In this document: piece after piece, positions 1 to 64,000 of the stretch | How the letters are laid out: the number at the start of each line of letters is the position of its first letter | Position numbering within the stretch: the stretch's first letter is position 1 | Assembly (NCBI GenBank): GCA_041689795.1 | Contig: JBDNFN010000396.1 | Coordinates: forward strand, 16,122-80,121 | Direction of reading: 5' to 3' | Source: Fuerstiella sp. | GTDB lineage: Bacteria; Planctomycetota; Planctomycetia; Planctomycetales; Planctomycetaceae | DNA: 64,000 bases | Made by a program: the position numbers and the translations under genes | The notes under the pieces: generated by a model | Told to the model about the DNA's origin: nothing | The model's input: only the letters and a program-made list of their open reading frames with translations | The model's database searches: none

Positions 1-560
1 CAGCTTGGATCAGACAGATCGGGTCCGCCAGTCTTGAATGTTTTTGCAGCGGCCGGCAGGAAGCCGACACGAGCTTCTTTCGCCTGTTCGCTGTTACCTG
101 GCACCATGATGTAAGGCGGCAGATAGTCACATGACGAGCCCATGCGATGTGCGACGATGGAACCAATGTCCGGCATTTCCAAAGGCCCGCCAGGCATTTC
201 ACCGGACAGCGCGTACTGCGTCCCCAACGGATGTCCGTTTGCGCCGGATTGGGTATGGTGCATGCCACGGATCACAGTCAGTCGGTCGGCCACCTGAGCT
301 GTCTTTGACAGCAGAGACGTAAATTGCAGACCAGGCACGTTGGTGGAGATCGGTTTAAACGGACTGCGATGCTCGGCAACGGCTTTGGGTTTTGGATCCC
401 AGGTGTCAATATGCGACAGGCCGCCCTGTTCGAGAATGACCAGTACGTTTTTGGCCTGAGCCGGTCGGCCACCGCTTTCCGCAGCAGCCGTCATGGCTGT
501 TCGGATTGATAATCCGCCTGCGATACCCAGGCCGATGAAACTACGTCGCTGATACTTCAT
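1..560 (-). CDS. DUF1501 domain protein (sulfatase-like planctomycete family), 5' part only; the gene runs off the left edge
   Basis: The minus-strand frame is open from ATG at 560-558 to the window edge. Translation is MKYQRRSFIGLGIAGGLSIRTAMTAAAESGGRPAQAKNVLVILEQGGLSHIDTWDPKPKA...VIRGMHHTQSGANGHP. This shows a twin-arginine signal and the DUF1501 N-terminal core, paralogous to 4855-6261. It is absent from the ORF track because the window truncates it. Confidence 0.8.
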   Translation of the reverse strand, partial: MKYQRRSFIGLGIAGGLSIRTAMTAAAESGGRPAQAKNVLVILEQGGLSHIDTWDPKPKAVAEHRSPFKPISTNVPGLQFTSLLSKTAQVADRLTVIRGMHHTQSGANGHPLGTQYALSGEMPGGPLEMPDIGSIVAHRMGSSCDYLPPYIMVPGNSEQAKEARVGFLPAAAKTFKTGGPDLSDPS

Positions 561-940
561 AGTAAAATAACTATGCTGAGCGCCGGGGGTTGCTGATCGC
601 AAATAGCGCTGGATGGCAGGAAAAAAGGGTGAGACCAATATGGTAACGGCACAACAGCCCATCACCAACAGCTTCGACTCGAACAAGTGTTTCTACCGCG
701 AACAAACAGCCGATCGCTCAAGAACTTCGTAACATGTCTGAAATGCGTCAAAACCGGATTCTTGCCGTGATTTTCTCTTGGGAGCTTAGAATCAGCTGCT
801 GTATCTGGTCAAACAAACGAGATTCAGGCGATTACGTAAAGTCTTAACTCAGGCCGTTCCAGCTACTGTTCAGGCCGGCTGCGTTGTTTTATTGAGTACC
901 TGGGTTGTCTGCATTAAATATTATTCAAGCAGCGTAGTCC

Positions 941-1765
941 ATGCCTTTCATCGATAGACGACCGATACGAGTGATGTTTCTGCTGCTGGTGTTTTCGAGC
1001 ACCATTGTGGTTGCACAGGAACCGAAGACGCTCGTCGCTTTTGGCGATTCCACGACAGCGAGGCGTGGCGATTTGAAAATCTACGCCGGACTGCTCCAGC
1101 GGGAATTACCTCAAGCTGGGCTGCCGATCCGCGTGGTGAACGCGGGCGTTGGGGGCCACAACACCGATCACGCTCGCGTTCGATTCGAAGCCGATGTGCT
1201 TGATTACAACCCGGATGTCGTTGTCATCCAGTTTGGGATTAACGATGCGGCGGTCGACGTTTGGAAAGATCCGCCTGCGACAGAACCGCGAATCTCGAAG
1301 GCACGCTACGTTGAGAATCTGCGTTACTTCGTCCGCACGCTCAAGGCTCGCAAAGTGCAGGTGATGCTTATGACGCCAAATCCGCTGCGATGGACGCCGA
1401 AGATGCTTACGCTGTATGGCAAGCCTCCGTACCTTCCCGCAGAACCAAACGGATTCAATATCAAGCTTCAGGAATATGCTGAAGCCGTCAGGCAGATCGC
1501 CAAATCTGAAGACGTCCTGTTGATCGATATTTATCGCAGCTTCAAACACTACGGAGAAACGGAAGGCAACAGCGTTGACGACCTCCTGCTGGATGGTATT
1601 CACCCCAACGAACATGGACATCGTATCGCTGCTGACCTGTTGATTGCAAAATTGCTGAAACAAAAAACGGCACAACGTCGGCTTAAGAGCCCCGATATTG
1701 CAATTAGAATTGTTGGCACCCCTGCGACTTCGCGTCTTAGGCTCGAAGCGGCTGGGACACCGTGA
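941..1765 (+). CDS. Secreted SGNH/GDSL-family hydrolase (esterase/lipase-like)
   Basis: 274-aa ORF with an N-terminal signal peptide (VMFLLLVFSSTIVVAQE). SGNH blocks are present: FGDSTT (block I Ser), GVGGHNT (block II), FGINDA (block III), DGIHPNEHGH (block V Asp/His). Confidence 0.85.
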   Translation: MPFIDRRPIRVMFLLLVFSSTIVVAQEPKTLVAFGDSTTARRGDLKIYAGLLQRELPQAGLPIRVVNAGVGGHNTDHARVRFEADVLDYNPDVVVIQFGINDAAVDVWKDPPATEPRISKARYVENLRYFVRTLKARKVQVMLMTPNPLRWTPKMLTLYGKPPYLPAEPNGFNIKLQEYAEAVRQIAKSEDVLLIDIYRSFKHYGETEGNSVDDLLLDGIHPNEHGHRIAADLLIAKLLKQKTAQRRLKSPDIAIRIVGTPATSRLRLEAAGTP

Positions 1766-1904
1766 GAAACTCCACGACGGATCGCTGCTGTACAAACCCG
1801 TCGCAACTCCGCTGACACGCCTCGGCCACAACCACTACAGCCGCTGGTATCCGAACGCCGGCTTCTAACGTTTGGCCTTGCGAGTAGATGATCCAGATAA
1901 TAGA

Positions 1905-2177
1905 TCACGAATGACTTGCAATCTTCGTGATCCAGGGGATGGGTTGTCGAGTTCTCGCCGAGCAGAACCGTAGTGTGTCCGACATCGCGTTAAGTCGACG
2001 GCGATCGACGAATCTTCGGAAAAGGGTCGTCAACAGGCTTCGCCGGTTTGCAGCCGCTGATTCAAATGTTTGATTTGCCGCCGGCTTGTGCTGCCGCGTT
2101 CTTAACGCGGCGACCTTGTGGACAATGGCACTGGCAATCAGTGTCCGTGCGAGATGATCGTCCGATATAGTCATCAA
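1905..2177 (-). CDS. Small hypothetical protein (90 aa), doubtful
   Basis: ORF only, with no recognisable motif. A perfect 9-bp inverted repeat (GATCACGAA N12 TTCGTGATC, 1903-1932) overlaps its stop codon and could be a terminator hairpin. Confidence 0.2.
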   Translation of the reverse strand: MMTISDDHLARTLIASAIVHKVAALRTRQHKPAANQTFESAAANRRSLLTTLFRRFVDRRRLNAMSDTLRFCSARTRQPIPWITKIASHS

Positions 2178-2323
2178 GTCGGGCGAGCATCGTAGGTGCT
2201 GAACTTTGACACCTTGTTGTTTCTGGTTCGTTTAACGCCTTTAAGACTGTCTCTACCGTGCTCCGTCCTCAATACTGTTTCCAACGCTGGATTTGGCGCG
2301 ACGGCAAAGTTACGATTTACAGA

Positions 2324-4816
2324 ATGCTGTACTTTGCAAAAACTATGCTCGTGGCGTGCTGTCTCTGTTGTGGGGTGACGGTTGTGGCACAGGATCCGTC
2401 CACGTTGGGTATCGAGTTTTTTGAGAAACGCGTTCGCCCATTACTGGTCAGGCATTGTTATTCATGTCACTCCCGGCAATCCGGAAAGTCGGAAGGGAAT
2501 CTGCTGCTGGATAGTCAGGACGGGTGGCAACGCGGCGGCGATCGAGGACCGGCAATTGTTCCCGGCGAGCCTGACGACAGCCTGTTGCTACATGCGATAC
2601 GTTACGCCGATCCTAATTTTCAAATGCCGCCCCAAAAGGCGTTAAGCAAAGACGACATAGCGCTGCTGGAACGATGGGTGTCCATCGGAGCGCCGGATCC
2701 ACGGACCGAATCTGCGGCACCGTTCATCAAACCGTCAGACCCTGTTGCAGGCCGCCAGCATTGGGCAATTCGCCCCCTGACGCGGTTTCAGCTGCCGATA
2801 CTCGAAAACGACCAATGGTCGCGCACAGCGATCGATTCGTTTGTGCTGGCAACGCTGAACGCGAACGACCTTTCGCCGAGTTCCGATGCAGATCTTCGAA
2901 CGCTGTGCCGCCGTCTGTATTTTCAGTTACACGGATTGCCTCCGTCGCCGCAACAGATGCAGGAGTTTCTTTCCGACACGGGCCCCGATTCGATTAATCG
3001 CCTGGTCGATAAGTTGTTGGACTCACCCGCTTTCGGACAACGCTGGGGACGCCACTGGCTGGATCTTGCCCGTTACGCCGACTCAAACGGCCTAGACGAA
3101 AACTTTCTTTTTCGCGAAGCATGGCGCTACCGAAACTGGGTCATCGATGCTGTCAACGAAGATAAGCGACTCGACCGGTTTCTTCTTGAACAGATCGCGG
3201 GCGACCTTCTGCCTTTCGCTTCTATCGAACAACGAGACCAGCAGCGAATCGCAACCGGTTTTCTTGTGATGGGCCCGAAGGTTTTGTTGGGGAACAGCCC
3301 GGACGAACGCATCATGGATGTTGCCGACGAGCAAATGGATACCATCGGTAAAACAGTCCTCGGTCAGACTCTTGGATGTGCGCGCTGCCATGACCATAAG
3401 TTCGACCCTGTCCCAACGACTGACTACTACGCTCTTGCTGGGATCTTCACGTCAACACGAGTTATGGAAACTCGCTTCATGCTCGGTCAGCAGCGAAACA
3501 TGGAACAGTTGATCGGGCTGGGCGCGGACGGTGACAGGACAGACGATGAATACGAACTATTCTGGCGGGAACGAGACAAACGGACCGAACGCCTGAAACA
3601 GGGACAGCAGGCACTGGAACTGCTGCAAAAGGACGACACAACGGGGCTGGCAGATTTTGCGAAGACTCACGCGGAGGTGGTTGCTGCGCCTGCGACTCAG
3701 GATGATCTGCCGAAGGAAGAACGAATTCAGGCCCAGCAGCAACGAATTGCCGAATTGGAAGCTGCGGCCACGCCGCCAACGATTCCACCGCGAGCGATGA
3801 TATCGGCCGAAAGCGACAAGCCCGCAAACGAACACATCCGCCTGGCGGGACAGTTTGATCAGCAACGAGACGAAGTGAACCGCGGATTCCTGCAGGTGTT
3901 TGGGGAATCCACAGAACGTATTCCCGATAATCAAAGCGGTCGGTTGCAACTTGGAGGCTGGCTGACGGACGTTGAAAACGGAGCGGGAAGGCTGGCAGCG
4001 CGAGTGTTATCAAATCGCATCTGGCACCATTTAATCGGCCGAGGAATCGTGCGAACGGTTGACAATTTCGGTCGTTCGGGAGAACCACCCACGCATCCCG
4101 AATTGCTCGATCATCTGGCTCAAACACTGATCGATTCCGGTTGGTCTACAAAATCCCTGATCCGGGAGATCGTGTTGAGCCGGACTTTTGCGATGAGCAG
4201 TCGGCACGATGACAACTCACATGCTGTCGACCCTGATAACCGTTGGCTTTGGCGAGCTCATCGTCGTCGCCTTGATCCGGAGTCATTTCGAGACGCCATG
4301 CTATCTGTCGCCGGTATTCTCGAATTGGAACAGGTGGATTCCACCGTGTCGTATCTCGGCGATCAGGCAACAGCAGTCGGCCAGAATGAAAATCGACGAC
4401 GAACCGATTTCAAGTGTCGCACTGTTTACCTGCCCGTCATTCGCAATGATCTGCCCGAACTATTGAATGTCTTCGATTTCGCAGATCCTCATGCGACAAC
4501 CGGCATGCGACCACAAACCATGGTGGCGACTCAGGGGTTGTTTGTACTAAACGACGAATCAGTTATGCAGGCCGCCGAAGAGACAGCCAGAAGACTTCTG
4601 ACGTCGACCGATAAGAAAGATAACCCTCCACTGGTGACTGAACTCTTCGAACGGGTTTTTAACGCAACACCAGACGAACAGGAACTTGCCGACGTGCTCG
4701 CCTTTCTGGATGCGTCGGTATCTTTGTCCAGCGATGGCCGGGAATCACAGGTCCAGGCCTGGACGATGGTGTGTCATGCTCTGTTTGCGTCAAGTCGATT
4801 TCATATCTTGGAATAA
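2324..4816 (+). CDS. PSCyt1 (planctomycete cytochrome c) / DUF1549 (PSCyt2) / DUF1553 (PSD) protein
   Basis: 852-aa ORF. The likely start is the internal Met at 2324, giving signal peptide MLYFAKTMLVACCLCCGVTVVAQD. It has a CYSCHS heme-type motif near the N-terminus, CARCHDHKFDP in the DUF1549 core, and NRIWHHLIGRGIVRTVDNFG in the DUF1553 core. The DUF1501 gene follows after 38 nt, which is the classic pairing. Confidence 0.9.
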   Translation: MLYFAKTMLVACCLCCGVTVVAQDPSTLGIEFFEKRVRPLLVRHCYSCHSRQSGKSEGNLLLDSQDGWQRGGDRGPAIVPGEPDDSLLLHAIRYADPNFQMPPQKALSKDDIALLERWVSIGAPDPRTESAAPFIKPSDPVAGRQHWAIRPLTRFQLPILENDQWSRTAIDSFVLATLNANDLSPSSDADLRTLCRRLYFQLHGLPPSPQQMQEFLSDTGPDSINRLVDKLLDSPAFGQRWGRHWLDLARYADSNGLDENFLFREAWRYRNWVIDAVNEDKRLDRFLLEQIAGDLLPFASIEQRDQQRIATGFLVMGPKVLLGNSPDERIMDVADEQMDTIGKTVLGQTLGCARCHDHKFDPVPTTDYYALAGIFTSTRVMETRFMLGQQRNMEQLIGLGADGDRTDDEYELFWRERDKRTERLKQGQQALELLQKDDTTGLADFAKTHAEVVAAPATQDDLPKEERIQAQQQRIAELEAAATPPTIPPRAMISAESDKPANEHIRLAGQFDQQRDEVNRGFLQVFGESTERIPDNQSGRLQLGGWLTDVENGAGRLAARVLSNRIWHHLIGRGIVRTVDNFGRSGEPPTHPELLDHLAQTLIDSGWSTKSLIREIVLSRTFAMSSRHDDNSHAVDPDNRWLWRAHRRRLDPESFRDAMLSVAGILELEQVDSTVSYLGDQATAVGQNENRRRTDFKCRTVYLPVIRNDLPELLNVFDFADPHATTGMRPQTMVATQGLFVLNDESVMQAAEETARRLLTSTDKKDNPPLVTELFERVFNATPDEQELADVLAFLDASVSLSSDGRESQVQAWTMVCHALFASSRFHILE

Positions 4817-4854
4817 GTCGCCGATCCCGGCCGGTAACGTCAGGAACACCTGTC

Positions 4855-6261
4855 ATGAAGTGTCATCAATTCGCTCCCACTGCCACTCGGCGCGATCTGC
4901 TGCGTACAAGTGCTGCCGGATTCGGTCAGTTGGCGCTTGCAGCGATGGCAGGAACGCAGGCTAGCGCTGACACGCAGTCTGCCTTCGCTCCGCTGCCGCA
5001 CACTCCGGCACGAGCCAAACGTGTTATTTTCTTATTCATGTGGGGTGGGCCGAGCCATGTCGATATGTTTGACCCGAAGCCGCGACTGAACTCTGAAGAC
5101 GGAAAAGAGCTCGCCGGCACGTCCGTTGGCAGCAAGAAGGAAAATCTTGGAAAACTGTTGGGCTCGCCGTTTAAGTTCAGTCAGCATGGGGACGGTGGCG
5201 TCTGGATCAGTGAATTGTATCCGCAGCTGGCTCAACACGCCGACAAGTTGTGCGTGATTCGTTCACTGCACACCGAAGGCAACGCGCACGGCGAGGCGCT
5301 GCTTCGGTTGCATACCGGTCAGGCGAATCTCGTGCGGCCGAGTGTCGGTGCTTGGGTAAGCTACGGGCTGGGCCGTGAAAACGAAAACCTGCCTGCCTTC
5401 GTTACTGTTTCGCCGCCGCGCGGGCATGGTGGTGTACAGAATTACGGCAACGCGTTTTTACCATCTGCCCATCAGGCGACAGCCATCGGATCTGCGGAAA
5501 TTCCTATTGCTGATGCTGTGGTGTCGAATCTCGGCAACAAGCGACTGACACCCGATCTGCAAAGAAACCAACTGGATTTGATTCAGTCGCTGAACCGCAG
5601 ACATCTGCAGAAAGTTGGTGTAGACGCAAACATGGAAGGACTCATTGCAAACTATGAGCTCGCATTTCGGATGCAGTCCACAATGCCACAGATCATGAGC
5701 CTTAATGACGAGACGAAAGCGACACTTGATCTGTACGGAATCGATAAGGAGCCGACAAACAACTTCGGAAGACAGTGTCTGCTGGCTCGCAAACTTGCGG
5801 AAAACGGCGTGCGGTACATTCAGGTGTCAACCGATTACACTTGGGACCACCACACGAAAGTTCGGGAAGGCAGCCTCACGGAGTCTGCCAAGGTGGATCG
5901 CCCGATCGCCGGACTGTTGGAAGATCTTTCGCGTCGAGGCCTGCTGGACGACACACTGATTGTCTGGGGTGCCGAATTTGGTCGCACCCCGATGATTGAG
6001 GGCGCCGACGGACGCAACCATCATCCACAAGGGTTCACCATGTGGCTGGCTGGCGGCGGAGTGAAAGGTGGATTCACATACGGTTCAACGGATGAGTTCG
6101 GTTACGCCCCGGTTGAGAATCCTGTGCACATGCACGATCTGCATGCGACAGTGCTGCACGCTTTAGGCCTTGACCACGAACGGCTGACCTATCGTTATGC
6201 CGGCCGCGATTTTCGGTTGACCGATGTTCATGGCAATGTCGCGCACGATGTTTTTGCGTGA
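4855..6261 (+). CDS. DUF1501 domain protein (Tat-exported, sulfatase-like fold)
   Basis: The start was moved to ATG 4855 (MKCHQFAPTATRRDLLRTSAAGFGQLALAAMAG, a twin-arginine signal). Core motifs are VIFLFMWGGPSHVDMFDPKP, IRSLHTEGNAHGEA and WGAEFGRTP. Confidence 0.9.
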   Translation: MKCHQFAPTATRRDLLRTSAAGFGQLALAAMAGTQASADTQSAFAPLPHTPARAKRVIFLFMWGGPSHVDMFDPKPRLNSEDGKELAGTSVGSKKENLGKLLGSPFKFSQHGDGGVWISELYPQLAQHADKLCVIRSLHTEGNAHGEALLRLHTGQANLVRPSVGAWVSYGLGRENENLPAFVTVSPPRGHGGVQNYGNAFLPSAHQATAIGSAEIPIADAVVSNLGNKRLTPDLQRNQLDLIQSLNRRHLQKVGVDANMEGLIANYELAFRMQSTMPQIMSLNDETKATLDLYGIDKEPTNNFGRQCLLARKLAENGVRYIQVSTDYTWDHHTKVREGSLTESAKVDRPIAGLLEDLSRRGLLDDTLIVWGAEFGRTPMIEGADGRNHHPQGFTMWLAGGGVKGGFTYGSTDEFGYAPVENPVHMHDLHATVLHALGLDHERLTYRYAGRDFRLTDVHGNVAHDVFA

Positions 6262-6419
6262 AGCTTCGACTGTGTCGCTGACGGCTTGTTCGCGGTCAGG
6301 CGCAAGATTCGCGGCAGGAACTGCGTATCGACTTGCAGCAGAAAACTGCGGGATGGAAATTCGCCATGAAACCGTTCGAAAACTAAACGCTAACCCAGAT
6401 CGCGACAAGGTATATTTTC

Positions 6420-9041
6420 ATGAGTAGCACCCAAGTCTCAGCGCTGGCCTGCCTGTTGTTCTTGCCTTCTGTTCTGATCGCGGCGGACGAACGAGAGCCG
6501 CAAATCGAAACGTTACAACCCGGCGTGACGCTGTCACTTGTCGCTGAACACCCTGGGCTCGCGACCCCGACCGGCATCGATGTCGACGATCAGGGTCGCG
6601 TCTGGGTGGTGGCGACTCACACGCATTTTCGCCCCGACGATTACGTCGGCCCGGAACACGACGAAATTCTGATTTTCACCGACAAAGACGGCGATGGAAG
6701 CATGGAAAGGCGGGATCTTTTCTATAACGCCACCGATGCGACCATGGATCTGGAACTTGGTCCGGACGGCTGGGTCTATCTTGCCGAGCGTGACAGAATC
6801 ATTCGTATCAAAGACTCTGACGGCGATGGCACAGCAGACGTAAAAGAGAATGTGGCGACGCTCGAAACGGAAGTCGACTATCCGCACAACGGCCTGGAGG
6901 GTCTGGCGTGGCATCCTGATGGGACTCTTGTGTTTGGGATCGGGGAAAACTTCGCCAAGCCGTGGACACTGACAGGCAGGGACGGCACTGCCATTAGCGG
7001 AACCGGTGAAGGCGGCATCTTTCGATGTTCGCCCGACGGAAAGAACCTGCTCAGGATAGCTCAGGGATTTTGGAACCCATTCGGGATTTGCGTTCGATCG
7101 GACGGTGAGATCTTCGCTGCCGAGAACGATCCCGGCGAACGGCCACCGTGCCGTCTGCTGCATATTGTTGAGGGCGGCGACTACGGCTATCAACGAACGT
7201 ATGGTTCTGAAGCTCATCATCCGTTCGTTGGCTGGAATGGTGAGCTTCGGGGAACTTTGCCCATGGTCCACCCATCAGGCGAAGCTCCCTGCGGCGTTAT
7301 GCCAATCGGCAACGGTCTACTCGTCCCATCGTGGAGCGATCATCGCATCGACTTTTTTCGCCTGCGTGCAAAGGGCGCCAGCTTCGAAGCCGACCGAATG
7401 CCGCTTGTGCAGGGCGGCCGCTATTTTCGCCCCAGCTGTATCGCCAGTGCCGACGACAACTCAGACGACAGTCGTTCAACACGCACGTGGTATCTCAGCG
7501 ACTGGGTTGATGGCCGCTATGAGGCACATGGATTTGGTCGGCTGTGGAAACTCGAAGTCGACCTGAACGAAGCCAAATGGGTCGGCGTCCTCACCCTTGA
7601 ACCGCCAACAAAGAATGCTCAACGAGCCGCCAAATTGAGAGATCCGAAGCTAACGCACAAACGCGGCGAGCTGCTTCGACTGGCTCAGAAAGAAGATCCG
7701 TTCCTCACGCGAGCCGCACTGCTTGCATTGGCACGAGACGCGTGCGAGTGGACACTGGATGTCGTCGCCACATTGTCGGCGGGCGATCGCGTTCAGGCGG
7801 TTTTGGCCCTAAAACTAGCTGAAGCGTCACCAGACGTTTGGGTGCCGACTTTACTGAACGACGAAAACGCTGACGTGCAGTTCGAAACCTTGCGTTGGAT
7901 CGCTGACGCAGGTTTGACTTCATTTCTGCCAGACGTTGAGAAGTTCCTGAACCGCAGCTATTTGGACTACCAGCGTTTTGAAGCGGCGATTGCGACCTGG
8001 AATACACTCAACGGAAAACCGGAAGATGGAATTCGCAATCCGGAATTGCTGCTCGCCAAAGTCAGCGATGGCAAGAGTGCCGCCAGTCTAAGAGCTTACG
8101 CATTGCGATTACTTCCGAACCAATCACGATCGGCACCCCAGGACGGCGTTTCACCTGTTCGAGCCTTCTCAAAGGGCCTCACGTTAGAGATCCTGCAACA
8201 ATTGTTGTCAGTTGATGATGAAGTGCTGTCACTGGAAGCCGTGCGTACACTCGCAGGAAATCCCCGTGTCTCAGAAAAGGTACTCGCAACGATCGCGGCC
8301 GATCAGACGCAAAGCTCAAAGCTGCGGACCGAAGCCGTAACGGGATTGGCAGACGTAACGAGTCAGCACACCGCTCTGCTGCTCCAGTTGGCAGATGACA
8401 CTAAGCGGGCGGTCCGTGAAGAGGCGCTGCGATGTCTACGCGGCGAAACTCGCTCCGTTGAAGAGATTCGCCAACTGAAAGAAATGGCATCTCGGCACCC
8501 AGAATCGGCGGACCTGTTTCAGGCCGTTCTGAATCCACGAACACTCAAAACCGGCCGCCCTGCCGTGACTGACACAGCGGCCTGGCTGGCAGCGCTGGAA
8601 GCGGTCGCAGGTAAACCAGATCCGGAAAGCGGTCGTCGCATTTTCCATCATACTCGTGTGGGACAATGTGCGCGGTGTCATCGGCACAACGGACGAGGTA
8701 ACGTTGTTGGTCCTGATCTAAGTCGTGTGAACAAACGGGAAGACCGGACATGGCTGCTCCAGTCAATTCTTGAGCCAAGCCGTCAGATGGCTCCGGAGTA
8801 CCTGCCGCGAACCATTGTGCTGAAAAGCGGGAAGACGTTCACCGGCATTCGGCTTCGATCGTCTACAAAAGAGGCGATGCGTGACGCCAATGGGCAGAAT
8901 CGCACATTCGACCGCAACGACATTGAATCGATGATTGAGGCCACGGTGTCATTTATGCCGCAGGATATCGTGAACACGCTGACACTTCGTGAGGTCCGCG
9001 ACCTTATCTCGTTTCTGGAAGACAGCAGTTCAGCCGAGTGA
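6420..9041 (+). CDS. PVC-type heme-binding CxxCH protein (beta-propeller dehydrogenase-like domain, HEAT-like repeats, C-terminal cytochrome c domain)
   Basis: 873-aa ORF with a signal peptide. The N-terminal region has repeated DGDG/DGxxY beta-propeller-like segments. The central part is a leucine-rich helical repeat region. The C-terminus carries GQCARCHRHNGRGNVVGPDLS (CxxCH). This architecture is typical of the Planctomycetes/Verrucomicrobia putative membrane-bound dehydrogenase plus heme-binding domain family. Confidence 0.8.
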   Translation: MSSTQVSALACLLFLPSVLIAADEREPQIETLQPGVTLSLVAEHPGLATPTGIDVDDQGRVWVVATHTHFRPDDYVGPEHDEILIFTDKDGDGSMERRDLFYNATDATMDLELGPDGWVYLAERDRIIRIKDSDGDGTADVKENVATLETEVDYPHNGLEGLAWHPDGTLVFGIGENFAKPWTLTGRDGTAISGTGEGGIFRCSPDGKNLLRIAQGFWNPFGICVRSDGEIFAAENDPGERPPCRLLHIVEGGDYGYQRTYGSEAHHPFVGWNGELRGTLPMVHPSGEAPCGVMPIGNGLLVPSWSDHRIDFFRLRAKGASFEADRMPLVQGGRYFRPSCIASADDNSDDSRSTRTWYLSDWVDGRYEAHGFGRLWKLEVDLNEAKWVGVLTLEPPTKNAQRAAKLRDPKLTHKRGELLRLAQKEDPFLTRAALLALARDACEWTLDVVATLSAGDRVQAVLALKLAEASPDVWVPTLLNDENADVQFETLRWIADAGLTSFLPDVEKFLNRSYLDYQRFEAAIATWNTLNGKPEDGIRNPELLLAKVSDGKSAASLRAYALRLLPNQSRSAPQDGVSPVRAFSKGLTLEILQQLLSVDDEVLSLEAVRTLAGNPRVSEKVLATIAADQTQSSKLRTEAVTGLADVTSQHTALLLQLADDTKRAVREEALRCLRGETRSVEEIRQLKEMASRHPESADLFQAVLNPRTLKTGRPAVTDTAAWLAALEAVAGKPDPESGRRIFHHTRVGQCARCHRHNGRGNVVGPDLSRVNKREDRTWLLQSILEPSRQMAPEYLPRTIVLKSGKTFTGIRLRSSTKEAMRDANGQNRTFDRNDIESMIEATVSFMPQDIVNTLTLREVRDLISFLEDSSSAE

Positions 9042-9186
9042 CTGGAACCGTCTGCCAAACACGCATTCCGTCGCCGTGGTAATGTTGAAGAACGCACGAC
9101 TTCGCAATCAGCCCCGCTTGAGTTGGCTTACCTGTTCTTTGAGAGTACTGTGTTGGCTACCGTCCACGCATTCCGGAGATGAAGAG

Positions 9187-10647
9187 ATGCTCAAGTCGAT
9201 TTTTCGCATCGTTTGTATTGCCTCGCTTACGTTTACGTCGCCAATCGTTAGTGCTCAAAGTCTGTCGGTCGGCGTTGCTGAAGCGGATATTACGCCGCCG
9301 ATCGGTTTTCCGATGGCCGGGTATTATCACGAACGCCTGGCCGAGGGTCAGAGCGATCCGCTCAAAGCAAAAGCCGTTGTGCTGCGTCAGGGGGATGTGT
9401 TGGCGGCCTTTGTGGTGGCCGACCTGACGGGAATTTCTCGGGATCTGTACGAAGAAGTGAGGCGGAAGGCGTCGAAGGAAACCGGGATTCCGCAGTCACA
9501 TATTGTCCTGAGCGCGACGCATTCGCATACGGCTCCGGATTACAGTGGGCATTTGTATCGCTGTCTCAAAGCCGATGCTGATCCAGCCACAAAGAATTCG
9601 TACCCTTTGCTGCTGATCGACGGGTGCGTTGACGCACTCGTCCGGGCGAACGAAACGGTGCGACCGGTGACGGTTGACGCAGGTACCGGTCAACAGGCAA
9701 CGCCGGTGGCCTTCAATCGCCGTTTTGTTATGAAAGATGGCAGCGTCAAAACCTGGCAGAACTACTCCAATTCGCAGGTCGTGCGTGTCGCAGGTCCGAT
9801 CGATCCTGAAGTCGGGCTGTTAAGATTCAAATCATCAGACAACGGAAAGGCAATTGGCGTTGTCAGTAACTTCTCCCTGCACCTTGATACAGTCGGCGGA
9901 ACAAAATGGAGTGCTGATTACCCGTATTACATCGAACAAAGTCTGCGGAAAGAATTCGGCAACGAGATGATTTCCGTTTTCGGGCTGGGTTGCTGTGGAG
10001 ACATCAATCACTCTGACCCAAACCGCAAGGAACGCAACAAGACCGACTTCATTGGCAACTCAATCGCTGAAACGATCGGCAATGCCCTGCCGCAAATGAA
10101 ACCGGTTGACGCAACTCGGCTTCAGATACGTTCTGCCACTGTCAACCTGCCGATGCTGGAAGTCACACAACAGGATCTGAAACGCGCGGAAGACTTGATT
10201 CCGATCGCCAAAGCCGGTGGAAATGTTGCCTTCTTCGATTTGGTCTCCGCGTACAAAGCGGTTGTGCTGGATCAGCTGCAGAACAAGGAACCTCGAACGG
10301 CTTGCGATGAATTATTGAGCTGGGGGTTGTCGCATACTTGGCGCGGTATTGGAGAAAGCCTGCCGGTCGAAGTCACCACGATCACGATTGGCAACGAGGT
10401 CGCGATCGTGTTTCTGCCGGGTGAGGTCTTTGTGGAACTCGGGCTGGCGATTAAGCAGGCGTCTCCGTATGCCACGACGATGATCTTTGAATTATCGAAC
10501 TGCGTAGAAACAATGTACATCCCCACTCGCGCGGCGTATGCGGGCGGTAGCTATGAAGTGACGAACTCAGCCGTGCAACCGGGTTCCGGTGAGATGCTGG
10601 TGGAAGCTGCGTTGAAATTGCTTCGAGAGTCGGCATCGGCGGAGTAA
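9187..10647 (+). CDS. Secreted neutral/alkaline ceramidase-like hydrolase (N-terminal ceramidase domain family)
   Basis: The start was moved to ATG 9187 (MLKSIFRIVCIASLTFTSPIVSAQS signal). Supporting motifs are GVAEADITPPIGFPMAGYY, LKAKAVVL and SATHSHTAPD, which resemble the neutral ceramidase N-terminal domain. This is pattern-level recognition only. Confidence 0.65.
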   Translation: MLKSIFRIVCIASLTFTSPIVSAQSLSVGVAEADITPPIGFPMAGYYHERLAEGQSDPLKAKAVVLRQGDVLAAFVVADLTGISRDLYEEVRRKASKETGIPQSHIVLSATHSHTAPDYSGHLYRCLKADADPATKNSYPLLLIDGCVDALVRANETVRPVTVDAGTGQQATPVAFNRRFVMKDGSVKTWQNYSNSQVVRVAGPIDPEVGLLRFKSSDNGKAIGVVSNFSLHLDTVGGTKWSADYPYYIEQSLRKEFGNEMISVFGLGCCGDINHSDPNRKERNKTDFIGNSIAETIGNALPQMKPVDATRLQIRSATVNLPMLEVTQQDLKRAEDLIPIAKAGGNVAFFDLVSAYKAVVLDQLQNKEPRTACDELLSWGLSHTWRGIGESLPVEVTTITIGNEVAIVFLPGEVFVELGLAIKQASPYATTMIFELSNCVETMYIPTRAAYAGGSYEVTNSAVQPGSGEMLVEAALKLLRESASAE

Positions 10648-10941
10648 ACATACTTCTGCTTCTTCTGCGTTTGATTCAAACAAGCGTTCCGGCCCCGACC
10701 GAAAGTGAACTTCCGTAGGTTTAGTGGGCGCGGATTAGGGGTGTTTCAAACAGGCATTCCATGTCGAAAAATGGTGTATGAGGATTTGCCTTCGTCAGAG
10801 CCGGTTGCAATTCGCACAGTGTATAGTACCGGCTGTTTGTCCCATTTTAGTTTACAACTGGTCTAGTGGCCGCCAGTAACCAATTGAAGTGCACCGATAA
10901 TCTCCCTGCACTGCGAATGTGATGTAATAATTGCAAGCTGA

Positions 10942-11438
10942 AATGGTCCCACTTCGGATACGAGGACTTTTCCCCAGTTAACAGTAATCTTCATGGCCAC
11001 AACAGATTTGCCATCCGCTTCGCCTCCCGTCTCCAAAGCAATCGAACAGAACTCCATGTTACTGGTCAGGTCGACATCGAATGGGCGACCGGGCACAGGT
11101 TTTACCGGTCAGAACGGCGATGGTTTTCTGCGCATCGCCGGCAATCTGCACGACGTCTCGGTGCAAATCATCGCGCTAATCTACTACAGGTGGACAATTG
11201 AAATCTTCTTCAGAGTTCCAAAGACATCGTCGGCTGCCGCCATCTGCTCAGTCAGTCAAAGAAGGGCATTGAAATCCAAGTCGACTGGGCGATTATCGCG
11301 AGCATGCTGATCAGCCTGTAGACCGGCCGCAAGCCGACACTGCCAACGCACGAAATGATTTGTTGGTACTTCTGCGCCATGGCAGATGAGGAAGAGCTTC
11401 TGGCTCATATCAACCGGCTCGACAAACAGAAGAACTAA
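10942..11438 (+). mobile_element. Remnant of an IS4-family (DDE) transposase gene; N-terminally truncated, frameshifted and interrupted by a stop (pseudogene)
   Basis: The frame from 10942 gives ...GFLRIAGNLHDVSVQIIALIYYRWTIEIFFR. The continuation is in another frame: SSKDIVGCRHLLSQSKKGIEIQVDWAIIASMLISL*TGRKPTLPTHEMICWYFCAMADEEELLAHINRLDKQKN*. YRWxIEIFF followed by GCRHLLS...GIEIQ is the conserved C-terminal block of IS4-type transposases. Only about 150 of roughly 400 expected codons remain. I found no terminal inverted repeats. Confidence 0.7.
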
Positions 11439-11628
11439 TCTAGCGGGACGATGCGTCGTCTCGTCTGCCGAGCTTCACGCTGCGCCAATTTATCTGCGGT
11501 ATCGGCCAACGGCCCCACAACCAGCCAGTTGAGGAACCCGGTCGACACCGAGCCATTCAAGTTTCTACCAATCTCAGCGGAGACAGCACGAAGCGTGCCT
11601 AACACTACTGCATTGTTCCCTGGCTCGC

Positions 11629-11658
11629 CTATAGTGTGTCACTTATTACACACTGTAG
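11629..11658. promoter_or_regulatory. Operator-like inverted repeat upstream of the XRE regulator gene
   Basis: CTATAGTGTGT-N8-ACACACTGTAG matches 10 of 11 positions between the arms (inner 7 bp perfect). It ends 10 nt before the GTG start at 11668. This is the typical geometry for an autoregulated HTH repressor. Confidence 0.35.
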
Positions 11659-11667
11659 GGGATATAG

Positions 11668-11958
11668 GTGAAGAAGAAAGCAGCGGTTAAAGCAAAACTC
11701 CAGCCGAAATCAGGCCGCGAATGGGGACCGAAATCCCCTGAGCTAGTATTTCTAGGCCAGCTATTCTCGCGGCGAATGGGCGAGGCGAGGGACCGGCGAG
11801 GACTCACGCAGCAGCAATTAGCTGATATGCTCGGCTGGTCGCGGATTACGATTAGCCGGCTAGAGAACAATCACCACGCCGCATTCTGGCCAACGCGCTG
11901 AAGATCAATTTGCAGGAATTTCGCCAAAAAGTCCTTGACGAATACAGCATGGAATAAA
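11668..11958 (+). pseudogene. XRE-family helix-turn-helix regulator, apparently frameshifted
   Basis: Frame 1 gives ...RGLTQQQLADMLGWSRITISRLENNHHAAFWPTR* (HTH_3 motif). The expected C-terminal helix continues in a different frame (PRRILANALKINLQEFRQKVLDEYSME*, stop at 11956-11958). A frameshift near 11870-11880 is therefore needed for a full domain. Confidence 0.55.
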
Positions 11959-12127
11959 ATACCACATGTGGTACACCGCCTAAAATGAGCGCGTTGACAC
12001 ACCACTCACGACAACCTGAACTAAGCGGCCACAACCATTGTCACGCAGCTAGCCCGCCAGTAAATCTTCAGCGTATTGCGCCCCCGTTTGAGCCCGTCAC
12101 TAAACCTCACTACCAGCGTTTTTGCTA

Positions 12128-12201
<74 letters not shown>

Positions 12202-12351
12202 TTTTGTAAACACATTTCACTGCATCGTTACGGCTGGTTTTGACCTGCAAACTACAAATCTAAACGGCTGCGGCGAAGCGGTGAACGAGTAGTGTATCGA
12301 CGAGTTTCAATCATTCAACTGGAAGCGACGGAAGCGTTTTCGGAACTTTCG

Positions 12352-13044
12352 TTAATCACCTGCGGAACGCGCTCGACTCACGAAAAACGGTGTTTTTTGG
12401 GAACACTTTCTGCCTGGTTCCATTTCGACTCCGCTGGCCGTGTCGATTCCCCAGGTTCGCGCAATCGAAACTGCGTCTTTCACGTTTTCCGGATTTAATC
12501 CTCCGGCCAGAATTACTGGTGGCAATGTTGCGGTGGAATTTTTAATCCAGTCTCGAACTAATTCCGGCGCGATCTGATGGCCCGTGCCTCCGTATTCGCC
12601 TGGTTTGTACGCGTCCAGAAGTACGGCTCGCAGTGTGATGCCGGCATTCGCCAGTTCCTGCAGCGCCCGGTCGACGGCCGCGAATCCATCCGGACCGACC
12701 CGGAAGGCGCGAATGATATTCACATCGCCAGCAAGTTTTTGAAAATCAGCGATTGTGTCAGCGGATTCTTCACCGTGAAACTGCACCGTATCCAACGAGA
12801 CGATTTCTGTGATGGCGGCGACTTCTTGTGGTGTCGAATTCACAAACACGCCGACAAGTTCGATTCGATCATCCAGCTGATCGCGAATGTCACGAGCGAT
12901 GCCGGTTACTACAAACCGCTTTGACTGCGCGTAGAAATTCAGCCCGATGGCGTCCGCCCCGGATTCCGACACCATTTTGGCGTCGTCGGTATTTGTGATT
13001 CCACAGATCTTTATCCACATATTGGTCTTCATAGCAGCGTTCAT
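12352..13044 (-). CDS. trpF: N-(5'-phosphoribosyl)anthranilate isomerase
   Basis: WIKICGITNTDDAKMVSESGADAIGLNFY...VQFHGEE...LLDAYKPGEYGGTG...VILAGGLNPENV is a full-length PRAI signature. Candidate starts are at 13044, 13032 and 13020. The long upstream extension in the ORF track is unlikely to be translated. Confidence 0.85.
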   Translation of the reverse strand: MNAAMKTNMWIKICGITNTDDAKMVSESGADAIGLNFYAQSKRFVVTGIARDIRDQLDDRIELVGVFVNSTPQEVAAITEIVSLDTVQFHGEESADTIADFQKLAGDVNIIRAFRVGPDGFAAVDRALQELANAGITLRAVLLDAYKPGEYGGTGHQIAPELVRDWIKNSTATLPPVILAGGLNPENVKDAVSIARTWGIDTASGVEMEPGRKCSQKTPFFVSRARSAGD

Positions 13045-13175
13045 ATTCAGAATCAATTGTCTGGCAGTCCTCGAACGGATTTGTTGAGATATGGTAAGTC
13101 GAATCTGCTGACGATGCATCCGACGGTTCGCTTGTCTACACTGCAGTTTCGCCTTCCTCACCTTCGTGCAAGAAA

Positions 13176-15968
13176 ATGAAATTCGGAATGGACTCGGAAC
13201 ACCCGTCATCTGACGAAATTGCTTTACGTTATCTTGAACAGTTGCCGTGGCCCCCGTACCCGTTTCAGGAACGAGCCATTTTGTCGTGGTTTGAAGGCGA
13301 AGACGGAATTTTGGTGTGTGCTCCGACAGGCACGGGTAAGACCGTCATTGCTGAGACGGCTTTGTTCGAAGCGTTGCTTACCGGGCGAAAGGCTTATTAT
13401 ACAACGCCGCTGATTGCTCTGACGGAACAGAAGTTTTATGAGCTTCAGGAATCTGCCGAGCGCTGGGGCTTCAGCAAGGATGACGTGGGGCTGGTAACGG
13501 GTAACCGTAAAATTAATCCTGAAGCGCCGATTCTGGTTGTCGTCGCCGAAATTCTATTGAACCGTTTATTGTCTCCGGATGACTTTCCATTCGACAACGT
13601 GTCCGGTGTGGTGATGGACGAATTCCATAGCTTTAACGATCCGGAACGGGGCATCGTGTGGGAGTTGTCGCTGGGAATGCTGCCGAAGTCGGTTCGAGTT
13701 CTTCTAATCAGTGCAACTGTCGGAAACGCGCCTGAGTTTGTGGTGTGGTTGAACAGGCAACACGGTCGACGATTGCGGCTTCTTCAAAGCGACGAACGGC
13801 GGGTTCCGTTAAGTTTTCGCTGGGTGATTGATCACATGCTGTCGGAGCAGCTTGAGATCATGGCCGACGGCGACGACGACGAGTCACGTTATACTCCGGC
13901 ACTTGTGTTTTGTTTTAATCGCAGTGAGTGCTGGACGATTGCCGAGCAGTTGAAAGGCAAGCGGTTACTGGCAAGCGGACAGCAGAAGCAGTTGCAGATC
14001 GAACTTGATAAGCAGGATTGGTCGCTCGGCGCTGGAGGAAAGTTGAAACAGATTCTGATCCGCGGCGTCGGAATTCACCATGCAGGTTTGCTGCCTCGAT
14101 ATCGTCGAGCGATCGAAGGCCTGTTTCAGAAAAAGCTGCTTTCGATTTGCGTATGCACTGAGACGCTGGCGGCCGGAATTAACCTTCCGGCTCGATCTGT
14201 GGTTATGACGTCGCTATTAAAGGGGCCACGCAATGCAATTAAGGTAATCGACGCCAGTTCGGCTCAGCAGATGTTTGGTCGTGCCGGCCGACCGCAGTTT
14301 GATAATCAGGGTTATGTGTTTGCGGTTGCACATGAAGATGATGTTCGAATTCATCGCTGGCAGGAAAAGTACGACGAAATTCCGGAAGACACCAAAGATC
14401 CCGGATTGCGGCGAGCCAAGAAAAATCTGAAAAAGAAAATGCCTCGTCGTAAGCCGGGGCAGCAATATTCGACTGAGCAGCAGTTGGAAGCATTGCGGAC
14501 TGCATCGCCGGGCAAGCTGGCAAGTCGAGGTCGCTTTCCGTGGCGATTGCTGGCATTTTTGATTCGCAAGTCCGGCTCTGTGTTTATGTTGCGTCAGGCG
14601 ATTCAGAAGCGATTGCTGGATCCGAAAGAGAAGGAAGATGGGGAGAGAAGCCTGAAACGCATGTTGATCACGTTGGATGTCGGTGGATTCATAAAACTGC
14701 AACCGAGTCCACCGCATCGTCAACGCGAAACGACACACGAAACCGCAGCGGGCGACAGCGATACGTTGATGTTCCACAGTCAGGTAGCTGGCACAGGTGT
14801 CATCCTGGCGCTGGACGAAGTCGAGCACGGTAGGTCCGTGCGAACATCCGTTTGGGGTTCGGGACTTCAGCAGTATGAAAATGACGGGCTTGGCGATGTG
14901 GTGGACTTTTCGTCCATCGTCGCTGACGAAGCTACTGACTTCGGCGATGGAATATTCGCGGGTGACGACGTCGTAGACGACGAATCACTCGATGGTGTTT
15001 TAGGGTTCGTGATCGAGTCATCTGATGCAGGCAGCGGTGATGAACGGACCGATGATTTAGCAGTCGAAGAACATGGCTCGGAAGCTTCGGCCGAAAGCAA
15101 CGTAGCTGATGAAGTGCCCTCAGGTGGGGCGTCCGGATTGTTAGGAATGCTGATTCAGGAAGCTCGGAAATCGGGAGGCGTCGCGACTACCAGTGGAGCC
15201 AAACAATCGGTTGGGAAAGCCGGTGGCGGCGGACGTTCTGCCCCGACTGAAATGGCCGACGTGAGATTCAACGATTACGAACCCGAATTGGCAATCGCCA
15301 CGCCTCAGATGGAGATGTTGTTTGCCTTTCGAAGTATCAATTCGATTTACGCAATCTTTCTTGCCGAGCACATGCATAAAGCGAATTACGAAGAACGACT
15401 GCAGTTGCTGGAAGCGGCTTTGGACATGCCGGTTTCTGTGGCCAAAAGCGCGCGGGTGCCGTCTTCTGACAAGCTGCCTGACGGACCTTTGGCGTCCGAG
15501 TATCTTGACGCGGAATTGTTGACTCGCGGACTTGTCACCAAAGACGAACTGACCGGTTACCGCGACGAAGTCACCGAACGATACGTCTTCCCGCTGCGAC
15601 TGGCTGAAAAAATGCACCTGCTGTTTCGGTGCGAGTTTCCAAATATTCACGACGCCAGAAGCACGGCAGTCTGGTGCATCGGCGACCTGCTGCAGTTTGG
15701 TGGCGACTTTAATAAGTACGTTCGAGCTCGGGATTTAACAAAGCAGGAAGGGATTATCTTTCGCCATTGCCTGCGGATGATTTTGCTGTGTGGTGAATTT
15801 GCTCAGATTGAACCACCGGGTATTCCTCCGGAAACATGGAGAAGTGAATTGGCCGAACTGGCCGCACTGCTCACCGATGCCTGCCGCGCCGTTGACCTAA
15901 CAAGCACAGACGAAACACTGACGGCTCTCGAAAGCTGTAAGCTAGACCCGGAACAGCTTGTTCTGTAA
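13176..15968 (+). CDS. Superfamily-2 DEAD/DEAH (Ski2/HelY-like) helicase with a long C-terminal region
   Basis: Motif I is CAPTGTGKT and motif II is MDEFH. SAT-like ISATVGN and HHAGL...ETLAAGINLPA and GRAGRPQFD (motif VI) are also present. The C-terminal ~450 aa includes an acidic low-complexity insert. Confidence 0.85.
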   Translation: MKFGMDSEHPSSDEIALRYLEQLPWPPYPFQERAILSWFEGEDGILVCAPTGTGKTVIAETALFEALLTGRKAYYTTPLIALTEQKFYELQESAERWGFSKDDVGLVTGNRKINPEAPILVVVAEILLNRLLSPDDFPFDNVSGVVMDEFHSFNDPERGIVWELSLGMLPKSVRVLLISATVGNAPEFVVWLNRQHGRRLRLLQSDERRVPLSFRWVIDHMLSEQLEIMADGDDDESRYTPALVFCFNRSECWTIAEQLKGKRLLASGQQKQLQIELDKQDWSLGAGGKLKQILIRGVGIHHAGLLPRYRRAIEGLFQKKLLSICVCTETLAAGINLPARSVVMTSLLKGPRNAIKVIDASSAQQMFGRAGRPQFDNQGYVFAVAHEDDVRIHRWQEKYDEIPEDTKDPGLRRAKKNLKKKMPRRKPGQQYSTEQQLEALRTASPGKLASRGRFPWRLLAFLIRKSGSVFMLRQAIQKRLLDPKEKEDGERSLKRMLITLDVGGFIKLQPSPPHRQRETTHETAAGDSDTLMFHSQVAGTGVILALDEVEHGRSVRTSVWGSGLQQYENDGLGDVVDFSSIVADEATDFGDGIFAGDDVVDDESLDGVLGFVIESSDAGSGDERTDDLAVEEHGSEASAESNVADEVPSGGASGLLGMLIQEARKSGGVATTSGAKQSVGKAGGGGRSAPTEMADVRFNDYEPELAIATPQMEMLFAFRSINSIYAIFLAEHMHKANYEERLQLLEAALDMPVSVAKSARVPSSDKLPDGPLASEYLDAELLTRGLVTKDELTGYRDEVTERYVFPLRLAEKMHLLFRCEFPNIHDARSTAVWCIGDLLQFGGDFNKYVRARDLTKQEGIIFRHCLRMILLCGEFAQIEPPGIPPETWRSELAELAALLTDACRAVDLTSTDETLTALESCKLDPEQLVL

Positions 15969-16011
15969 TGTCAGTCCGTTCTGAATTGATTCTTTCGAAA
16001 GCCTGAAGCCG

Positions 16012-16953
16012 ATGCAACTTCCACTAATATCTCGACGCCAAATACTGGGGTACTCTGCCGCTGGATTTCTGGCTGCATCTAAATCCTCACTTGCAAAAAA
16101 CGAAAGCTCTGATGGGTTTGAATTCAGATATCTGGTTGGTTCGTGCATGTACGGCTATCTGTATCTTGGTGAGATCCTTCCGGAGGTTTCTAAATGCGGC
16201 AGCACGCATCTGGATATCTGGCCAAAGAATCACGGTAACCAACGGGAACAGCTGGAAGATCTGGGCGAGGAATTGTTTGCTGCGATGTTGAAGAAGCACA
16301 ACATTGCATTGGGCTGTATTACGCAATACAAGCTTGGCCCGTTTGGGCTTCAGGAAGAAATGAAACTTGCCGCGAGGCTTGGCTGCAGAACAATTGTCAC
16401 CGGTGGAAGCGGGCCCAAAGGATTGATCGGTTCTGAACTGAAAGCGGCCGTCGCTGCCTTTGTGGAAAAGATGAAGCCTCATCTTGCCATCGCTGAAGAA
16501 ACGGGCGTCACTATTGCGATTGAGAACCATGGTAACAATCTGATCGATTCACCGGATTCGCTGAAGTATCTCGCTGAACTACGACCTTCAAAGCATCTTG
16601 CCGTAGCCTTGGCTCCGTATCATCTGGAACAGAATCCTGAAATGTTGGGAGGACTGATTCGTGATCTCGGCGATGCAATTGAAGTGTTCTATGCGTGGGA
16701 GCACGGCGATGGGTGCACCACTCGGTTGCCCAAAATTCAGGAATTGAAGCAGTTGCCAGGGAAAGGTCCGCTTGACTTTGGTCCGCTTGTGAAAGCGCTG
16801 ATAGACATCAGGTACTGTGGCTGGACCGAAATCTTTATGCACCCCGTGCCGCGAGGAATTCCGATTCTGGAAACCGCCACAGAGGTGACAGTGGAAATCA
16901 ACAGGTCGCGTCAGTACCTGGAATCCATGATCGCAGCAACAGGAAAAATCTAA
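16012..16953 (+). CDS. Tat-exported sugar phosphate isomerase/epimerase (xylose isomerase-like TIM barrel)
   Basis: Twin-arginine signal MQLPLISRRQILGYSAAGFLAAS. The AP-endonuclease-2/xylose-isomerase-like pattern is present (GCRTIVTGG, IAIENHGN). Confidence 0.75.
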   Translation: MQLPLISRRQILGYSAAGFLAASKSSLAKNESSDGFEFRYLVGSCMYGYLYLGEILPEVSKCGSTHLDIWPKNHGNQREQLEDLGEELFAAMLKKHNIALGCITQYKLGPFGLQEEMKLAARLGCRTIVTGGSGPKGLIGSELKAAVAAFVEKMKPHLAIAEETGVTIAIENHGNNLIDSPDSLKYLAELRPSKHLAVALAPYHLEQNPEMLGGLIRDLGDAIEVFYAWEHGDGCTTRLPKIQELKQLPGKGPLDFGPLVKALIDIRYCGWTEIFMHPVPRGIPILETATEVTVEINRSRQYLESMIAATGKI

Positions 16954-17039
16954 GACGGCCTTTGTAACGCCACGTTTAGCAGTCCCCTGAGACTGTTGCC
17001 GCCGTTGTATTACAGTTAACGGAACGCCTTGCGATAGAC

Positions 17040-17064
17040 CGGGCGAAAGTTCGTTTTCGGCCCG
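17040..17064. terminator. GC-rich hairpin between convergent genes (possible terminator)
   Basis: CGGGCGAAA-GTTCGT-TTTCGGCCCG forms a roughly 9-bp stem with one bulge. It lies 5 nt beyond the stop of the minus-strand membrane protein gene. There is no clear U-tract. Confidence 0.3.
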
Positions 17065-17068
17065 ACGT

Positions 17069-18646
17069 CTAGTTGTACAGGGTGACTCGCGACAACGTGC
17101 CGGCGGGTTGTGTTTTCTGCGGTTCAGGCAGTCGCGACGTCGTGCTGGAGTTGTTGGCTTCGGGAGGAACAAAGCGGTCCAGCCGAGGACGGAACACGAC
17201 CAGCAGCAGCAATGGCAGATACCACAGCACATAGCTTCCAACGTCTTCCGGATACCACAACTGAGCTGCCACAATCAGAGCGGTGGAGTTGGATAGCAAA
17301 TTTTCCAGATTTCTTTTTCGAGGAATCACCGTCATCGCAACCAGCATGACAAAGAACGAAGCCGCCAACGTGATTCGCAAAAACATGTGACCGATCGTCG
17401 TTTCCGGCATCGGCGACGCTGCATCGAACAGTCGGAAAACCGTCCAGTTGGCAGTCACCACCAACTTGTTGACAAACGAATCAGTGTTTTCAGACGTGAG
17501 TGCAAACGTTGCAAGAACAACTGCGGCCACGGCGGCAAGTGACACGCAAAATCGTAGACCGCCCTTCCGTCCGTAGAATACAGCCCAGACTGGCAGCAGG
17601 AAAATGGCGAAGAATAGTGTCCCACAGGCAAGCCCCAGTAGTACGCCGGCAACAGCCGGTTTTCGATAGCTGGCAAACGCCCAGGTTAAGCACGCACCAG
17701 GAACTACGTGACTTAGTTCATGCACATTGTACGCCGTGCAGGGCAGCAGCAGATATAGGCAGCTCATGGCAATGCCCAGTTGCATGCTGCAGAAATGTTT
17801 CCGGCCGATGTACAGCAAGCCCAGGACGACCGTGGTATGAGCGATAACAACCAGAATTCTGGCGATGAAGGCTTCGGTCGGAGTCTTGTCAGTATTCGAT
17901 CTTGTCTGCAGTGAATTGCCACCGGAAAGTTCAGCAACCTTTGCCGCTGCAGCAGCCAGCATCGTTTCAGTGGCGGCCGGAGTTTTCGATTGCCCATCTG
18001 TCGAAACCGCAGATTCCTGTCCTTCCAGCAATGCCACTCCCGAGACCACAGCGGCCACGTTTTTTGATGGGATTTCTTTGATAAAGACGCCCGTCATCAG
18101 AATCGAAAACGCTGGCAGAAACAGAAATGTTAACCCCGCCTGATTTAGGTTCTGCTCGAGTCGCGGGCGCCGCGTCAAAGATTCATCAAACGTTAACCGA
18201 ATGATCAATAGGATAGACAGACTGAGTACCGCGATTGATGTCCAGCGATAGACGCCATTGTCATCAGCGGCTGGTGGAGCGACAACTTTGGACCTAGTGT
18301 CCAGGGCTGCGGATGACTTGTCTGCAATCAGTTCGTTTTCACTCGTTCCGGCTGCGGCGCTATCGTCTTCGGTCGTTTCGTTTAAAGTTGAGGCCGGTTT
18401 CTCTGGAACCTCGGAGGTTTCGACGATCGGCTGCAGGTTCGCAGTGGAAGAAGCAGCCACCTTGGTTGGTTTCGACGCAGCGGCCACAACCAACGCTGTC
18501 GACAGCAGCAGTACCAGAATCAAGTCCAGATTGCGCACGCTGATCAGTCGCGAAAACCGGAAGAAAACGGCAATCACGAGAAGCGAGACGTACAAAAGCC
18601 ACGTCGGACTTTCGACAGTCACAAACAAGAATTGGTTGTGTTCCAT
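17069..18646 (-). CDS. Polytopic integral membrane protein of unknown function
   Basis: 525-aa ORF with many hydrophobic segments (for example LLYVSLLVIAVFF, VLSLSILLIIRL, FLFLPAFSILMTGVF, VVLGLLYIG, GTLFFAIFLLPVWAVFY). A Ser/Thr/Ala/Glu-rich loop follows TM2. No catalytic motif was recognised. Confidence 0.6.
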   Translation of the reverse strand: MEHNQFLFVTVESPTWLLYVSLLVIAVFFRFSRLISVRNLDLILVLLLSTALVVAAASKPTKVAASSTANLQPIVETSEVPEKPASTLNETTEDDSAAAGTSENELIADKSSAALDTRSKVVAPPAADDNGVYRWTSIAVLSLSILLIIRLTFDESLTRRPRLEQNLNQAGLTFLFLPAFSILMTGVFIKEIPSKNVAAVVSGVALLEGQESAVSTDGQSKTPAATETMLAAAAAKVAELSGGNSLQTRSNTDKTPTEAFIARILVVIAHTTVVLGLLYIGRKHFCSMQLGIAMSCLYLLLPCTAYNVHELSHVVPGACLTWAFASYRKPAVAGVLLGLACGTLFFAIFLLPVWAVFYGRKGGLRFCVSLAAVAAVVLATFALTSENTDSFVNKLVVTANWTVFRLFDAASPMPETTIGHMFLRITLAASFFVMLVAMTVIPRKRNLENLLSNSTALIVAAQLWYPEDVGSYVLWYLPLLLLVVFRPRLDRFVPPEANNSSTTSRLPEPQKTQPAGTLSRVTLYN

Positions 18647-18966
18647 TAAGAACGAACCTTCGACCGCGACATAAAACTTCCCATCTAAGCCGATCGTTCC
18701 TGATCACTCAGAGTTTCATGTGCAACGAGGTACGCAAAAGAGCTACAGCCCTGTTGCTCTTACCCAGCAAATATCCCCAGCACGCATTGGAAACCGGCGG
18801 ACAGGAAATGGCAATCAACGAATCCAACTAATTTGTCGGCCGCGAATTTTTTTTCCAGAAGTGAAGCGTTGATGTTCCGTAAGCGTAATGTTGGTAATAG
18901 TTTACGTGATTTACGCAGAATTCCTCGTGAATCGCATAAACACGGTCAAATGCGGCTGGTTGTTAC

Positions 18967-19896
18967 TTAAAACGCTTCGACCAGCTTGTCTCCGCCGTTT
19001 TCCAGCAGAGATTCAGCGACGGTTACACCAAGCTTGCTGGCTTCGTCGATCGTTCCACTCGCTTCAGCTTCCAGGCGAATTACTCCATCCAGGCTTAGTA
19101 ATATTCCGCAAAGGCTTAGCCGGTTGCCTTCCAAAATCGTCAGGGCCCCGAGCGGAGCGTGACACCCTGCTCGCAATTCTGCGAGCAGGGAACGTTCGGC
19201 TGTGACGGCCGCCAGTACGTCTTTATTGGTTAGCTTCTGAAGCACTTCCTGAGCGAGAAGATCATCTTCGCGACATTCCACGCCGATGGCCCCCTGCCCC
19301 ACGGCGGGATATACCAAAGGCGGCTTAAGCACCAGTGAGATTCGATCTTCAAGCCCCAGTCGACGCAGTCCTGCTTCTGCCAGAATGATGGCGTCGAATT
19401 CGCCTTCGTCGAGTTTTCGAATCCGGGTATCGACGTTGCCTCGAATTTCCAGCATCTGCAGATCCGGGCGAGAATGCAGCAACTGGGCCTGCCGTCGCGG
19501 GCTGCCGGTGCCGATTCTCGCACTTTTGGGAAGTTCATCGAGCGTTTCAATGATTCGCCCATTCGGCAGCAGTAACGCGTCAAAGTGAGGTGCGCGATCG
19601 GGGATGCCGGCCAGTTTCAGGCCACTGGACTCCAGCGTCGGAAGATCTTTTAGGCTATGCACGGCAATGTCCGTTTCCCGTTTCAGTACCGAGTGCTGGA
19701 CTTCACGAGTGAAGACGCCCGTTCCACCGAATTCACGCAGCGCATCGGTCTGATTTCTGTCGCCGATTGTTTTCACGTGCACGATCTCGACGCTGACTTC
19801 GGGTGAAGTTGTTTCAATCAGTGATTTGATATGTTCCGCCTGCCACAAAGCCAGTTTGCTGGATCTGGTGGCGATACGAATGATATTGTCAGGCAT
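18967..19896 (-). CDS. hemC: Hydroxymethylbilane synthase (porphobilinogen deaminase)
   Basis: From Met at 19896 the translation is MPDNIIRIATRSSKLALWQAEHIKSLIE...VHVKTIGDR...GGTGVFTREV...RGNVDTRIRKL...AVGQGAIGVECR, a full HemC signature. The upstream extension in the ORF track is probably not translated. Confidence 0.9.
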   Translation of the reverse strand: MPDNIIRIATRSSKLALWQAEHIKSLIETTSPEVSVEIVHVKTIGDRNQTDALREFGGTGVFTREVQHSVLKRETDIAVHSLKDLPTLESSGLKLAGIPDRAPHFDALLLPNGRIIETLDELPKSARIGTGSPRRQAQLLHSRPDLQMLEIRGNVDTRIRKLDEGEFDAIILAEAGLRRLGLEDRISLVLKPPLVYPAVGQGAIGVECREDDLLAQEVLQKLTNKDVLAAVTAERSLLAELRAGCHAPLGALTILEGNRLSLCGILLSLDGVIRLEAEASGTIDEASKLGVTVAESLLENGGDKLVEAF

Positions 19897-20328
19897 GATT
19901 AACGTACTGAATCTAAGTCGCTGAAACGTAGAAGTCGGTTGGACGAGCACCGCCACATCGTGTTGGGATTTCGCCGCAGAGTGTAACGTATTCAAGTGAG
20001 CTTGCAGTCCGCGACCATGATCGTACGGAAGAATATGCAAAGCAGGGGCGATAAAGTACGCTACATGCTGCTAAATGTGCGTCCTGCGTTTCCGCAACTG
20101 ATCGATCTGCTGGCACGGATTGATGGGGCTCAAACGCATTCTATACAAGCACATGCCGCCGATGATTTTGCGGCAGGGCGTGATTTTCTGATTGACGGCG
20201 ACATGGAAACCACGGTTTTTTCGAAGAACTACCGGATCCGATCGAATTACAGAGGTGTCGTGAAATTATGGCATGTCGATAATGAATAGCAGCGAGAATT
20301 CGATGGGCAATTCTTCCGAAAGGGTTCC

Positions 20329-21669
20329 ATGAAAATCAGACATATGGTTTTAGGAGCCCTGTTCTGGGTGATATCCATCGCAACGGGTTGGTACGTCCTG
20401 CACTCGGAACTGTCACAGCAGTCCAGCAGCGTTTCAGCGATGAGCTCAGACGTTCGGTCGTGGGTGTCCGGGCATCAGCAGCGGTTCAACGCCGTGTGCG
20501 ATGAACACGTGATGGTTGCCGTTGGCGACCCGGTTTTTCTGGAGCTGCCTGATGGATCTTTTCGTCAGGTTGGGCTGACAACCAATCTGCATCAGAAATT
20601 CAGTCGGGATGCCTTTGCCTCTCGAGCTTTTGATGTCTCCATATATCAATCGGCGATGGCTGAGTTTCCTAATGGTTTTCAACTGGATTACCACACCACG
20701 CCCACGTCGCTGGACTGGGTTGCGAAAATGATGATCCCGCCAGAGCGTCAAAAAGCGATCGCTGACATGATTACGAAAGAATGGAAGCAGCATCAACTGG
20801 AATTGATGACTGAACTGCGGCCCGTAATGCAGGACGGATTGCGTACAGCAATGAAGGCGGTCGAAGGTGAATTGCCCACGATAGTTCGCAGTCACCGTGA
20901 CGAATTTCGCAAACTTGGCGAACGCTATGAAGCCGACATCATTAAGGCCGAAGTAATTCCTTTGGTGCGTGAAGAGATTCTACCGATTATCGAAGAAGAG
21001 GCCGTTCCAGTCGCTATGGATCTGGGTAAAGATTTGTGGAATCGCGTTTCGCTTTGGTCGTTTACGTGGAGGTACTTCTATGACAAAACCCCGTTGCCAA
21101 AAAAAGACGCGTTGAAGATTGAGTTCCAACGGTTCATCGATGAAGAAGCGCTTCCGGAAATTCGTTCTCGGAGTGACGAGTTTATTGAAGTCACGGAGAC
21201 AATCGTAAAGCGGTCGATGGAAAATCCAAGGGTAAAAGCGGCAATGAAAAAGAGCTTCAAACAGGTTGCTGAAGATCCTGAACTACATCGGCTGGTGTGG
21301 AGCATTGTTCGCAAAGCCGTAGTTGAGAACGCAACCTTGCGAACCGAACTGGATGACTTCATGAAGACTCAGGAAACACGACTGGCATTAAGAACTGCTG
21401 GCGACCGCCTTGAACCCATCGTTCGCGAAATTGGCGATATGATCTTCGGTTCTCGTGAAACCGGTATCACCCCCGCGTTCTCACGAATACTGAGAGCTCA
21501 GATTCTGGCTAAGGATCGGCGATGGTTTGTCATGATGCCAACATTCGACAATCTCCAGAAACGTGGTGAAGTGTTTGTGGACGCGACCGACACACCCATG
21601 ATGTATCCGCTGGGGTTCGGTGGGACTGCTCAGAGTCCACTGACTCCGGCGGGAAGAGGTGCTGAATAG
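20329..21669 (+). CDS. Membrane-anchored protein of unknown function (possible MCE/MlaD-like partner of the downstream ABC protein)
   Basis: 446-aa ORF with an N-terminal TM helix (VLGALFWVISIATGWYVL), a short beta-like segment VAVGDPVFLELPDGSFRQVGLTTNL, then a long helical region. Its TAG stop overlaps the GTG start of the next gene by 1 nt (TAGTG at 21667-21671). Confidence 0.55.
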   Translation: MKIRHMVLGALFWVISIATGWYVLHSELSQQSSSVSAMSSDVRSWVSGHQQRFNAVCDEHVMVAVGDPVFLELPDGSFRQVGLTTNLHQKFSRDAFASRAFDVSIYQSAMAEFPNGFQLDYHTTPTSLDWVAKMMIPPERQKAIADMITKEWKQHQLELMTELRPVMQDGLRTAMKAVEGELPTIVRSHRDEFRKLGERYEADIIKAEVIPLVREEILPIIEEEAVPVAMDLGKDLWNRVSLWSFTWRYFYDKTPLPKKDALKIEFQRFIDEEALPEIRSRSDEFIEVTETIVKRSMENPRVKAAMKKSFKQVAEDPELHRLVWSIVRKAVVENATLRTELDDFMKTQETRLALRTAGDRLEPIVREIGDMIFGSRETGITPAFSRILRAQILAKDRRWFVMMPTFDNLQKRGEVFVDATDTPMMYPLGFGGTAQSPLTPAGRGAE

Positions 21670-23318
21670 TGCCTGAGCAAACAGAACCTGAATTGTCCGC
21701 GACTAAGAAAACGGAAGTGCAGACTTCTGATGTTGGTACTGAAATCTGCCTGAAAGAGTTTTCGCTTTCCGCCGGAGGCAAGCCGCTGCTGGTGAATTCG
21801 AACGCTCGTTTTGCAGCGGGACAACTGACGTTGGTGCTGGGTTGTAGCGGTGTGGGCAAATCGTTGTTGTTGCGAATTTTGGCAGGGCTGATCGAGCCTA
21901 ATCATTCGGCCATTAAATACACCGGACAGATTGAGTTCCAGAAGGATGGTCACGTAGATGTGAAACGGAATCATATGAAGGAGCCGGTCGCGGTTGTCTT
22001 CCAGAGTTTCGCATTGTTCGACGAACTCTCCCCGGCAGAGAATATCGAGATCGCGATCGAGCATTCGTCGATGGCTGATCGTACCCGCCGCGTCAGCAAT
22101 GCGAGCGCCTTGCATCTGCTGGAAGAATTAGGAGTGCCTGGCGATCGCCCGACTTCCGTTCTTAGCGGGGGACAGCAACAGCGACTTGCGATTGCCAGAG
22201 CACTTGGGATGAAAACCGATGTGGTGCTGTATGACGAACCCACGTCAGGTCTCGACACAAATACGGCCGGACAGGTGGCCGAACTAATTCGGGACGCCCA
22301 AATGCGGTTTAAGCGCACGTCCGTCATTGTGACTCATGACTACGCTGCGTTGCAGGAAATTGCCGACCACGTTGTGCTGCTGAATCATCATGATCGAACG
22401 CTGCAGGATGTTCCGCGTGAAGATTGGGGCAGACTGCCTGAGCTTCTGGGAAAGCCTCCGCAGGTGGATGGCACCGTTGGCAGGAAAATATCAATCGCCA
22501 CACGAATGCTCGAATCTGTTGGAAGGGCTCTCGATGCCACAGGCGAGTTTCTTGAAAACGTGCTGTTGCTGCCGTTGGCATTGCTGCCGCTGTGGAAAAG
22601 CTTTCGGTGGGGCGGACGCATTACATGGCACTATTTCAAGCTGGTGTCTGGCTGGTCAGCCTGCGTTTATATCGCGATCTCGGGTATGATTATTGGCTTT
22701 GTTGCTCAGGATTTTATCTTTCGGTACCTGCCGTTTCGTCAGTACACCGAGCCTTTGCTGATTGAAAACCTGTTGCATGCCACAGGGTTTTCGTTGTACC
22801 GGTTTTTGGTGCCCATTCTGTCGACTATTCTGATTGCCGCAAGGTCTGGTGCGGCTGTGTCGGCTGACGTGGGCAGCAAGGTTTATGGCAATCAACTGGA
22901 CGCGATGAAGACCATTGGCATGGATCCGTGGCGGACCGTGCGCACTCCTGTTTTATATGCGTTTTTGATCGGCACGCCGCTGTTGACGTTTCTGAGTTAC
23001 GCGGTGGCAAGTCTTACAGCATCGGTGGCATTTCTGGCGACTCACTCCAGTGAAGGGATCGCATTCTGGGATGCTCATTTTCACAAAGAACTGAGACTTC
23101 CGGATAGCATGTTCTACAAAGGAACTGGCTGGCTGGTTGCAAAACTACTGACTTGCGCTGTTGGAACGGCCATGATTTCGTGGAAGTGTGGGGCTGCTCC
23201 GAAACAGTCGGCGCCGGACATCAGCAAAGGAGTGACGCAGACGATTCTGTGGTCAACTTTGTTTACGCTGATGGTGCACTTCGTGTTTTCGCTGTTCGAG
23301 TTCAAGGCTCCGAAATAG
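21669..23318 (+). CDS. Fused ABC transporter ATP-binding domain and MlaE-family permease
   Basis: The N-terminal half has Walker A GCSGVGKS, signature LSGGQQQRLAIARAL, Walker B VVLYDEPTSGLD and H-loop VIVTHD. The C-terminal half has ILIAARSGAAVSADVGSKVYGNQLDAMKTIGMDPWRTVRTPVLYAFLIGTPLLT, matching the conserved MlaE/YrbE permease core. Confidence 0.8.
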   Translation: MPEQTEPELSATKKTEVQTSDVGTEICLKEFSLSAGGKPLLVNSNARFAAGQLTLVLGCSGVGKSLLLRILAGLIEPNHSAIKYTGQIEFQKDGHVDVKRNHMKEPVAVVFQSFALFDELSPAENIEIAIEHSSMADRTRRVSNASALHLLEELGVPGDRPTSVLSGGQQQRLAIARALGMKTDVVLYDEPTSGLDTNTAGQVAELIRDAQMRFKRTSVIVTHDYAALQEIADHVVLLNHHDRTLQDVPREDWGRLPELLGKPPQVDGTVGRKISIATRMLESVGRALDATGEFLENVLLLPLALLPLWKSFRWGGRITWHYFKLVSGWSACVYIAISGMIIGFVAQDFIFRYLPFRQYTEPLLIENLLHATGFSLYRFLVPILSTILIAARSGAAVSADVGSKVYGNQLDAMKTIGMDPWRTVRTPVLYAFLIGTPLLTFLSYAVASLTASVAFLATHSSEGIAFWDAHFHKELRLPDSMFYKGTGWLVAKLLTCAVGTAMISWKCGAAPKQSAPDISKGVTQTILWSTLFTLMVHFVFSLFEFKAPK

Positions 23319-23466
23319 GATCGCCCTGGCATCCGCCGCAGGCAACTGGATGGCGGGGCGATAAAGAATGGCAGCGTTACAAAAAGAGCACATCCAGCAG
23401 GTTAATACCGGACGTGCCTCTGTTGACGTCATCTGTCATTAGTTCAGCTTAGCCAATGAATTCCGC

Positions 23467-24261
23467 TTAGCGAACGGACGCGGAATATGTTCGAGCCGAA
23501 ACGGGCGTAACGCCGTATGATACGGGACGAACTGAGCTTCGATTCTGATACCATTGGATTGGAGCAGGTGAGACGGCTGATTGACTTGGGTATTCATGAT
23601 CGCCGTTGATGTCACCTGAATGCATCGGTGTGGCGATACTCTGCGATGGCTGGAAGATCGTCGGCGGTGAGTAAATCGGAGCGGACATCGTTGGTGAAAA
23701 TCCTGAGCTTTGCTGCATCGGCATCGAGTTGTAGTTGTATTCCGGAGTATTAATCGCTGTTGTTTCGTATGAGTGTGCACCGTAGTTACTTGCCGGTTGA
23801 GCAAACGCCATAGACTGTTGAGGATAAGCAACAGTTGGTTGGCCATATGCCATCGAAGGCTGCGCGTAGGCCATTGCGGGCTGAGCTGTATAGCGGTATT
23901 GAGTTTGATAGGTCGTCTGCGGAACGTACTGTGTGACGGCCCCGTAAGATGTCACCGGAACCTGCACGGCCGTCATTGCCTGCTGTTGAGGCAACGCGCT
24001 TGTGCAGCCACAGGCAGAAGCTGTTGGGGCAATTGGATAGTTCAGCATTTGTGGGGCTGCATACATCGGCTGTTGATAGCCGCTGTAGACCGGCTGCTGA
24101 TATCCATATGTCTGGTATCCGCCAGCGCAACCGCCGCATCCATGAAATCCAAGCCAGGCGAAGGGGGCAAGCCATGGAGTGTAAAGGCAGGCCTGAGTTG
24201 TCGTTGCTGTCGAAAGTAGGATGACTAGTGTCATCGCTGTGGTAAAGAGTGAACGTTTCAT
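23467..24261 (-). CDS. Secreted Q/Y/P/A/T-rich low-complexity protein
   Basis: 264-aa ORF with signal peptide MKRSLFTTAMTLVILLSTATTTQA. A Cys cluster (GCGGCAGG) follows, then degenerate repeats (AQPAMAYAQPSMAYGQPTVAYPQQSMAFAQP, YQQPVYSGYQQPMY). It has almost no charged residues. Confidence 0.55.
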   Translation of the reverse strand: MKRSLFTTAMTLVILLSTATTTQACLYTPWLAPFAWLGFHGCGGCAGGYQTYGYQQPVYSGYQQPMYAAPQMLNYPIAPTASACGCTSALPQQQAMTAVQVPVTSYGAVTQYVPQTTYQTQYRYTAQPAMAYAQPSMAYGQPTVAYPQQSMAFAQPASNYGAHSYETTAINTPEYNYNSMPMQQSSGFSPTMSAPIYSPPTIFQPSQSIATPMHSGDINGDHEYPSQSAVSPAPIQWYQNRSSVRPVSYGVTPVSARTYSASVR

Positions 24262-24695
24262 GAGTCTTAATTCCTCGTCGCTGAACGTCCGGAGTACAGT
24301 GGTCGATCAGATGTCGTGTTTGAAGGTTACCTTGTTGTCCTAATCGGAATTACCCAGAGGTAAACTAAAGCAAAACACAAAACTTTTCAAAAACAGCTCA
24401 AGTCGAAAGCTGGTGTGATTCTTCGATAACGCCAATCGGCAAAGCGTGCGGCGTATCCTGCCGGTTAATCCTTGCGTTGTTACGGTTGTGCCGAAACACT
24501 CCGCGGCGTAAGTTGGCTGGTCTTTGGATCGGAATTTGAGCCCGGCGGTTTCCGTTTTGCAATGCGGCAGCACGATTTATTTCCGGCGCCCGTTCGACAA
24601 CAGGAATGTTTTGCAGCGTTGTCGCAGCGTCGGCGTAACTCACAGTTGTTGTTGATTGGCGACCGAAGATCAGCCGGCTAATATCTCGTATTCCC

Positions 24696-25343
24696 ATGAA
24701 CAGCGATATTGGAATGAAGTTGAAACCGATGAGCCAATTTACTTACTTATGTCTTGTGTTGCAGATGATGTTCACTGCAACCGCGATGTCTCAGCAGGCA
24801 GAAGTTCTTCCTGGAATAGGAGATAAGGCTCCGTCATGGATGGATCTGCCCGGAACGGATGACAGAAAGCATTCATTGGAGGTGCTAAAGGACAAGGGCG
24901 TGATCGTCGTTTGCTTTACATGCAACAGCTGTCCGTATGCCAGTGATTACGAAGACCGAATGGTCGCGCTGCAGAAAAAGTTCATCATGGAAGGCCTGAA
25001 TGCTCAGCTTGTCGCCATTAATTCAAACACCGTTGCCGCCGACAACATGGACAGGATGAAGGAACGGGCCGCTGAAAAGAAATTCAATTACCCGTATCTC
25101 TGGGACGAATCACAGACCGTGGCCAAGGCCTACGGCGCCATCTACACGCCGGAATTCTATGTGCTGAATAAACAGCGAGAGATCATCTACCGTGGTGCGC
25201 TGGACGATGCGACGTTGGCAGACAAAGTGAGCGTGAAGTATGTAGAACTTGCCGTTGCGGCTGGCCTGTCCGGAACGAAGCCAAAGGTTGAAAAAACCGG
25301 AGCTCGCGGCTGCGGCATTCGATTTAACCGAAAGCGGCGTTGA
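24696..25343 (+). CDS. Secreted thioredoxin-fold redoxin (AhpC/TSA/ResA-like), C-N-S-C active site
   Basis: It has a signal peptide. GDKAPSWMDLPGTDDRKHSLEVLKDKGVIVVCFTCNSCPYA has the redoxin beta-alpha layout with a CxxC, followed by YTPEFYVLN. Confidence 0.75.
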   Translation: MNSDIGMKLKPMSQFTYLCLVLQMMFTATAMSQQAEVLPGIGDKAPSWMDLPGTDDRKHSLEVLKDKGVIVVCFTCNSCPYASDYEDRMVALQKKFIMEGLNAQLVAINSNTVAADNMDRMKERAAEKKFNYPYLWDESQTVAKAYGAIYTPEFYVLNKQREIIYRGALDDATLADKVSVKYVELAVAAGLSGTKPKVEKTGARGCGIRFNRKRR

Positions 25344-25389
25344 GTCACTTCACCGGATCATCACAAGACTAATGCCAGTGAGTCTGACT

Positions 25390-26244
25390 TCAACGAGAAT
25401 TGGCGGAAGAGGACGTTGTTGAATGGGGCTTGCATCTGTTGGCTGCCCACTTCACTCCGGCGGTCATGAGTTCCTGCGGGCCACCTTGTTTTTCCGGATG
25501 TGGGCTGAAACAAATCACTCGCCCGTTCTTGTACATTGTGCGAATGATGGCATGAGTCCCGACCATCGAGCCTTCGGGAGCTCCCTTCAATGCGACTTCA
25601 GTTTTGTAAATAGCCAGTACTTCATAGCCTGGTAAATCGGCTTTTGTATCTGGCACTAACAGTGGCCCCTGTCCGTAGTAGACGAAAAGTTCTGGCTGTT
25701 TTGCATCCAGGAGCTGGCGTCCGGACGGCGTCATAGATAGAGCTACGTCGCCCGTGCCGCGAGCCCAATGAACGCGATCCCAGACGCGAGCGTTCACCAA
25801 TCCAAGCGACCACGAATACTGAGACGTTGCCAGATAGGATCCCGCGCAAATGCCGACATATCCTCCACCGGATTTTACGAATTCAATGACGTTCTTTCTT
25901 CCTGTTTCTTCCAGCTTCTTTGACTGCAGGCTGCCCGATCCGCCTGGCATAATGAGAACGTCGAAGTCTTTCAGTACTCCTGTTTGAATTTCTTTCGGGC
26001 TGATTCGCTGGCAGACGAAGCCATTTTCAACGGTCAGAAATTGCATCAGATTCAGTGGGCCCGATGCGCTGCCGTCTGAATGATCATAAATAGCCACTCG
26101 CGCGATCGAAGCGGGGTCTGGCGGAGTAATTTCGTCAGCACACGAGCTGCAGATTGGTATCGATAAAAGCAGAAGCGAGCCGAGGCGCAGTGCGAAATAG
26201 TTCATTGTCATCAGCATCATTTTGGCAAAAGACGTTCGACCCAT
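25390..26244 (-). CDS. Secreted class-I glutamine-amidotransferase-like / BPL_N-domain protein
   Basis: It has a signal peptide. DFDVLIMPGGSGSLQSKKL...FVKSGGGYVGICAGSYLA is the nucleophile-elbow pattern of GATase1-like/BPL_N domains. Confidence 0.6.
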   Translation of the reverse strand: MGRTSFAKMMLMTMNYFALRLGSLLLLSIPICSSCADEITPPDPASIARVAIYDHSDGSASGPLNLMQFLTVENGFVCQRISPKEIQTGVLKDFDVLIMPGGSGSLQSKKLEETGRKNVIEFVKSGGGYVGICAGSYLATSQYSWSLGLVNARVWDRVHWARGTGDVALSMTPSGRQLLDAKQPELFVYYGQGPLLVPDTKADLPGYEVLAIYKTEVALKGAPEGSMVGTHAIIRTMYKNGRVICFSPHPEKQGGPQELMTAGVKWAANRCKPHSTTSSSANSR

Positions 26245-26285
26245 CTTGAGGCAGTTCTATCATTAGGTTTCGTTCATGGAATTCG

Positions 26286-27566
26286 CTACGGGTCCAACGT
26301 TCGGTTGCTGTCATCTGCGAACGTGGGTGCTTTCGGTGTGTCGATCGATAATGCGTGGGTTTTCGTGTGCAGCAATTCATTCTTCATCGCTGCCATTGCT
26401 TTCCGCGCAGATGCGTGGCTGAATTCGGCCATCGTGGATGTCTTGCTGGATGCATTCTTAAGCAGTCTCGCATCGCTCAGGATCTCATCTTCAATTCGCC
26501 ACAGATTCTGCCAGATTTCAGATAGATAGGTGCCATTGATTGTTTTGTGTTTGCTGTCGGAAATTCCCCATTCACGCAGAGTGAGGGCAATTTCCCCTAT
26601 TTCTCCTCCATGCTTGCCTTCAAGGTCTTCGGGAATGACGGGAGTGTTGGCCCAGCATGGAACGGCGATTGAGAACTTGGGGTCGCCCAGAATGGTAAGC
26701 ATCGTTGTCAGATTGGGATCTTCGTCTGCTCGGACGCCGTGAAATACAGTCGCGGAAACCGTCGTGGCACGGCTGATTGTTTCTGCGGTCGAGATTTGCC
26801 TGGGCAATACGGGACGGTCGGAATTGACGCTACCTGAAATACAAACACCATTGCTATCAGCCATGTCTCGAGCACAATTTCTAATCAGAAACTCAGCAGA
26901 GATGTTGCCAACTCCCTGCGATGCCAACAGCGAATATGCTCGAAGATACCGCCCACCGGACGAGACAGTTGCCAGTTCAGTATTGCCGGGCAGCGTCGGC
27001 AACTCTTGTCCTGTTATGGAAAAATTCGAGCGGACAATGTATCCGTTTGGGGCGACCTGCGGATCGTTGGCATCAAACATCCGGTGAGATGTGCGGCCGA
27101 CTTCGAACATTGCGGCACCCCCATGGGCATCAATCACACCAAAGTTTCCACATGTCACGCGTCCGGTGAGTTCTGTTGCCTGTAGCAGTTCTGAAAAGTC
27201 ATTCAGCGTAGCACACGTTTCGAGCGCGCGGCGAATCAGTGCTCCGTTACCGGGGCCTTTGGTTGTCGTTTTGCTATTTAGATCCAGTGATAATGAATTT
27301 TCGATGCAAAAACCTGCTTCGTTCACACCCATCCAAACGGAAGTTCGACTGCCCGCATTTGCAACGCCGATTGCTTTGTAAGTGCCACCCGTCAGGCGGA
27401 TTACTTCATTGTGTTGCTGCGAGAAGTCTCGGTTCTTCCAAAGCAGCGGCCGCCCATCGTTTGTAACTCGCCCACTAACGACGGCCGTTGTGCAGGCGAT
27501 GGCTGTCGAAGGAGCCAGCACGGCCAGCACGATGATGATTCCGCCGTATATGTTCTTTAACTTCAT
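26286..27566 (-). CDS. Secreted Ntn-hydrolase with N-terminal Cys nucleophile (peptidase C45 / choloylglycine-hydrolase-like superfamily)
   Basis: The signal peptide ends ...APSTAIA|CTTAVVSGRVTNDGRPLLWKNRD. A Cys immediately after the cleavage site followed by DG..L..KNRD is typical for self-processing Ntn hydrolases. WMGVNEAGFCIENS is also present. Confidence 0.6.
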   Translation of the reverse strand: MKLKNIYGGIIIVLAVLAPSTAIACTTAVVSGRVTNDGRPLLWKNRDFSQQHNEVIRLTGGTYKAIGVANAGSRTSVWMGVNEAGFCIENSLSLDLNSKTTTKGPGNGALIRRALETCATLNDFSELLQATELTGRVTCGNFGVIDAHGGAAMFEVGRTSHRMFDANDPQVAPNGYIVRSNFSITGQELPTLPGNTELATVSSGGRYLRAYSLLASQGVGNISAEFLIRNCARDMADSNGVCISGSVNSDRPVLPRQISTAETISRATTVSATVFHGVRADEDPNLTTMLTILGDPKFSIAVPCWANTPVIPEDLEGKHGGEIGEIALTLREWGISDSKHKTINGTYLSEIWQNLWRIEDEILSDARLLKNASSKTSTMAEFSHASARKAMAAMKNELLHTKTHALSIDTPKAPTFADDSNRTLDP

Positions 27567-27639
27567 TCAGGCGTCCTTAACTCCGGTAAGTTTAGATGTT
27601 GAGATCATCGGGCTGTGCCAAATGCAGAAATGCGGCTGT

Positions 27640-28803
27640 CTATTGTATGTAGCCTCGCAGCCAGCCGCGTGAGCCCTGCGGAGGAATTGCATCGGCCATG
27701 TCGGTCCCATCTGCCAGCGTGAATGAAATTGCCAGCGGGAATGGATCCTTCGGCGCGTTGCGAGTGTAAGTTCCTTCTCCGGCGAAGGTGCCTTTTGCAA
27801 CCATTTTCATTCCAGTCACTTTGCGATCGACGATTGTGAGCTGTCCCAGCAGGTCCGCTGAATAGCTGCGACTTCCGTCCTTCGACTTCAGCTCCACATG
27901 TCCAACGATGTGTCCCTGATCAACGGCAAATCGGTGAGAAACGACTTCATCTTCGTTCCACATCGGTGGTTCGCCGCGAGTATTATCCACAAGGTGAAAT
28001 CGAGCGATCCTGATCGCAAGGCTGGCTGGAAATGTTCCGTCGATCATCGCATTAGTTTCGTTAGCACTAATCCACAGGTTGTCGCGTGAGAGCGCCGTCT
28101 GGAAGACTTTCTCAAAGTGCGAGTCTGGTTCTTCGTAACCACTTAGTACTTTCGCCTGGACGCGGACGACCAGACCTGCAGTTGGTGATTGCGGGTTAAA
28201 TTGAGGATCTGTTTCGGGGCGAGAAGTTTCGCTGTTCTGAGGCTGCTTTGTTGTATTGCCTGGTTTTTGCAGCTGCATGGCCTCTTTGAGCATGCGAAGA
28301 ACGTGCTGGGGATCTCGGTTATTGGTGTAACCTAGAAATGTTCCGTCAGCCGCAGCCATGTATAGTCCTTGAGTTGTCCCGGACTCAAAATCGTTTCTAG
28401 GGCCCTGGCTGGCGATCTTCCTATAGAAGTCGCCCTCGGAGTCTTTCTGGCGTCGCTGGTACCACTGGTCGATGGCGACAGGAATGGTTCTTGTTTTGAT
28501 AAAGTTGACGATGACGGGATCTGCGAATGTCGACTCACGGTCGATAACTCCATTGTTTCATGTGCAGCCCAGGGGATGGCCATCCATTGCCCAGATGAAC
28601 AAAGGTTTTTTTTCAGATACGGCCAGCTTCTGAGCACTCAGAACAGATGTCTTCCACGGAACAGTTCGCCATAGTGCAGAATTGTCCGGCTGCAGTTCCG
28701 CGTGAAGCGACAGGAATTCTGATTCGGTCAATTCGGCAGCAGGCGCCGAAGAGAGGTGCCATGCAGTCAGCGAAACGATGAGCAGCATTTTGATGCGGGA
28801 CAT
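27640..28803 (-). CDS. Secreted thioredoxin-fold protein with one in-frame TGA at the redox motif (candidate selenoprotein, G-C-T-U-N-N-G); 387 codons if read through
   Basis: ORFs 28558-28803 and 27640-28359 are in the same frame (28803-28359=444). The 66 codons between the TGA (28560-28558) and the next Met are open. Joined sequence: signal peptide...WKTSVLSAQKLAVSEKKPLFIWAMDGHPLGCT-TGA-NNGVIDRESTFADPVIVNFIKTRTIPVAIDQWY. This is a thioredoxin-like beta1/active-site/alpha1/beta2 layout with the TGA at the active-site turn. Confidence 0.55.
28530..28544 (-). promoter_or_regulatory. Candidate (weak) bacterial SECIS-like hairpin downstream of the in-frame TGA
   Basis: The mRNA reads UGA-AACAAUGGAGUUA-UCGAC-CGUGA-GUCGA. 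This is a 5-bp stem starting 13 nt after UGA, with a 5-nt apical loop containing GU. The stem is short and the extension is only possible with mismatches. Confidence 0.3.
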
Positions 28804-28845
28804 TTGATGAATCCTTCACTGATTGTCAAAATTATAGAAATTAGC

Positions 28846-29889
28846 CTACGCCAGGTGTGCTGCGATTAGTTCTGTGGTCGGGTTATGAATCAGTCCGCGT
28901 TCGGTGATAATGGCGGCGATTAGATTTGCCGGAGTCACGTCGAAAGCCGGGTTGTAGACAGCCACGTTGTCGGGAACCGTTTGCTTTCCAAACCCGTGAG
29001 CGATTTCATCACGCGATCTTTGTTCAATCGGAATTTTATCACCGTCGCTTAGGCTTAAGTCAAACGTGCTAGACGGAGCTGCCACATAGAACGGAATATT
29101 GTGGGCCTTTGCCAGCACGGCAACACCGTAGGTGCCAATCTTGTTGGCGGCGTCTCCGTTAGCTGCAATGCGATCGGCTCCTGTGACGACGGCAGAAATT
29201 CGGCCTTCCTTCATTACCTGAGCCGCCATGTTGTCGCAGATAACCGTGACGGGTATGCCTCGTTGGTGCAGTTCCCACGCAGTAAGGCGAGCTCCCTGAA
29301 GCAATGGCCGAGTTTCGTCCGCATAAACGTGGATCGATTTTCCTTCGTTAACGGCAGCGAAAAATACAGATAGCGCAGTGCCTTCACCAGCCGTTGCCAG
29401 TGCTCCAGCATTGCAATGCGTCAGTACGCCCGAGCCGGATTCGATCAGCTGACTTCCGTGGCGACCAATTGCCAGACACATTTCACGATCTTCGTGATTG
29501 ATCGCGTTCGCCTCGTCTAAGAGTCGGTCGTGCATTTGTGATGAAGTCAGGTCCTTGTTTTGCAGGGCCACCGCCGTCATGCGGTCCATCGCCCAAAACA
29601 GGTTAACAGCGGTCGGACGACTGCTGCCGAGATAGCTGACGACTTCGGCCAGCTTGTCATTAAATAGCGATCGCTCAGCATCTCGAAGATCGCGAGTGCC
29701 AATCACAACGCCGTATGCCGCCGCGACTCCGATCGCTGGAGCCCCACGAACTCGCAAAACTTTGATGGATTCCCAGACGCCCTCGGCCGTCCAGCATTCA
29801 ATTTCTTTGAACTCTGTTGGCAGCAGAGTCTGGTCGATCATGAACAGCGAGCCTGTGGCGTCGCCCTTCCAATGAAGAGTTTGGTACAT
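28846..29889 (-). CDS. mtnA: S-methyl-5-thioribose-1-phosphate isomerase
   Basis: From Met at 29889 the translation is MYQTLHWKGD...LRVRGAPAIGVAAAYG...RPTAVNLFWA...THCNAGALAT...ADETRPLLQGARLTAWEL...GADRIAANGDAANKIGTY, matching the MtnA / eIF-2B-related family. Confidence 0.9.
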   Translation of the reverse strand: MYQTLHWKGDATGSLFMIDQTLLPTEFKEIECWTAEGVWESIKVLRVRGAPAIGVAAAYGVVIGTRDLRDAERSLFNDKLAEVVSYLGSSRPTAVNLFWAMDRMTAVALQNKDLTSSQMHDRLLDEANAINHEDREMCLAIGRHGSQLIESGSGVLTHCNAGALATAGEGTALSVFFAAVNEGKSIHVYADETRPLLQGARLTAWELHQRGIPVTVICDNMAAQVMKEGRISAVVTGADRIAANGDAANKIGTYGVAVLAKAHNIPFYVAAPSSTFDLSLSDGDKIPIEQRSRDEIAHGFGKQTVPDNVAVYNPAFDVTPANLIAAIITERGLIHNPTTELIAAHLA

Positions 29890-30203
29890 GGTTTTCGTTG
29901 TGTTTGAGTTGCTGATCTGTCGAAGTGTGCTGCCGGCTATCGTGGTCAGCAAACGAAATGTGTTTTCGGCTTTTACCGTTCGCCAAAATTAAATCACGCA
30001 GGTCGCAGCCTGCACTTCAGCGAATGCATTAGCGATCAGGCTAGCACGCCGCACCGCAGTAAACAACAAACACCAACCGATCCTGTCTTAATCAAACCGA
30101 CGGAATTGAGTCCAGACGTTTCAGGTGTCATACTGCCGCCCGGCAAAAGCCATGCGAGGTCTCACCATTTCCGATTGGTAAAGACTTGTGCGGTTTGACG
30201 GTC

Positions 30204-30290
30204 GGACCATTTCGGCCGGACCATTTCGGCCGGACCATTTCCGCCGGACCATTTCCGCCGGACCATTTCCGCCAGACCATTTCCGCCAGA
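30204..30290. repeat. 14-bp tandem repeat, 6 complete copies plus a partial one (GGACCATTTC[C/G]GCC)
   Basis: Head-to-tail units lie at 30204, 30218, 30232, 30246, 30260 and 30274. The first two carry CGGCC, the next three CCGCC, and the last starts with A. The array is intergenic, between mtnA (minus) and the Dabb gene (plus). Confidence 0.95.
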
Positions 30291-30358
30291 TTGTTGAACC
30301 GCAGCTTGAACCTCGTCGGCAGCCTGATCACTAGAAGAAACCAGAGAAAGACAAATTG

Positions 30359-30664
30359 ATGCTATCGCACACCGTGTTTTTTACACTGAAAGACTCATCT
30401 GAAGCCGCTTGCCAGAAGCTGATCGACTGCGGACACAACTTCTTGAAGCCTCATGAAGGGATCGTGTTTTTTGGGATTGGAAGGTTGGCTGGAGAATTCG
30501 ACCGCCCCGTCAACGACCGCGATTTCCACATCGCCTTGAACGTGGTATTCGACAATAAAGATTCGCACGACGTTTATCAGGTTTCCGAAAAACACCTGCA
30601 GTTTATTACCGACGGCCAAGAAAACTGGGAGCAGGTGCGCGTTTTTGATGCCTCTGTTGACTAA
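30359..30664 (+). CDS. Dabb (stress-responsive alpha/beta-barrel) domain protein
   Basis: MLSHTVFFTLKDSSEAACQKLIDCGHNFL...FHIALNVVFDNKDSHDVYQVSEKHLQFI follows the typical Dabb pattern. ATG at 30359 is preferred to the TTG at 30356. Confidence 0.75.
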   Translation: MLSHTVFFTLKDSSEAACQKLIDCGHNFLKPHEGIVFFGIGRLAGEFDRPVNDRDFHIALNVVFDNKDSHDVYQVSEKHLQFITDGQENWEQVRVFDASVD

Positions 30665-31089
30665 CAACATTGGCCTGACGTACTTGCCGTTCGCGTGCTT
30701 TGCAGCAGGGCAGCGGGAAGGCCGTGAAGCTTACGAAGGAAGCTCGACAATTTCCTGGAGGCGGTCCGAAACTGCAAATTGAGAAGTACGCGGCGCGCAA
30801 TTGAGTCAAGACATTGCAAACTTCACTCCCGCGCGTCGTGCTTGTTTTGAGAAGAGCGCCGAAGTGGTTTTCGGACCGCTGCTAGCAGGGTCGCTGTGAA
30901 CCGGTCGCCGTGTTACGGTGAGCAACCAGAAGTAGATGCTGTATGGGTGGGGGCAGTACTCAAGCCGACCTCAGCATTTTGAGAGTCGCTACTGAGTGTG
31001 TCGCGTGAATTCCCGATTTGGAAAAACGTCGTTCCGGCGGTCTTTAGCGGACTAGGGACGACCCTTGCATCAATTCGATTGAGACCTTT

Positions 31090-33168
31090 GTGGGTAATAC
31101 TGCTGCCAACAGCAAGAACGTCACACTGATCGACTGGCTGATCGCCGCCGTCATGGGGCTGGGATTTTCACTTGCCGTATGGTGGGGGCTGGCAATCGGT
31201 GGTGGTCTTGTAGGCGGAGATACGTTTACTTACTTTCTTCCTCAGAAGCTAATTCTGGCGGAATCGTTTGCGCGCGGTGAAATTCCACTGTGGCACCCAT
31301 TGACGGGGCTCGGCTATCCGCTGCTGGCAGAAAGTCAGACTGGCGTTTTCTATCCGCCTTATCAAATTCTGTATCGAATTACAGACGTCAACACGGCTTA
31401 CAATGCTTGCGTTCTGTTGCACTACTGGCTGGCGTTTCTGTTTACATGGCGTTTCGCTCGGTGTCAGGGGCTGACAAACGCCGGCGGCTATTTGGCCGCA
31501 ACGGTGTTTGTTTACGGTTGGTTTCCTGCTCGGATCAGTCATGAATGGAGCATTGTTGGCGGTGTCTGGTTTCCTTTGACGCTGTGGTTGACTGATCGGC
31601 TGATCCTGGTTCCGAGTCGCCGCCGATTTGCATTGCTTAGCGCATGTCTGGCGACACATCTTCTGGCTGGTCATTTTACCCTAGCTTTTATCAACCAGCT
31701 GACGATTCTGGCATACACGGCTTTGAAGCTTTGGATGGGCGTTCCCCGAGAAGGTCGTCGAATTCGATTATTACAGGGCTCATCCATCACGGTGTTTGCG
31801 ATTCTGATGGCGTTGGGTGTTTCTGCCGTTCAGCTGGTTCCGACCTACGAACTTAAACGGGCCAGCCAAAGAAAAGGCGGGGCCACGCAAGCGTTTGATC
31901 CGTCTTACGGACACATGCCGCCGGTTTATGCGACTCAGTTGTTCGCGTCCTGGTGGTATTGGCACAGTCCGGAAATTCTTTCGTCTCGCGAAATGATGAA
32001 GACGCCGGGAATCATTGCTGCAGATTCAAATCACGTTGAGGCACATCTGTATTGGGGCCTTGTTCCGCTGGCTCTGATTCTGTGTTTGTTCAGTCGTCAA
32101 GTTCGCGCGAAAACGGATGAGCTTGTTTGCCGCACATGGCTGATTATGGTTACTGCCGCGCTGATTTACGCGACGGGCTGGCTAATGCCGTTGACTCGGC
32201 ATCTACCGGGCTTCGGTTTTTTTAACGGTCCCGGACGTTACACCATTATTTGCGCGTTTGGTGGTGGGATTCTGGCGGGACTTGTGCTGGACGGGCTGAC
32301 GTCGAAATGGCGTCGGCACAACGTGCTGCTGCTGACCGCTGTCTTAATCGCGGTCACCATTCCGGATCTATTGAAGTCGTCGCGGTTTGTCGCTGACGCG
32401 ATTGTGGTTTCGGAGTCTCCGCTAAACAGGCTGGAAAAAAGTTGGTTGCGGAATTTCTTCGTAGCCAGTCAACCGATGAACCATCGCCTGTTGGCACCGG
32501 GGCCCAACGTGGCGAATCTGTTTGGCGTTAGCTGCGTGCCGCAGTATTTGGGTCTCGGGCCGGCCGTGTATGTTGAAGATCGACTGAATCCGCCAACCGG
32601 CCCGGAATCAATTGATGTCGAATATCCTTCCTCAGAAGAATCAAAGCGGCTCACAGAACTTGGCATCACTCATGTTTTGACGACCGAGGCTATTGAACGG
32701 CCCTCGCAGGCAATACGACTTATGCAGCAGTTTCCCGATGCGGTACTGAATGCTATTTGGGGCCGCGGTTCGCAGCCCTGCTATTTGTATGAGCTGACCG
32801 CCGCTTCGGGTCGAGTTGTCACAGAGCCGCGCGAGGCTATGGAATCGTTTGAATTTGTAGCTGTGTCGCCCAATTCTGTTTCGTTTCGCATAGACCTGCT
32901 GCAGGACGCGGATGTCGTGCTGCGAGATCTGATGTATCCGGGATGGGGAGTTACTGTCGACGGGCTTCCGGCGAATTCGACTTCCGGGCAGGATCCGATT
33001 ATGCGATCGACTCGCGTGTCAGCGGGAAAGCATGTTGTTGAATGGAGCTTTCAATCGGCTGCGGTTCAAACAGGAATAGGGCTGAGCGCTGTTTTCGGTG
33101 GTGTTCTGTGTTTTATGTTGTTCTGTTCCATGGACACAATAAGACCCAGGAAGCAATCGCTCAAGTAG
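31090..33168 (+). CDS. YfhO-like polytopic membrane protein (putative glycosyl/lipid-linked sugar transferase)
   Basis: GTG start. The N-terminus GGDTFTYFLPQKLILAESFARGEIPLWHPLTGLGYPLLAESQTGVFYPPYQILY resembles the conserved YfhO N-terminal block. It has more than 10 hydrophobic helices, then a soluble C-terminal domain and a final TM. Confidence 0.6.
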   Translation: MGNTAANSKNVTLIDWLIAAVMGLGFSLAVWWGLAIGGGLVGGDTFTYFLPQKLILAESFARGEIPLWHPLTGLGYPLLAESQTGVFYPPYQILYRITDVNTAYNACVLLHYWLAFLFTWRFARCQGLTNAGGYLAATVFVYGWFPARISHEWSIVGGVWFPLTLWLTDRLILVPSRRRFALLSACLATHLLAGHFTLAFINQLTILAYTALKLWMGVPREGRRIRLLQGSSITVFAILMALGVSAVQLVPTYELKRASQRKGGATQAFDPSYGHMPPVYATQLFASWWYWHSPEILSSREMMKTPGIIAADSNHVEAHLYWGLVPLALILCLFSRQVRAKTDELVCRTWLIMVTAALIYATGWLMPLTRHLPGFGFFNGPGRYTIICAFGGGILAGLVLDGLTSKWRRHNVLLLTAVLIAVTIPDLLKSSRFVADAIVVSESPLNRLEKSWLRNFFVASQPMNHRLLAPGPNVANLFGVSCVPQYLGLGPAVYVEDRLNPPTGPESIDVEYPSSEESKRLTELGITHVLTTEAIERPSQAIRLMQQFPDAVLNAIWGRGSQPCYLYELTAASGRVVTEPREAMESFEFVAVSPNSVSFRIDLLQDADVVLRDLMYPGWGVTVDGLPANSTSGQDPIMRSTRVSAGKHVVEWSFQSAAVQTGIGLSAVFGGVLCFMLFCSMDTIRPRKQSLK

Positions 33169-33202
33169 CTGCCAGCCACGGCCTTCGGCGCGGATAGCAA
33201 AA

Positions 33203-33236
33203 CCAGAACTAACAACGAGCCAGAACTAACAACGAG
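33203..33236. repeat. Perfect 17-bp tandem duplication (CCAGAACTAACAACGAG x2) in the 5' leader of the oxidoreductase gene
   Basis: The units are 33203-33219 and 33220-33236. The array ends 13 nt before ATG 33250, and its last bases form part of a GAGGAAG Shine-Dalgarno-like element. Confidence 0.9.
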
Positions 33237-33249
33237 GAAGTGTGGAAAC

Positions 33250-34257
33250 ATGAAAGCAGCATTTATTGAATCAGTTGGGCCGTCGTCAGTCATTCAGTTT
33301 GGTGAAGTGCCGCTTCCGGAAGTCGCGGTGAGTCAGGTTCTGGTTCGCACGGCTGCTGTTGGCGTGAATCCTATTGATACTTATATTCGCAGCGGGAATG
33401 TCAAAGTTACTCTGCCGATACCGTACATCATTGGGTGTGACGTGGCTGGCACGGTGGAAGCTGTCGGCAGTGCAGTGACGCGATTTAGAGTTGGCGATAG
33501 AGTGTGGGGCAGCAATCAGGGACTTGCCGGTCGACAGGGAACCTTTGCTGAATTCTCGGCAATCGATGAAGACTGGTTATATGCCTCGCCCAGGGACGTC
33601 GCCGAAGAAACGTTGGCCGCCGGTGCTCTGACGGGGATAACAGCACACCTGGGACTGCATTTGCATGGGGGACTTTGTGCAGGTGATGTTGTATTTGTAA
33701 ATGGCGGAACCGGGGGTGTCGGTTCCGCCGTTGTTCAGATCGCCAAAGCCTTTGGTGCGACAGTAATCACCACGGTGGGCAGCCACAGTAAACAGCAGCT
33801 CGCAACAGAACTTGGCGCAGACTACGTGCTGAATTATCGAGACGTCGACGTGCCCCTGGCCTTAAAGCAGTGTCTCCAGAAAACTGGTCCGGTGAACCTG
33901 TGGTTTGAATCGCTGCGGAGTCCGAATCCGGACTTCACAATTCCACTTATGGCGAAACGTGGTCGCTATGTGTTAATGGCTGGACGCGATGCTCGGCCCG
34001 AATTTCCTGTGGGCTCGTTCTATGTCAACGATCTGCGCGCCATTGGCTTTGCGATGTTCAACGCATCGCCTGACGAACAAAGAATTGCGGCGGAATCGCT
34101 GAACATATTGATGGCCGCGGGAAAGTTAAAGTCTGTTATCGGGGCTCGCTTTTCACTGAGCGATGCCGGGAAAGCTCACGAACTTCAGGAAGAAAATACT
34201 CTAAGACAGGCGGGTACGCTGACAGGAAAAATTATCCTTACGCCTCAGGTTGGGTAA
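33250..34257 (+). CDS. NADPH:quinone oxidoreductase / zeta-crystallin-like medium-chain dehydrogenase
   Basis: VGVNPIDTYIRSG, GCDVAGTVEAVG, GDRVWG and the Rossmann motif VFVNGGTGGVGSAVVQIAK are present. It lacks the zinc-ligand pattern of true alcohol dehydrogenases. Confidence 0.85.
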   Translation: MKAAFIESVGPSSVIQFGEVPLPEVAVSQVLVRTAAVGVNPIDTYIRSGNVKVTLPIPYIIGCDVAGTVEAVGSAVTRFRVGDRVWGSNQGLAGRQGTFAEFSAIDEDWLYASPRDVAEETLAAGALTGITAHLGLHLHGGLCAGDVVFVNGGTGGVGSAVVQIAKAFGATVITTVGSHSKQQLATELGADYVLNYRDVDVPLALKQCLQKTGPVNLWFESLRSPNPDFTIPLMAKRGRYVLMAGRDARPEFPVGSFYVNDLRAIGFAMFNASPDEQRIAAESLNILMAAGKLKSVIGARFSLSDAGKAHELQEENTLRQAGTLTGKIILTPQVG

Positions 34258-34831
34258 CTGACACTTTTTTTTCCGCCGTAGCGTGCGCGTGTTTCTCGTC
34301 AGCGAACAATGATTGCAGCATCAGCATGATGGCACCTGTTACCAGGCAAATGTCGGCCACGTTAAAGATGGCCCAGTCCAGGCCAGGAGCATTTGGCTGC
34401 CCGCCGAACTGAAAGTGAAAGAAGTCTCTGACCGCTTTAATCGGTTCCTGTTGTCCTGGTACAGACACTCCGTGCAGGCCGAGGCGGTCATACAGGTTGC
34501 CAAGCGTTCCACCGGAAACGAAAGACAGCGCGAATGTCAGCCACAGGCTAGTCGCTGCTCGCTTGTAAAACAGCCAGAAAACAATGCCACTGAAGGCAGC
34601 GATGCTCAGGATCGCAAAAACCCATGAAAAACCTTGACCCATCCCCCACAAAGCACCTTCGTTTAGGCTTGTGAACCAACGGAATCGTATCCAGTTGTCC
34701 AGAATCCATGGCGATCCATTGCGGACTCCAAAGGTATCGAAGGCCCATGCTTTCGACCACAGGTCAATCGTCAGTGACAATAGCGTGCAGCAAAAGAAAA
34801 TCGGTGCTCTATTTCGAGGTAGCGATTCCAT
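34238..34831 (-). CDS. lspA: Lipoprotein signal peptidase (signal peptidase II)
   Basis: Start at ATG 34831 (MESLPRNRAPIFFCCTLLSLTIDLWSKAWAF). Motifs are NEGALWGM, GNLYDRL and WAIFNVADICLVTGAIMLML, which carry the conserved Asn/Asp motifs of LspA. The start overlaps the stop of the upstream DksA-like gene by 1 nt. Confidence 0.85.
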   Translation of the reverse strand: MESLPRNRAPIFFCCTLLSLTIDLWSKAWAFDTFGVRNGSPWILDNWIRFRWFTSLNEGALWGMGQGFSWVFAILSIAAFSGIVFWLFYKRAATSLWLTFALSFVSGGTLGNLYDRLGLHGVSVPGQQEPIKAVRDFFHFQFGGQPNAPGLDWAIFNVADICLVTGAIMLMLQSLFADEKHAHATAEKKVSVTQPEA

Positions 34832-35223
34832 CAGGCGTTTTCTTCTCGCTTCCGTTCGCATTCCACACAGTTCCTTGCGTATGGAATGGCATTCAGACGG
34901 GCTTTGCGGATCCGGCTTTTTGATTCCGGAAGACCGGCTTCGATGCACATTTCGCAAAGACCGAATCGACCCTCGTCGATCTTGCTGAGCGCTGCCGAGA
35001 TCTCTTTCAGGAACTCCTGGTCATTCTCTACGATTCTTAGTGAAAAGTCGAGATCCCATGCATCGGACCCCATGTCAGCGATGTGATTTGTTGAGCCATG
35101 ATCGCTGCTGGAGCTTGAGGAAAACACTTCTTCCTCGAGCTGCTCAACGTCACCACGCACGCGAGCCTGGATCATTCGGAGCATTGCGCGAAACTGTTCC
35201 AGCTCTTCGGTTTTCAGGCCCAT
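34831..35223 (-). CDS. DksA/TraR-family C4 zinc-finger protein
   Basis: 130 aa with an N-terminal coiled-coil-like region. The C-terminus reads GRFGLCEMCIEAGLPESKSRIRKARLNAIPYARNCVECERK (CxxC-N21-CxxC). Confidence 0.8.
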   Translation of the reverse strand: MGLKTEELEQFRAMLRMIQARVRGDVEQLEEEVFSSSSSSDHGSTNHIADMGSDAWDLDFSLRIVENDQEFLKEISAALSKIDEGRFGLCEMCIEAGLPESKSRIRKARLNAIPYARNCVECERKREENA

Positions 35224-35710
35224 CGGTCCTAACCTCTGTTTGATAAATCAATTACGGCGAACTCACAGCTCGCCAAGTCGGCCGATTATGGGCAACTAAA
35301 TCCCCCGGGTCCAGTAGCCTCACGTTGCGTTTTGGAGTGTTTTCAATGGTCGTTTATGTTTTACGTTGAATCGCAGCCGCTGATGGAAGTATTGCAGTTT
35401 TTCTGGAGACTCCCGGCAGGTTGGCCTCTGGAATTATTCGATCGTTCTACACCGGTTGGGCCTGGCAAAGAACGTGAGATCATCGCCAAAATTTGGCAAT
35501 GCACCGTGGATCTCGTCGCTCAATCGCCAAGGCGGCGATGGATGTCGAACGGGCTTTCGTCAACTGTTGCGATTTCTTTCAGAACGTTAACCCGAATTCG
35601 TCGCCATCCAACTGGTTTTGAAGCCAGACTCAGTGTTTGCCGAGTTCAATCTGCCAAATGCCGAAAACGGATTTCGCGCAACTCGCTTCGTCAGAAAGTG
35701 GCGACAAACG

Positions 35711-36655
35711 CTATATTGCTAGCCAGATTGCGATGGTCAACACGGCTACGGCAACAATACAAAGTAAAATCCGTGTCGTTGAACGGCTGAATTGATGCTG
35801 AGCTGTTTCCGATCGCCGCTTGAAAACAGGCGGCTGTTTGGCTGGTTCATCAAAGAGTTCATCCACCAGCGACCTGCGGCTGAGATTCTGGCCCCTGCGA
35901 TCATCGACCATTTCGATTGCGTCGCCTGATTCATTCAGGAGCATATTGCCCAGCCGACCTTGGACATCGCGCGCGATCAGGAATTGGCTTCGCGTGTGAA
36001 GTTCGTCGACAAGCTGCTGCATGGGCGCGGTTTGAGTTGCAACCTCTTCTGCCGACATCTGGCGAATCAAGAGTTCAAGGACAGCGCCGAGCTGACGAAG
36101 GTCGCCGGCCGGGTCCGGCAGAACAACTTTGTCCGTTACGTTCTCCAAAGCTTCTATCCATCTTTGGACACCGAAGCTGGTTACCTGCACGCGAATCTGT
36201 TCTGAAACAACCACGCACGCGGCGTTTAGTCCACCGTGCACAATTCCGACGTTGTGTGCGTGCTGCAGAGCGGAAGCAATCTGCCACCCAATGTCGGTGA
36301 CTTCGTCCCAGGAAAACTGCCCGTTATTCAGCAGTTCGGTAAGTGGTTTCCCCTCGGGAAGCTCCGTCAAGTAAAACAGCTGCCCTTCGGCTTCACCCCA
36401 GTCGACAATTGAAAGGATGTTGCCGTGCCGGATGTTTCGCAAAGTTGGTAAGTCTTTGCGAAACGCAGCACGAAATCTTTGCGACGAAGAAATGTCGCCT
36501 TCGAAACGCAGCAGCCGCAATTCATTTGCCGATTGTGGCTGCTCCACTTGAAATTCAGAATACCAACAGCCGCTGTAAAGCGGCTGCCGTAGTTTGAGAT
36601 TTTCCGGGTTCGTCATTGTCACGGTTGACTGCCTCTGCAGATCACTTCTGTACAA
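35711..36655 (-). CDS. Membrane-anchored protein-kinase-like protein lacking the catalytic residues (predicted pseudokinase)
   Basis: The kinase fold is recognisable (LRNIRHGNILSIVDWGEAEGQLFYLTELPEGKPLTELL; IGWQIASALQHAHNVGIVH). HRDLKPxN is replaced by HGGLNAAC and DFG by SFG. There is no Gly-rich loop and no VAIK lysine. The C-terminus is a TM helix (ILLCIVAVAVLTIAIWLAI). Confidence 0.65.
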   Translation of the reverse strand: MYRSDLQRQSTVTMTNPENLKLRQPLYSGCWYSEFQVEQPQSANELRLLRFEGDISSSQRFRAAFRKDLPTLRNIRHGNILSIVDWGEAEGQLFYLTELPEGKPLTELLNNGQFSWDEVTDIGWQIASALQHAHNVGIVHGGLNAACVVVSEQIRVQVTSFGVQRWIEALENVTDKVVLPDPAGDLRQLGAVLELLIRQMSAEEVATQTAPMQQLVDELHTRSQFLIARDVQGRLGNMLLNESGDAIEMVDDRRGQNLSRRSLVDELFDEPAKQPPVFKRRSETAQHQFSRSTTRILLCIVAVAVLTIAIWLAI

Positions 36656-36664
36656 GCGAAAGTT

Positions 36665-36695
36665 ACGAATCCGAAAGAGGCGATCTCGGATTCGT
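36665..36695 (-). terminator. Strong hairpin 8 nt after the S1 gene stop (possible terminator/attenuator)
   Basis: ACGAATCCGA-N11-TCGGATTCGT is a perfect 10-bp stem. On the minus strand it is followed by a weakly U-rich AACUUUCGCUU. On the plus strand it is followed by a T-run of 5 (36695-36699, the first T being the last base of the stem). Confidence 0.45.
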
Positions 36696-36702
36696 TTTTC
36701 CT

Positions 36703-38712
36703 CTAGCCTGTAAAGTCAGATGGATTGCCGAACAATCCTCCGCCTGCTTTTCCGCCGCCCATTCCGCCTCGTAAATCCAAATTTGGTTTTCGAGCAGGAC
36801 GATCTTCTTCTACTTCGTGATTGTCCTGCTTCTTGGCGGACTCAGGCTTTTGCTCCAGCGCTTTCAGTGAAAGGCTGACTCGTTTTCGTTTAGGGTCTAC
36901 TTCAAGAACCTTAAACTCTTTTTCATCACCAACTTTTAATACTTCGCCCACAGTGCCAACGCGACGCCATGCAAGTTCACTGATGTGAACCATGCCTTCA
37001 ACGCCTGGTTCAAGTTCAACGAAAGCTCCGAAATCGGAAACTCTCGTGACTCGCCCGTTGACGATTCGTTCGGATGGGTATCGTTCGCCTAGGTTTTGCC
37101 ACGGGTTCTGCACCAGTTGCTTCATACCAAGGCTTATACGATTTTGTTCCTTGTCGACTTTCAGAATGCGGACCTGAACTTCCTGGCCTTCCTTCAACAC
37201 CTCATTGGGGTGATTGATCCTCGACCAGGAAATTTCTCCGACGTGCAGAAACGCGTCGATAGGACCAATGTTGACGAAGGCACCGTAATTCTTCAGTGTC
37301 TTCACGGAGCCTGTGTAGTCTTTTCCAACTTCCAGAGTCTCCCAGAAACCGGATTGAGCGTCTTCACGCTCTGCCTGTAGTAAAGCCTTGCGGCTGACAA
37401 CCAGGTTCTTCTTCTTCGGCTTGACTTCCGTAATTTGAACGGTGAGCTTCTGGCCGACATATTGCTCCATGTCGGCAACATAGCCCAAGTCAATCTGGCT
37501 GGCAGGCAAAAAAGCTTTCAAACTGCTTACGGTTACCTGAAGTCCGCCTTTGTTAACTGCAGTTACCTGACAGTCGACTACCTGACCTACTGCGAGTCCA
37601 TCCCAGTTTCCGCCGGTCTTCGTACGAGCATGTGGCAATCGAGCTCGGAAAAGTCCGTCGCCGTCGATGTTGTCGATGATTACCGTAAGTTTCGCGCCAA
37701 CGGCTGGCTGCTTTTCATCAGGAAACTGCTTGGACGAAATTACGACGTCTGCCAGCAGGCCAGCGTTTATGAAAATGTCGTCGCCATGGATGTGCTGGAC
37801 AGTGCCGGATACCTTTGAGCCGGGGCCAATTTCTTCCGGTTCCGGCTTAGCCTTCATCACTGTTTCGCCAGTGATTGGGTCTACTGTAACTTCAGGCATA
37901 GCGGGCTGTGACTGTTCGCCCAGAGCAGATGAAATTTCAGCTTCGAGTAACGAATCTAAATCGTCTGTGGCGGGGATGTCGACCGGCTTGACGTTGGTTG
38001 GAGCATCCGGACGCTGAGACTTGATGTCTTCGCTGCCAACAGGTTTCTCCGATCCACCCGTGCCGAGTTTTTCGCGGATGCGTGCTGAAGGTCGATTGGC
38101 AGAGGCGACTTCTGCAACTGGGGCGGACGGAACTTCGCCCGTCGTGTCCGGAGCACTCGCAGCCAGAATTTCAGCAATCGATGGTGTCGGAGCAGATTGA
38201 TCAGTGGCCACGTTAGGTATCGCAGCGGTTTGAGTGACCAGCGACTCAACTGCTGGTGTTTCCACTGCTGCTGGTGTTTCCACTGCTGCTGGCGTTTCCA
38301 CTGCTGCTGGTGTTTCCACTGCTGCTGGTGTTTCCACTGCTGCTGGCGTTTCCACTGCTGCTGATGTTTCCACTGCTGCTGGTGTTTCCACTGCTGCTGA
38401 TGTTTCCACTGCTGCTGGTGTTTCCACTGCTGCTGGCGACTCAACTGCTGCTGGTGTTTCCACTGCTGCTGGCGACTCAACTACAGGTGTTGTCGCCACT
38501 GCTGGCGAAGTTTCGATGGCCGCAGACACTGTTTGTTCGACAACTGGTTTCTCTGCAGAAACAGACTCGCCCGCCGCAGCAGCGAGTCCAGCACCGCCCG
38601 TTTGTTCAACGGTAGCTGAGTCATTGATCTCAGGCAGTGACACTTCAGCTTGAACTGAATCGGTAGTTGGAGGCACACTCTCGCCTTGTGGCGATACTTC
38701 TTCCGTCGTCAT
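36703..38712 (-). CDS. rpsA: S1 RNA-binding protein (30S ribosomal protein S1-like, four S1 domains) with a ~290-aa low-complexity N-terminal extension
   Basis: Four S1/OB modules are present: [21 protein letters not shown]; [21 protein letters not shown]; [21 protein letters not shown]; [29 protein letters not shown]. The N-terminus is Ala/Thr/Glu/Pro/Val-rich with (P/S)AAVET hexapeptide repeats. Confidence 0.8.
38255..38470. repeat. 18-bp tandem repeat x12 (GG[T/C]GTTTCCACTGCTGCT and variants) inside the S1 gene
   Basis: Units start every 18 nt from 38255 to 38453. Variants are GGTG, GGCG, GATG and one GGCGACTCAA unit. Degenerate copies flank the array at 38237 and 38471. The repeat is in frame and encodes [18 protein letters not shown]. 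Confidence 0.95.
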
Positions 38713-38860
38713 TTTTTCTGGGGTCCTGTTTGGTCACATCAACCAAGCGGATGTGATCCATTTTTTTTCAATTGCAGAATGTCTTGCGTAACGCGATCGC
38801 ATTTTAAGACAAGCATTCCTTATTACACGGTCTCAGGATATCCAAACAAATGTGGCTTGA

Positions 38861-39724
38861 CTACCGCATGAGGGATATCTTTACCTCAGGTTTTTCGGCA
38901 ATAACACAACGAAATCCGATTGCATCACTACGCTCGCTTTCAGAAATCGTCAAATAGGCAGACGAGGAGAGCAGCGGATGAGCGTCACGCCATGATCCGC
39001 CACGGATGATGCAATGCGCTGCAGGTGCTGTAATTTGCAGGGAATTTTGTCCCGATTCATGGCTCACAAATTCCCAGAGGTAGCCGTGGACGTCAAATAG
39101 TCCCCACGAATTGGGCTTCAGCACTCCGACTGCCGGGTCGTTTCCGGCAGCATTTCCGGTGTGCCATGCGTAGGCGTCCAATTCTGTCGTTAAGCCTTCA
39201 GGGCCCGCGTTCTGGCCGAAACAATAACGTGTTTCAGTTCCCGCGCGGCAGCAATATTCCCATTCTACGTATGTTGGAAGGCGAACTTTCTGAGCGTCAC
39301 CAATCAGTTGCTTTTTGCTCAGGAGTTCGGTGAGTTGCTGGCAGAACAGCACCGCTTCCGTGCAACTGACGTTTTCTACCGAGTTGCGAGGCCCTTTCCA
39401 GCGGCTCGGATTTGTTCCAGTCACGGCTTCGTAAAGTTCCTGGGTGACTTCATACTTTGAAATGCGAAACGGATGCTCGATCGCAACTTCCTGCTGTGTA
39501 GTTTCGTGCGCAGTTGGTTCTTTGGTGCCTGAAATAAAGCGTTTTGAGAAGCCATCTTCGCCCGGTGTGATACTTACGCATTCCGCAATAAAACGTTCAA
39601 TGGCTGCATTGGCCGACGCCGAAGGGGCTCGGGTTGGCAATTTGGTTTCCTGAGCTCGCAGTGACGTTGGGGACGTCGAAATGCAGGAAAGCACTAGCAT
39701 CGCACAAAGTATTGTAGTCTTCAT
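38861..39724 (-). CDS. Secreted formylglycine-generating-enzyme family protein (SUMF1/FGE-sulfatase domain)
   Basis: It has a signal peptide. Motifs are ISKYEVTQELYEAVTG, RLPTYVEWEYCCRAGTETRYCFG, NSWGLFDVHGYLWEFV, RGGSWRD and GFRCV. Confidence 0.85.
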   Translation of the reverse strand: MKTTILCAMLVLSCISTSPTSLRAQETKLPTRAPSASANAAIERFIAECVSITPGEDGFSKRFISGTKEPTAHETTQQEVAIEHPFRISKYEVTQELYEAVTGTNPSRWKGPRNSVENVSCTEAVLFCQQLTELLSKKQLIGDAQKVRLPTYVEWEYCCRAGTETRYCFGQNAGPEGLTTELDAYAWHTGNAAGNDPAVGVLKPNSWGLFDVHGYLWEFVSHESGQNSLQITAPAAHCIIRGGSWRDAHPLLSSSAYLTISESERSDAIGFRCVIAEKPEVKISLMR

Positions 39725-39944
39725 CGTAAACTCGCTGGAGTGAAACGCAAAACACGAAGCAGATTAGAAACGCCGGTGCCGTTAGCGACCAACCGATAGT
39801 GCGGTGGCATTTGGACGCGCAAAAAGTAAGTTGCCGGGACATCTAGCTAATTGACGTAATCAAAGGGGCCAACGACCGCATCTCAATTCCGTAAGAGTTT
39901 ACTTCTGTTTATTTGACAGCGTAAGCGACCATGCAACGTTTTCC

Positions 39945-41897
39945 GTGAACAACCCATACCGGTTTCCGTGGTCCGATTCTGTCCTGTACTTTCGTTGGCT
40001 GCCCGAATTGTGGCGGGCACAGAGGCTTCAGTTCCAATGCCATTATTGCCGCCTGAACACGCTGGAGCCCCCCAAAGCCGCAAATTCCGGTGTTGAAATG
40101 TTGTCGTGCAACAATTTTGAAGTCTTCCTAAACTGCGGCGATTGTTCGACTCCATTTCTGATTTTCCAGATGCAAACAAGTAACTCACTTCCTGAGGGCG
40201 ATACTGCGTGGTTGCGGAACATGATGGAACTGGCCATCTTGTTCGTCATCGCGGTGATGATGCTGCGCGGATTCCTGTTGGAAGGTTATCTAATTTCAAC
40301 TGGCTCAATGGCTCCCGGCTTGCGAGGCTTTCATAAGCAACTGAAGTGTCCATCGTGCCAATACGAATTCGCTTTCGGAATCAATTTTGACGAATCAGTC
40401 GATGCACCGGCGGAGGATGAAACCCGGCTTTCGGAACACTACGCCACCTGCCCCAACTGTGGTCAGGTCAATATCAATGCCAGCCCGGCACCCGCCGCGT
40501 ATGGCGATCAATTGCTGGTTCATAAGGGTGTGTTCGACTTCCGTCGACCCCGCCGTTGGGAGACAGTTGTCTTTTTGAATCCGGCAAGCCCGGGTGAAGC
40601 CTATGTGAAGCGAGTCGTCGGCCTGCCCGGAGAAACTCTGCAGGTGATCGACGGTGATCTGTTTATTGAAGCCGCGATCGCCAGGAAGGACCTCGAAACT
40701 CAGCGAGACATGCGAATTGCCGTCTTTGACTTCGCAAATCGCCCGACGAATAGAGACGAATGGCAGCTTCCGTGGCAAATGGATGAAGGTTGGGAAGTGT
40801 CGTCTGACGCTTTGACCTGCGACGCGACCAATCGGACAAGCTGGTTGAAGTTTCAAAACTGGCGTTGGGCGGGCGGCAGTCATGTTTGTGAAGTTTCTCT
40901 GCAGGGAGCTGAGGCCGAGCTGGATTGGAAAAACTGCGTCAGCGAATTGAACCAACGTCCCGTATCGTGGATGACGCGATTGGAATTTGACAACGACAAC
41001 AAAGTGCTTCGCTTACGAGGTGTCATGCCTTACGAAATGCAGCGAGATCTTATTAGCTGGGCTGATTCAGAAGAGCTCCGTGCCGCCATTTATCGCCTCG
41101 GAGCATTGTCGCATATCAGTCCGATCACCGATCGCTACGGATATAATTCGTTGGTTTCGTCTCCCGAGTACCCGGTGCGCGATCTGATGTTCGACGTCAC
41201 ACTTTCGTTGACAGAACCGCCGGACGTGATTTCCGTTTGGATGCCATTAGACAGCGACGTTTTTCGGTTGGACATTCAGCCGCAGACACTGACGGCAAGT
41301 TTGTTTTCTGAAACAAGCGGTCAACAGGTTCGAACAGGTACGTTTCAGGCGGCAGCGGAAACCAGTCTGACCGCAGGCCTGTTGAAATTGGAAGTCTCCA
41401 ATTTTGATCGACGAATGCTGGTGGCGGCAAACGGTCAGCAGCTGTTTGATTCCGTGGACGTTCCACTTTCTGCAGACGAGGCGTTCACGAACGAACGACA
41501 GTTCGGCGCCGGCCTGACTTCGCCGGACGGAAAAGACGCAGCTCGGACAGCTCGATTTGTGAATCAGCAAAGTCGGCTAGGGTTGTCGGTGACAAATGGC
41601 GTTGTGCAGATTCTTGCCCTACAGCTGTTTCGGGATGTGCATTACACCCCGGGCCGCCGAAAAAACGGGGTGGATGCCCCTTACACTGTCTCATTGGATA
41701 ACTATTTTGTGCAGGGCGATAATAGCCCTGTTTCTTCTGACAGCCGCAGTTGGCCAAACCCCGCCGTCCCACACCGGCTGTTGGTTGGCAAGCCTTTTGT
41801 TGTGCATTTGCCGTCAAAGCCGGGCAAACTGACGATTGGCGGCATTCAACTGCCAATCCGGATACCTGATTTCCGTCGAATTCGTTACATTCACTGA
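39945..41897 (+). CDS. lepB: Signal peptidase I (S26) paralog 1 with zinc-ribbon insert and a ~330-aa inserted domain
   Basis: The TM helix is followed by GYLISTGSMAPGL (box B Ser), YVKRVVGLPGETL (box D Lys) and GDNSPVSSDSRSW (box E). CPSCQYEF...CPNCG lies between boxes B and C. The GTG start at 39945 would add an N-terminal CHYC...CGDC segment, and the start is uncertain. Confidence 0.8.
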   Translation: MNNPYRFPWSDSVLYFRWLPELWRAQRLQFQCHYCRLNTLEPPKAANSGVEMLSCNNFEVFLNCGDCSTPFLIFQMQTSNSLPEGDTAWLRNMMELAILFVIAVMMLRGFLLEGYLISTGSMAPGLRGFHKQLKCPSCQYEFAFGINFDESVDAPAEDETRLSEHYATCPNCGQVNINASPAPAAYGDQLLVHKGVFDFRRPRRWETVVFLNPASPGEAYVKRVVGLPGETLQVIDGDLFIEAAIARKDLETQRDMRIAVFDFANRPTNRDEWQLPWQMDEGWEVSSDALTCDATNRTSWLKFQNWRWAGGSHVCEVSLQGAEAELDWKNCVSELNQRPVSWMTRLEFDNDNKVLRLRGVMPYEMQRDLISWADSEELRAAIYRLGALSHISPITDRYGYNSLVSSPEYPVRDLMFDVTLSLTEPPDVISVWMPLDSDVFRLDIQPQTLTASLFSETSGQQVRTGTFQAAAETSLTAGLLKLEVSNFDRRMLVAANGQQLFDSVDVPLSADEAFTNERQFGAGLTSPDGKDAARTARFVNQQSRLGLSVTNGVVQILALQLFRDVHYTPGRRKNGVDAPYTVSLDNYFVQGDNSPVSSDSRSWPNPAVPHRLLVGKPFVVHLPSKPGKLTIGGIQLPIRIPDFRRIRYIH

Positions 41898-42078
41898 AAA
41901 AAAGGCCGGATTCGGGACAACGTTCGTCGCTGGAATCTCCGGCGATGTACGAATAATTCAGTGCCTCAATCGAATATTCCCACCTAAGCTGCCCTTTCTT
42001 GCTTCTTACCGGGGCGAGTCAGCAGCTTAGTGAATTGGATTTTTAAGATACGACGATTTCCTGATCGAAAACGGAATC

Positions 42079-43962
42079 ATGGCAGCTAAGAAAAAAACTG
42101 AAGTGTCCCGGGACGCTTCCGGCGAATCAGCAGCGGGCAGCAAGAAGAAAAAAAAACCTGCCGATGGTACTCGAGAAACCGTCGAGTCAATTGCGATCGC
42201 GTTTGTGCTGGCGTTTCTGTTCAAGACGTTTCAGGCAGAAGCGTATGTGATTCCGACCGGGTCGATGGCTCCAACACTGTATGGGCGCCACAAAGAGGTT
42301 CAATGCGATGGTTGTGGATTTCGTTTTGCGCTGGGGGCAAGTTCCGAGGTTGATCAGTCCAGTGGTAGGTTGATCGGAAGGATCTCGGAGGCATATTGTT
42401 CCAATTGCGGCAAGAGGAACGAGAACGCGGCATTCGCTCCGGTCTTCAACGGCGACAGGATTCTGGTTAACAAGCAAATCAGTGAATACAAACGTTTTGA
42501 TGTCGTCGTGTTTAAGAATCCGGAACAGCCTCACGTTAACTACATCAAACGACTTGTCGGGTTGCCCAACGAGGCAATTCGTGTTCGTAAAGGAGACCTT
42601 TGGGCTCTGCGAGCAGGCCAGACATCGTGGCAGATCCTGCGGAAGGATGACCCCTTTGTTCAGAAGAATATTCAGCTAACCGTTTATGACGATAACTACC
42701 CCGCAACTGAACTTCTTAAACTTGGCTGGCCCGAAAGATGGTCTGCATCCACGTTTGGAGCAGGTGAGGGATCTGTTGGAAACTGGCGATCTGTTGAAAA
42801 CGGTTGGGCGGCAGATCGGGAAGGCAGACGGTATACTTGTGATTCCAGTGACGGCAGTTTTCACTGGCTGCGCTATCGACATTTTCAGCCCAATGAATCC
42901 ACGTGGCCTGATTCCAGACAAGTCAATGCCGACCTTCCGCTTGCAGAAGCGACGTTGATTGATGACTTCTGCAGCTTCAATGCTTATGGCGTTGATAACA
43001 TGATGAGTCAGCGACAGGAAGGTTATTGGGTTGGCGACCTGACAATCAATACTCAGGTTTCTATTGATCGCATCGACCCTGACAGCGAAATGATGCTGGA
43101 GCTTGTTGAGGGGCCGCAGACGTTTCAGTGTGTGATAAACTTATCTACTGGTTCTGCGACGTTGCAGTATTTGAATGGCGATAATCGTGAAACCCCGATC
43201 GTTATGGCCACCGGTAGGACCAGCATGACAGCAGCTGGTTCGTACGATGTCGACTTTGCCAATGTGGACGACCGAATCTGTCTGTGGGTTGATAACCGGC
43301 TGATTGAGTTTGATGCATCTACTGAATACGTTTCATCAGACGTCCCGCAGCCGGAAAACGGTGATCTCGCACCAGTCGGAATTGCTTTCAGGAATGCCGC
43401 AGCCACTGTTTCCGGACTGTTGCTGCAGCGAGACATCTATTATCGAAACGATGTGATTCAGTTCGATCCACAGAATGGCGTCAGTGTGTCGTCGTACGGC
43501 GACACGGCCTTTAGGCATGTTCCTGTAAACACATCCCAGCGTGACGAAGTTGATGCAAATCTAATACACCTGCTAAACAATCCGGCTGCGTGGGCCAGTA
43601 CATATGCTCAGTCTTCGTCCGTTCAGCTTAGCAGTTATGGTCAATATGGTGAGTACAAACTGGCAAGCGACGAGTACCTGATGTTCGGAGATAATTCGTC
43701 GATGAGCAAAGACGGGCGACTGTTTGATTATGAGGCTCGACCGATGAACGGAATCTTCAGTCATCGATATGCTGTTCGCGAAAAAGACCTCATCGGAAAA
43801 GCTCTATTCATCTTCTGGCCTCACGCAGTACCATTCCTGAATAGTGGAGAGGGGTTTTCCGTTCTGAATCATAAATCGCCGGACGGAAAAAAAGTCGGTG
43901 ACTACCCGTCTTTCCGTTTCCCGTTTTACCCAGACTTTTCCAGAATGAAGAAGATTCGATAG
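42079..43962 (+). CDS. lepB: Signal peptidase I (S26) paralog 2 with zinc-ribbon insert and a ~370-aa inserted domain
   Basis: A Lys-rich cytoplasmic tail and TM helix are followed by AYVIPTGSMAPTLYG, CDGCGFRF...CSNCGKRN, YIKRLVGLPNEAI and GDNSSMSKDGRLF. Confidence 0.85.
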   Translation: MAAKKKTEVSRDASGESAAGSKKKKKPADGTRETVESIAIAFVLAFLFKTFQAEAYVIPTGSMAPTLYGRHKEVQCDGCGFRFALGASSEVDQSSGRLIGRISEAYCSNCGKRNENAAFAPVFNGDRILVNKQISEYKRFDVVVFKNPEQPHVNYIKRLVGLPNEAIRVRKGDLWALRAGQTSWQILRKDDPFVQKNIQLTVYDDNYPATELLKLGWPERWSASTFGAGEGSVGNWRSVENGWAADREGRRYTCDSSDGSFHWLRYRHFQPNESTWPDSRQVNADLPLAEATLIDDFCSFNAYGVDNMMSQRQEGYWVGDLTINTQVSIDRIDPDSEMMLELVEGPQTFQCVINLSTGSATLQYLNGDNRETPIVMATGRTSMTAAGSYDVDFANVDDRICLWVDNRLIEFDASTEYVSSDVPQPENGDLAPVGIAFRNAAATVSGLLLQRDIYYRNDVIQFDPQNGVSVSSYGDTAFRHVPVNTSQRDEVDANLIHLLNNPAAWASTYAQSSSVQLSSYGQYGEYKLASDEYLMFGDNSSMSKDGRLFDYEARPMNGIFSHRYAVREKDLIGKALFIFWPHAVPFLNSGEGFSVLNHKSPDGKKVGDYPSFRFPFYPDFSRMKKIR

Positions 43963-44117
43963 TCCGCAACATGCGGAATCGGCTGCGTTGCATTGATGCT
44001 CAGTAACAGATTTGTTAACTGGCTCGTGGATCAACAAAATGCTCGAAGCCTGATTTTAAGTCCTTGGCTGTCTGTGCAAATCGTTAATAAAGAACAGTTG
44101 AAGAGAAGGATTCTCTG

Positions 44118-44882
44118 ATGTCTCTGTTGGTATGCGAAGGGCTGGTTAAGGACTATCCCGGAAAACGAGCTGTTGACGGGGTTGACTTTGACGTCAAAGA
44201 AGGCGAAATCGTCGGACTGCTCGGGCCCAACGGGGCTGGTAAAAGCACGACCTTTCGAATGGCCTGCGGTCTTGCTGCGCCGACCAAAGGGCGTGTGCTG
44301 CTTCGCGGGAAAGATGTGACGAACTGGGCGATGTACCAGCGTGCTCAACATGGACTTGGTTATCTGCCGCAGGATTCCAGTATCTTCTCGAAGCTGTCAG
44401 TCGAAGAAAATATTATGGCGATTCTTGAGTTCCGCGGTGTCGGTCGTAAACCGTCGAAGGCCAAAATCGACAAACTGCTTGGTGACTTTGGTTTGCTTGA
44501 CAAGCGTCGTCAGCGTTCCGGGTCGCTATCCGGTGGAGAACGACGACGTCTGGAAATAGCCCGAGCACTAGCGAGTGATCCCCAGATACTTCTGCTGGAC
44601 GAGCCATTCACCGGCATCGATCCTGTGACCATTCACAGCATTCAGGATATTATCCACGGGCTGAAAGATCAGGGCATCGCGATTCTTTTGACCGACCATC
44701 GCGAACGGGAGACACTGACGATCACGGATCGAAGTTACATTATCTGTGGCGGTCGGGTGCTTGTTTCCGGCAGTGCGGAAAAGGTGCTGAATGATCCCAA
44801 GGCTATCGAAAGTTATTTCGGTAAACGTTTTGATGCCGGTTCAATTATTGATGGACGTGATAACTTCAGAAAGTCGGCTTAA
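44118..44882 (+). CDS. lptB: LPS export ABC transporter ATP-binding protein
   Basis: GLLGPNGAGKSTTF, YLPQDSSIFSKLSVEENI, LSGGERRRLEIARAL, LLLDEPFTGIDP and LLTDH are present. The size (254 aa) and the C-terminal YFG-type tail are typical of LptB. Confidence 0.85.
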   Translation: MSLLVCEGLVKDYPGKRAVDGVDFDVKEGEIVGLLGPNGAGKSTTFRMACGLAAPTKGRVLLRGKDVTNWAMYQRAQHGLGYLPQDSSIFSKLSVEENIMAILEFRGVGRKPSKAKIDKLLGDFGLLDKRRQRSGSLSGGERRRLEIARALASDPQILLLDEPFTGIDPVTIHSIQDIIHGLKDQGIAILLTDHRERETLTITDRSYIICGGRVLVSGSAEKVLNDPKAIESYFGKRFDAGSIIDGRDNFRKSA

Positions 44883-44915
44883 CGCTCGATTTAGTGAACA
44901 GGGAGCTTGACTGCG

Positions 44916-45425
44916 ATGAGTGCTGGTTTTGGTGAAGACAATCCGGTTGATGCAATAACGTCGCGCGGGCGAGACTGGCCGTGTCTGCAGCAGTTTGTTG
45001 TGTTTCTGGAAAATAAGGTTGGTTCGCTACACCAGCTTCTGCGAGGTGTGGAACGCGATGATCTGAAGATTATTGCACTGTCCATTCTTGATTCCGCGGA
45101 CAGTGCAATTGCCAGATTAATTACCAATAACTACGAACGTACCCGCGAACTGCTGGAATTGTCAGGGCTTCCCTTTTGCGAAACAGAAGTCATTGGCGTA
45201 ATGCTTCCCAAAGCTGATCAGCCCCACGTGAATGTGCTCGGAAGCCTGATGTCGGCTGAACTTAACGTGCACTATATTTATCCCTTGATGTATCGCCGCA
45301 ACGGTCGGGGAGCTATCGCAATTTTTGTCAGCGAAGTGGATGAAGCTTTGCGTGTGTTGAAAGAACGAAATCACGAATTCGTGACAGAAGATGACCTGCT
45401 TGAGTACGACGATATGTTTGGTTAA
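44916..45425 (+). CDS. ACT-domain (amino-acid-binding regulatory fold) protein
   Basis: There are two ACT-like halves: QQFVVFLENKVGSLHQLLRGVERDDLKIIALSI and VIGVMLPKADQPHVNVLGSLMSAELNVHY. An alternative TTG start lies at 44907. Confidence 0.55.
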   Translation: MSAGFGEDNPVDAITSRGRDWPCLQQFVVFLENKVGSLHQLLRGVERDDLKIIALSILDSADSAIARLITNNYERTRELLELSGLPFCETEVIGVMLPKADQPHVNVLGSLMSAELNVHYIYPLMYRRNGRGAIAIFVSEVDEALRVLKERNHEFVTEDDLLEYDDMFG

Positions 45426-45598
45426 TTCACGTTTGGTTACGCGGGATGCCTTGTGAAATTCTGTTTCCTTATTCGAGAAGCGCTTTTCACTTAAATATGC
45501 CACGCAGATGCAAAAGTGGAGCGATGTTGAACGATTCCCGATTCGATTTGAGGCATGGCTTCGTCAGGCTGTGTGTTCTTTGAACAGGACTAGTTGAG

Positions 45599-48500
45599 AT
45601 GCCAACGAGTGACCGTCGCGGGATGATTCAATCGCTGTCGCAGGGAAGGCCTTGTGTGTTCAAAGTGCTGAGCACGGTTCTGCTTCTGGCTGTTCTTAAC
45701 GAGCGACTTTCAGCGGTCGACGTGACCGCGAAAACGCCCGAAGTTTCTCTGCACGGTTCGCTTGAACACCTGCAGCACAGTCTGGTCGAATCCGGAGACC
45801 AGGGACGCCTGCTGGAACTGGCGAAACGTCAATTGGAACTCGGTCACAGAGATATTGCCTTCGAAGCTTTGCTGGAATTGTTTGCTCAGCCCTCCGACGC
45901 ATTCACACCGGTTGCCGCAGGCGGCGCTTCGGCGAGTACTCATCGAACGGCCGTGCAGTTGCTGCAAATGTCGGGTAACGACATTCGGTTCGCCTGGTCG
46001 CGCAGCGTTGAGCCTCTGGCTGCCATTGCGATGAAGCAGGCGAAGGGTGACGCTGAAGCCGTTATTTCGATTGCAAGACGGTTTCCATTAACTCCCACCG
46101 GAATGCAGGCGTTGACCACGCGATCTGCGCTAGCGCAATCTCGCGGTCAATTCGGTTTGGCTGAAGCAATTCACGAGGAACTTCAAACACTTTATATTGA
46201 TAAGCCCTCTTTCGGACTCAACGGTCGCCTACCGGATAACAGCCTGTCGAAGGAACTGACGATGATTGCCCGAATGGCGGGTGGCACGGCGAATGTGACG
46301 CCCGATCAGCTCACGTTGCCATGGCCCGACCCATTATGGAGCTGGAAGGAATCGATCTGGCGCGTGCCGGCTGCAAGCGTTTTCGGTGGGGTGAATCTTC
46401 CTGAAAACAGAGCGTTATTTTCGGTGAACACATGGCAGCCCGTGCTGGCTGAGAATACGATATTTTTGCGAACGCCGGTTAGAATTCTGGCCTTTGATAA
46501 ACACAGCGGGAAAGTCGAGTGGTCGCTGTACACAGACACTGTAAAGTCGGCATCAAGTCTGGACGAACTTTCAGAAACGTTACTGTTGCAGGGTAGCACG
46601 AGTCTAGCCGAAATTCTTCAGATGGAAAACCTTGGCACCGTTGCGGTGTCAGGACAGCACGTGTTTTTTATCGATCACTTCCGTAAGTTCTCGGAAACAT
46701 ATAATACCGGGCAGTTCAATAGTCCACCGCTGCGCCAGCGAAAGCTGGAGCAGTTACTGCGTTCTCGTGGATCTTCAGAAGAAGCAGATGGACGACGACT
46801 GGTGGCACTGCGAATGCAGCCAAAGCCGGAAATCGCGTGGTCGGTCGGCGATTGTCCTGACTTTGATTATCGCTTCTCTGAAATGCCGCCGCAGCCGCGT
46901 AAGTTGAGCAAGACTCTGGGAGAAGAATTTTCCGGCGACGTTCTGCCATCAGAGTTCGAAGGACAAAAGTTTTGCGGCGTTCCTTTGGTTCATGACCAGA
47001 TGTTGTTTGTACTTTCGTCAGATGATGAAGTTGTAAGATTGAACTGTCTTACTGAGTCTACGGGGCGACTGCTTTGGAAGAAGTCGCTGGTTTACAACAA
47101 CGACGGCAACGGCCTCGTTCAGGAACGCTTTGCTGTGAATTACGAGCAGGCACAGAATGCTTCGTTATGTGGCGTCGATAAACAAACCATTATCTGCGCA
47201 TTGAACGGTGGTGTTGTCATTGGTGCTTCAGTGGTGGATGGACAGTTGCTGTGGGCGACCAGTGTTCGCGACATTGAGGAAGATTCGTCGGAACGTGACA
47301 GCCAACGTCGACTGTTTAGCGCCATTTCCATTACGGCTCGGCCGATTCCAACAATTCGTTCTCAGCCGGTATTACTGCCTGGACGAATGATCTGGTCGGC
47401 GCCTTTCTGCAGTACTGTGCAATGTCTGGACACGTTGACAGGGGAAATTATATGGACTGTTCCGCGTTCTGTTGCAGCGGTCGGCGAACTGGAAGGCAGC
47501 GTCGACGACTACGCGATTGCCGCCACAAACGGACAGGTGATCATGATTGGCCCGCGGCACATTCGCGCCTTGAAGTCAGTCGATGGAACGCAGCAATGGG
47601 TTGCGCCCGTGTTGGCTCAAAGCGGGCGCGCATTCTGCAGCCGTGATACATGCCTGGTGCCACTGATTGACGGGACTCTGGCTCAGTTTGATCTGGAAAC
47701 CGGCCGCCGAGCGACCACATCCTCTGTGGCTGCCGGTTTAGAGAAGTTGGAATTGGTTGGCACAGTTGTCGCCGATGATGACGTTGTGTGTGTGGCAGGG
47801 CCAATTGCAATTTCAGTACTCCCGACCACAGATGCGTTCCGACGAAACACTGAATCACTTCGACCTATTACCGGTAACTCCGTCGCAACACAGCTTGATT
47901 TGGCTCGAGCGGAACTTATTTCCGGGCGCATTGCCAATGGGATTCTGGCGCTGAATTCACTTCTTGATGAGCGGCCAGACTTGACGGTTAACGACGAAAT
48001 AACCGAGTTGCTTTCCGAAACTCTGTTGTCGTTATTAGGTTCGGGCAATTCAGTGGAGCGAGATGCCGAGATTTCGAACGCTGAAATTTCTGCACAGCTG
48101 CAGCGGCTTCCGCTCACGGTTGCTCAACAGATTCGTCATGCGATACTGCAACCTGCTGTCGCTCTGGATTACGAAGAAGAAAACATATTCGCTGCATCGA
48201 CCAGATTGAGGCTCGAACCGGACTGGTCTGCACGTGCTGATGTGGCGGCGTGGGGTATGCTTCGGCCGATAAACGCGAATCGAGTTTCGTCATTTCATGA
48301 AGCAGATGAGCTTTCGTTATCGCAAATTCAGCATGCGATACTGTTTCCTGAACATACTGGAACCGTCGAGCGTCTGTTGGGTTATGCAAAGCAGCTTGTG
48401 GCGGATCAGCAACCGGTAGCGGCTGAGTTGTTGCTTCTATCGGCGTATGCGAACGCAGATACGGATCAGAAAACCGAATTGAGTCATTCGATTATCAGGC

Positions 48501-49912
48501 TTCGCGAATCGTTCGTATCTGTGGCAGTGACTCATCCTTCACCCTTTGTACCGAAAAAGTGGGAAATTGAGATCGAGGAAGCAATGAGTCTGACATCCGG
48601 AAGTCAGGTTGCGACCGCACTGGGAGTTGCTCGCAGGCTGGCCGACGTTCCTGATTGGTATGATAAAAAGCTATTTCTCGCGAACCGTGACATTATTGCC
48701 ACGGACATGACTGCCGGTGTGATTACTCATTCTAACCGACTACCGGCGTCTGGTGATCCTGTGGCTTTGGATCAGGCATTCGAGATGCCATCGATTCTTC
48801 CTTTGGCAAGTGCAGGTCATGTGGGAGTCGTGTCGTTGCTGAATGCCGATGGTCCGAAATTGTTGTGGTGGAAACGGGTCGATCGGCCGGCTTCAGATGT
48901 CTCTTCCATTGAAGTTGGCCCGTTTGGGCCGAGCTATCTGACAGTGACAACAGGCAGTCAGTTAATGTGTTTCCATCCGTTAACAGGGCAGGTGCTTTGG
49001 ACGCGTAAAGCTTCCATCGACACGGCATCGCAGAGCGTTTTCCAACGTGCCTTAAGGGTTGTGGGCGACAGCGAAGTGACAGCGATGCTGGGGCAGAACC
49101 TCAAAAGCTGCGAAGTGTTTCGTACCCAGGACGGAAAGCGGCTTGCGCCCGTTTTTCTTGATATTCCACGGGGGCAGACACCGTTGGTATCCGGACGATG
49201 TCTGCTGTTCCAAAAAGATCAGAAGTTGATACTGATCGATCTGCTAACGGGAACCAACCTGCTCGAAACGGAGCCCGAACTGCGAGTTCTCGGGGCAGGT
49301 CAGGCGCGAAAACTCAGCGATCATCGAGCCGTCACGCTCACCGATAAACTGGATTTGGTTGTACTCAACCTGCAGACTGCAAAAACAGAACTGAAGGTTT
49401 CAGTTGCAGACATCGTTCAGCCCGAACTGGTCGTTGGTATGACCGCGTTCGAACGTGATGGAAAGCTGTTCGTGTTGCTGAAGGACTGGAACACGGCTCG
49501 ATCGCAGCGGTCAGCTTCGTCTAAAATTGGTGACATCAGGTTGGATTCCGGAATTCTTTGCTGCATAAACGTCGCTTCAGGCGGATTGCTATGGCACCGG
49601 GACATCGATCCGTGCGTCGTACCGAAAATTTATGGCGACGCGACTCCGCTGATGATTAGCTGGGCGTTTCAGCATCCTCAGTACATTTGGGAACAACGAC
49701 TTGGCAGAGGTCGGAATCGTGGCGACGACGCATTAATGGACGAACAGTCTTCCTTGATTTTGACGATTGTCGATTCGGAAACCGGAAATCTGGTTGTCGA
49801 ACAAAAGAACCTGAGTCGAGCCGAACCACTTCGATGCGTGCACAATGCCGACCGTCGCGTGATCACGCTTGATACGGACACATCGGTGATTTCAGTGAAA
49901 TATGGCGGATAG
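45599..49912 (+). CDS. Giant secreted protein with multiple PQQ-like (BamB-type) beta-propeller repeats and helical/TPR-like segments
   Basis: 1437 aa with an N-terminal hydrophobic signal. The G-x-(L/I/V)-W repeat signature recurs: GKVEWSLY, TGRLLWKKSL, DGQLLWATSV, TGEIIWTVP, DGTQQWVAPV, TGQVLWTRKA, GGLLWHRDI. Confidence 0.7.
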   Translation: MPTSDRRGMIQSLSQGRPCVFKVLSTVLLLAVLNERLSAVDVTAKTPEVSLHGSLEHLQHSLVESGDQGRLLELAKRQLELGHRDIAFEALLELFAQPSDAFTPVAAGGASASTHRTAVQLLQMSGNDIRFAWSRSVEPLAAIAMKQAKGDAEAVISIARRFPLTPTGMQALTTRSALAQSRGQFGLAEAIHEELQTLYIDKPSFGLNGRLPDNSLSKELTMIARMAGGTANVTPDQLTLPWPDPLWSWKESIWRVPAASVFGGVNLPENRALFSVNTWQPVLAENTIFLRTPVRILAFDKHSGKVEWSLYTDTVKSASSLDELSETLLLQGSTSLAEILQMENLGTVAVSGQHVFFIDHFRKFSETYNTGQFNSPPLRQRKLEQLLRSRGSSEEADGRRLVALRMQPKPEIAWSVGDCPDFDYRFSEMPPQPRKLSKTLGEEFSGDVLPSEFEGQKFCGVPLVHDQMLFVLSSDDEVVRLNCLTESTGRLLWKKSLVYNNDGNGLVQERFAVNYEQAQNASLCGVDKQTIICALNGGVVIGASVVDGQLLWATSVRDIEEDSSERDSQRRLFSAISITARPIPTIRSQPVLLPGRMIWSAPFCSTVQCLDTLTGEIIWTVPRSVAAVGELEGSVDDYAIAATNGQVIMIGPRHIRALKSVDGTQQWVAPVLAQSGRAFCSRDTCLVPLIDGTLAQFDLETGRRATTSSVAAGLEKLELVGTVVADDDVVCVAGPIAISVLPTTDAFRRNTESLRPITGNSVATQLDLARAELISGRIANGILALNSLLDERPDLTVNDEITELLSETLLSLLGSGNSVERDAEISNAEISAQLQRLPLTVAQQIRHAILQPAVALDYEEENIFAASTRLRLEPDWSARADVAAWGMLRPINANRVSSFHEADELSLSQIQHAILFPEHTGTVERLLGYAKQLVADQQPVAAELLLLSAYANADTDQKTELSHSIIRLRESFVSVAVTHPSPFVPKKWEIEIEEAMSLTSGSQVATALGVARRLADVPDWYDKKLFLANRDIIATDMTAGVITHSNRLPASGDPVALDQAFEMPSILPLASAGHVGVVSLLNADGPKLLWWKRVDRPASDVSSIEVGPFGPSYLTVTTGSQLMCFHPLTGQVLWTRKASIDTASQSVFQRALRVVGDSEVTAMLGQNLKSCEVFRTQDGKRLAPVFLDIPRGQTPLVSGRCLLFQKDQKLILIDLLTGTNLLETEPELRVLGAGQARKLSDHRAVTLTDKLDLVVLNLQTAKTELKVSVADIVQPELVVGMTAFERDGKLFVLLKDWNTARSQRSASSKIGDIRLDSGILCCINVASGGLLWHRDIDPCVVPKIYGDATPLMISWAFQHPQYIWEQRLGRGRNRGDDALMDEQSSLILTIVDSETGNLVVEQKNLSRAEPLRCVHNADRRVITLDTDTSVISVKYGG

Positions 49913-50130
49913 CCACAGCGTTTGCACAGATTTCTATTCTCGCTCGGTAACGAATGACCGCCCGCTCGAAATATCTCTCGGTCATCAGACTGACAATCTG
50001 CAAACTTTGGCAGCAGTGAAGCAGACCGGCGCCGGGACTCGCGCAGGCCAGTGTTGACTGTCGGAACGTCAGCGCCATCAAGGCTGCAGTCGGGCAACTT
50101 TCTGGTATTGAATAGCGCAGACTCGCTTGG

Positions 50131-50157
50131 CAGGGCGGACGAGGCGTCCTGTATTTT
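50131..50157 (+). terminator. Possible intrinsic terminator about 220 nt downstream of the giant PQQ-repeat gene
   Basis: CAGGGCG-GACGAGG-CGTCCTG forms a 7-bp stem including one G-U, followed by TATTTT. Confidence 0.3.
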
Positions 50158-50356
50158 CGTGTGATAGAAACAATCAGGTTTACGCTAAGCGGATCAGCTG
50201 AATGATAGAACTTCGGCCTCATTTTGAAGGGGAATAAATTCAGCGACGCGGTGTGACCGCCCACTTCCCGTCCGCCAACCAGCCTGTTGCCTGTAATTGC
50301 AAGAATGTGGCTCGCGCATGCGTTGACCGAACAACGGCATTGCATACACTCGGTAC

Positions 50357-51295
50357 ATGAAGCGAAAAAAAGTAACCTTGCACTTTGAAAATCTATTGAA
50401 GTCGGCAAAACGCCTTGCCGACCTTGAAAACGCTCGTGCCGTTGTTTTGCTGTGCGAAGACGCTTTCGACTTCAAACTCATGAAGAAACTGCTGCGAGGT
50501 GTGCACCTGCTGGTGGCAGCAGAGGATCCCGACATTCAGCAGGCGGTGCTGGCTGATGAAGTTGAATTAATTCCGCTTGAAGACGAACCTCAGACTCGCA
50601 GTACTCAGGTTTCTCAGATGCTGCTTGTGGCGATTGCCGACGAATTGCTGCAATCCGGCGATGTCATCGTGGCCGTGTATTCGTCGTATGAAAAAGAAGT
50701 CTGCGACACAATCAGCCTGATTCATCTGGCGGATCAGCTTGCCAAGCTAACATCGCGCGATTTACAAAGGCTGGAAACTCAGGTTCCATTGGAAACGCTC
50801 CGTAACGTGGTTGATCTGGCCTGCGAAATTGGTCGGGACGGTCGAGAAGGCAAGTCTGTTGGAACGTTATTTGTCGTTGGCCAGCATCGCAAAGTGATGG
50901 CTCTTTCACAGGAACAGGTTCACGATCCGTTTCGAGGCTATTGCCGGGCGGAACGTCTGATTCGCAGTCCACGCGTTCGGGAAAGCATGAAAGAGCTTGC
51001 TCAGATTGACGGTGCGTTTGTGATTTCTGCTGACGGTGTCGTTCAGGCCGCCGGTCGGCATTTGCGAGCCTCCGCAGACGATATCGTGCTGTCAAAGGGG
51101 CTTGGTTCCAGACATTGGGCGGCCGCTGAGATCTCCAAAGCGACCGATGCCATCGCGATAGCGGTTTCCGAGTCAACCGGCACCGTTCGAGTATTCCAGA
51201 ACGGTCGTGTGGTACTGCGAATCGAACCGATGGATTCTAATATGAAGTGGACTGACTTCGAAACAGAACCGCCGGACACGACTAAGGCGACATGA
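50357..51295 (+). CDS. Soluble diadenylate cyclase (DAC / DisA_N) domain protein with an uncharacterised N-terminal domain
   Basis: The C-terminal half reads GREGKSVGTLFVVG...LAQIDGAFVISADGVVQAAGRHL...GLGSRHWAAAEISKATDAIAIAVSESTGTVRVFQNG, carrying the DGA and (G)xRHxAA DAC motifs. There are no TM helices (unlike CdaA) and no HhH domain (unlike DisA). Confidence 0.8.
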   Translation: MKRKKVTLHFENLLKSAKRLADLENARAVVLLCEDAFDFKLMKKLLRGVHLLVAAEDPDIQQAVLADEVELIPLEDEPQTRSTQVSQMLLVAIADELLQSGDVIVAVYSSYEKEVCDTISLIHLADQLAKLTSRDLQRLETQVPLETLRNVVDLACEIGRDGREGKSVGTLFVVGQHRKVMALSQEQVHDPFRGYCRAERLIRSPRVRESMKELAQIDGAFVISADGVVQAAGRHLRASADDIVLSKGLGSRHWAAAEISKATDAIAIAVSESTGTVRVFQNGRVVLRIEPMDSNMKWTDFETEPPDTTKAT

Positions 51296-51353
51296 CGCAT
51301 CGCGCGGCTGGTAATTTCGATTTCCTTCTTGATTTTTTAACGCAGTAATTTCT

Positions 51354-52265
51354 ATGCAAACGACGCCCGTTACCCCCGAACAGTTTTCTCGGTCTGTACT
51401 GGCTGTGCCTCCGTTGGCACGTGACTCACAGTTTCGGATTTGTCGCGACAACAACGAAAAAATCATTCGCCACATTGAAAACGGCGGGGTGTCGATGTTG
51501 TTGTACGGCGGAAATGCCAATTTCTACCACATCCGCCCCAGCGAGTTTGGCGAACTGCTGGAAGTGTTGAGCGAACTTGCCAGTGCTGAGACCTTGGTCA
51601 TACCTTCTGTTGGGCCAGCTTATGGCACGATGATGGATCAGGCCGAAGTGCTGAAAACGTTTGAATTTCCAACTGCTATGGTTCTGCCGACAAAGGCCGT
51701 CATGACCGAAGCTGGTTTGATGACCGGCTTCCGGCACTTTGTTGAAGGCGTCAATCGCCCCGCAGTTTTATACATCAAGGAAGAAGGCTACATCAGCCCT
51801 GAAGGCGCGGCCGAACTTGTTGATGACGGACTGGTTTCATTCATCAAATATGCCATTGTCCGGGATGATCCGGCAGACGATGAATTTCTATCCCGACTTA
51901 TGGATCGAGTCGATCCGAAAAAGATCTGCAGCGGTATTGGTGAACAGCCCGCTCTAGTGCATCTAACGAAATTTCGCTGCAGCGGTTTTACATCAGGCTG
52001 CGTTTGCGTGAATCCAGCGATGTCTCAGAAAATGTTGGCTGCCATCCTGGCTCACGACTACGACCTGGCCGAAGATATTCGCAAGCAGTTCCTTCCGCTG
52101 GAAAATCTACGCAACGAAATCAACCCGATTCGCGTGCTGCATGAGGCTATTGCCCTAAGCGGAATTGCGGAAACGGGACCTCACCTTCCTTTACTGTCTG
52201 GAATCACGGAGTCAGCGGCCGCCCGCGTGAAAACGGCGGCGACTGAACTGAAGGCCATAAGCTAG
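51354..52265 (+). CDS. Dihydrodipicolinate synthase-family class I aldolase
   Basis: AVPPLARDSQFRICRDNNEKIIRHIENGGVSMLLYGGNANFYHI, followed by a GLVSFIKYA candidate Schiff-base Lys. Length (303 aa) is typical. The specific substrate is unknown. Confidence 0.55.
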   Translation: MQTTPVTPEQFSRSVLAVPPLARDSQFRICRDNNEKIIRHIENGGVSMLLYGGNANFYHIRPSEFGELLEVLSELASAETLVIPSVGPAYGTMMDQAEVLKTFEFPTAMVLPTKAVMTEAGLMTGFRHFVEGVNRPAVLYIKEEGYISPEGAAELVDDGLVSFIKYAIVRDDPADDEFLSRLMDRVDPKKICSGIGEQPALVHLTKFRCSGFTSGCVCVNPAMSQKMLAAILAHDYDLAEDIRKQFLPLENLRNEINPIRVLHEAIALSGIAETGPHLPLLSGITESAAARVKTAATELKAIS

Positions 52266-52457
52266 GGATTGCTCTGCATCCGGTATTCGAAGGTTCACGT
52301 GATGCCGTTTAGATCGTCCGTCACAACGCATCGACGGTTTTCGTTTCCGAAGAATTGCGGACACCCCGCCGAACGCGTCGTTGGCAGCCATGCGACATCG
52401 CACACTTCCGAAGCCTTGGTACGTTTTGTTAAACCTATTAAAGCACCCTGCACCGGT

Positions 52458-55400
52458 TCAAACAGACGTCTGGGTGCTGACAACCGCATCGGCTTCCAGC
52501 AGAATTAATCTGCTGGAAACCGCTTCGGCCGGAATCCCGAAACACAGGGTCACCGCATTTCGGTACTCTTCCAGCTGCGGACCATAGTGGCAGATTTTAT
52601 CTGCAATCCACGCGTCGGTGTCTCCCACCAGTCGGTCTGTCTTAAAATCCAGAATGTCTGCTGCGACCGGTTTACCGTTCAGTTCAAGCAATACCAATCG
52701 ATCGATGGTGCCCTGTACGATCGCTCCGTTTCGTTTCAGTACAAACGGTCGTTCCTGTTCGATGCGTAGTGTTGCCTTGCCGCTTTTGATCTGAGCGGCA
52801 AAGGATTGAAACTGCGGTAACTTGAAGGCACCGGTTGTCGAAAGCGATTTATTCGAGTTCGGGCGTTGCAGCATCGACCTGAATGCTATCAGCAACGGCT
52901 TCAGCACTGGTTCCGGCACAAATGTCCATTCGACAACTTTTAGCAATTCTGCTTCTGACGGAACAGCAGAGTTGTCCAGCCAGTCGATTTGTTCAAACCA
53001 GGCATGAATGATCGTTCCTTTGGTGCGTGGGTCAATCTTGCTGTGAGCCGCTGATGTTTTCGTTTGCTTGTTCTTATCCTGAGAAGGCAGGTACAGCCGC
53101 GTGTCGTCGTGGCGAGAAGGAGCTTCGCGTCTTAGCCCTCGCTGACGTTCTGGTTGCAGTGCCAGTTTGATTGTCGGCAATCGGTTTCGATCTGCCAAGC
53201 TTGCCTGAACGGTGGGTTGAGCTGTTATGTGAGGTTGATGTAGGAACCATTCGTGATCACCAGCTTCGTAAATCACCTGATCTGCCGGGGCAACGTGGTC
53301 GTCGGCCAGTGCCGCCAGCAGTACTCCAGCGAACGTGGCCGGAGGTTTCGCGGAAGTGATTGGAGGGATGAACATATGCAAAGCGTGGACGGCCCGTGTT
53401 AAGGCAACATACAGTAGGCAAAGTGCTTCGGAAACGTCGCGGGAAACGGTTTGTTCAAATGCTTTCTGGAGCGATGTCGGTAGCAGACTTCGTATTGCTC
53501 GATTTCTCCATATGCAAACCTGATCGGGCGATTCTCCAGGAGCTGGTGTGCCTGCTGCCGCATTCGGAGCCTTAAACAAGCGTCCATCCAGTTCCGGCAA
53601 TACTACGATTTCGAATTCCAGTCCTTTGCTCTGGTGAACCGTCATTACGCGAATCGGTGCGATCTCCGCCTTGTTCAACCGACTGTTTTGCAGCATCTGC
53701 ACGAACTCGGCGGGGTTCAGTGACGGCGACGCATCAAACTGCCAGCCTTCTGCCACAATCTGTTGTAATCGCAGCAGGTCTCGCTGGCTGCAGTGCGGAC
53801 GAACCGCCTCGGACAGCCATTGCAGCGTGCGTCCGTATCCGTGGTCCATTAATCGAGTACGGATTTCGACGGCTGTGTTGCACGCGGCGACGTTGTCTTT
53901 CCACGTTGTGAGTTCTACAAGTCCCGCCAGCGGAGAGTTGGCAACGTGAAACCTTGAGATTTCGCAACCGGGATGACTTGCGAGGTGCAGCAGTGACAAC
54001 ACGGCCAATACAGCAGGGCTGTCTGTCGGCGCTGTTCCACCTTCTTCGCTGGCAGGTACACCCAGCAATCGCAGTTCGTGCACTAAGCGAGCTACTGTGT
54101 GATTCTTACGAGTTAATACTCCGATTTCCGCGCCGGGACACTGTTGATGAAGCTGCTGAATCTGTTCAGCCACCCAGCGATAATAAGGCACTCGGCGTTC
54201 TTCTGCAGAATCGCCATCCAGTTCAGGTGATGTTCTAAGCTGAGCGAACCCCGGAAGGTCTTTGTGGACTGTGGAATGAGTTGGAAAGCCCTGTTGCCAG
54301 CGATAGCAGGCAGGACCGTAGTCGTTCAAATTGTCGTGTTTACTTAGATGCTCGAAGACTCGGTTAACCGTTTCGATGACTCCGACAGACGACCGACGGC
54401 TTTGATCCAGAGACGTGGCCTGGATATTGGGCATCGTCTTTTCTACGGCGTCAAGGATTTCAGCCACACCGCCTCGCCAGCCATAGATTGCCTGTTTCGG
54501 ATCGCCGACGCAGAAAAAACTGGTGCCATCCGGGTGTTTGGCAATGTTCAATGCCAGCCGCCGCAGAATGTGCCATTGGTCGGGTGACGTGTCCTGAAAC
54601 TCGTCCAGCAACAGGTGTTGCAGCGAACTGTCCATGCGGAAGTTCATTCGAGCTCCGCTCGCGGCATCCTGTGACCTGGCCAACGTCCGAGTAACGTCAT
54701 TAAATCCCATCCAGCCATGTTCCGCACGCAAACGGCTATATTCCCGGTCGAATCGATCTATCAGGTTGTAAGTGGCCTTTGTCTGCTGAGCCACCGTTTC
54801 CAGCAGTTCAGCCTTAGCATGAGTGATCAAGCGTTCGTACGCTTCGATCAGGCCTGCTGGAATTTCTTTTCTACTGAACGTGGTTTCACCGGCGAAGATC
54901 TTTTTGGCGATTCCGGTATCGATGAATTTTTCCCATTGTCCGGCGTGGAAGCGGTCCAGGTCAGCTCGGACCGTTTTAATGATATTCGCATCGCCGTAAG
55001 TGGTTTCGGCTGAAACTTCACGCAGAGCAAAGTCCTGTTCTTTGCGTGTCAGTCGATTCAATTTCGGAATCTTCTGCCACGCCTCGGCGTCAGTCAGTAG
55101 GTAAAGTTCGTGAAACTGCAGCACCGTGTCATCGATGAGATCTCGCACGCTGCGTTTGCTTTTGCCATTCGCCAGCATCTGCATTAGTCGCTGCGCGTCT
55201 TTAGGCATTTGCTGCGAAAGGACTGCGTCAATCGCCTGCTGTCGCAGTTTACGAGCCGAATGGTCGTCGATGATCTTCCAGCCGGGCGGAAGACCGAGTT
55301 CCAGAGTTAAACTGCGAGCCAACTGCTGAAAAAAACTATCCAGCGTGCAGACGCGCATTCTGTGTAACTGAGCCGTAACTTCAGAAAGCAGCTCTTTAGC

Positions 55401-55649
55401 GCGTTCCTGTGTGACCTCGGCAGGCAGCATGAAATCGGCAAGTTTTGCGCACTCAGCTTTGTTTTCTGCGGCTGTCGCCAGACGCAGCAAGACTCGACCC
55501 AGAATTTCGCCGGCGGCTTTCCGAGTAAATGTGGTCGCCAAAATCGCTTCAGGTGGCTGACCCAGAAACAGCTGTTGCAAAAAGTGCCCGGACAGCTTAA
55601 ATGTTTTCCCGCTGCCCGCAGACGCTCTGATTAATTCATACATGGCCAA
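52458..55649 (-). CDS. UvrD/Rep-type helicase fused to a C-terminal PD-(D/E)XK nuclease (AddA/RecB-like)
   Basis: Motif I is ASAGSGKTF. FTRKAAGE, LLDEFQDTSP, CVGDPKQAIYGWRGG and VHQSKGLEF are present. The C-terminus GTIDRLVLL...ADILDFKTD is nuclease-like. Confidence 0.85.
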   Translation of the reverse strand: MAMYELIRASAGSGKTFKLSGHFLQQLFLGQPPEAILATTFTRKAAGEILGRVLLRLATAAENKAECAKLADFMLPAEVTQERAKELLSEVTAQLHRMRVCTLDSFFQQLARSLTLELGLPPGWKIIDDHSARKLRQQAIDAVLSQQMPKDAQRLMQMLANGKSKRSVRDLIDDTVLQFHELYLLTDAEAWQKIPKLNRLTRKEQDFALREVSAETTYGDANIIKTVRADLDRFHAGQWEKFIDTGIAKKIFAGETTFSRKEIPAGLIEAYERLITHAKAELLETVAQQTKATYNLIDRFDREYSRLRAEHGWMGFNDVTRTLARSQDAASGARMNFRMDSSLQHLLLDEFQDTSPDQWHILRRLALNIAKHPDGTSFFCVGDPKQAIYGWRGGVAEILDAVEKTMPNIQATSLDQSRRSSVGVIETVNRVFEHLSKHDNLNDYGPACYRWQQGFPTHSTVHKDLPGFAQLRTSPELDGDSAEERRVPYYRWVAEQIQQLHQQCPGAEIGVLTRKNHTVARLVHELRLLGVPASEEGGTAPTDSPAVLAVLSLLHLASHPGCEISRFHVANSPLAGLVELTTWKDNVAACNTAVEIRTRLMDHGYGRTLQWLSEAVRPHCSQRDLLRLQQIVAEGWQFDASPSLNPAEFVQMLQNSRLNKAEIAPIRVMTVHQSKGLEFEIVVLPELDGRLFKAPNAAAGTPAPGESPDQVCIWRNRAIRSLLPTSLQKAFEQTVSRDVSEALCLLYVALTRAVHALHMFIPPITSAKPPATFAGVLLAALADDHVAPADQVIYEAGDHEWFLHQPHITAQPTVQASLADRNRLPTIKLALQPERQRGLRREAPSRHDDTRLYLPSQDKNKQTKTSAAHSKIDPRTKGTIIHAWFEQIDWLDNSAVPSEAELLKVVEWTFVPEPVLKPLLIAFRSMLQRPNSNKSLSTTGAFKLPQFQSFAAQIKSGKATLRIEQERPFVLKRNGAIVQGTIDRLVLLELNGKPVAADILDFKTDRLVGDTDAWIADKICHYGPQLEEYRNAVTLCFGIPAEAVSSRLILLEADAVVSTQTSV

Positions 55650-55787
55650 ATCATCCCTGAGTGCCGACTAGCCTCTTTAATTCAAAGGCTAAGTTTAACG
55701 AACTGGCAGTCAGAAATCACGGCACCGCGGACATTCACCCCCGCGCTGTTCGAAGGCGGTATTCAGGGAAAAACAGCTTCAATCGAA

Positions 55788-58700
55788 TTAGTTCAGAAAC
55801 AGAAATTCTTTTGTGTTTAGTAAGGCGTGACAGATTTCCGTCAAAACTTCCGGGCTCAGTTCGGTTACCGTTGTAGCGGTTTCACCCTGAGCAAACGCCT
55901 GCAGTGTCGCAACCTGGCTTTCTGTGGCTGGACGTCCAAATAACTGGTACCAGGCTTTTGCCAGAACCTTTGGAGTAGACGTTTCTGAATTCAGAAGAGC
56001 AGACGCCCACCGGCTTGCCTGCTGATTTACGAATTCGTTGTTCAACATAATCAGCGCTTGAGCGGGCACGTTGGACGTTGTTCGTTTTCCGGTTGTCGTC
56101 ACAGGCGGAGGAACGTCGAAGGCCTGCATGAATGGCGAGAGGAAGTTTCTGTTGACGGCGATATATATACTTCGTCGGCCACCTCCATCCAGTGGACCGT
56201 CGTTTCCGGGACGGCCACGTCCCTGCATAAAGGCCGTTAAGTGAACGGCCATCGGCGATCCGAATTGATCCGGGCTTAGCGCGCCAGAGACAGAAAGAAT
56301 TGCATCCCTAACAGCTTCACCCTGCAATCGACGAATGTTTGCTCGATGCAGCAAAGTATTCGTGGGATCTTTCGCCTCAGCGGCTTCAGATCTCTCGCTG
56401 CTAAGGCGATACGTTTTCGAAAGCATGATGGAACGGATCAGTTGTTTCGTTGACCAGCCGTGACTTTGGAACGCAGTCGCTAGATGGTCGAGCAGTTCCG
56501 GATGACTTGGTGTCTTGCCGAGCACTCCAAAGTTGTCAGTGGATTCCACAATTCCTCGACCAAACAGGTGGTGCCAGATTCGGTTTACCGCGACGCGTGC
56601 CACCAGTGGGTTGTCATCGGCAAGGAGTTGTTCGGCAAGTTGCAGTCTGCCGCTGCCCGACATTTCGGGCACCAATTTTGTTTGCAGTGCTGTCAGGATA
56701 TTGCGTTCGGCCACCTGACCTGGGTTGCGGTGGTTGCCTCGAATAAATACGTGTTCGTTTTCCGGGCTGCCTTCCGTCATTGCGATGACGGGAAACGGTT
56801 TAGGAACATTGGTTGCTTCGTGAATCCATGTTTCTGCGATCGATCGCCATTCCCTGGATGTTGCCGATGAAAGCATCGATCGGCTAAGCAATGTCGCTGT
56901 CGTTGGTTGCGGGAACGCGATCGCAGACTTCAGCCATGTCTCAACAATCTGCTGGTTGGTTGCGCCGGCCGCAGTCTGGTCTTTGCTAATCGAAATATTC
57001 ACAGGGTTCGATGGTTCAGGCCCCGGGCTGGCACCTGGCGTGTTTGCGAAACGGACTTCCTTAACCGCAAACCAGCCATCGCCTTCATCCAGAAACTCAA
57101 GATGTGCTCGATGGCCCTTGTAGCGATGTACGTCGCCGGCAAGGCGGATCCAGCGGTCTTCGCCCTGAGTGTCGATTTTCTGTCGAGCACCGCTGAACAG
57201 AAGCTCGCTGAATTCATTCATCAGATAGCCGTCAATCACGAGTCTCACGCGGCAGCCCTCACCGGCCACGCGGATCAAAATTTCGGGGTGAGAAAGTTCG
57301 AACGTCGGGCTGCTTAATTCTCCGCGAAGTTCTCTGGACAATGTGGCGGAACTGACACCATCGGCATCGTTTACGGCAAGGCCGGTTGTTCTCCACTCCA
57401 CCGTCAGTTGCTTGTTGCTGTTTGGTTCTGTCAGGTTCGAAAATGCTTCTCCGGTGTGAAACCAATCATCAGGCAATCCGTTTCGAAGGTCTGCGAAAGC
57501 TGTTGTTTTTGTATCTATTGCTGGCTCATTCGATCCTGTGACCTTCCAGTTGTTGAATACACTTGCCGCCGTCGCCTTGATGTCGGACTGGGCGACGGTC
57601 GCCAGCAAAGACAGTGGGTTATCGGGGGAAGTCGTCGACTTGTCGTTTAACGCTCGCACCCATGCGTTGAGGAGTGGTGCATCGCAGTTCGTTTCTTTAG
57701 CGACCATACGGACGTCTCGGCGTACGCCAGTTTCGGTTGGCGTGTTACAGAATTCGATGTGGTCCACATTGACGTGTCCCCAGCCACCGGCGTGTTGATC
57801 GATGATGTCAATATGAGCTGTTTTGCCGATCAGATCAGCGACGTTCCACGAATGCGGTAACAGTGTCTCCTGGTTTTTTCCCGTGGCTGTACGGGCGGCT
57901 TTTCCGTCGACAACAAGATTGACGCACGTCTTTTTCGGATGATTGCCGCCACCAATCAGAAAGCGGATGCCAGGCTTTTCGATCGTGAAAGACGGTGAAC
58001 GCATTTTGCCCTTCCAGCCATCACTGAGATTCCATGAATTCACTAGACGCTGTCCGCGACGTCCTGTCAGCTCGCCCTGTCCTGGAAAGTTACCCGTGGC
58101 TGTTCCTTTTCCGAACGCCATTCCGCTGACTTCCCAGTCGGTCAGAACTTCGTCTTCAAAATCTTCAAACACGACAACTTCGTCAGCGGTTTTCGACAGC
58201 GGGGCGATGGGCTCACCGCGAATTACTTCCAAAGTAGCCAGAGCGTACTTGCGAAGTTCTTCATTCGAGTCGACTGACACGGCATAGCTGGCGGCAAGGC
58301 GACCGGCGTCGTTGCTAAGGTTTCGAAGAGTCTGCACGCGTTGTGAAATCCCATGGTTTCGATCCAGCCACGCCGTTTGTCGCCGAGAACTTTGCAGAAA
58401 ACCAGCCAGAGCGTAATAGTCTTTGGTTGAAATCGCATCGAACTTGTGATCGTGGCAGCGAGCGCACGCGACGGTCATTCCCAGAAACGTTTTTGAGAAC
58501 ACATCGATCTGGTTATCTATCTTTCCGGCCTCTTCAGCTTTAACATCAACCGGTGCGTGTTTGTCTTCGCACAAATACCAGAATCCTGTGGCGATAACCG
58601 ATTCGTTATAGCCTTCCATTACATGCAGTCGCGGTTGAGTCAGCAGGTCGCCAGCGACGTGTTCACGAATGAAATCGTCGTATGGCAGGTCTGCATTGAT

Positions 58701-59612
58701 GGCTCTAATGACATAGTCTCGGTACTGCCACGCGTTGTGGAGCGGATAGTCGAATTCATGTCCCAGGGTATCGGCATAACGCACAAGGTCCAGCCAGTGA
58801 CGCCCCCAGCGTTCGCCGAAATGAATCGACTGCAGAAGTTCGTCGATGACTTTTGCCATCGCTGTTTCGTTGTCGCGTGAGTCATTCACGAAGGCTTCGA
58901 TTTGTTCGATGGAAGGTGGTACTCCAATCAGATCGAAGTACATGCGGCGAATCAGCGTATAACGATCGGCTTCCGTTGCGGCATCAATTTGGGCCGACTG
59001 CAGGCGAGACATCACAAATGCATCGATCGCGTTTTTATTCCATTCCGGATTCGCCACCTGAGGAATTTTCGGAGATGCAATCGGGTGCCACGCCCAGTGA
59101 GACTGCCGACGTTCTTCCAGCGGAAATTCTGCATTTTCAATCGGAGCGGCGTCCATGTCTTCGGGCCAGTAAGCTCCATCGGCGATCCACTTTTCCAGAA
59201 TGGCTACTTCGGCCTCAGGCATGCGAGATCGGGGCGGCATTTCGAAACTTTCGTAACGAACGGCTTCCATCAGGATGCTCTCATCCGGTTTTCCCGGAAC
59301 AATAGCGGGCCCGCTGTCTCCACCGATGAGCATCGCTTTGCGGCCGGAAAGCACCAGGCTGCCTTTGGGCTCCGCAGATGCTTTGTGGCATTCGAAACAA
59401 CGAGCTTCCAGCAACGGCAACACTTTTTCTTTCACAAAACGAAGCTGCTCGTCGGTCGCTGAAACGGTCGCTGAAACGGTCGCTGAAACGGTGGCCGATT
59501 CGCTGGCTTCGAGAGCGGATGGCAAGGACTTTTCGTCAGCGGCATTGGTCGGCATGCTGCTGAAAAAGCAAACAGCCAATACGGTAGCGCAGGTAAGTCG
59601 CGTTTGGTTCAT
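55788..59612 (-). CDS. PSCyt1 / DUF1549 / DUF1553 protein with a ~480-aa central insert (two lectin/LamG-like beta-sandwich modules)
   Basis: It has a signal peptide, CFECHK, CARCHDHKFDA and NRIWHHLFGRGIVESTDNFG. The insert contains FEDFEDEVLTDWEVSGMAFGKG...IRFLIGGGNHPKKTCVNLVVDGK...WGHVNVDHIEF and a second similar module, ...ILIRVAGEGCRVRLVIDGY...WFAVKEVRF. Confidence 0.9.
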   Translation of the reverse strand: MNQTRLTCATVLAVCFFSSMPTNAADEKSLPSALEASESATVSATVSATVSATDEQLRFVKEKVLPLLEARCFECHKASAEPKGSLVLSGRKAMLIGGDSGPAIVPGKPDESILMEAVRYESFEMPPRSRMPEAEVAILEKWIADGAYWPEDMDAAPIENAEFPLEERRQSHWAWHPIASPKIPQVANPEWNKNAIDAFVMSRLQSAQIDAATEADRYTLIRRMYFDLIGVPPSIEQIEAFVNDSRDNETAMAKVIDELLQSIHFGERWGRHWLDLVRYADTLGHEFDYPLHNAWQYRDYVIRAINADLPYDDFIREHVAGDLLTQPRLHVMEGYNESVIATGFWYLCEDKHAPVDVKAEEAGKIDNQIDVFSKTFLGMTVACARCHDHKFDAISTKDYYALAGFLQSSRRQTAWLDRNHGISQRVQTLRNLSNDAGRLAASYAVSVDSNEELRKYALATLEVIRGEPIAPLSKTADEVVVFEDFEDEVLTDWEVSGMAFGKGTATGNFPGQGELTGRRGQRLVNSWNLSDGWKGKMRSPSFTIEKPGIRFLIGGGNHPKKTCVNLVVDGKAARTATGKNQETLLPHSWNVADLIGKTAHIDIIDQHAGGWGHVNVDHIEFCNTPTETGVRRDVRMVAKETNCDAPLLNAWVRALNDKSTTSPDNPLSLLATVAQSDIKATAASVFNNWKVTGSNEPAIDTKTTAFADLRNGLPDDWFHTGEAFSNLTEPNSNKQLTVEWRTTGLAVNDADGVSSATLSRELRGELSSPTFELSHPEILIRVAGEGCRVRLVIDGYLMNEFSELLFSGARQKIDTQGEDRWIRLAGDVHRYKGHRAHLEFLDEGDGWFAVKEVRFANTPGASPGPEPSNPVNISISKDQTAAGATNQQIVETWLKSAIAFPQPTTATLLSRSMLSSATSREWRSIAETWIHEATNVPKPFPVIAMTEGSPENEHVFIRGNHRNPGQVAERNILTALQTKLVPEMSGSGRLQLAEQLLADDNPLVARVAVNRIWHHLFGRGIVESTDNFGVLGKTPSHPELLDHLATAFQSHGWSTKQLIRSIMLSKTYRLSSERSEAAEAKDPTNTLLHRANIRRLQGEAVRDAILSVSGALSPDQFGSPMAVHLTAFMQGRGRPGNDGPLDGGGRRSIYIAVNRNFLSPFMQAFDVPPPVTTTGKRTTSNVPAQALIMLNNEFVNQQASRWASALLNSETSTPKVLAKAWYQLFGRPATESQVATLQAFAQGETATTVTELSPEVLTEICHALLNTKEFLFLN
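59454..59489. repeat. 12-bp tandem repeat x3 (GGTCGCTGAAAC) inside the PSCyt gene, encoding (SATV)n
   Basis: Perfect units lie at 59454, 59466 and 59478. The protein reads SATVSATVSATVSAT just after the signal peptide. Confidence 0.9.
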
Positions 59613-59717
59613 GATTGGAAAGGTATTCTGAGGGCAGAGTTTAGGCTAGACACGTATTGTGTGCGCGATAGGCCCCGAAATTCAATGCAAAGAATCTTCA
59701 TCGCCCCGACGGTTACG

Positions 59718-61106
59718 CTAATTGATGTCTTTGCCCGTCAATAGATGTTCGATTTCGTCCGCGCGAACACCGATTTCTACCACGCTGCGGCGAATTTCTT
59801 CGGCGCTAACGGTTGCACGTGGATACGTGTCGACCATTACAAAACACGGTCGACCATCGATGTCTTTGATGGACAGTCCCCCGTGTAGAACGACCGCATT
59901 CAGGCGAAGAGCGTCTTCATAGAAATCGGGGCAGGAATCACAACAGACGCTGAAGATGTTAAGCAGGCGATCACCCGCCTTATGATCGCTGTTTTCCAGA
60001 TACACAACCTGACTACGGCCGTTGGGGAACTTGATTGTGACCTGTACGGTCTTCTGCATTGTCTTGCAGGAAATGCTGGGTATGTTGTTAAACGCTTCAT
60101 AAACAAGAGTATCAAGATCGCGTGTCGAGCCCAGAACGGCTTGTAATAACTGCGAAATTGCTGCGCCATCTCGAGGACGCATTTGGGGATCTCTGGCCAG
60201 CATCGAACTGACGCATTCTGCTATTTCCAGTGGGATTTCCGGCTGATGGCGCCGCACACTTTTGTATTCACCCGTGAGAATAGACGCCATCAATGCATTC
60301 ATTGTTGCGCCTTCAAAAGGGTGGACTCCGGTTAGCATCAGATAATAGCAGACACCCAAAGCAAAGACGTCACTGGCTGGCGATGCGTCAAGCCCTTCCA
60401 GTAGTTCCGGAGCCATAAAGTGCGGCGTTCCCGCCAGTTTTGCATGGCTTTGGGAATGCACCTGCTTCGCGAGACCAAAATCTGCAATCTTGGGATAGCC
60501 AGCGGGAGTCACTAGCACGTTGTCTGGTTTGAGATCGCGATGCACAATGCCAATCCGATGAGCGGCCGCGAGGCCTTCTGCGATTCCGACGGCCATTTGG
60601 GTGGCACGTAGTGGGCCAATGGCGCCAGCTGATTCTATTTCTCGCTGCAGTGATTGCCCCGGGACAAATTCCATTTCAAGAAAATGGTGCTTGCCTGCTT
60701 TGCCAATCGCATGCGTCGTCACAATGTTGGGATGCACTAAGGCGGCCGCCGCGCGACCTTCGTTTTCGAAACGTTCTATGTAGTCGACGCTGCGAGAAAC
60801 TCGGCGAGGAGAAAGTACCTTCAACGCGCATTGGCGGTGCAGAAGTTGATTCTTGGCCAGGTAGACGACTCCCATGCCGCCTCGCCCGAGCACATTGATG
60901 CAATGGTAGATGTCTACGATCTGTCCGTCGAGTAGAACTTCGTCCAGCTCAATCTCAGTAGAAGATACAACTTCCGCGCCGTGAGGGATCAACACTGTGT
61001 CCAGTGAAATATCCATCGACTGTTGTGGAAGCATGCCGCACCGGGGGCACCTGTTGGCCTCGGCCGAAAATACTTCATTACACGCGATACAATAAAGATT
61101 GGCCAC
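59718..61106 (-). CDS. Ser/Thr protein kinase with N-terminal zinc ribbon and an uncharacterised C-terminal domain (no TM helix)
   Basis: CIACNEVFSAEANRCPRCG is followed by LGRGGMGVVYLAKN, CALKVL, HRDLKPDNVLV, DFGLAK and FMAPE, so all catalytic motifs are intact. Confidence 0.9.
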   Translation of the reverse strand: MANLYCIACNEVFSAEANRCPRCGMLPQQSMDISLDTVLIPHGAEVVSSTEIELDEVLLDGQIVDIYHCINVLGRGGMGVVYLAKNQLLHRQCALKVLSPRRVSRSVDYIERFENEGRAAAALVHPNIVTTHAIGKAGKHHFLEMEFVPGQSLQREIESAGAIGPLRATQMAVGIAEGLAAAHRIGIVHRDLKPDNVLVTPAGYPKIADFGLAKQVHSQSHAKLAGTPHFMAPELLEGLDASPASDVFALGVCYYLMLTGVHPFEGATMNALMASILTGEYKSVRRHQPEIPLEIAECVSSMLARDPQMRPRDGAAISQLLQAVLGSTRDLDTLVYEAFNNIPSISCKTMQKTVQVTIKFPNGRSQVVYLENSDHKAGDRLLNIFSVCCDSCPDFYEDALRLNAVVLHGGLSIKDIDGRPCFVMVDTYPRATVSAEEIRRSVVEIGVRADEIEHLLTGKDIN

Positions 61107-61562
61107 AGGTCGCTGTTTTCTAAAAAGCGGTCAAGGTCCGACCAGGGTTATTGGTGCTTTGCCATTGTAATGACTCTACAGGTTGTCGGCATCGCAGATT
61201 CCATCAACAGCATCCAGAATCCAAATTCCCGAAACGACCCGGTAATTCGCTTGCAGAGATTCACATTCGAATCATGTCTAAGCGATCATCGTAAGAGCCC
61301 GTGAGTGGATTTCCAACCAGAGAATAACATACTTTCTGGCGCTTCGTGCCAGCAAACCGGGTAGTACAGATGGTCGTTTCGCTAGAAGGCGGCGAATCCT
61401 GGCGAGCAAATCGAAAGTAGTGGCAGAATATTTTTTTCGCCTTCACGCTGTCTTCAGGTTGCACCTGGTAACATCCGGTCAAACGCAACGTCGTAGACCC
61501 GCTGCTGCAACTGAAATATTTGGTAGTTCACATTGCGACAGTCCTTGAAAAAAGTTTCCGCC

Positions 61563-62216
61563 ATGCGAGTTCTTGTTGTTGAAGACGAACCCGATTTGCT
61601 CCGCACGATCGCTCAGGTCCTGCGTGAAGATGGGTACGCCGTCGACGAAGCTGCGGATGGTCAGGAAGGTCTGTTTAAAGCGAAAAGCTGGGACTACGAT
61701 GCGATTGTGTTGGATCTTCTGATGCCTAAGTTGACTGGCTGGGAGTTGCTTGAGCAGTTGCGAGTGACTCATAAAACGCCGGTGCTGATTCTGACTGCTC
61801 GGGACGGAGTGAAGGATCGTGTTCGAGGGCTTGATGGCGGCGCAGATGATTATCTGGCGAAGCCGTTTCATTTGGTGGAACTCAAGGCGAGACTGCGATC
61901 TCTCATTCGACGTTCGGCCGGGCTGGCATCTTCACAGATCTTTATTGGTGATCTGGTTGTTGATACAAACGGAAAAACAGTAACTCGCGGCGACACATTG
62001 TTGCCGTTGACACCAACTGAGTTTGCTCTGCTTGAACTTCTCGCAATGCATACCGGGAAGGTGGTTAGCAGAACGCAGATTTACGAACACCTGTTCGACG
62101 AAAACGAAGACACGCTTTCCAATCTTGTGGACGTCCACGTTTCGAACCTCCGGCGGAAACTCGGAAAAGATTTCATTACTACGCGCCGCGGACAGGGGTA
62201 CATACTCCATGGTTAA
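61563..62216 (+). CDS. OmpR/PhoB-family response regulator
   Basis: MRVLVVEDEPDL...DAIVLDLLMPKLTG...ADDYLAKPF is the receiver domain. LTPTEFALLELL...VDVHVSNLRRKL...RGQGY is the winged-helix domain. The start was moved to ATG 61563. Confidence 0.9.
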   Translation: MRVLVVEDEPDLLRTIAQVLREDGYAVDEAADGQEGLFKAKSWDYDAIVLDLLMPKLTGWELLEQLRVTHKTPVLILTARDGVKDRVRGLDGGADDYLAKPFHLVELKARLRSLIRRSAGLASSQIFIGDLVVDTNGKTVTRGDTLLPLTPTEFALLELLAMHTGKVVSRTQIYEHLFDENEDTLSNLVDVHVSNLRRKLGKDFITTRRGQGYILHG

Positions 62217-63984
62217 ATCCATCCGCGGACGTTTGCAATGGTGGTACGGTGGTGTTTACGCACTATCGATCATCGTTTTTGGATGCCTTGTTTATTGGCG
62301 TGCCGCTCGTGATATGAATGAGCGCGCGACGCTGCAGGCAGTTTCAACGGCTCAGTATCTGGATGTTAGTCTTCGCAATTTTCGCTTAGGTCCACCTCGA
62401 GGTCCCAGAACTTCAAATCCGGCGGGCGATCGCCGCGTGGAGGGTGATCGCAATCCAGTGAGAGAACGTGGTGTTCCGGGTGGCGGTTTGGTTACTGATC
62501 AACGTCGCGATGGCGAACGTGGCAACGATCCGTTTCCTGATAACTTTTCTCTGGGGCCACTGCCTCCTGAATTTCAATTCGGTCCTCATCGCGGTTCGGG
62601 GCCAGGACGACGTGGCGATGTTGAGCAAAACTACGGCCGAGCAGGCGACGAGCAGCCTGCCCTAGAGCGGCGTCACGGCGCTGCCCCGGGACCGGATCGT
62701 CGTCAGCCGAGAATTGATCTGCCGGTGCCCGGAGAAACGACATTTGAGCCGAGCGGTGGCCCGTCAGATTCCCTGCGGTCTGATGAGCCGCGTGGACCGC
62801 GTCCGCCCATCGATCATATGGACTTTGTGATCTTTCGGTCAAACGGTGCAGTGTTGACTCGAAGCGACGGTGGCATTGTCGAGTGTTATCTGGTTAAGCC
62901 GGACATGGTAGACGCGGGGCCTCCTTTGCAGTTGTCGCGTTCAGGCGGTTTGATCCAGGTCGCAATGAGAGGACCTGCGGACACTACCATTCTGGTGCTT
63001 CGCCCAATCGGGAACGACGTAAACGGCCTGCACCGTTTTGGCTATCAAATATGTGGCATGGCGATTTCGACATTACTGATTGGCCTTGTTGGTGGCTGGT
63101 GGGTTTCTGGTCGGATGGTGCGGCCAATTCAGATGATTTCAGACACCGCCTCACAGATCTCTGCGGCGAATCTGGATCATCGAATTGAGACGAGCCAGCT
63201 TGACCACGAACTCGTTCAGTTGGCGACTGTATTAAACGGCACGTTTGAGCGGCTTGAACAATCCTTCGGACGACTTACGCAGTTTACTGCAGACGCGTCG
63301 CATGAGTTGCGAACGCCTCTGGCCGTCATCCAATCTCAAATGGAGCTCGCTCTTTCGCAACCGCGAACGGCCGAAGCGTATCAGCAGACTTTGGCAACAT
63401 GTCTGCAATCTTCTGAGCGTATGCGACTGCTGGTCGATGGGCTGCTGCTGCTGGCTCGTACGGATTCAGATCGAGTTGAAATGCGTCCGCAAACGATCGA
63501 TCTCAGAAACTTGGTTGACGATGCTGTCGCTCAGTTGGCAGAAAAAGCGAGTTCCGCCGGAGTTGAACTTGAATGTTCGACACCCGCGACGGCGGTTCCG
63601 GTTTCAGCGGATGTACGCTTTCTGACTCAGGTGCCGGTCAATCTGATCGACAATGCAATTCAGCATTCGTCCACTGGCGGGAAAATATTCATTGATGTGC
63701 GATGCGAAGATTTACTGGCTGTGCTGACTGTTCGCGATACGGGCTGCGGCATTGCCGAGCAGCACCTGCCACGGCTGTTTGAGCGATTTTATCGTGTCGA
63801 TACGGCGCGGTCGCGTCAGCATGGTGGAAGTGGGCTGGGCCTTGCGATTTGCAGGAGTCTGGTAGAAGCTAATGGCGGCACGATTGTGTGTGAGTCAACC
63901 CTTGATGTGGGTTCAATATTTGTTGTCGAACTTCCGCTGCTTATAAATACGGAAGGTGTTTCAGTTAAGGATGTTCAACAATGA
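62209..63984 (+). CDS. Sensor histidine kinase (HisKA/HATPase_c) with a Gly/Pro/Arg/Asp-rich periplasmic region
   Basis: ATG 62209 overlaps the response regulator stop by 8 nt. TM1 is VYALSIIVFGCLVYW and TM2 is ICGMAISTLLIGLVGGWWV. A HAMP-like segment follows, then H-box ADASHELRTPLAVI, N-box NLIDNAIQHS, G1 VRDTGCGI and G2 GGSGLGLAI. Confidence 0.85.
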   Translation: MVKSIRGRLQWWYGGVYALSIIVFGCLVYWRAARDMNERATLQAVSTAQYLDVSLRNFRLGPPRGPRTSNPAGDRRVEGDRNPVRERGVPGGGLVTDQRRDGERGNDPFPDNFSLGPLPPEFQFGPHRGSGPGRRGDVEQNYGRAGDEQPALERRHGAAPGPDRRQPRIDLPVPGETTFEPSGGPSDSLRSDEPRGPRPPIDHMDFVIFRSNGAVLTRSDGGIVECYLVKPDMVDAGPPLQLSRSGGLIQVAMRGPADTTILVLRPIGNDVNGLHRFGYQICGMAISTLLIGLVGGWWVSGRMVRPIQMISDTASQISAANLDHRIETSQLDHELVQLATVLNGTFERLEQSFGRLTQFTADASHELRTPLAVIQSQMELALSQPRTAEAYQQTLATCLQSSERMRLLVDGLLLLARTDSDRVEMRPQTIDLRNLVDDAVAQLAEKASSAGVELECSTPATAVPVSADVRFLTQVPVNLIDNAIQHSSTGGKIFIDVRCEDLLAVLTVRDTGCGIAEQHLPRLFERFYRVDTARSRQHGGSGLGLAICRSLVEANGGTIVCESTLDVGSIFVVELPLLINTEGVSVKDVQQ

Positions 63985-64000
63985 AGTATGAAACTCCGGA
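63981..64000 (+). CDS. Start of a further gene (MKYETP...), truncated by the window edge
   Basis: ATG at 63981 overlaps the kinase TGA stop (ATGA). Only 6 codons are visible. Confidence 0.2.

Follow-up and report, generated by a model that had tools for sequence, protein, structure and literature searches.

A reading frame interrupted by one UGA

The window analyzed here is a 64,000-nt stretch of DNA from Fuerstiella sp. On its minus strand, translation of the frame 28803..27640 gives 81 codons, a single in-frame TGA (28560..28558) and 305 further codons in the same frame without a stop. The sequence around the TGA reads ...WAMDGHPLGCT-TGA-NNGVIDRESTFADP. The first-pass annotation had described the upstream part as an 81-codon signal-peptide ORF whose frame stays open beyond the TGA, with the first possible Met 66 codons downstream and a Cys two residues ahead of the TGA (C-x-U); all three observations are borne out by the translation. 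Gene callers annotate two products at the locus, P0271 of 81 aa and P0001 of 239 aa, the latter beginning at that ATG 66 codons 3' of the TGA.

The segment before the TGA begins with the signal-peptide-like MSRIKMLLIVSLTAWHLSSAPAA and ends ...KKPLFIWAMDGHPLGCT. By inspection, its N-terminus combines a basic n-region, a hydrophobic core and an A-x-A-like site, and orthologues have equivalent N-termini. In the AF2 model discussed below, residues equivalent to the signal peptide have pLDDT < 60. The features of the locus, all on the minus strand, are as follows.

28812..28817, minus: Shine-Dalgarno-like GAAGGA, 8 nt 5' of the ATG (by inspection)
27640..28803, minus: predicted selenoprotein gene, complete in one translated frame of 387 codons, of which one is UGA (Sec)
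28803..28801, 28560..28558 and 27642..27640, minus: start ATG, in-frame TGA (codon 82) and stop TAG
28735..28803, minus: start codon and predicted Sec-type signal peptide, cleavage site approximate
28564..28566, minus: Cys80 codon TGC, two residues before the Sec position; candidate resolving or partner thiol
28558..28560, minus: UGA codon 82, predicted to be read as Sec (TGA in 88/88 loci, Cys in distant homologues, aligned with the first Cys of CxxC in a DUF255 structure)
28525..28550, minus: bacterial SECIS-type stem-loop inside the coding sequence (MFE fold, synonymous-site conservation, compensatory changes)
28267..28671, minus: predicted thioredoxin-fold domain (DsbH/Thioredoxin_7-like), residues ~45-179 (AF2, Foldseek, profile match)
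28180..28266, minus: low-complexity, poorly conserved linker KPGNTTKQPQNSETSRPETDPQFNPQSPT, residues ~180-208 (pLDDT 63-64 in the P0001 model; variable in alignments)
27643..28179, minus: C-terminal domain of ~180 aa with long antiparallel beta-hairpins (AF2 pLDDT > 90 in the models of P0035 and P0001)

Conservation of the UGA codon

The same TGA occurs, with an identical product, in four independent assemblies (ENA ERZ27247430, ERZ27315998 and ERZ27315419; JGI 3300005913), and because these agree it is not an assembly error. It is also present at the aligned codon in 88 of 88 homologous loci carrying the motif, including those of 80 species-representative reference genomes from Planctomycetota, Phycisphaerae and Verrucomicrobiota. 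Such conservation is far beyond chance. The flanks of the TGA are near-invariant across loci (KPIFIWAMDGHPLGC[T/V]-U-NNGV), and the position of Cys80 is Cys in all 88.

A pattern-limited scan found the family in 249 of 185,579 species-representative genomes, and its metagenomic protein clusters number more than 1,000. The 80 species-representative genomes include Verrucomicrobiales MAGs as well as Stieleria marina K23_9 (L008, NZ_CP036526.1) and Phycisphaeraceae D3-23 (L006, CP114179.1). Protein databases contain the family as products of ~296 aa that begin directly after the UGA. Its N-terminal half matches 414 clusters, and each of the 120 listed is a fragment of 69-127 aa restricted to the region upstream of the UGA. 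Both halves are labeled 'hypothetical protein' in PGAP-annotated genomes.

No Cys forms were seen among close orthologues, either in the 88 loci or in the clusters listed. Distant homologues (~30-40% identity) do show C-T-C at the Sec site, the kind of homologue that the first-pass annotation had proposed to look for. GCTC aligns there in P0131, P0132, P0155, P0165 and P0240, and T/S-T-C in P0234, P0243 and P0254. For P0132 and P0155, we confirmed genuine TGT and TGC codons in the DNA.

Elsewhere in the window TGA behaves as a stop. It ends 8 of the 31 long ORFs and is internal to none of them (up to 1437 codons), so the window uses the standard genetic code. Further genes interrupted by a TGA were sought throughout the window, and only non-coding-looking frames came up.

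A SECIS-type hairpin after the UGA

The first-pass annotation had also pointed to a small hairpin with a GU-containing loop 13 nt past the UGA, and had proposed a SECIS fold check. The hairpin is there, with an upper stem UCGAC/GUCGA and a loop CGUGA. Counting the U of UGA as 1, the upper stem spans positions 17-21/27-31 (28544-28540/28534-28530), starting 13 nt past the UGA, and the lower stem positions 11-15/32-36, with one bulged base at 16. The apical loop consists of C22 G23 U24 G25 A26 (28539-28535). In the window copy, U15 replaces the usual G15, which breaks the 15:32 pair and leaves positions 15-16 unpaired.

The published bSECIS model specifies a loop of 3-9 nt, an upper stem of at least 4 bp, a G within the first two loop positions, a location 16-37 nt from the UGA and an MFE ≤ -7.5 kcal/mol (PMC13188914, Fig. 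2 legend). The geometry of all copies agrees with this model, the loop (CGUGM) having 5 nt, the upper stem 5 bp and the spacer between UGA and loop 18 nt; G23-U24 is invariant, which puts a G at the second loop position. An MFE of -7.5 kcal/mol or lower was calculated for 74 of 84 sequences, and the window copy, at -7.3 kcal/mol, is marginal and slightly weaker than the family norm. Against shuffled sequences it scores z = -0.12, which is no signal by itself. The support for the hairpin comes from conservation and not from thermodynamics.

That conservation is pronounced. Across 84 distinct sequences, synonymous sites from +15 to +30 are nearly invariant, with frozen third positions in Arg CGT (100%), Asp GAC (99%) and Ser TCG (92%), whereas four-fold sites just beyond this interval vary freely. 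Double compensatory changes occur at pairs 18:30, 21:27 and 15:32; those at 18:30 appear in 5 distinct sequences, with no one-sided changes. None of 500 shuffles reached the observed covariation score, the compensatory events behind it being few and probably clade-linked. An equivalent hairpin is absent from both Cys-form genes examined (P0132 and P0155). Rfam returned no SECIS-type match for the hairpin, a null that is uninformative because Rfam has no general bacterial SECIS model.

The element resembles the E. coli fdhF SECIS and the bSECISearch consensus in several ways. In each, a hairpin follows right after the UGA inside the ORF, with a one-base bulge under a short upper stem and a small apical loop that has G and then U at its second and third positions; the 18-nt spacing lies within the 16-37 range. 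In the fdhF element the critical loop bases G23/U24 and the bulged U17 sit at nearly the same positions relative to the UGA as here. The loop of fdhF is GGUC, whereas the present family has the 5-nt CGUGM and a bulged C16 or A16.

Thioredoxin fold and active site

The structural assignment rests on an AF2 model of the orthologue P0035, which is 51% identical to the window protein and carries Trp at the Sec position. The model has a pLDDT of 90.5 and the order beta1, loop, alpha1, beta2, alpha2, beta3, beta4, alpha3. In the window protein the active-site loop is GHPLG-C80-T81-U82, with helix alpha1 from N83; likewise, alpha1 of the model begins one residue after the Sec position. The best Foldseek match is 7tkv_A (Thioredox_DsbH; prob 1.00, E = 0.022, rmsd 3.6 Å over 146 columns), followed by weaker matches to AGR2 and PG_2175. 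Model and match together agree with the earlier suggestion of a thioredoxin-like unit with the TGA at its redox site. A profile match to 3ira_A pairs U with the first Cys in the S-T-C-H-W-C of that structure.

Links to thioredoxin families at the sequence level all fall below curated cutoffs (E = 0.002-0.17). The Cys homologues score 11.6-18.4 bits against PF03190 and PF13899, compared with a gathering cutoff of 27, and the window protein itself has no match to either at E ≤ 1. On the predicted structure, we assign the protein to the thioredoxin-fold superfamily, in the DsbH/Thioredoxin_7 branch, with the putative redox residue at the N-terminus of alpha1.

The likeness to PF03190 (Thioredox_DsbH/DUF255), PF13899 and the structures 7tkv_A and 3ira_A is one of fold, with Sec aligned to their first CxxC Cys. 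The families also share a local pattern, W..A...A....KP-beta1, active site, ..F.D.EV...L...FV.V.VD. In contrast to PF03190 and PF13899, the present protein has five extra residues, GHPLG, ahead of its active site, Sec in place of Cys, Gly in place of the second Cys, an extra Cys at -2 and a different C-terminal domain. The resulting motif is C-T-U-N-N-G (C-x-U-x-x-G), not CxxC, UxxC or CxxU. By alignment, Sec takes the place of the nucleophilic Cys at the N-terminal end of the ancestral CxxC; Gly occupies the position of the second Cys, and the candidate partner Cys stands at -2.

The C-terminal domain

The C-terminal domain contains the conserved motifs RIARFHLVDNTRGEPPMW and PLAISFTLADGxDxADxxPPQGxRGW. 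Foldseek searches of the PDB with the whole model and with the C-terminal fragment gave no match to this domain at E ≤ 0.001 or prob > 0.4, and Pfam and NCBIfam have no match to it. Its weak structural neighbors (prob ≤ 0.38) are START, lipocalin/avidin, YceI and haemophore folds. In the Ser/Thr kinases P0142, P0165, P0207 and P0243 and in the FecR-type anti-sigma factor P0255, the extracytoplasmic portion consists of this two-domain module. In these kinase and anti-sigma versions the Cys pair is sometimes lost.

Comparison with known selenoproteins

Searches of Pfam and NCBIfam with the joined protein gave nothing at E ≤ 1. At E ≤ 10 only NF041383 (18.7 bits, cutoff 275) and NF041382 (14 bits, cutoff 350) appear. 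NF041382 and NF041383 are the VPGUxxT family thioredoxin-like (seleno)proteins of types 1 and 2 ('hypothetical protein OS_HP5'), the sole selenoprotein-specific models with any signal. With the orthologue, NF041383 gives E = 0.0011 and 18.7 bits over residues 55-124, the thioredoxin-fold region around Sec. The profile lengths of 287 and 349 are near that of the present protein, and Sec again sits in a thioredoxin-like active site. However, the motif is VPG-U-xx-T rather than GCT-U-NNG, and only the N-terminal ~65 profile positions align, the C-terminal domain not at all. With scores far under the curated cutoffs and a different motif, we rejected membership in VPGUxxT.

A more general likeness is to the bacterial thioredoxin-fold selenoproteins, among which Sec.1 shows C-x-U spacing in thioredoxin-like proteins. 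The domain architecture of such proteins (NF041199, PF13192) is unlike that of the present one. Neither model matches at E ≤ 1, and the NCBIfam model does not do so at E ≤ 10.

Mining of bacterial selenoproteomes has gone on for some two decades. The motif strings of the family are absent from the searchable literature and the GOS supplements, and a literature search on selenoproteins of Planctomycetota returned nothing relevant. One 'hypothetical' planctomycete selenoprotein candidate, with a Cys match in Rhodopirellula sallentina, is listed in Table S9 of PMC4807772, and this candidate could be the present family. The May 2026 catalogue comprises 119 prokaryotic selenoprotein families (PMC13188914, Table 1). 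The family matches none of their models above cutoff and is uncatalogued, and with no Pfam or NCBIfam model at cutoff and a C-x-U-x-x-G motif it deserves the description 'non-standard family' that it had been given at first sight.

Gene neighborhood and selenocysteine machinery

Over 82 loci, the gene neighborhood shows no specific conserved partner. The commonest neighbors, each at no more than 14 of the 82, look on inspection of their sequences like expanded planctomycete families (sulfatase, DUF1501, PSCyt/PSD1-type).

Several relatives carry genes for selenocysteine insertion next to the family gene. In L066 and L084 a tRNA-Sec, identified by ARAGORN and Rfam RF01852 (67-69 bits), lies 255-315 nt downstream of it; in L059 one identified in the same way lies 2.4 kb upstream. 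In L081, L079 and L044 the adjoining gene is selD, its product scoring 247 bits against TIGR00476 (cutoff 125) in L081, where this was tested. In L081 and L079 selD is followed by selA (TIGR00474, E = 5e-51), which runs off the end of the locus. We saw selB at none of the loci, nor in the window and its flanks. The window, with 10 kb of the contig upstream and 8 kb downstream (~82 kb), contains none of selA, selB, selC and selD; because the sequence read holds no sel genes, the Sec capacity of the window's own genome is inferred from orthology only.

Discussion

Given the conserved TGA, the Cys homologues, the SECIS-type hairpin, the fold and the sel genes beside relatives' copies, we conclude that the locus is a real selenoprotein gene decoded via SECIS, with a probability of about 0.9. 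This upholds the selenoprotein reading of the TGA put forward in the first-pass annotation. UGA codon 82 would be recoded as selenocysteine within one intact gene for an exported protein. By analogy with characterized bacterial systems, the hairpin would recruit SelB-GTP-Sec-tRNA(Sec) to the ribosome. After removal of the signal peptide, the protein is predicted from the P0035 model to adopt a DsbH/Thioredoxin_7-like fold with Sec capping the N-terminus of alpha1. The selenolate might then attack an extracytoplasmic substrate, such as a disulfide, a sulfenate, a peroxide, or another chalcogen or metal species, with resolution through a strained selenenylsulfide between Cys80 and Sec82. Specificity for a substrate or ligand may come from the C-terminal domain. 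For selenolate attack and Cys80-Sec82 resolution as the specific redox mechanism, we consider the odds roughly even.

The protein may instead be a real selenoprotein that is not catalytic, its C-x-U site and beta-rich domain binding or sensing a metal, a chalcogen or a redox signal, perhaps in selenium handling. The occurrence of the module outside the cytoplasm in the kinases and the anti-sigma factor named above, at times without the Cys pair, points in this direction, as do the ligand-binding folds among the weak neighbors of the C-terminal domain and the absence of the canonical resolving Cys at +3. However, those structural similarities are all non-significant (prob ≤ 0.38). In keeping with such a role, the family gene adjoins selC or selD (with selA in two cases) in six genomes, but selenoprotein genes often lie near sel genes without having a role in selenium metabolism. 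Sec is also strictly conserved, none of the close orthologues seen having a Cys form, which would sooner be expected of a catalytic residue. A non-catalytic selenoprotein seems rather unlikely to us.

A very improbable reading is that the TGA is a true stop, ending a short secreted 81-aa peptide ahead of a separately initiated protein, or marking a split or decaying pseudogene. Gene callers annotate two products everywhere, and about 85% of orthologues have a GTG four codons past the TGA that is a potential start. The window copy, however, has GTT there (AAC AAT GGA GTT ATC follows the UGA, with no start codon), and its next ATG would bisect a confidently predicted domain. In the model a single thioredoxin fold spans both halves, the TGA falling between beta1 and alpha1, and distant homologues run through uninterrupted with Cys at the site. 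A pseudogene would not hold stop, flanks and frame in 88 of 88 loci across phyla.

We give even less credence to decoding of the TGA as a standard amino acid, Trp or Gly, whether through an alternative genetic code (4 or 25) or through near-cognate read-through that needs no SECIS. The JGI pipeline did put W at this codon in P0035, and the protein sequences of the distant homologues P0171 and P0128 have G at the aligned position, in P0171 from either a real Gly codon or code-25 translation. Yet the termination of long ORFs by TGA in the window speaks against a reassigned code. The uninterrupted relatives have Cys, the hallmark partner of Sec, the SECIS-type hairpin is conserved only alongside TGA, and tRNA-Sec or selD adjoins the gene in the six genomes above. 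Finally, an error of sequencing or assembly has a negligible probability, and so has a nonsense mutation that arose recently in this contig only. Such an explanation is the default suspicion for an isolated in-frame stop; we found no evidence for it, and it is contradicted by the identical TGA in four independent assemblies of the same organism and in every orthologue from other species.

Recognition of the selenoprotein gene would correct the annotation of hundreds of Planctomycetota, Phycisphaerae and Verrucomicrobiota genomes, in which it now stands as two hypothetical proteins. The family would add an exported selenoprotein and an unusual C-x-U-x-x-G thioredoxin active site. It would also bring a confidently predicted ~180-aa domain without a PDB relative, which recurs as a kinase and anti-sigma sensor module. 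That the close orthologues seen include no Cys form suggests that selenium outside the cytoplasm brings a strong benefit for catalysis or binding. The family is open to experiment in Stieleria marina K23_9, a strain that is in culture and has a complete genome. More speculatively, and we think it doubtful as a whole, the protein could be the first representative of a so far uncatalogued family of exported proteins, spread across the PVC superphylum, whose two-domain module serves for sensing or ligand binding and not as a housekeeping oxidoreductase. The adjacency to sel genes might then reflect sensing or acquisition of selenium, chalcogen or redox signals outside the cytoplasm.

A single gene divided by one in-frame TGA

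Re-deriving the frame on the minus strand (28803..27640) bore out what the first-pass annotation had seen: an ORF split by one in-frame TGA, with 81 codons and a signal peptide before it and 66 + 239 stop-free codons after it.

ATG 28803..28801 to TAG 27642..27640, minus strand: very probable selenoprotein gene, a single reading frame
28560..28558, minus strand: in-frame TGA (codon 82), the sole interruption; context ...KKPLFIWAMDGHPLGCT-TGA-NNGVIDRESTFADPVIV...

By inspection, GAAGGA lies 8 nt 5' of the ATG, and the N-terminus (MSRIKMLLIVSLTAWHLSSAPAA) has the appearance of a Sec signal peptide. Downstream of the TGA, 305 codons are open in frame; the first ATG, 66 codons on, is the gene-caller start of a 239-aa product (P0001), and the part 5' of the TGA is called separately as an 81-aa product (P0271). 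Among named relatives, the one closest to this N-terminal fragment is P0334, from a Fuerstiella sp. MAG (79% identity). Because the identical TGA occurs in four independent assemblies from the same organism, it is not an assembly error, and the sequencing error that the first pass had considered is very improbable. The standard code is in use: of 31 long ORFs in the window, 8 terminate in TGA, and ORFs of up to 1437 codons contain none internally.

A repeat that generates repetitive spurious ORFs on both strands lies some 250 nt past the start of an mtnA-like gene (28846-29952, minus strand).

30203-30287: tandem repeat, 14-nt unit CGGACCATTTCCGC, 6.1 copies, 97% matches, apparently intergenic

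The TGA is conserved in close relatives and replaced by Cys in distant ones

Among 5.8 billion proteins searched, 1661 relatives were found. The best 120 are nearly all ~296 aa long, with the N-terminus 'M(I/L)DR(A/E)STFADP', and their start is a GTG/TTG-type codon four codons 3' of the TGA position. The sole full-length close match, P0035, has a 'W' at the site, which its DNA identifies as a TGA rendered by code 4; the JGI pipeline had applied that code to its locus (L001:186-1406, JGI 3300004791). This Trp is an annotation artefact that hides a selenoprotein, and it could mislead surveys of alternative codes.

The same TGA arrangement is seen in the DNA of Phycisphaeraceae D3-23 and of a Planctomycetaceae MAG, both distant genomes. 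Scanning one genome per GTDB species gave 249 loci encoding a relative, of which we retained 80. Once other fetched loci are added, the aligned codon is TGA in 88 of 88, preceded by KPIFIWAMDGHPLGC[T/V] and followed by NNGV(L/I)DR(A/E)STFA, in a set biased to close orthologues because FIWAMDGH was a scan pattern. Searching with the N-terminal half returned 414 clusters; the 120 listed are all fragments of 69-127 aa confined to the pre-TGA part, and none of them is an uninterrupted close relative.

Uninterrupted homologues appeared only at about 30-42% identity when 1.84 billion cluster representatives were searched exhaustively with HMMER. The aligned site reads GCTC in P0131, P0132, P0155, P0165 and P0240 and TTC or STC in P0234, P0243 and P0254, and is lost in others; Cys codons (TGT and TGC) were confirmed in the DNA for P0132 and P0155. 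Both outcomes that the first pass had named as informative, a retained TGA and an aligned Cys, are found. The Cys form P0131 (JGI 3300048101 contig) is called without a signal peptide and has an asparagine-synthase-like gene on one side and a radical SAM + SPASM pair on the other, unlike the Sec-form context. We found no conserved gene neighbourhood for the family gene.

A SECIS-type hairpin follows the UGA

The hairpin glimpsed in the first pass is real. Numbered from the U of UGA (position 1), the family consensus reads UGA AAC AAY GGN GUG CUC GAC CGU GMG UCG ACN UUY GCC. Positions 17-21 pair with 27-31 around the loop C22 G23 U24 G25 M26; below this upper stem come a bulge at position 16, a G15:C32 pair and a weaker lower stem reaching 11:36. 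The bacterial SECIS model specifies a loop of 3-9 nt, an upper stem of at least 4 bp, a G in the first two loop positions, a location 16-37 nt from the UGA and an MFE <= -7.5 kcal/mol (PMC13188914). The family hairpin has a 5-nt loop with G then U from its second position, a 5-bp upper stem, a spacing of 18 nt and, in 74 of 84 distinct sequences, an MFE <= -7.5 kcal/mol. The window copy, which has U15, is marginal against that threshold at -7.3 kcal/mol.

Synonymous-site conservation is the strongest SECIS signal. Third-codon positions from +15 to +30 are almost frozen (Arg CGT always, Asp GAC 99%, Ser TCG 92%, Val GTG 85%), and four-fold sites just beyond the hairpin are essentially free (0.06-0.5 bit of information). 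Stem changes are two-sided: C18:G30 is replaced by U:A in five distinct sequences and never on one side only, C21:G27 by U:A once and G15:C32 by U:A twice. These compensatory events are few and probably clade-linked. The covariation score was matched by 0 of 500 shuffles, and pairing is 89% in the proposed register versus 17-45% in slid registers. No equivalent hairpin was found in two Cys-form genes read at the DNA level, one of which uses CGG for Arg, and no Rfam model matches the hairpin.

Sec machinery lies beside the gene in several relatives

The only tRNA in the window is tRNA-Pro, and no sel genes were found there or on the contig 10 kb past one end and 8 kb past the other, flanks that hold typical planctomycete genes (PSCyt/PSD1, DUF1501). 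PSCyt1/PSCyt2/PSD1 and DUF1501 gene pairs, typical of Planctomycetes, abound on the contig (2258-4816, 4771-6261 and 55788-59612 of the window; L088 and L090); together with the Fuerstiella match of the N-terminal fragment, they suggest a Planctomycetaceae genome as the source of the window. Complete selA, selB, selC and selD sets are known in some Planctomycetes (PMC4807772).

ARAGORN places a tRNA-Sec 315 nt 3' of the family gene in locus L066, 255 nt 3' in L084 and 2.4 kb 5' in L059, each scoring 67-69 bits against Rfam RF01852 (cutoff 47). At three loci the family gene adjoins SelD fused to an N-terminal pyridine-nucleotide-disulfide oxidoreductase.

L081:4326-6521, minus strand: SelD fusion (TIGR03169 + TIGR00476), Cys form 'CRGCGCK'
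L079:3696-5861, minus strand: the same fusion, same Cys form
L044:5025-7106, minus strand: the same fusion, same Cys form

The L081 fusion scores 247 bits for TIGR00476 (cutoff 125) and 367 for TIGR03169 (cutoff 310), and SelA follows it in L081 and L079 (TIGR00474, E = 5e-51; the gene runs off the locus end). In Rhodopirellula/Rubripirellula-like MAGs the fusion is convergent with the family gene. Overall, a Sec-machinery gene lies no more than about 3 kb away at 6 of ~80 loci, against a rough expectation of ~0.2 (four genes, 5-8 Mb genome), the six not being phylogenetically independent.

The tRNA-Sec of L059 (L059:234-328), from an Aureliella MAG, has a second TGA-interrupted gene beside it.

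L059:510-1085, minus strand: Prx/AhpC-like selenoprotein gene interrupted by TGA

This gene has a signal peptide and reads ...MFSRAHW-TGA-PFCMRQLGEL..., a UxxC motif (HW-U-PFC).

A thioredoxin-like domain joined to a beta-rich domain

We modelled P0035 (51% identity to the window protein, Trp at the Sec position) with AlphaFold2, obtaining pLDDT 90.5 and pTM 0.87. The model places beta1 at 75-80, the loop G-H-P-L-G-C87-T88-[U89], alpha1 from residue 90, and then beta2, alpha2, beta3, beta4 and alpha3; the N-terminal domain is thus predicted to be a thioredoxin fold. The model's best Foldseek PDB match is 7tkv_A, which has a Thioredox_DsbH domain (prob 1.00, rmsd 3.6 Å over 146 columns, E = 0.022), followed by weaker thioredoxin-like matches to AGR2 and PG_2175, and Cys homologues give sub-threshold Pfam matches to Thioredox_DsbH and Thioredoxin_7. 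The family profile aligns to the DUF255 structure 3ira_A (E = 0.17), pairing U with the first Cys of S-T-C-H-W-C; the family has Gly in place of the second Cys, and GHPLG is a five-residue insertion. This alignment and the model therefore put Sec at the nucleophile position. The only thiol nearby is the Cys at -2. The C-x-U spacing and the thioredoxin-like unit first read from the sequence both stand.

Two models predict the C-terminal ~180 residues with confidence (pLDDT > 90) as long antiparallel hairpins plus a few helices. Foldseek returned no significant PDB neighbour for them, the best matches (prob <= 0.38) being to START, avidin, YceI or haemophore-like folds. The whole two-domain module also makes up the C-terminal, presumably extracytoplasmic, part of the Ser/Thr membrane kinases P0142, P0165, P0207 and P0243 and of a FecR-type anti-sigma factor, P0255. 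C-T-C is kept in P0165, partly kept in P0243 (T-T-C) and lost in P0142, P0207 and P0255.

A very probable selenoprotein family outside the catalogue

Comparative evidence supports the selenoprotein interpretation of the first pass: one gene with a conserved UGA (88/88), Sec/Cys pairing with Cys forms, a conserved SECIS-type structure and a thioredoxin fold with Sec at the alpha1 N-cap. Both gene halves are 'hypothetical protein' in NCBI-annotated genomes. A May 2026 review gives a Pfam, NCBIfam or CDD identifier for every one of its 119 families of prokaryotic selenoproteins (PMC13188914). The window protein scores below every Pfam and NCBIfam cutoff, its sole selenoprotein-specific signal being the VPGUxxT thioredoxin-like family at 18.7 bits versus a cutoff of 275, and the family motif was not found in searchable literature or GOS supplements. 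By sequence, this is the non-standard family first suspected, a member of no catalogued one, although its mode of action would resemble that of other bacterial thioredoxin-fold selenoproteins.

In the window organism, the protein would receive Sec at the UGA through SelB and be exported via its predicted signal peptide. In a redox cycle, the selenolate would attack a substrate and be resolved as a Cys80-Sec82 selenenylsulfide, and the C-terminal domain may be the source of specificity; a sensor or ligand-binding role is a serious alternative to such a cycle. Strain makes CXC disulfides relatively oxidising, so an oxidase-/isomerase-like or peroxide-reactive role would be favoured.
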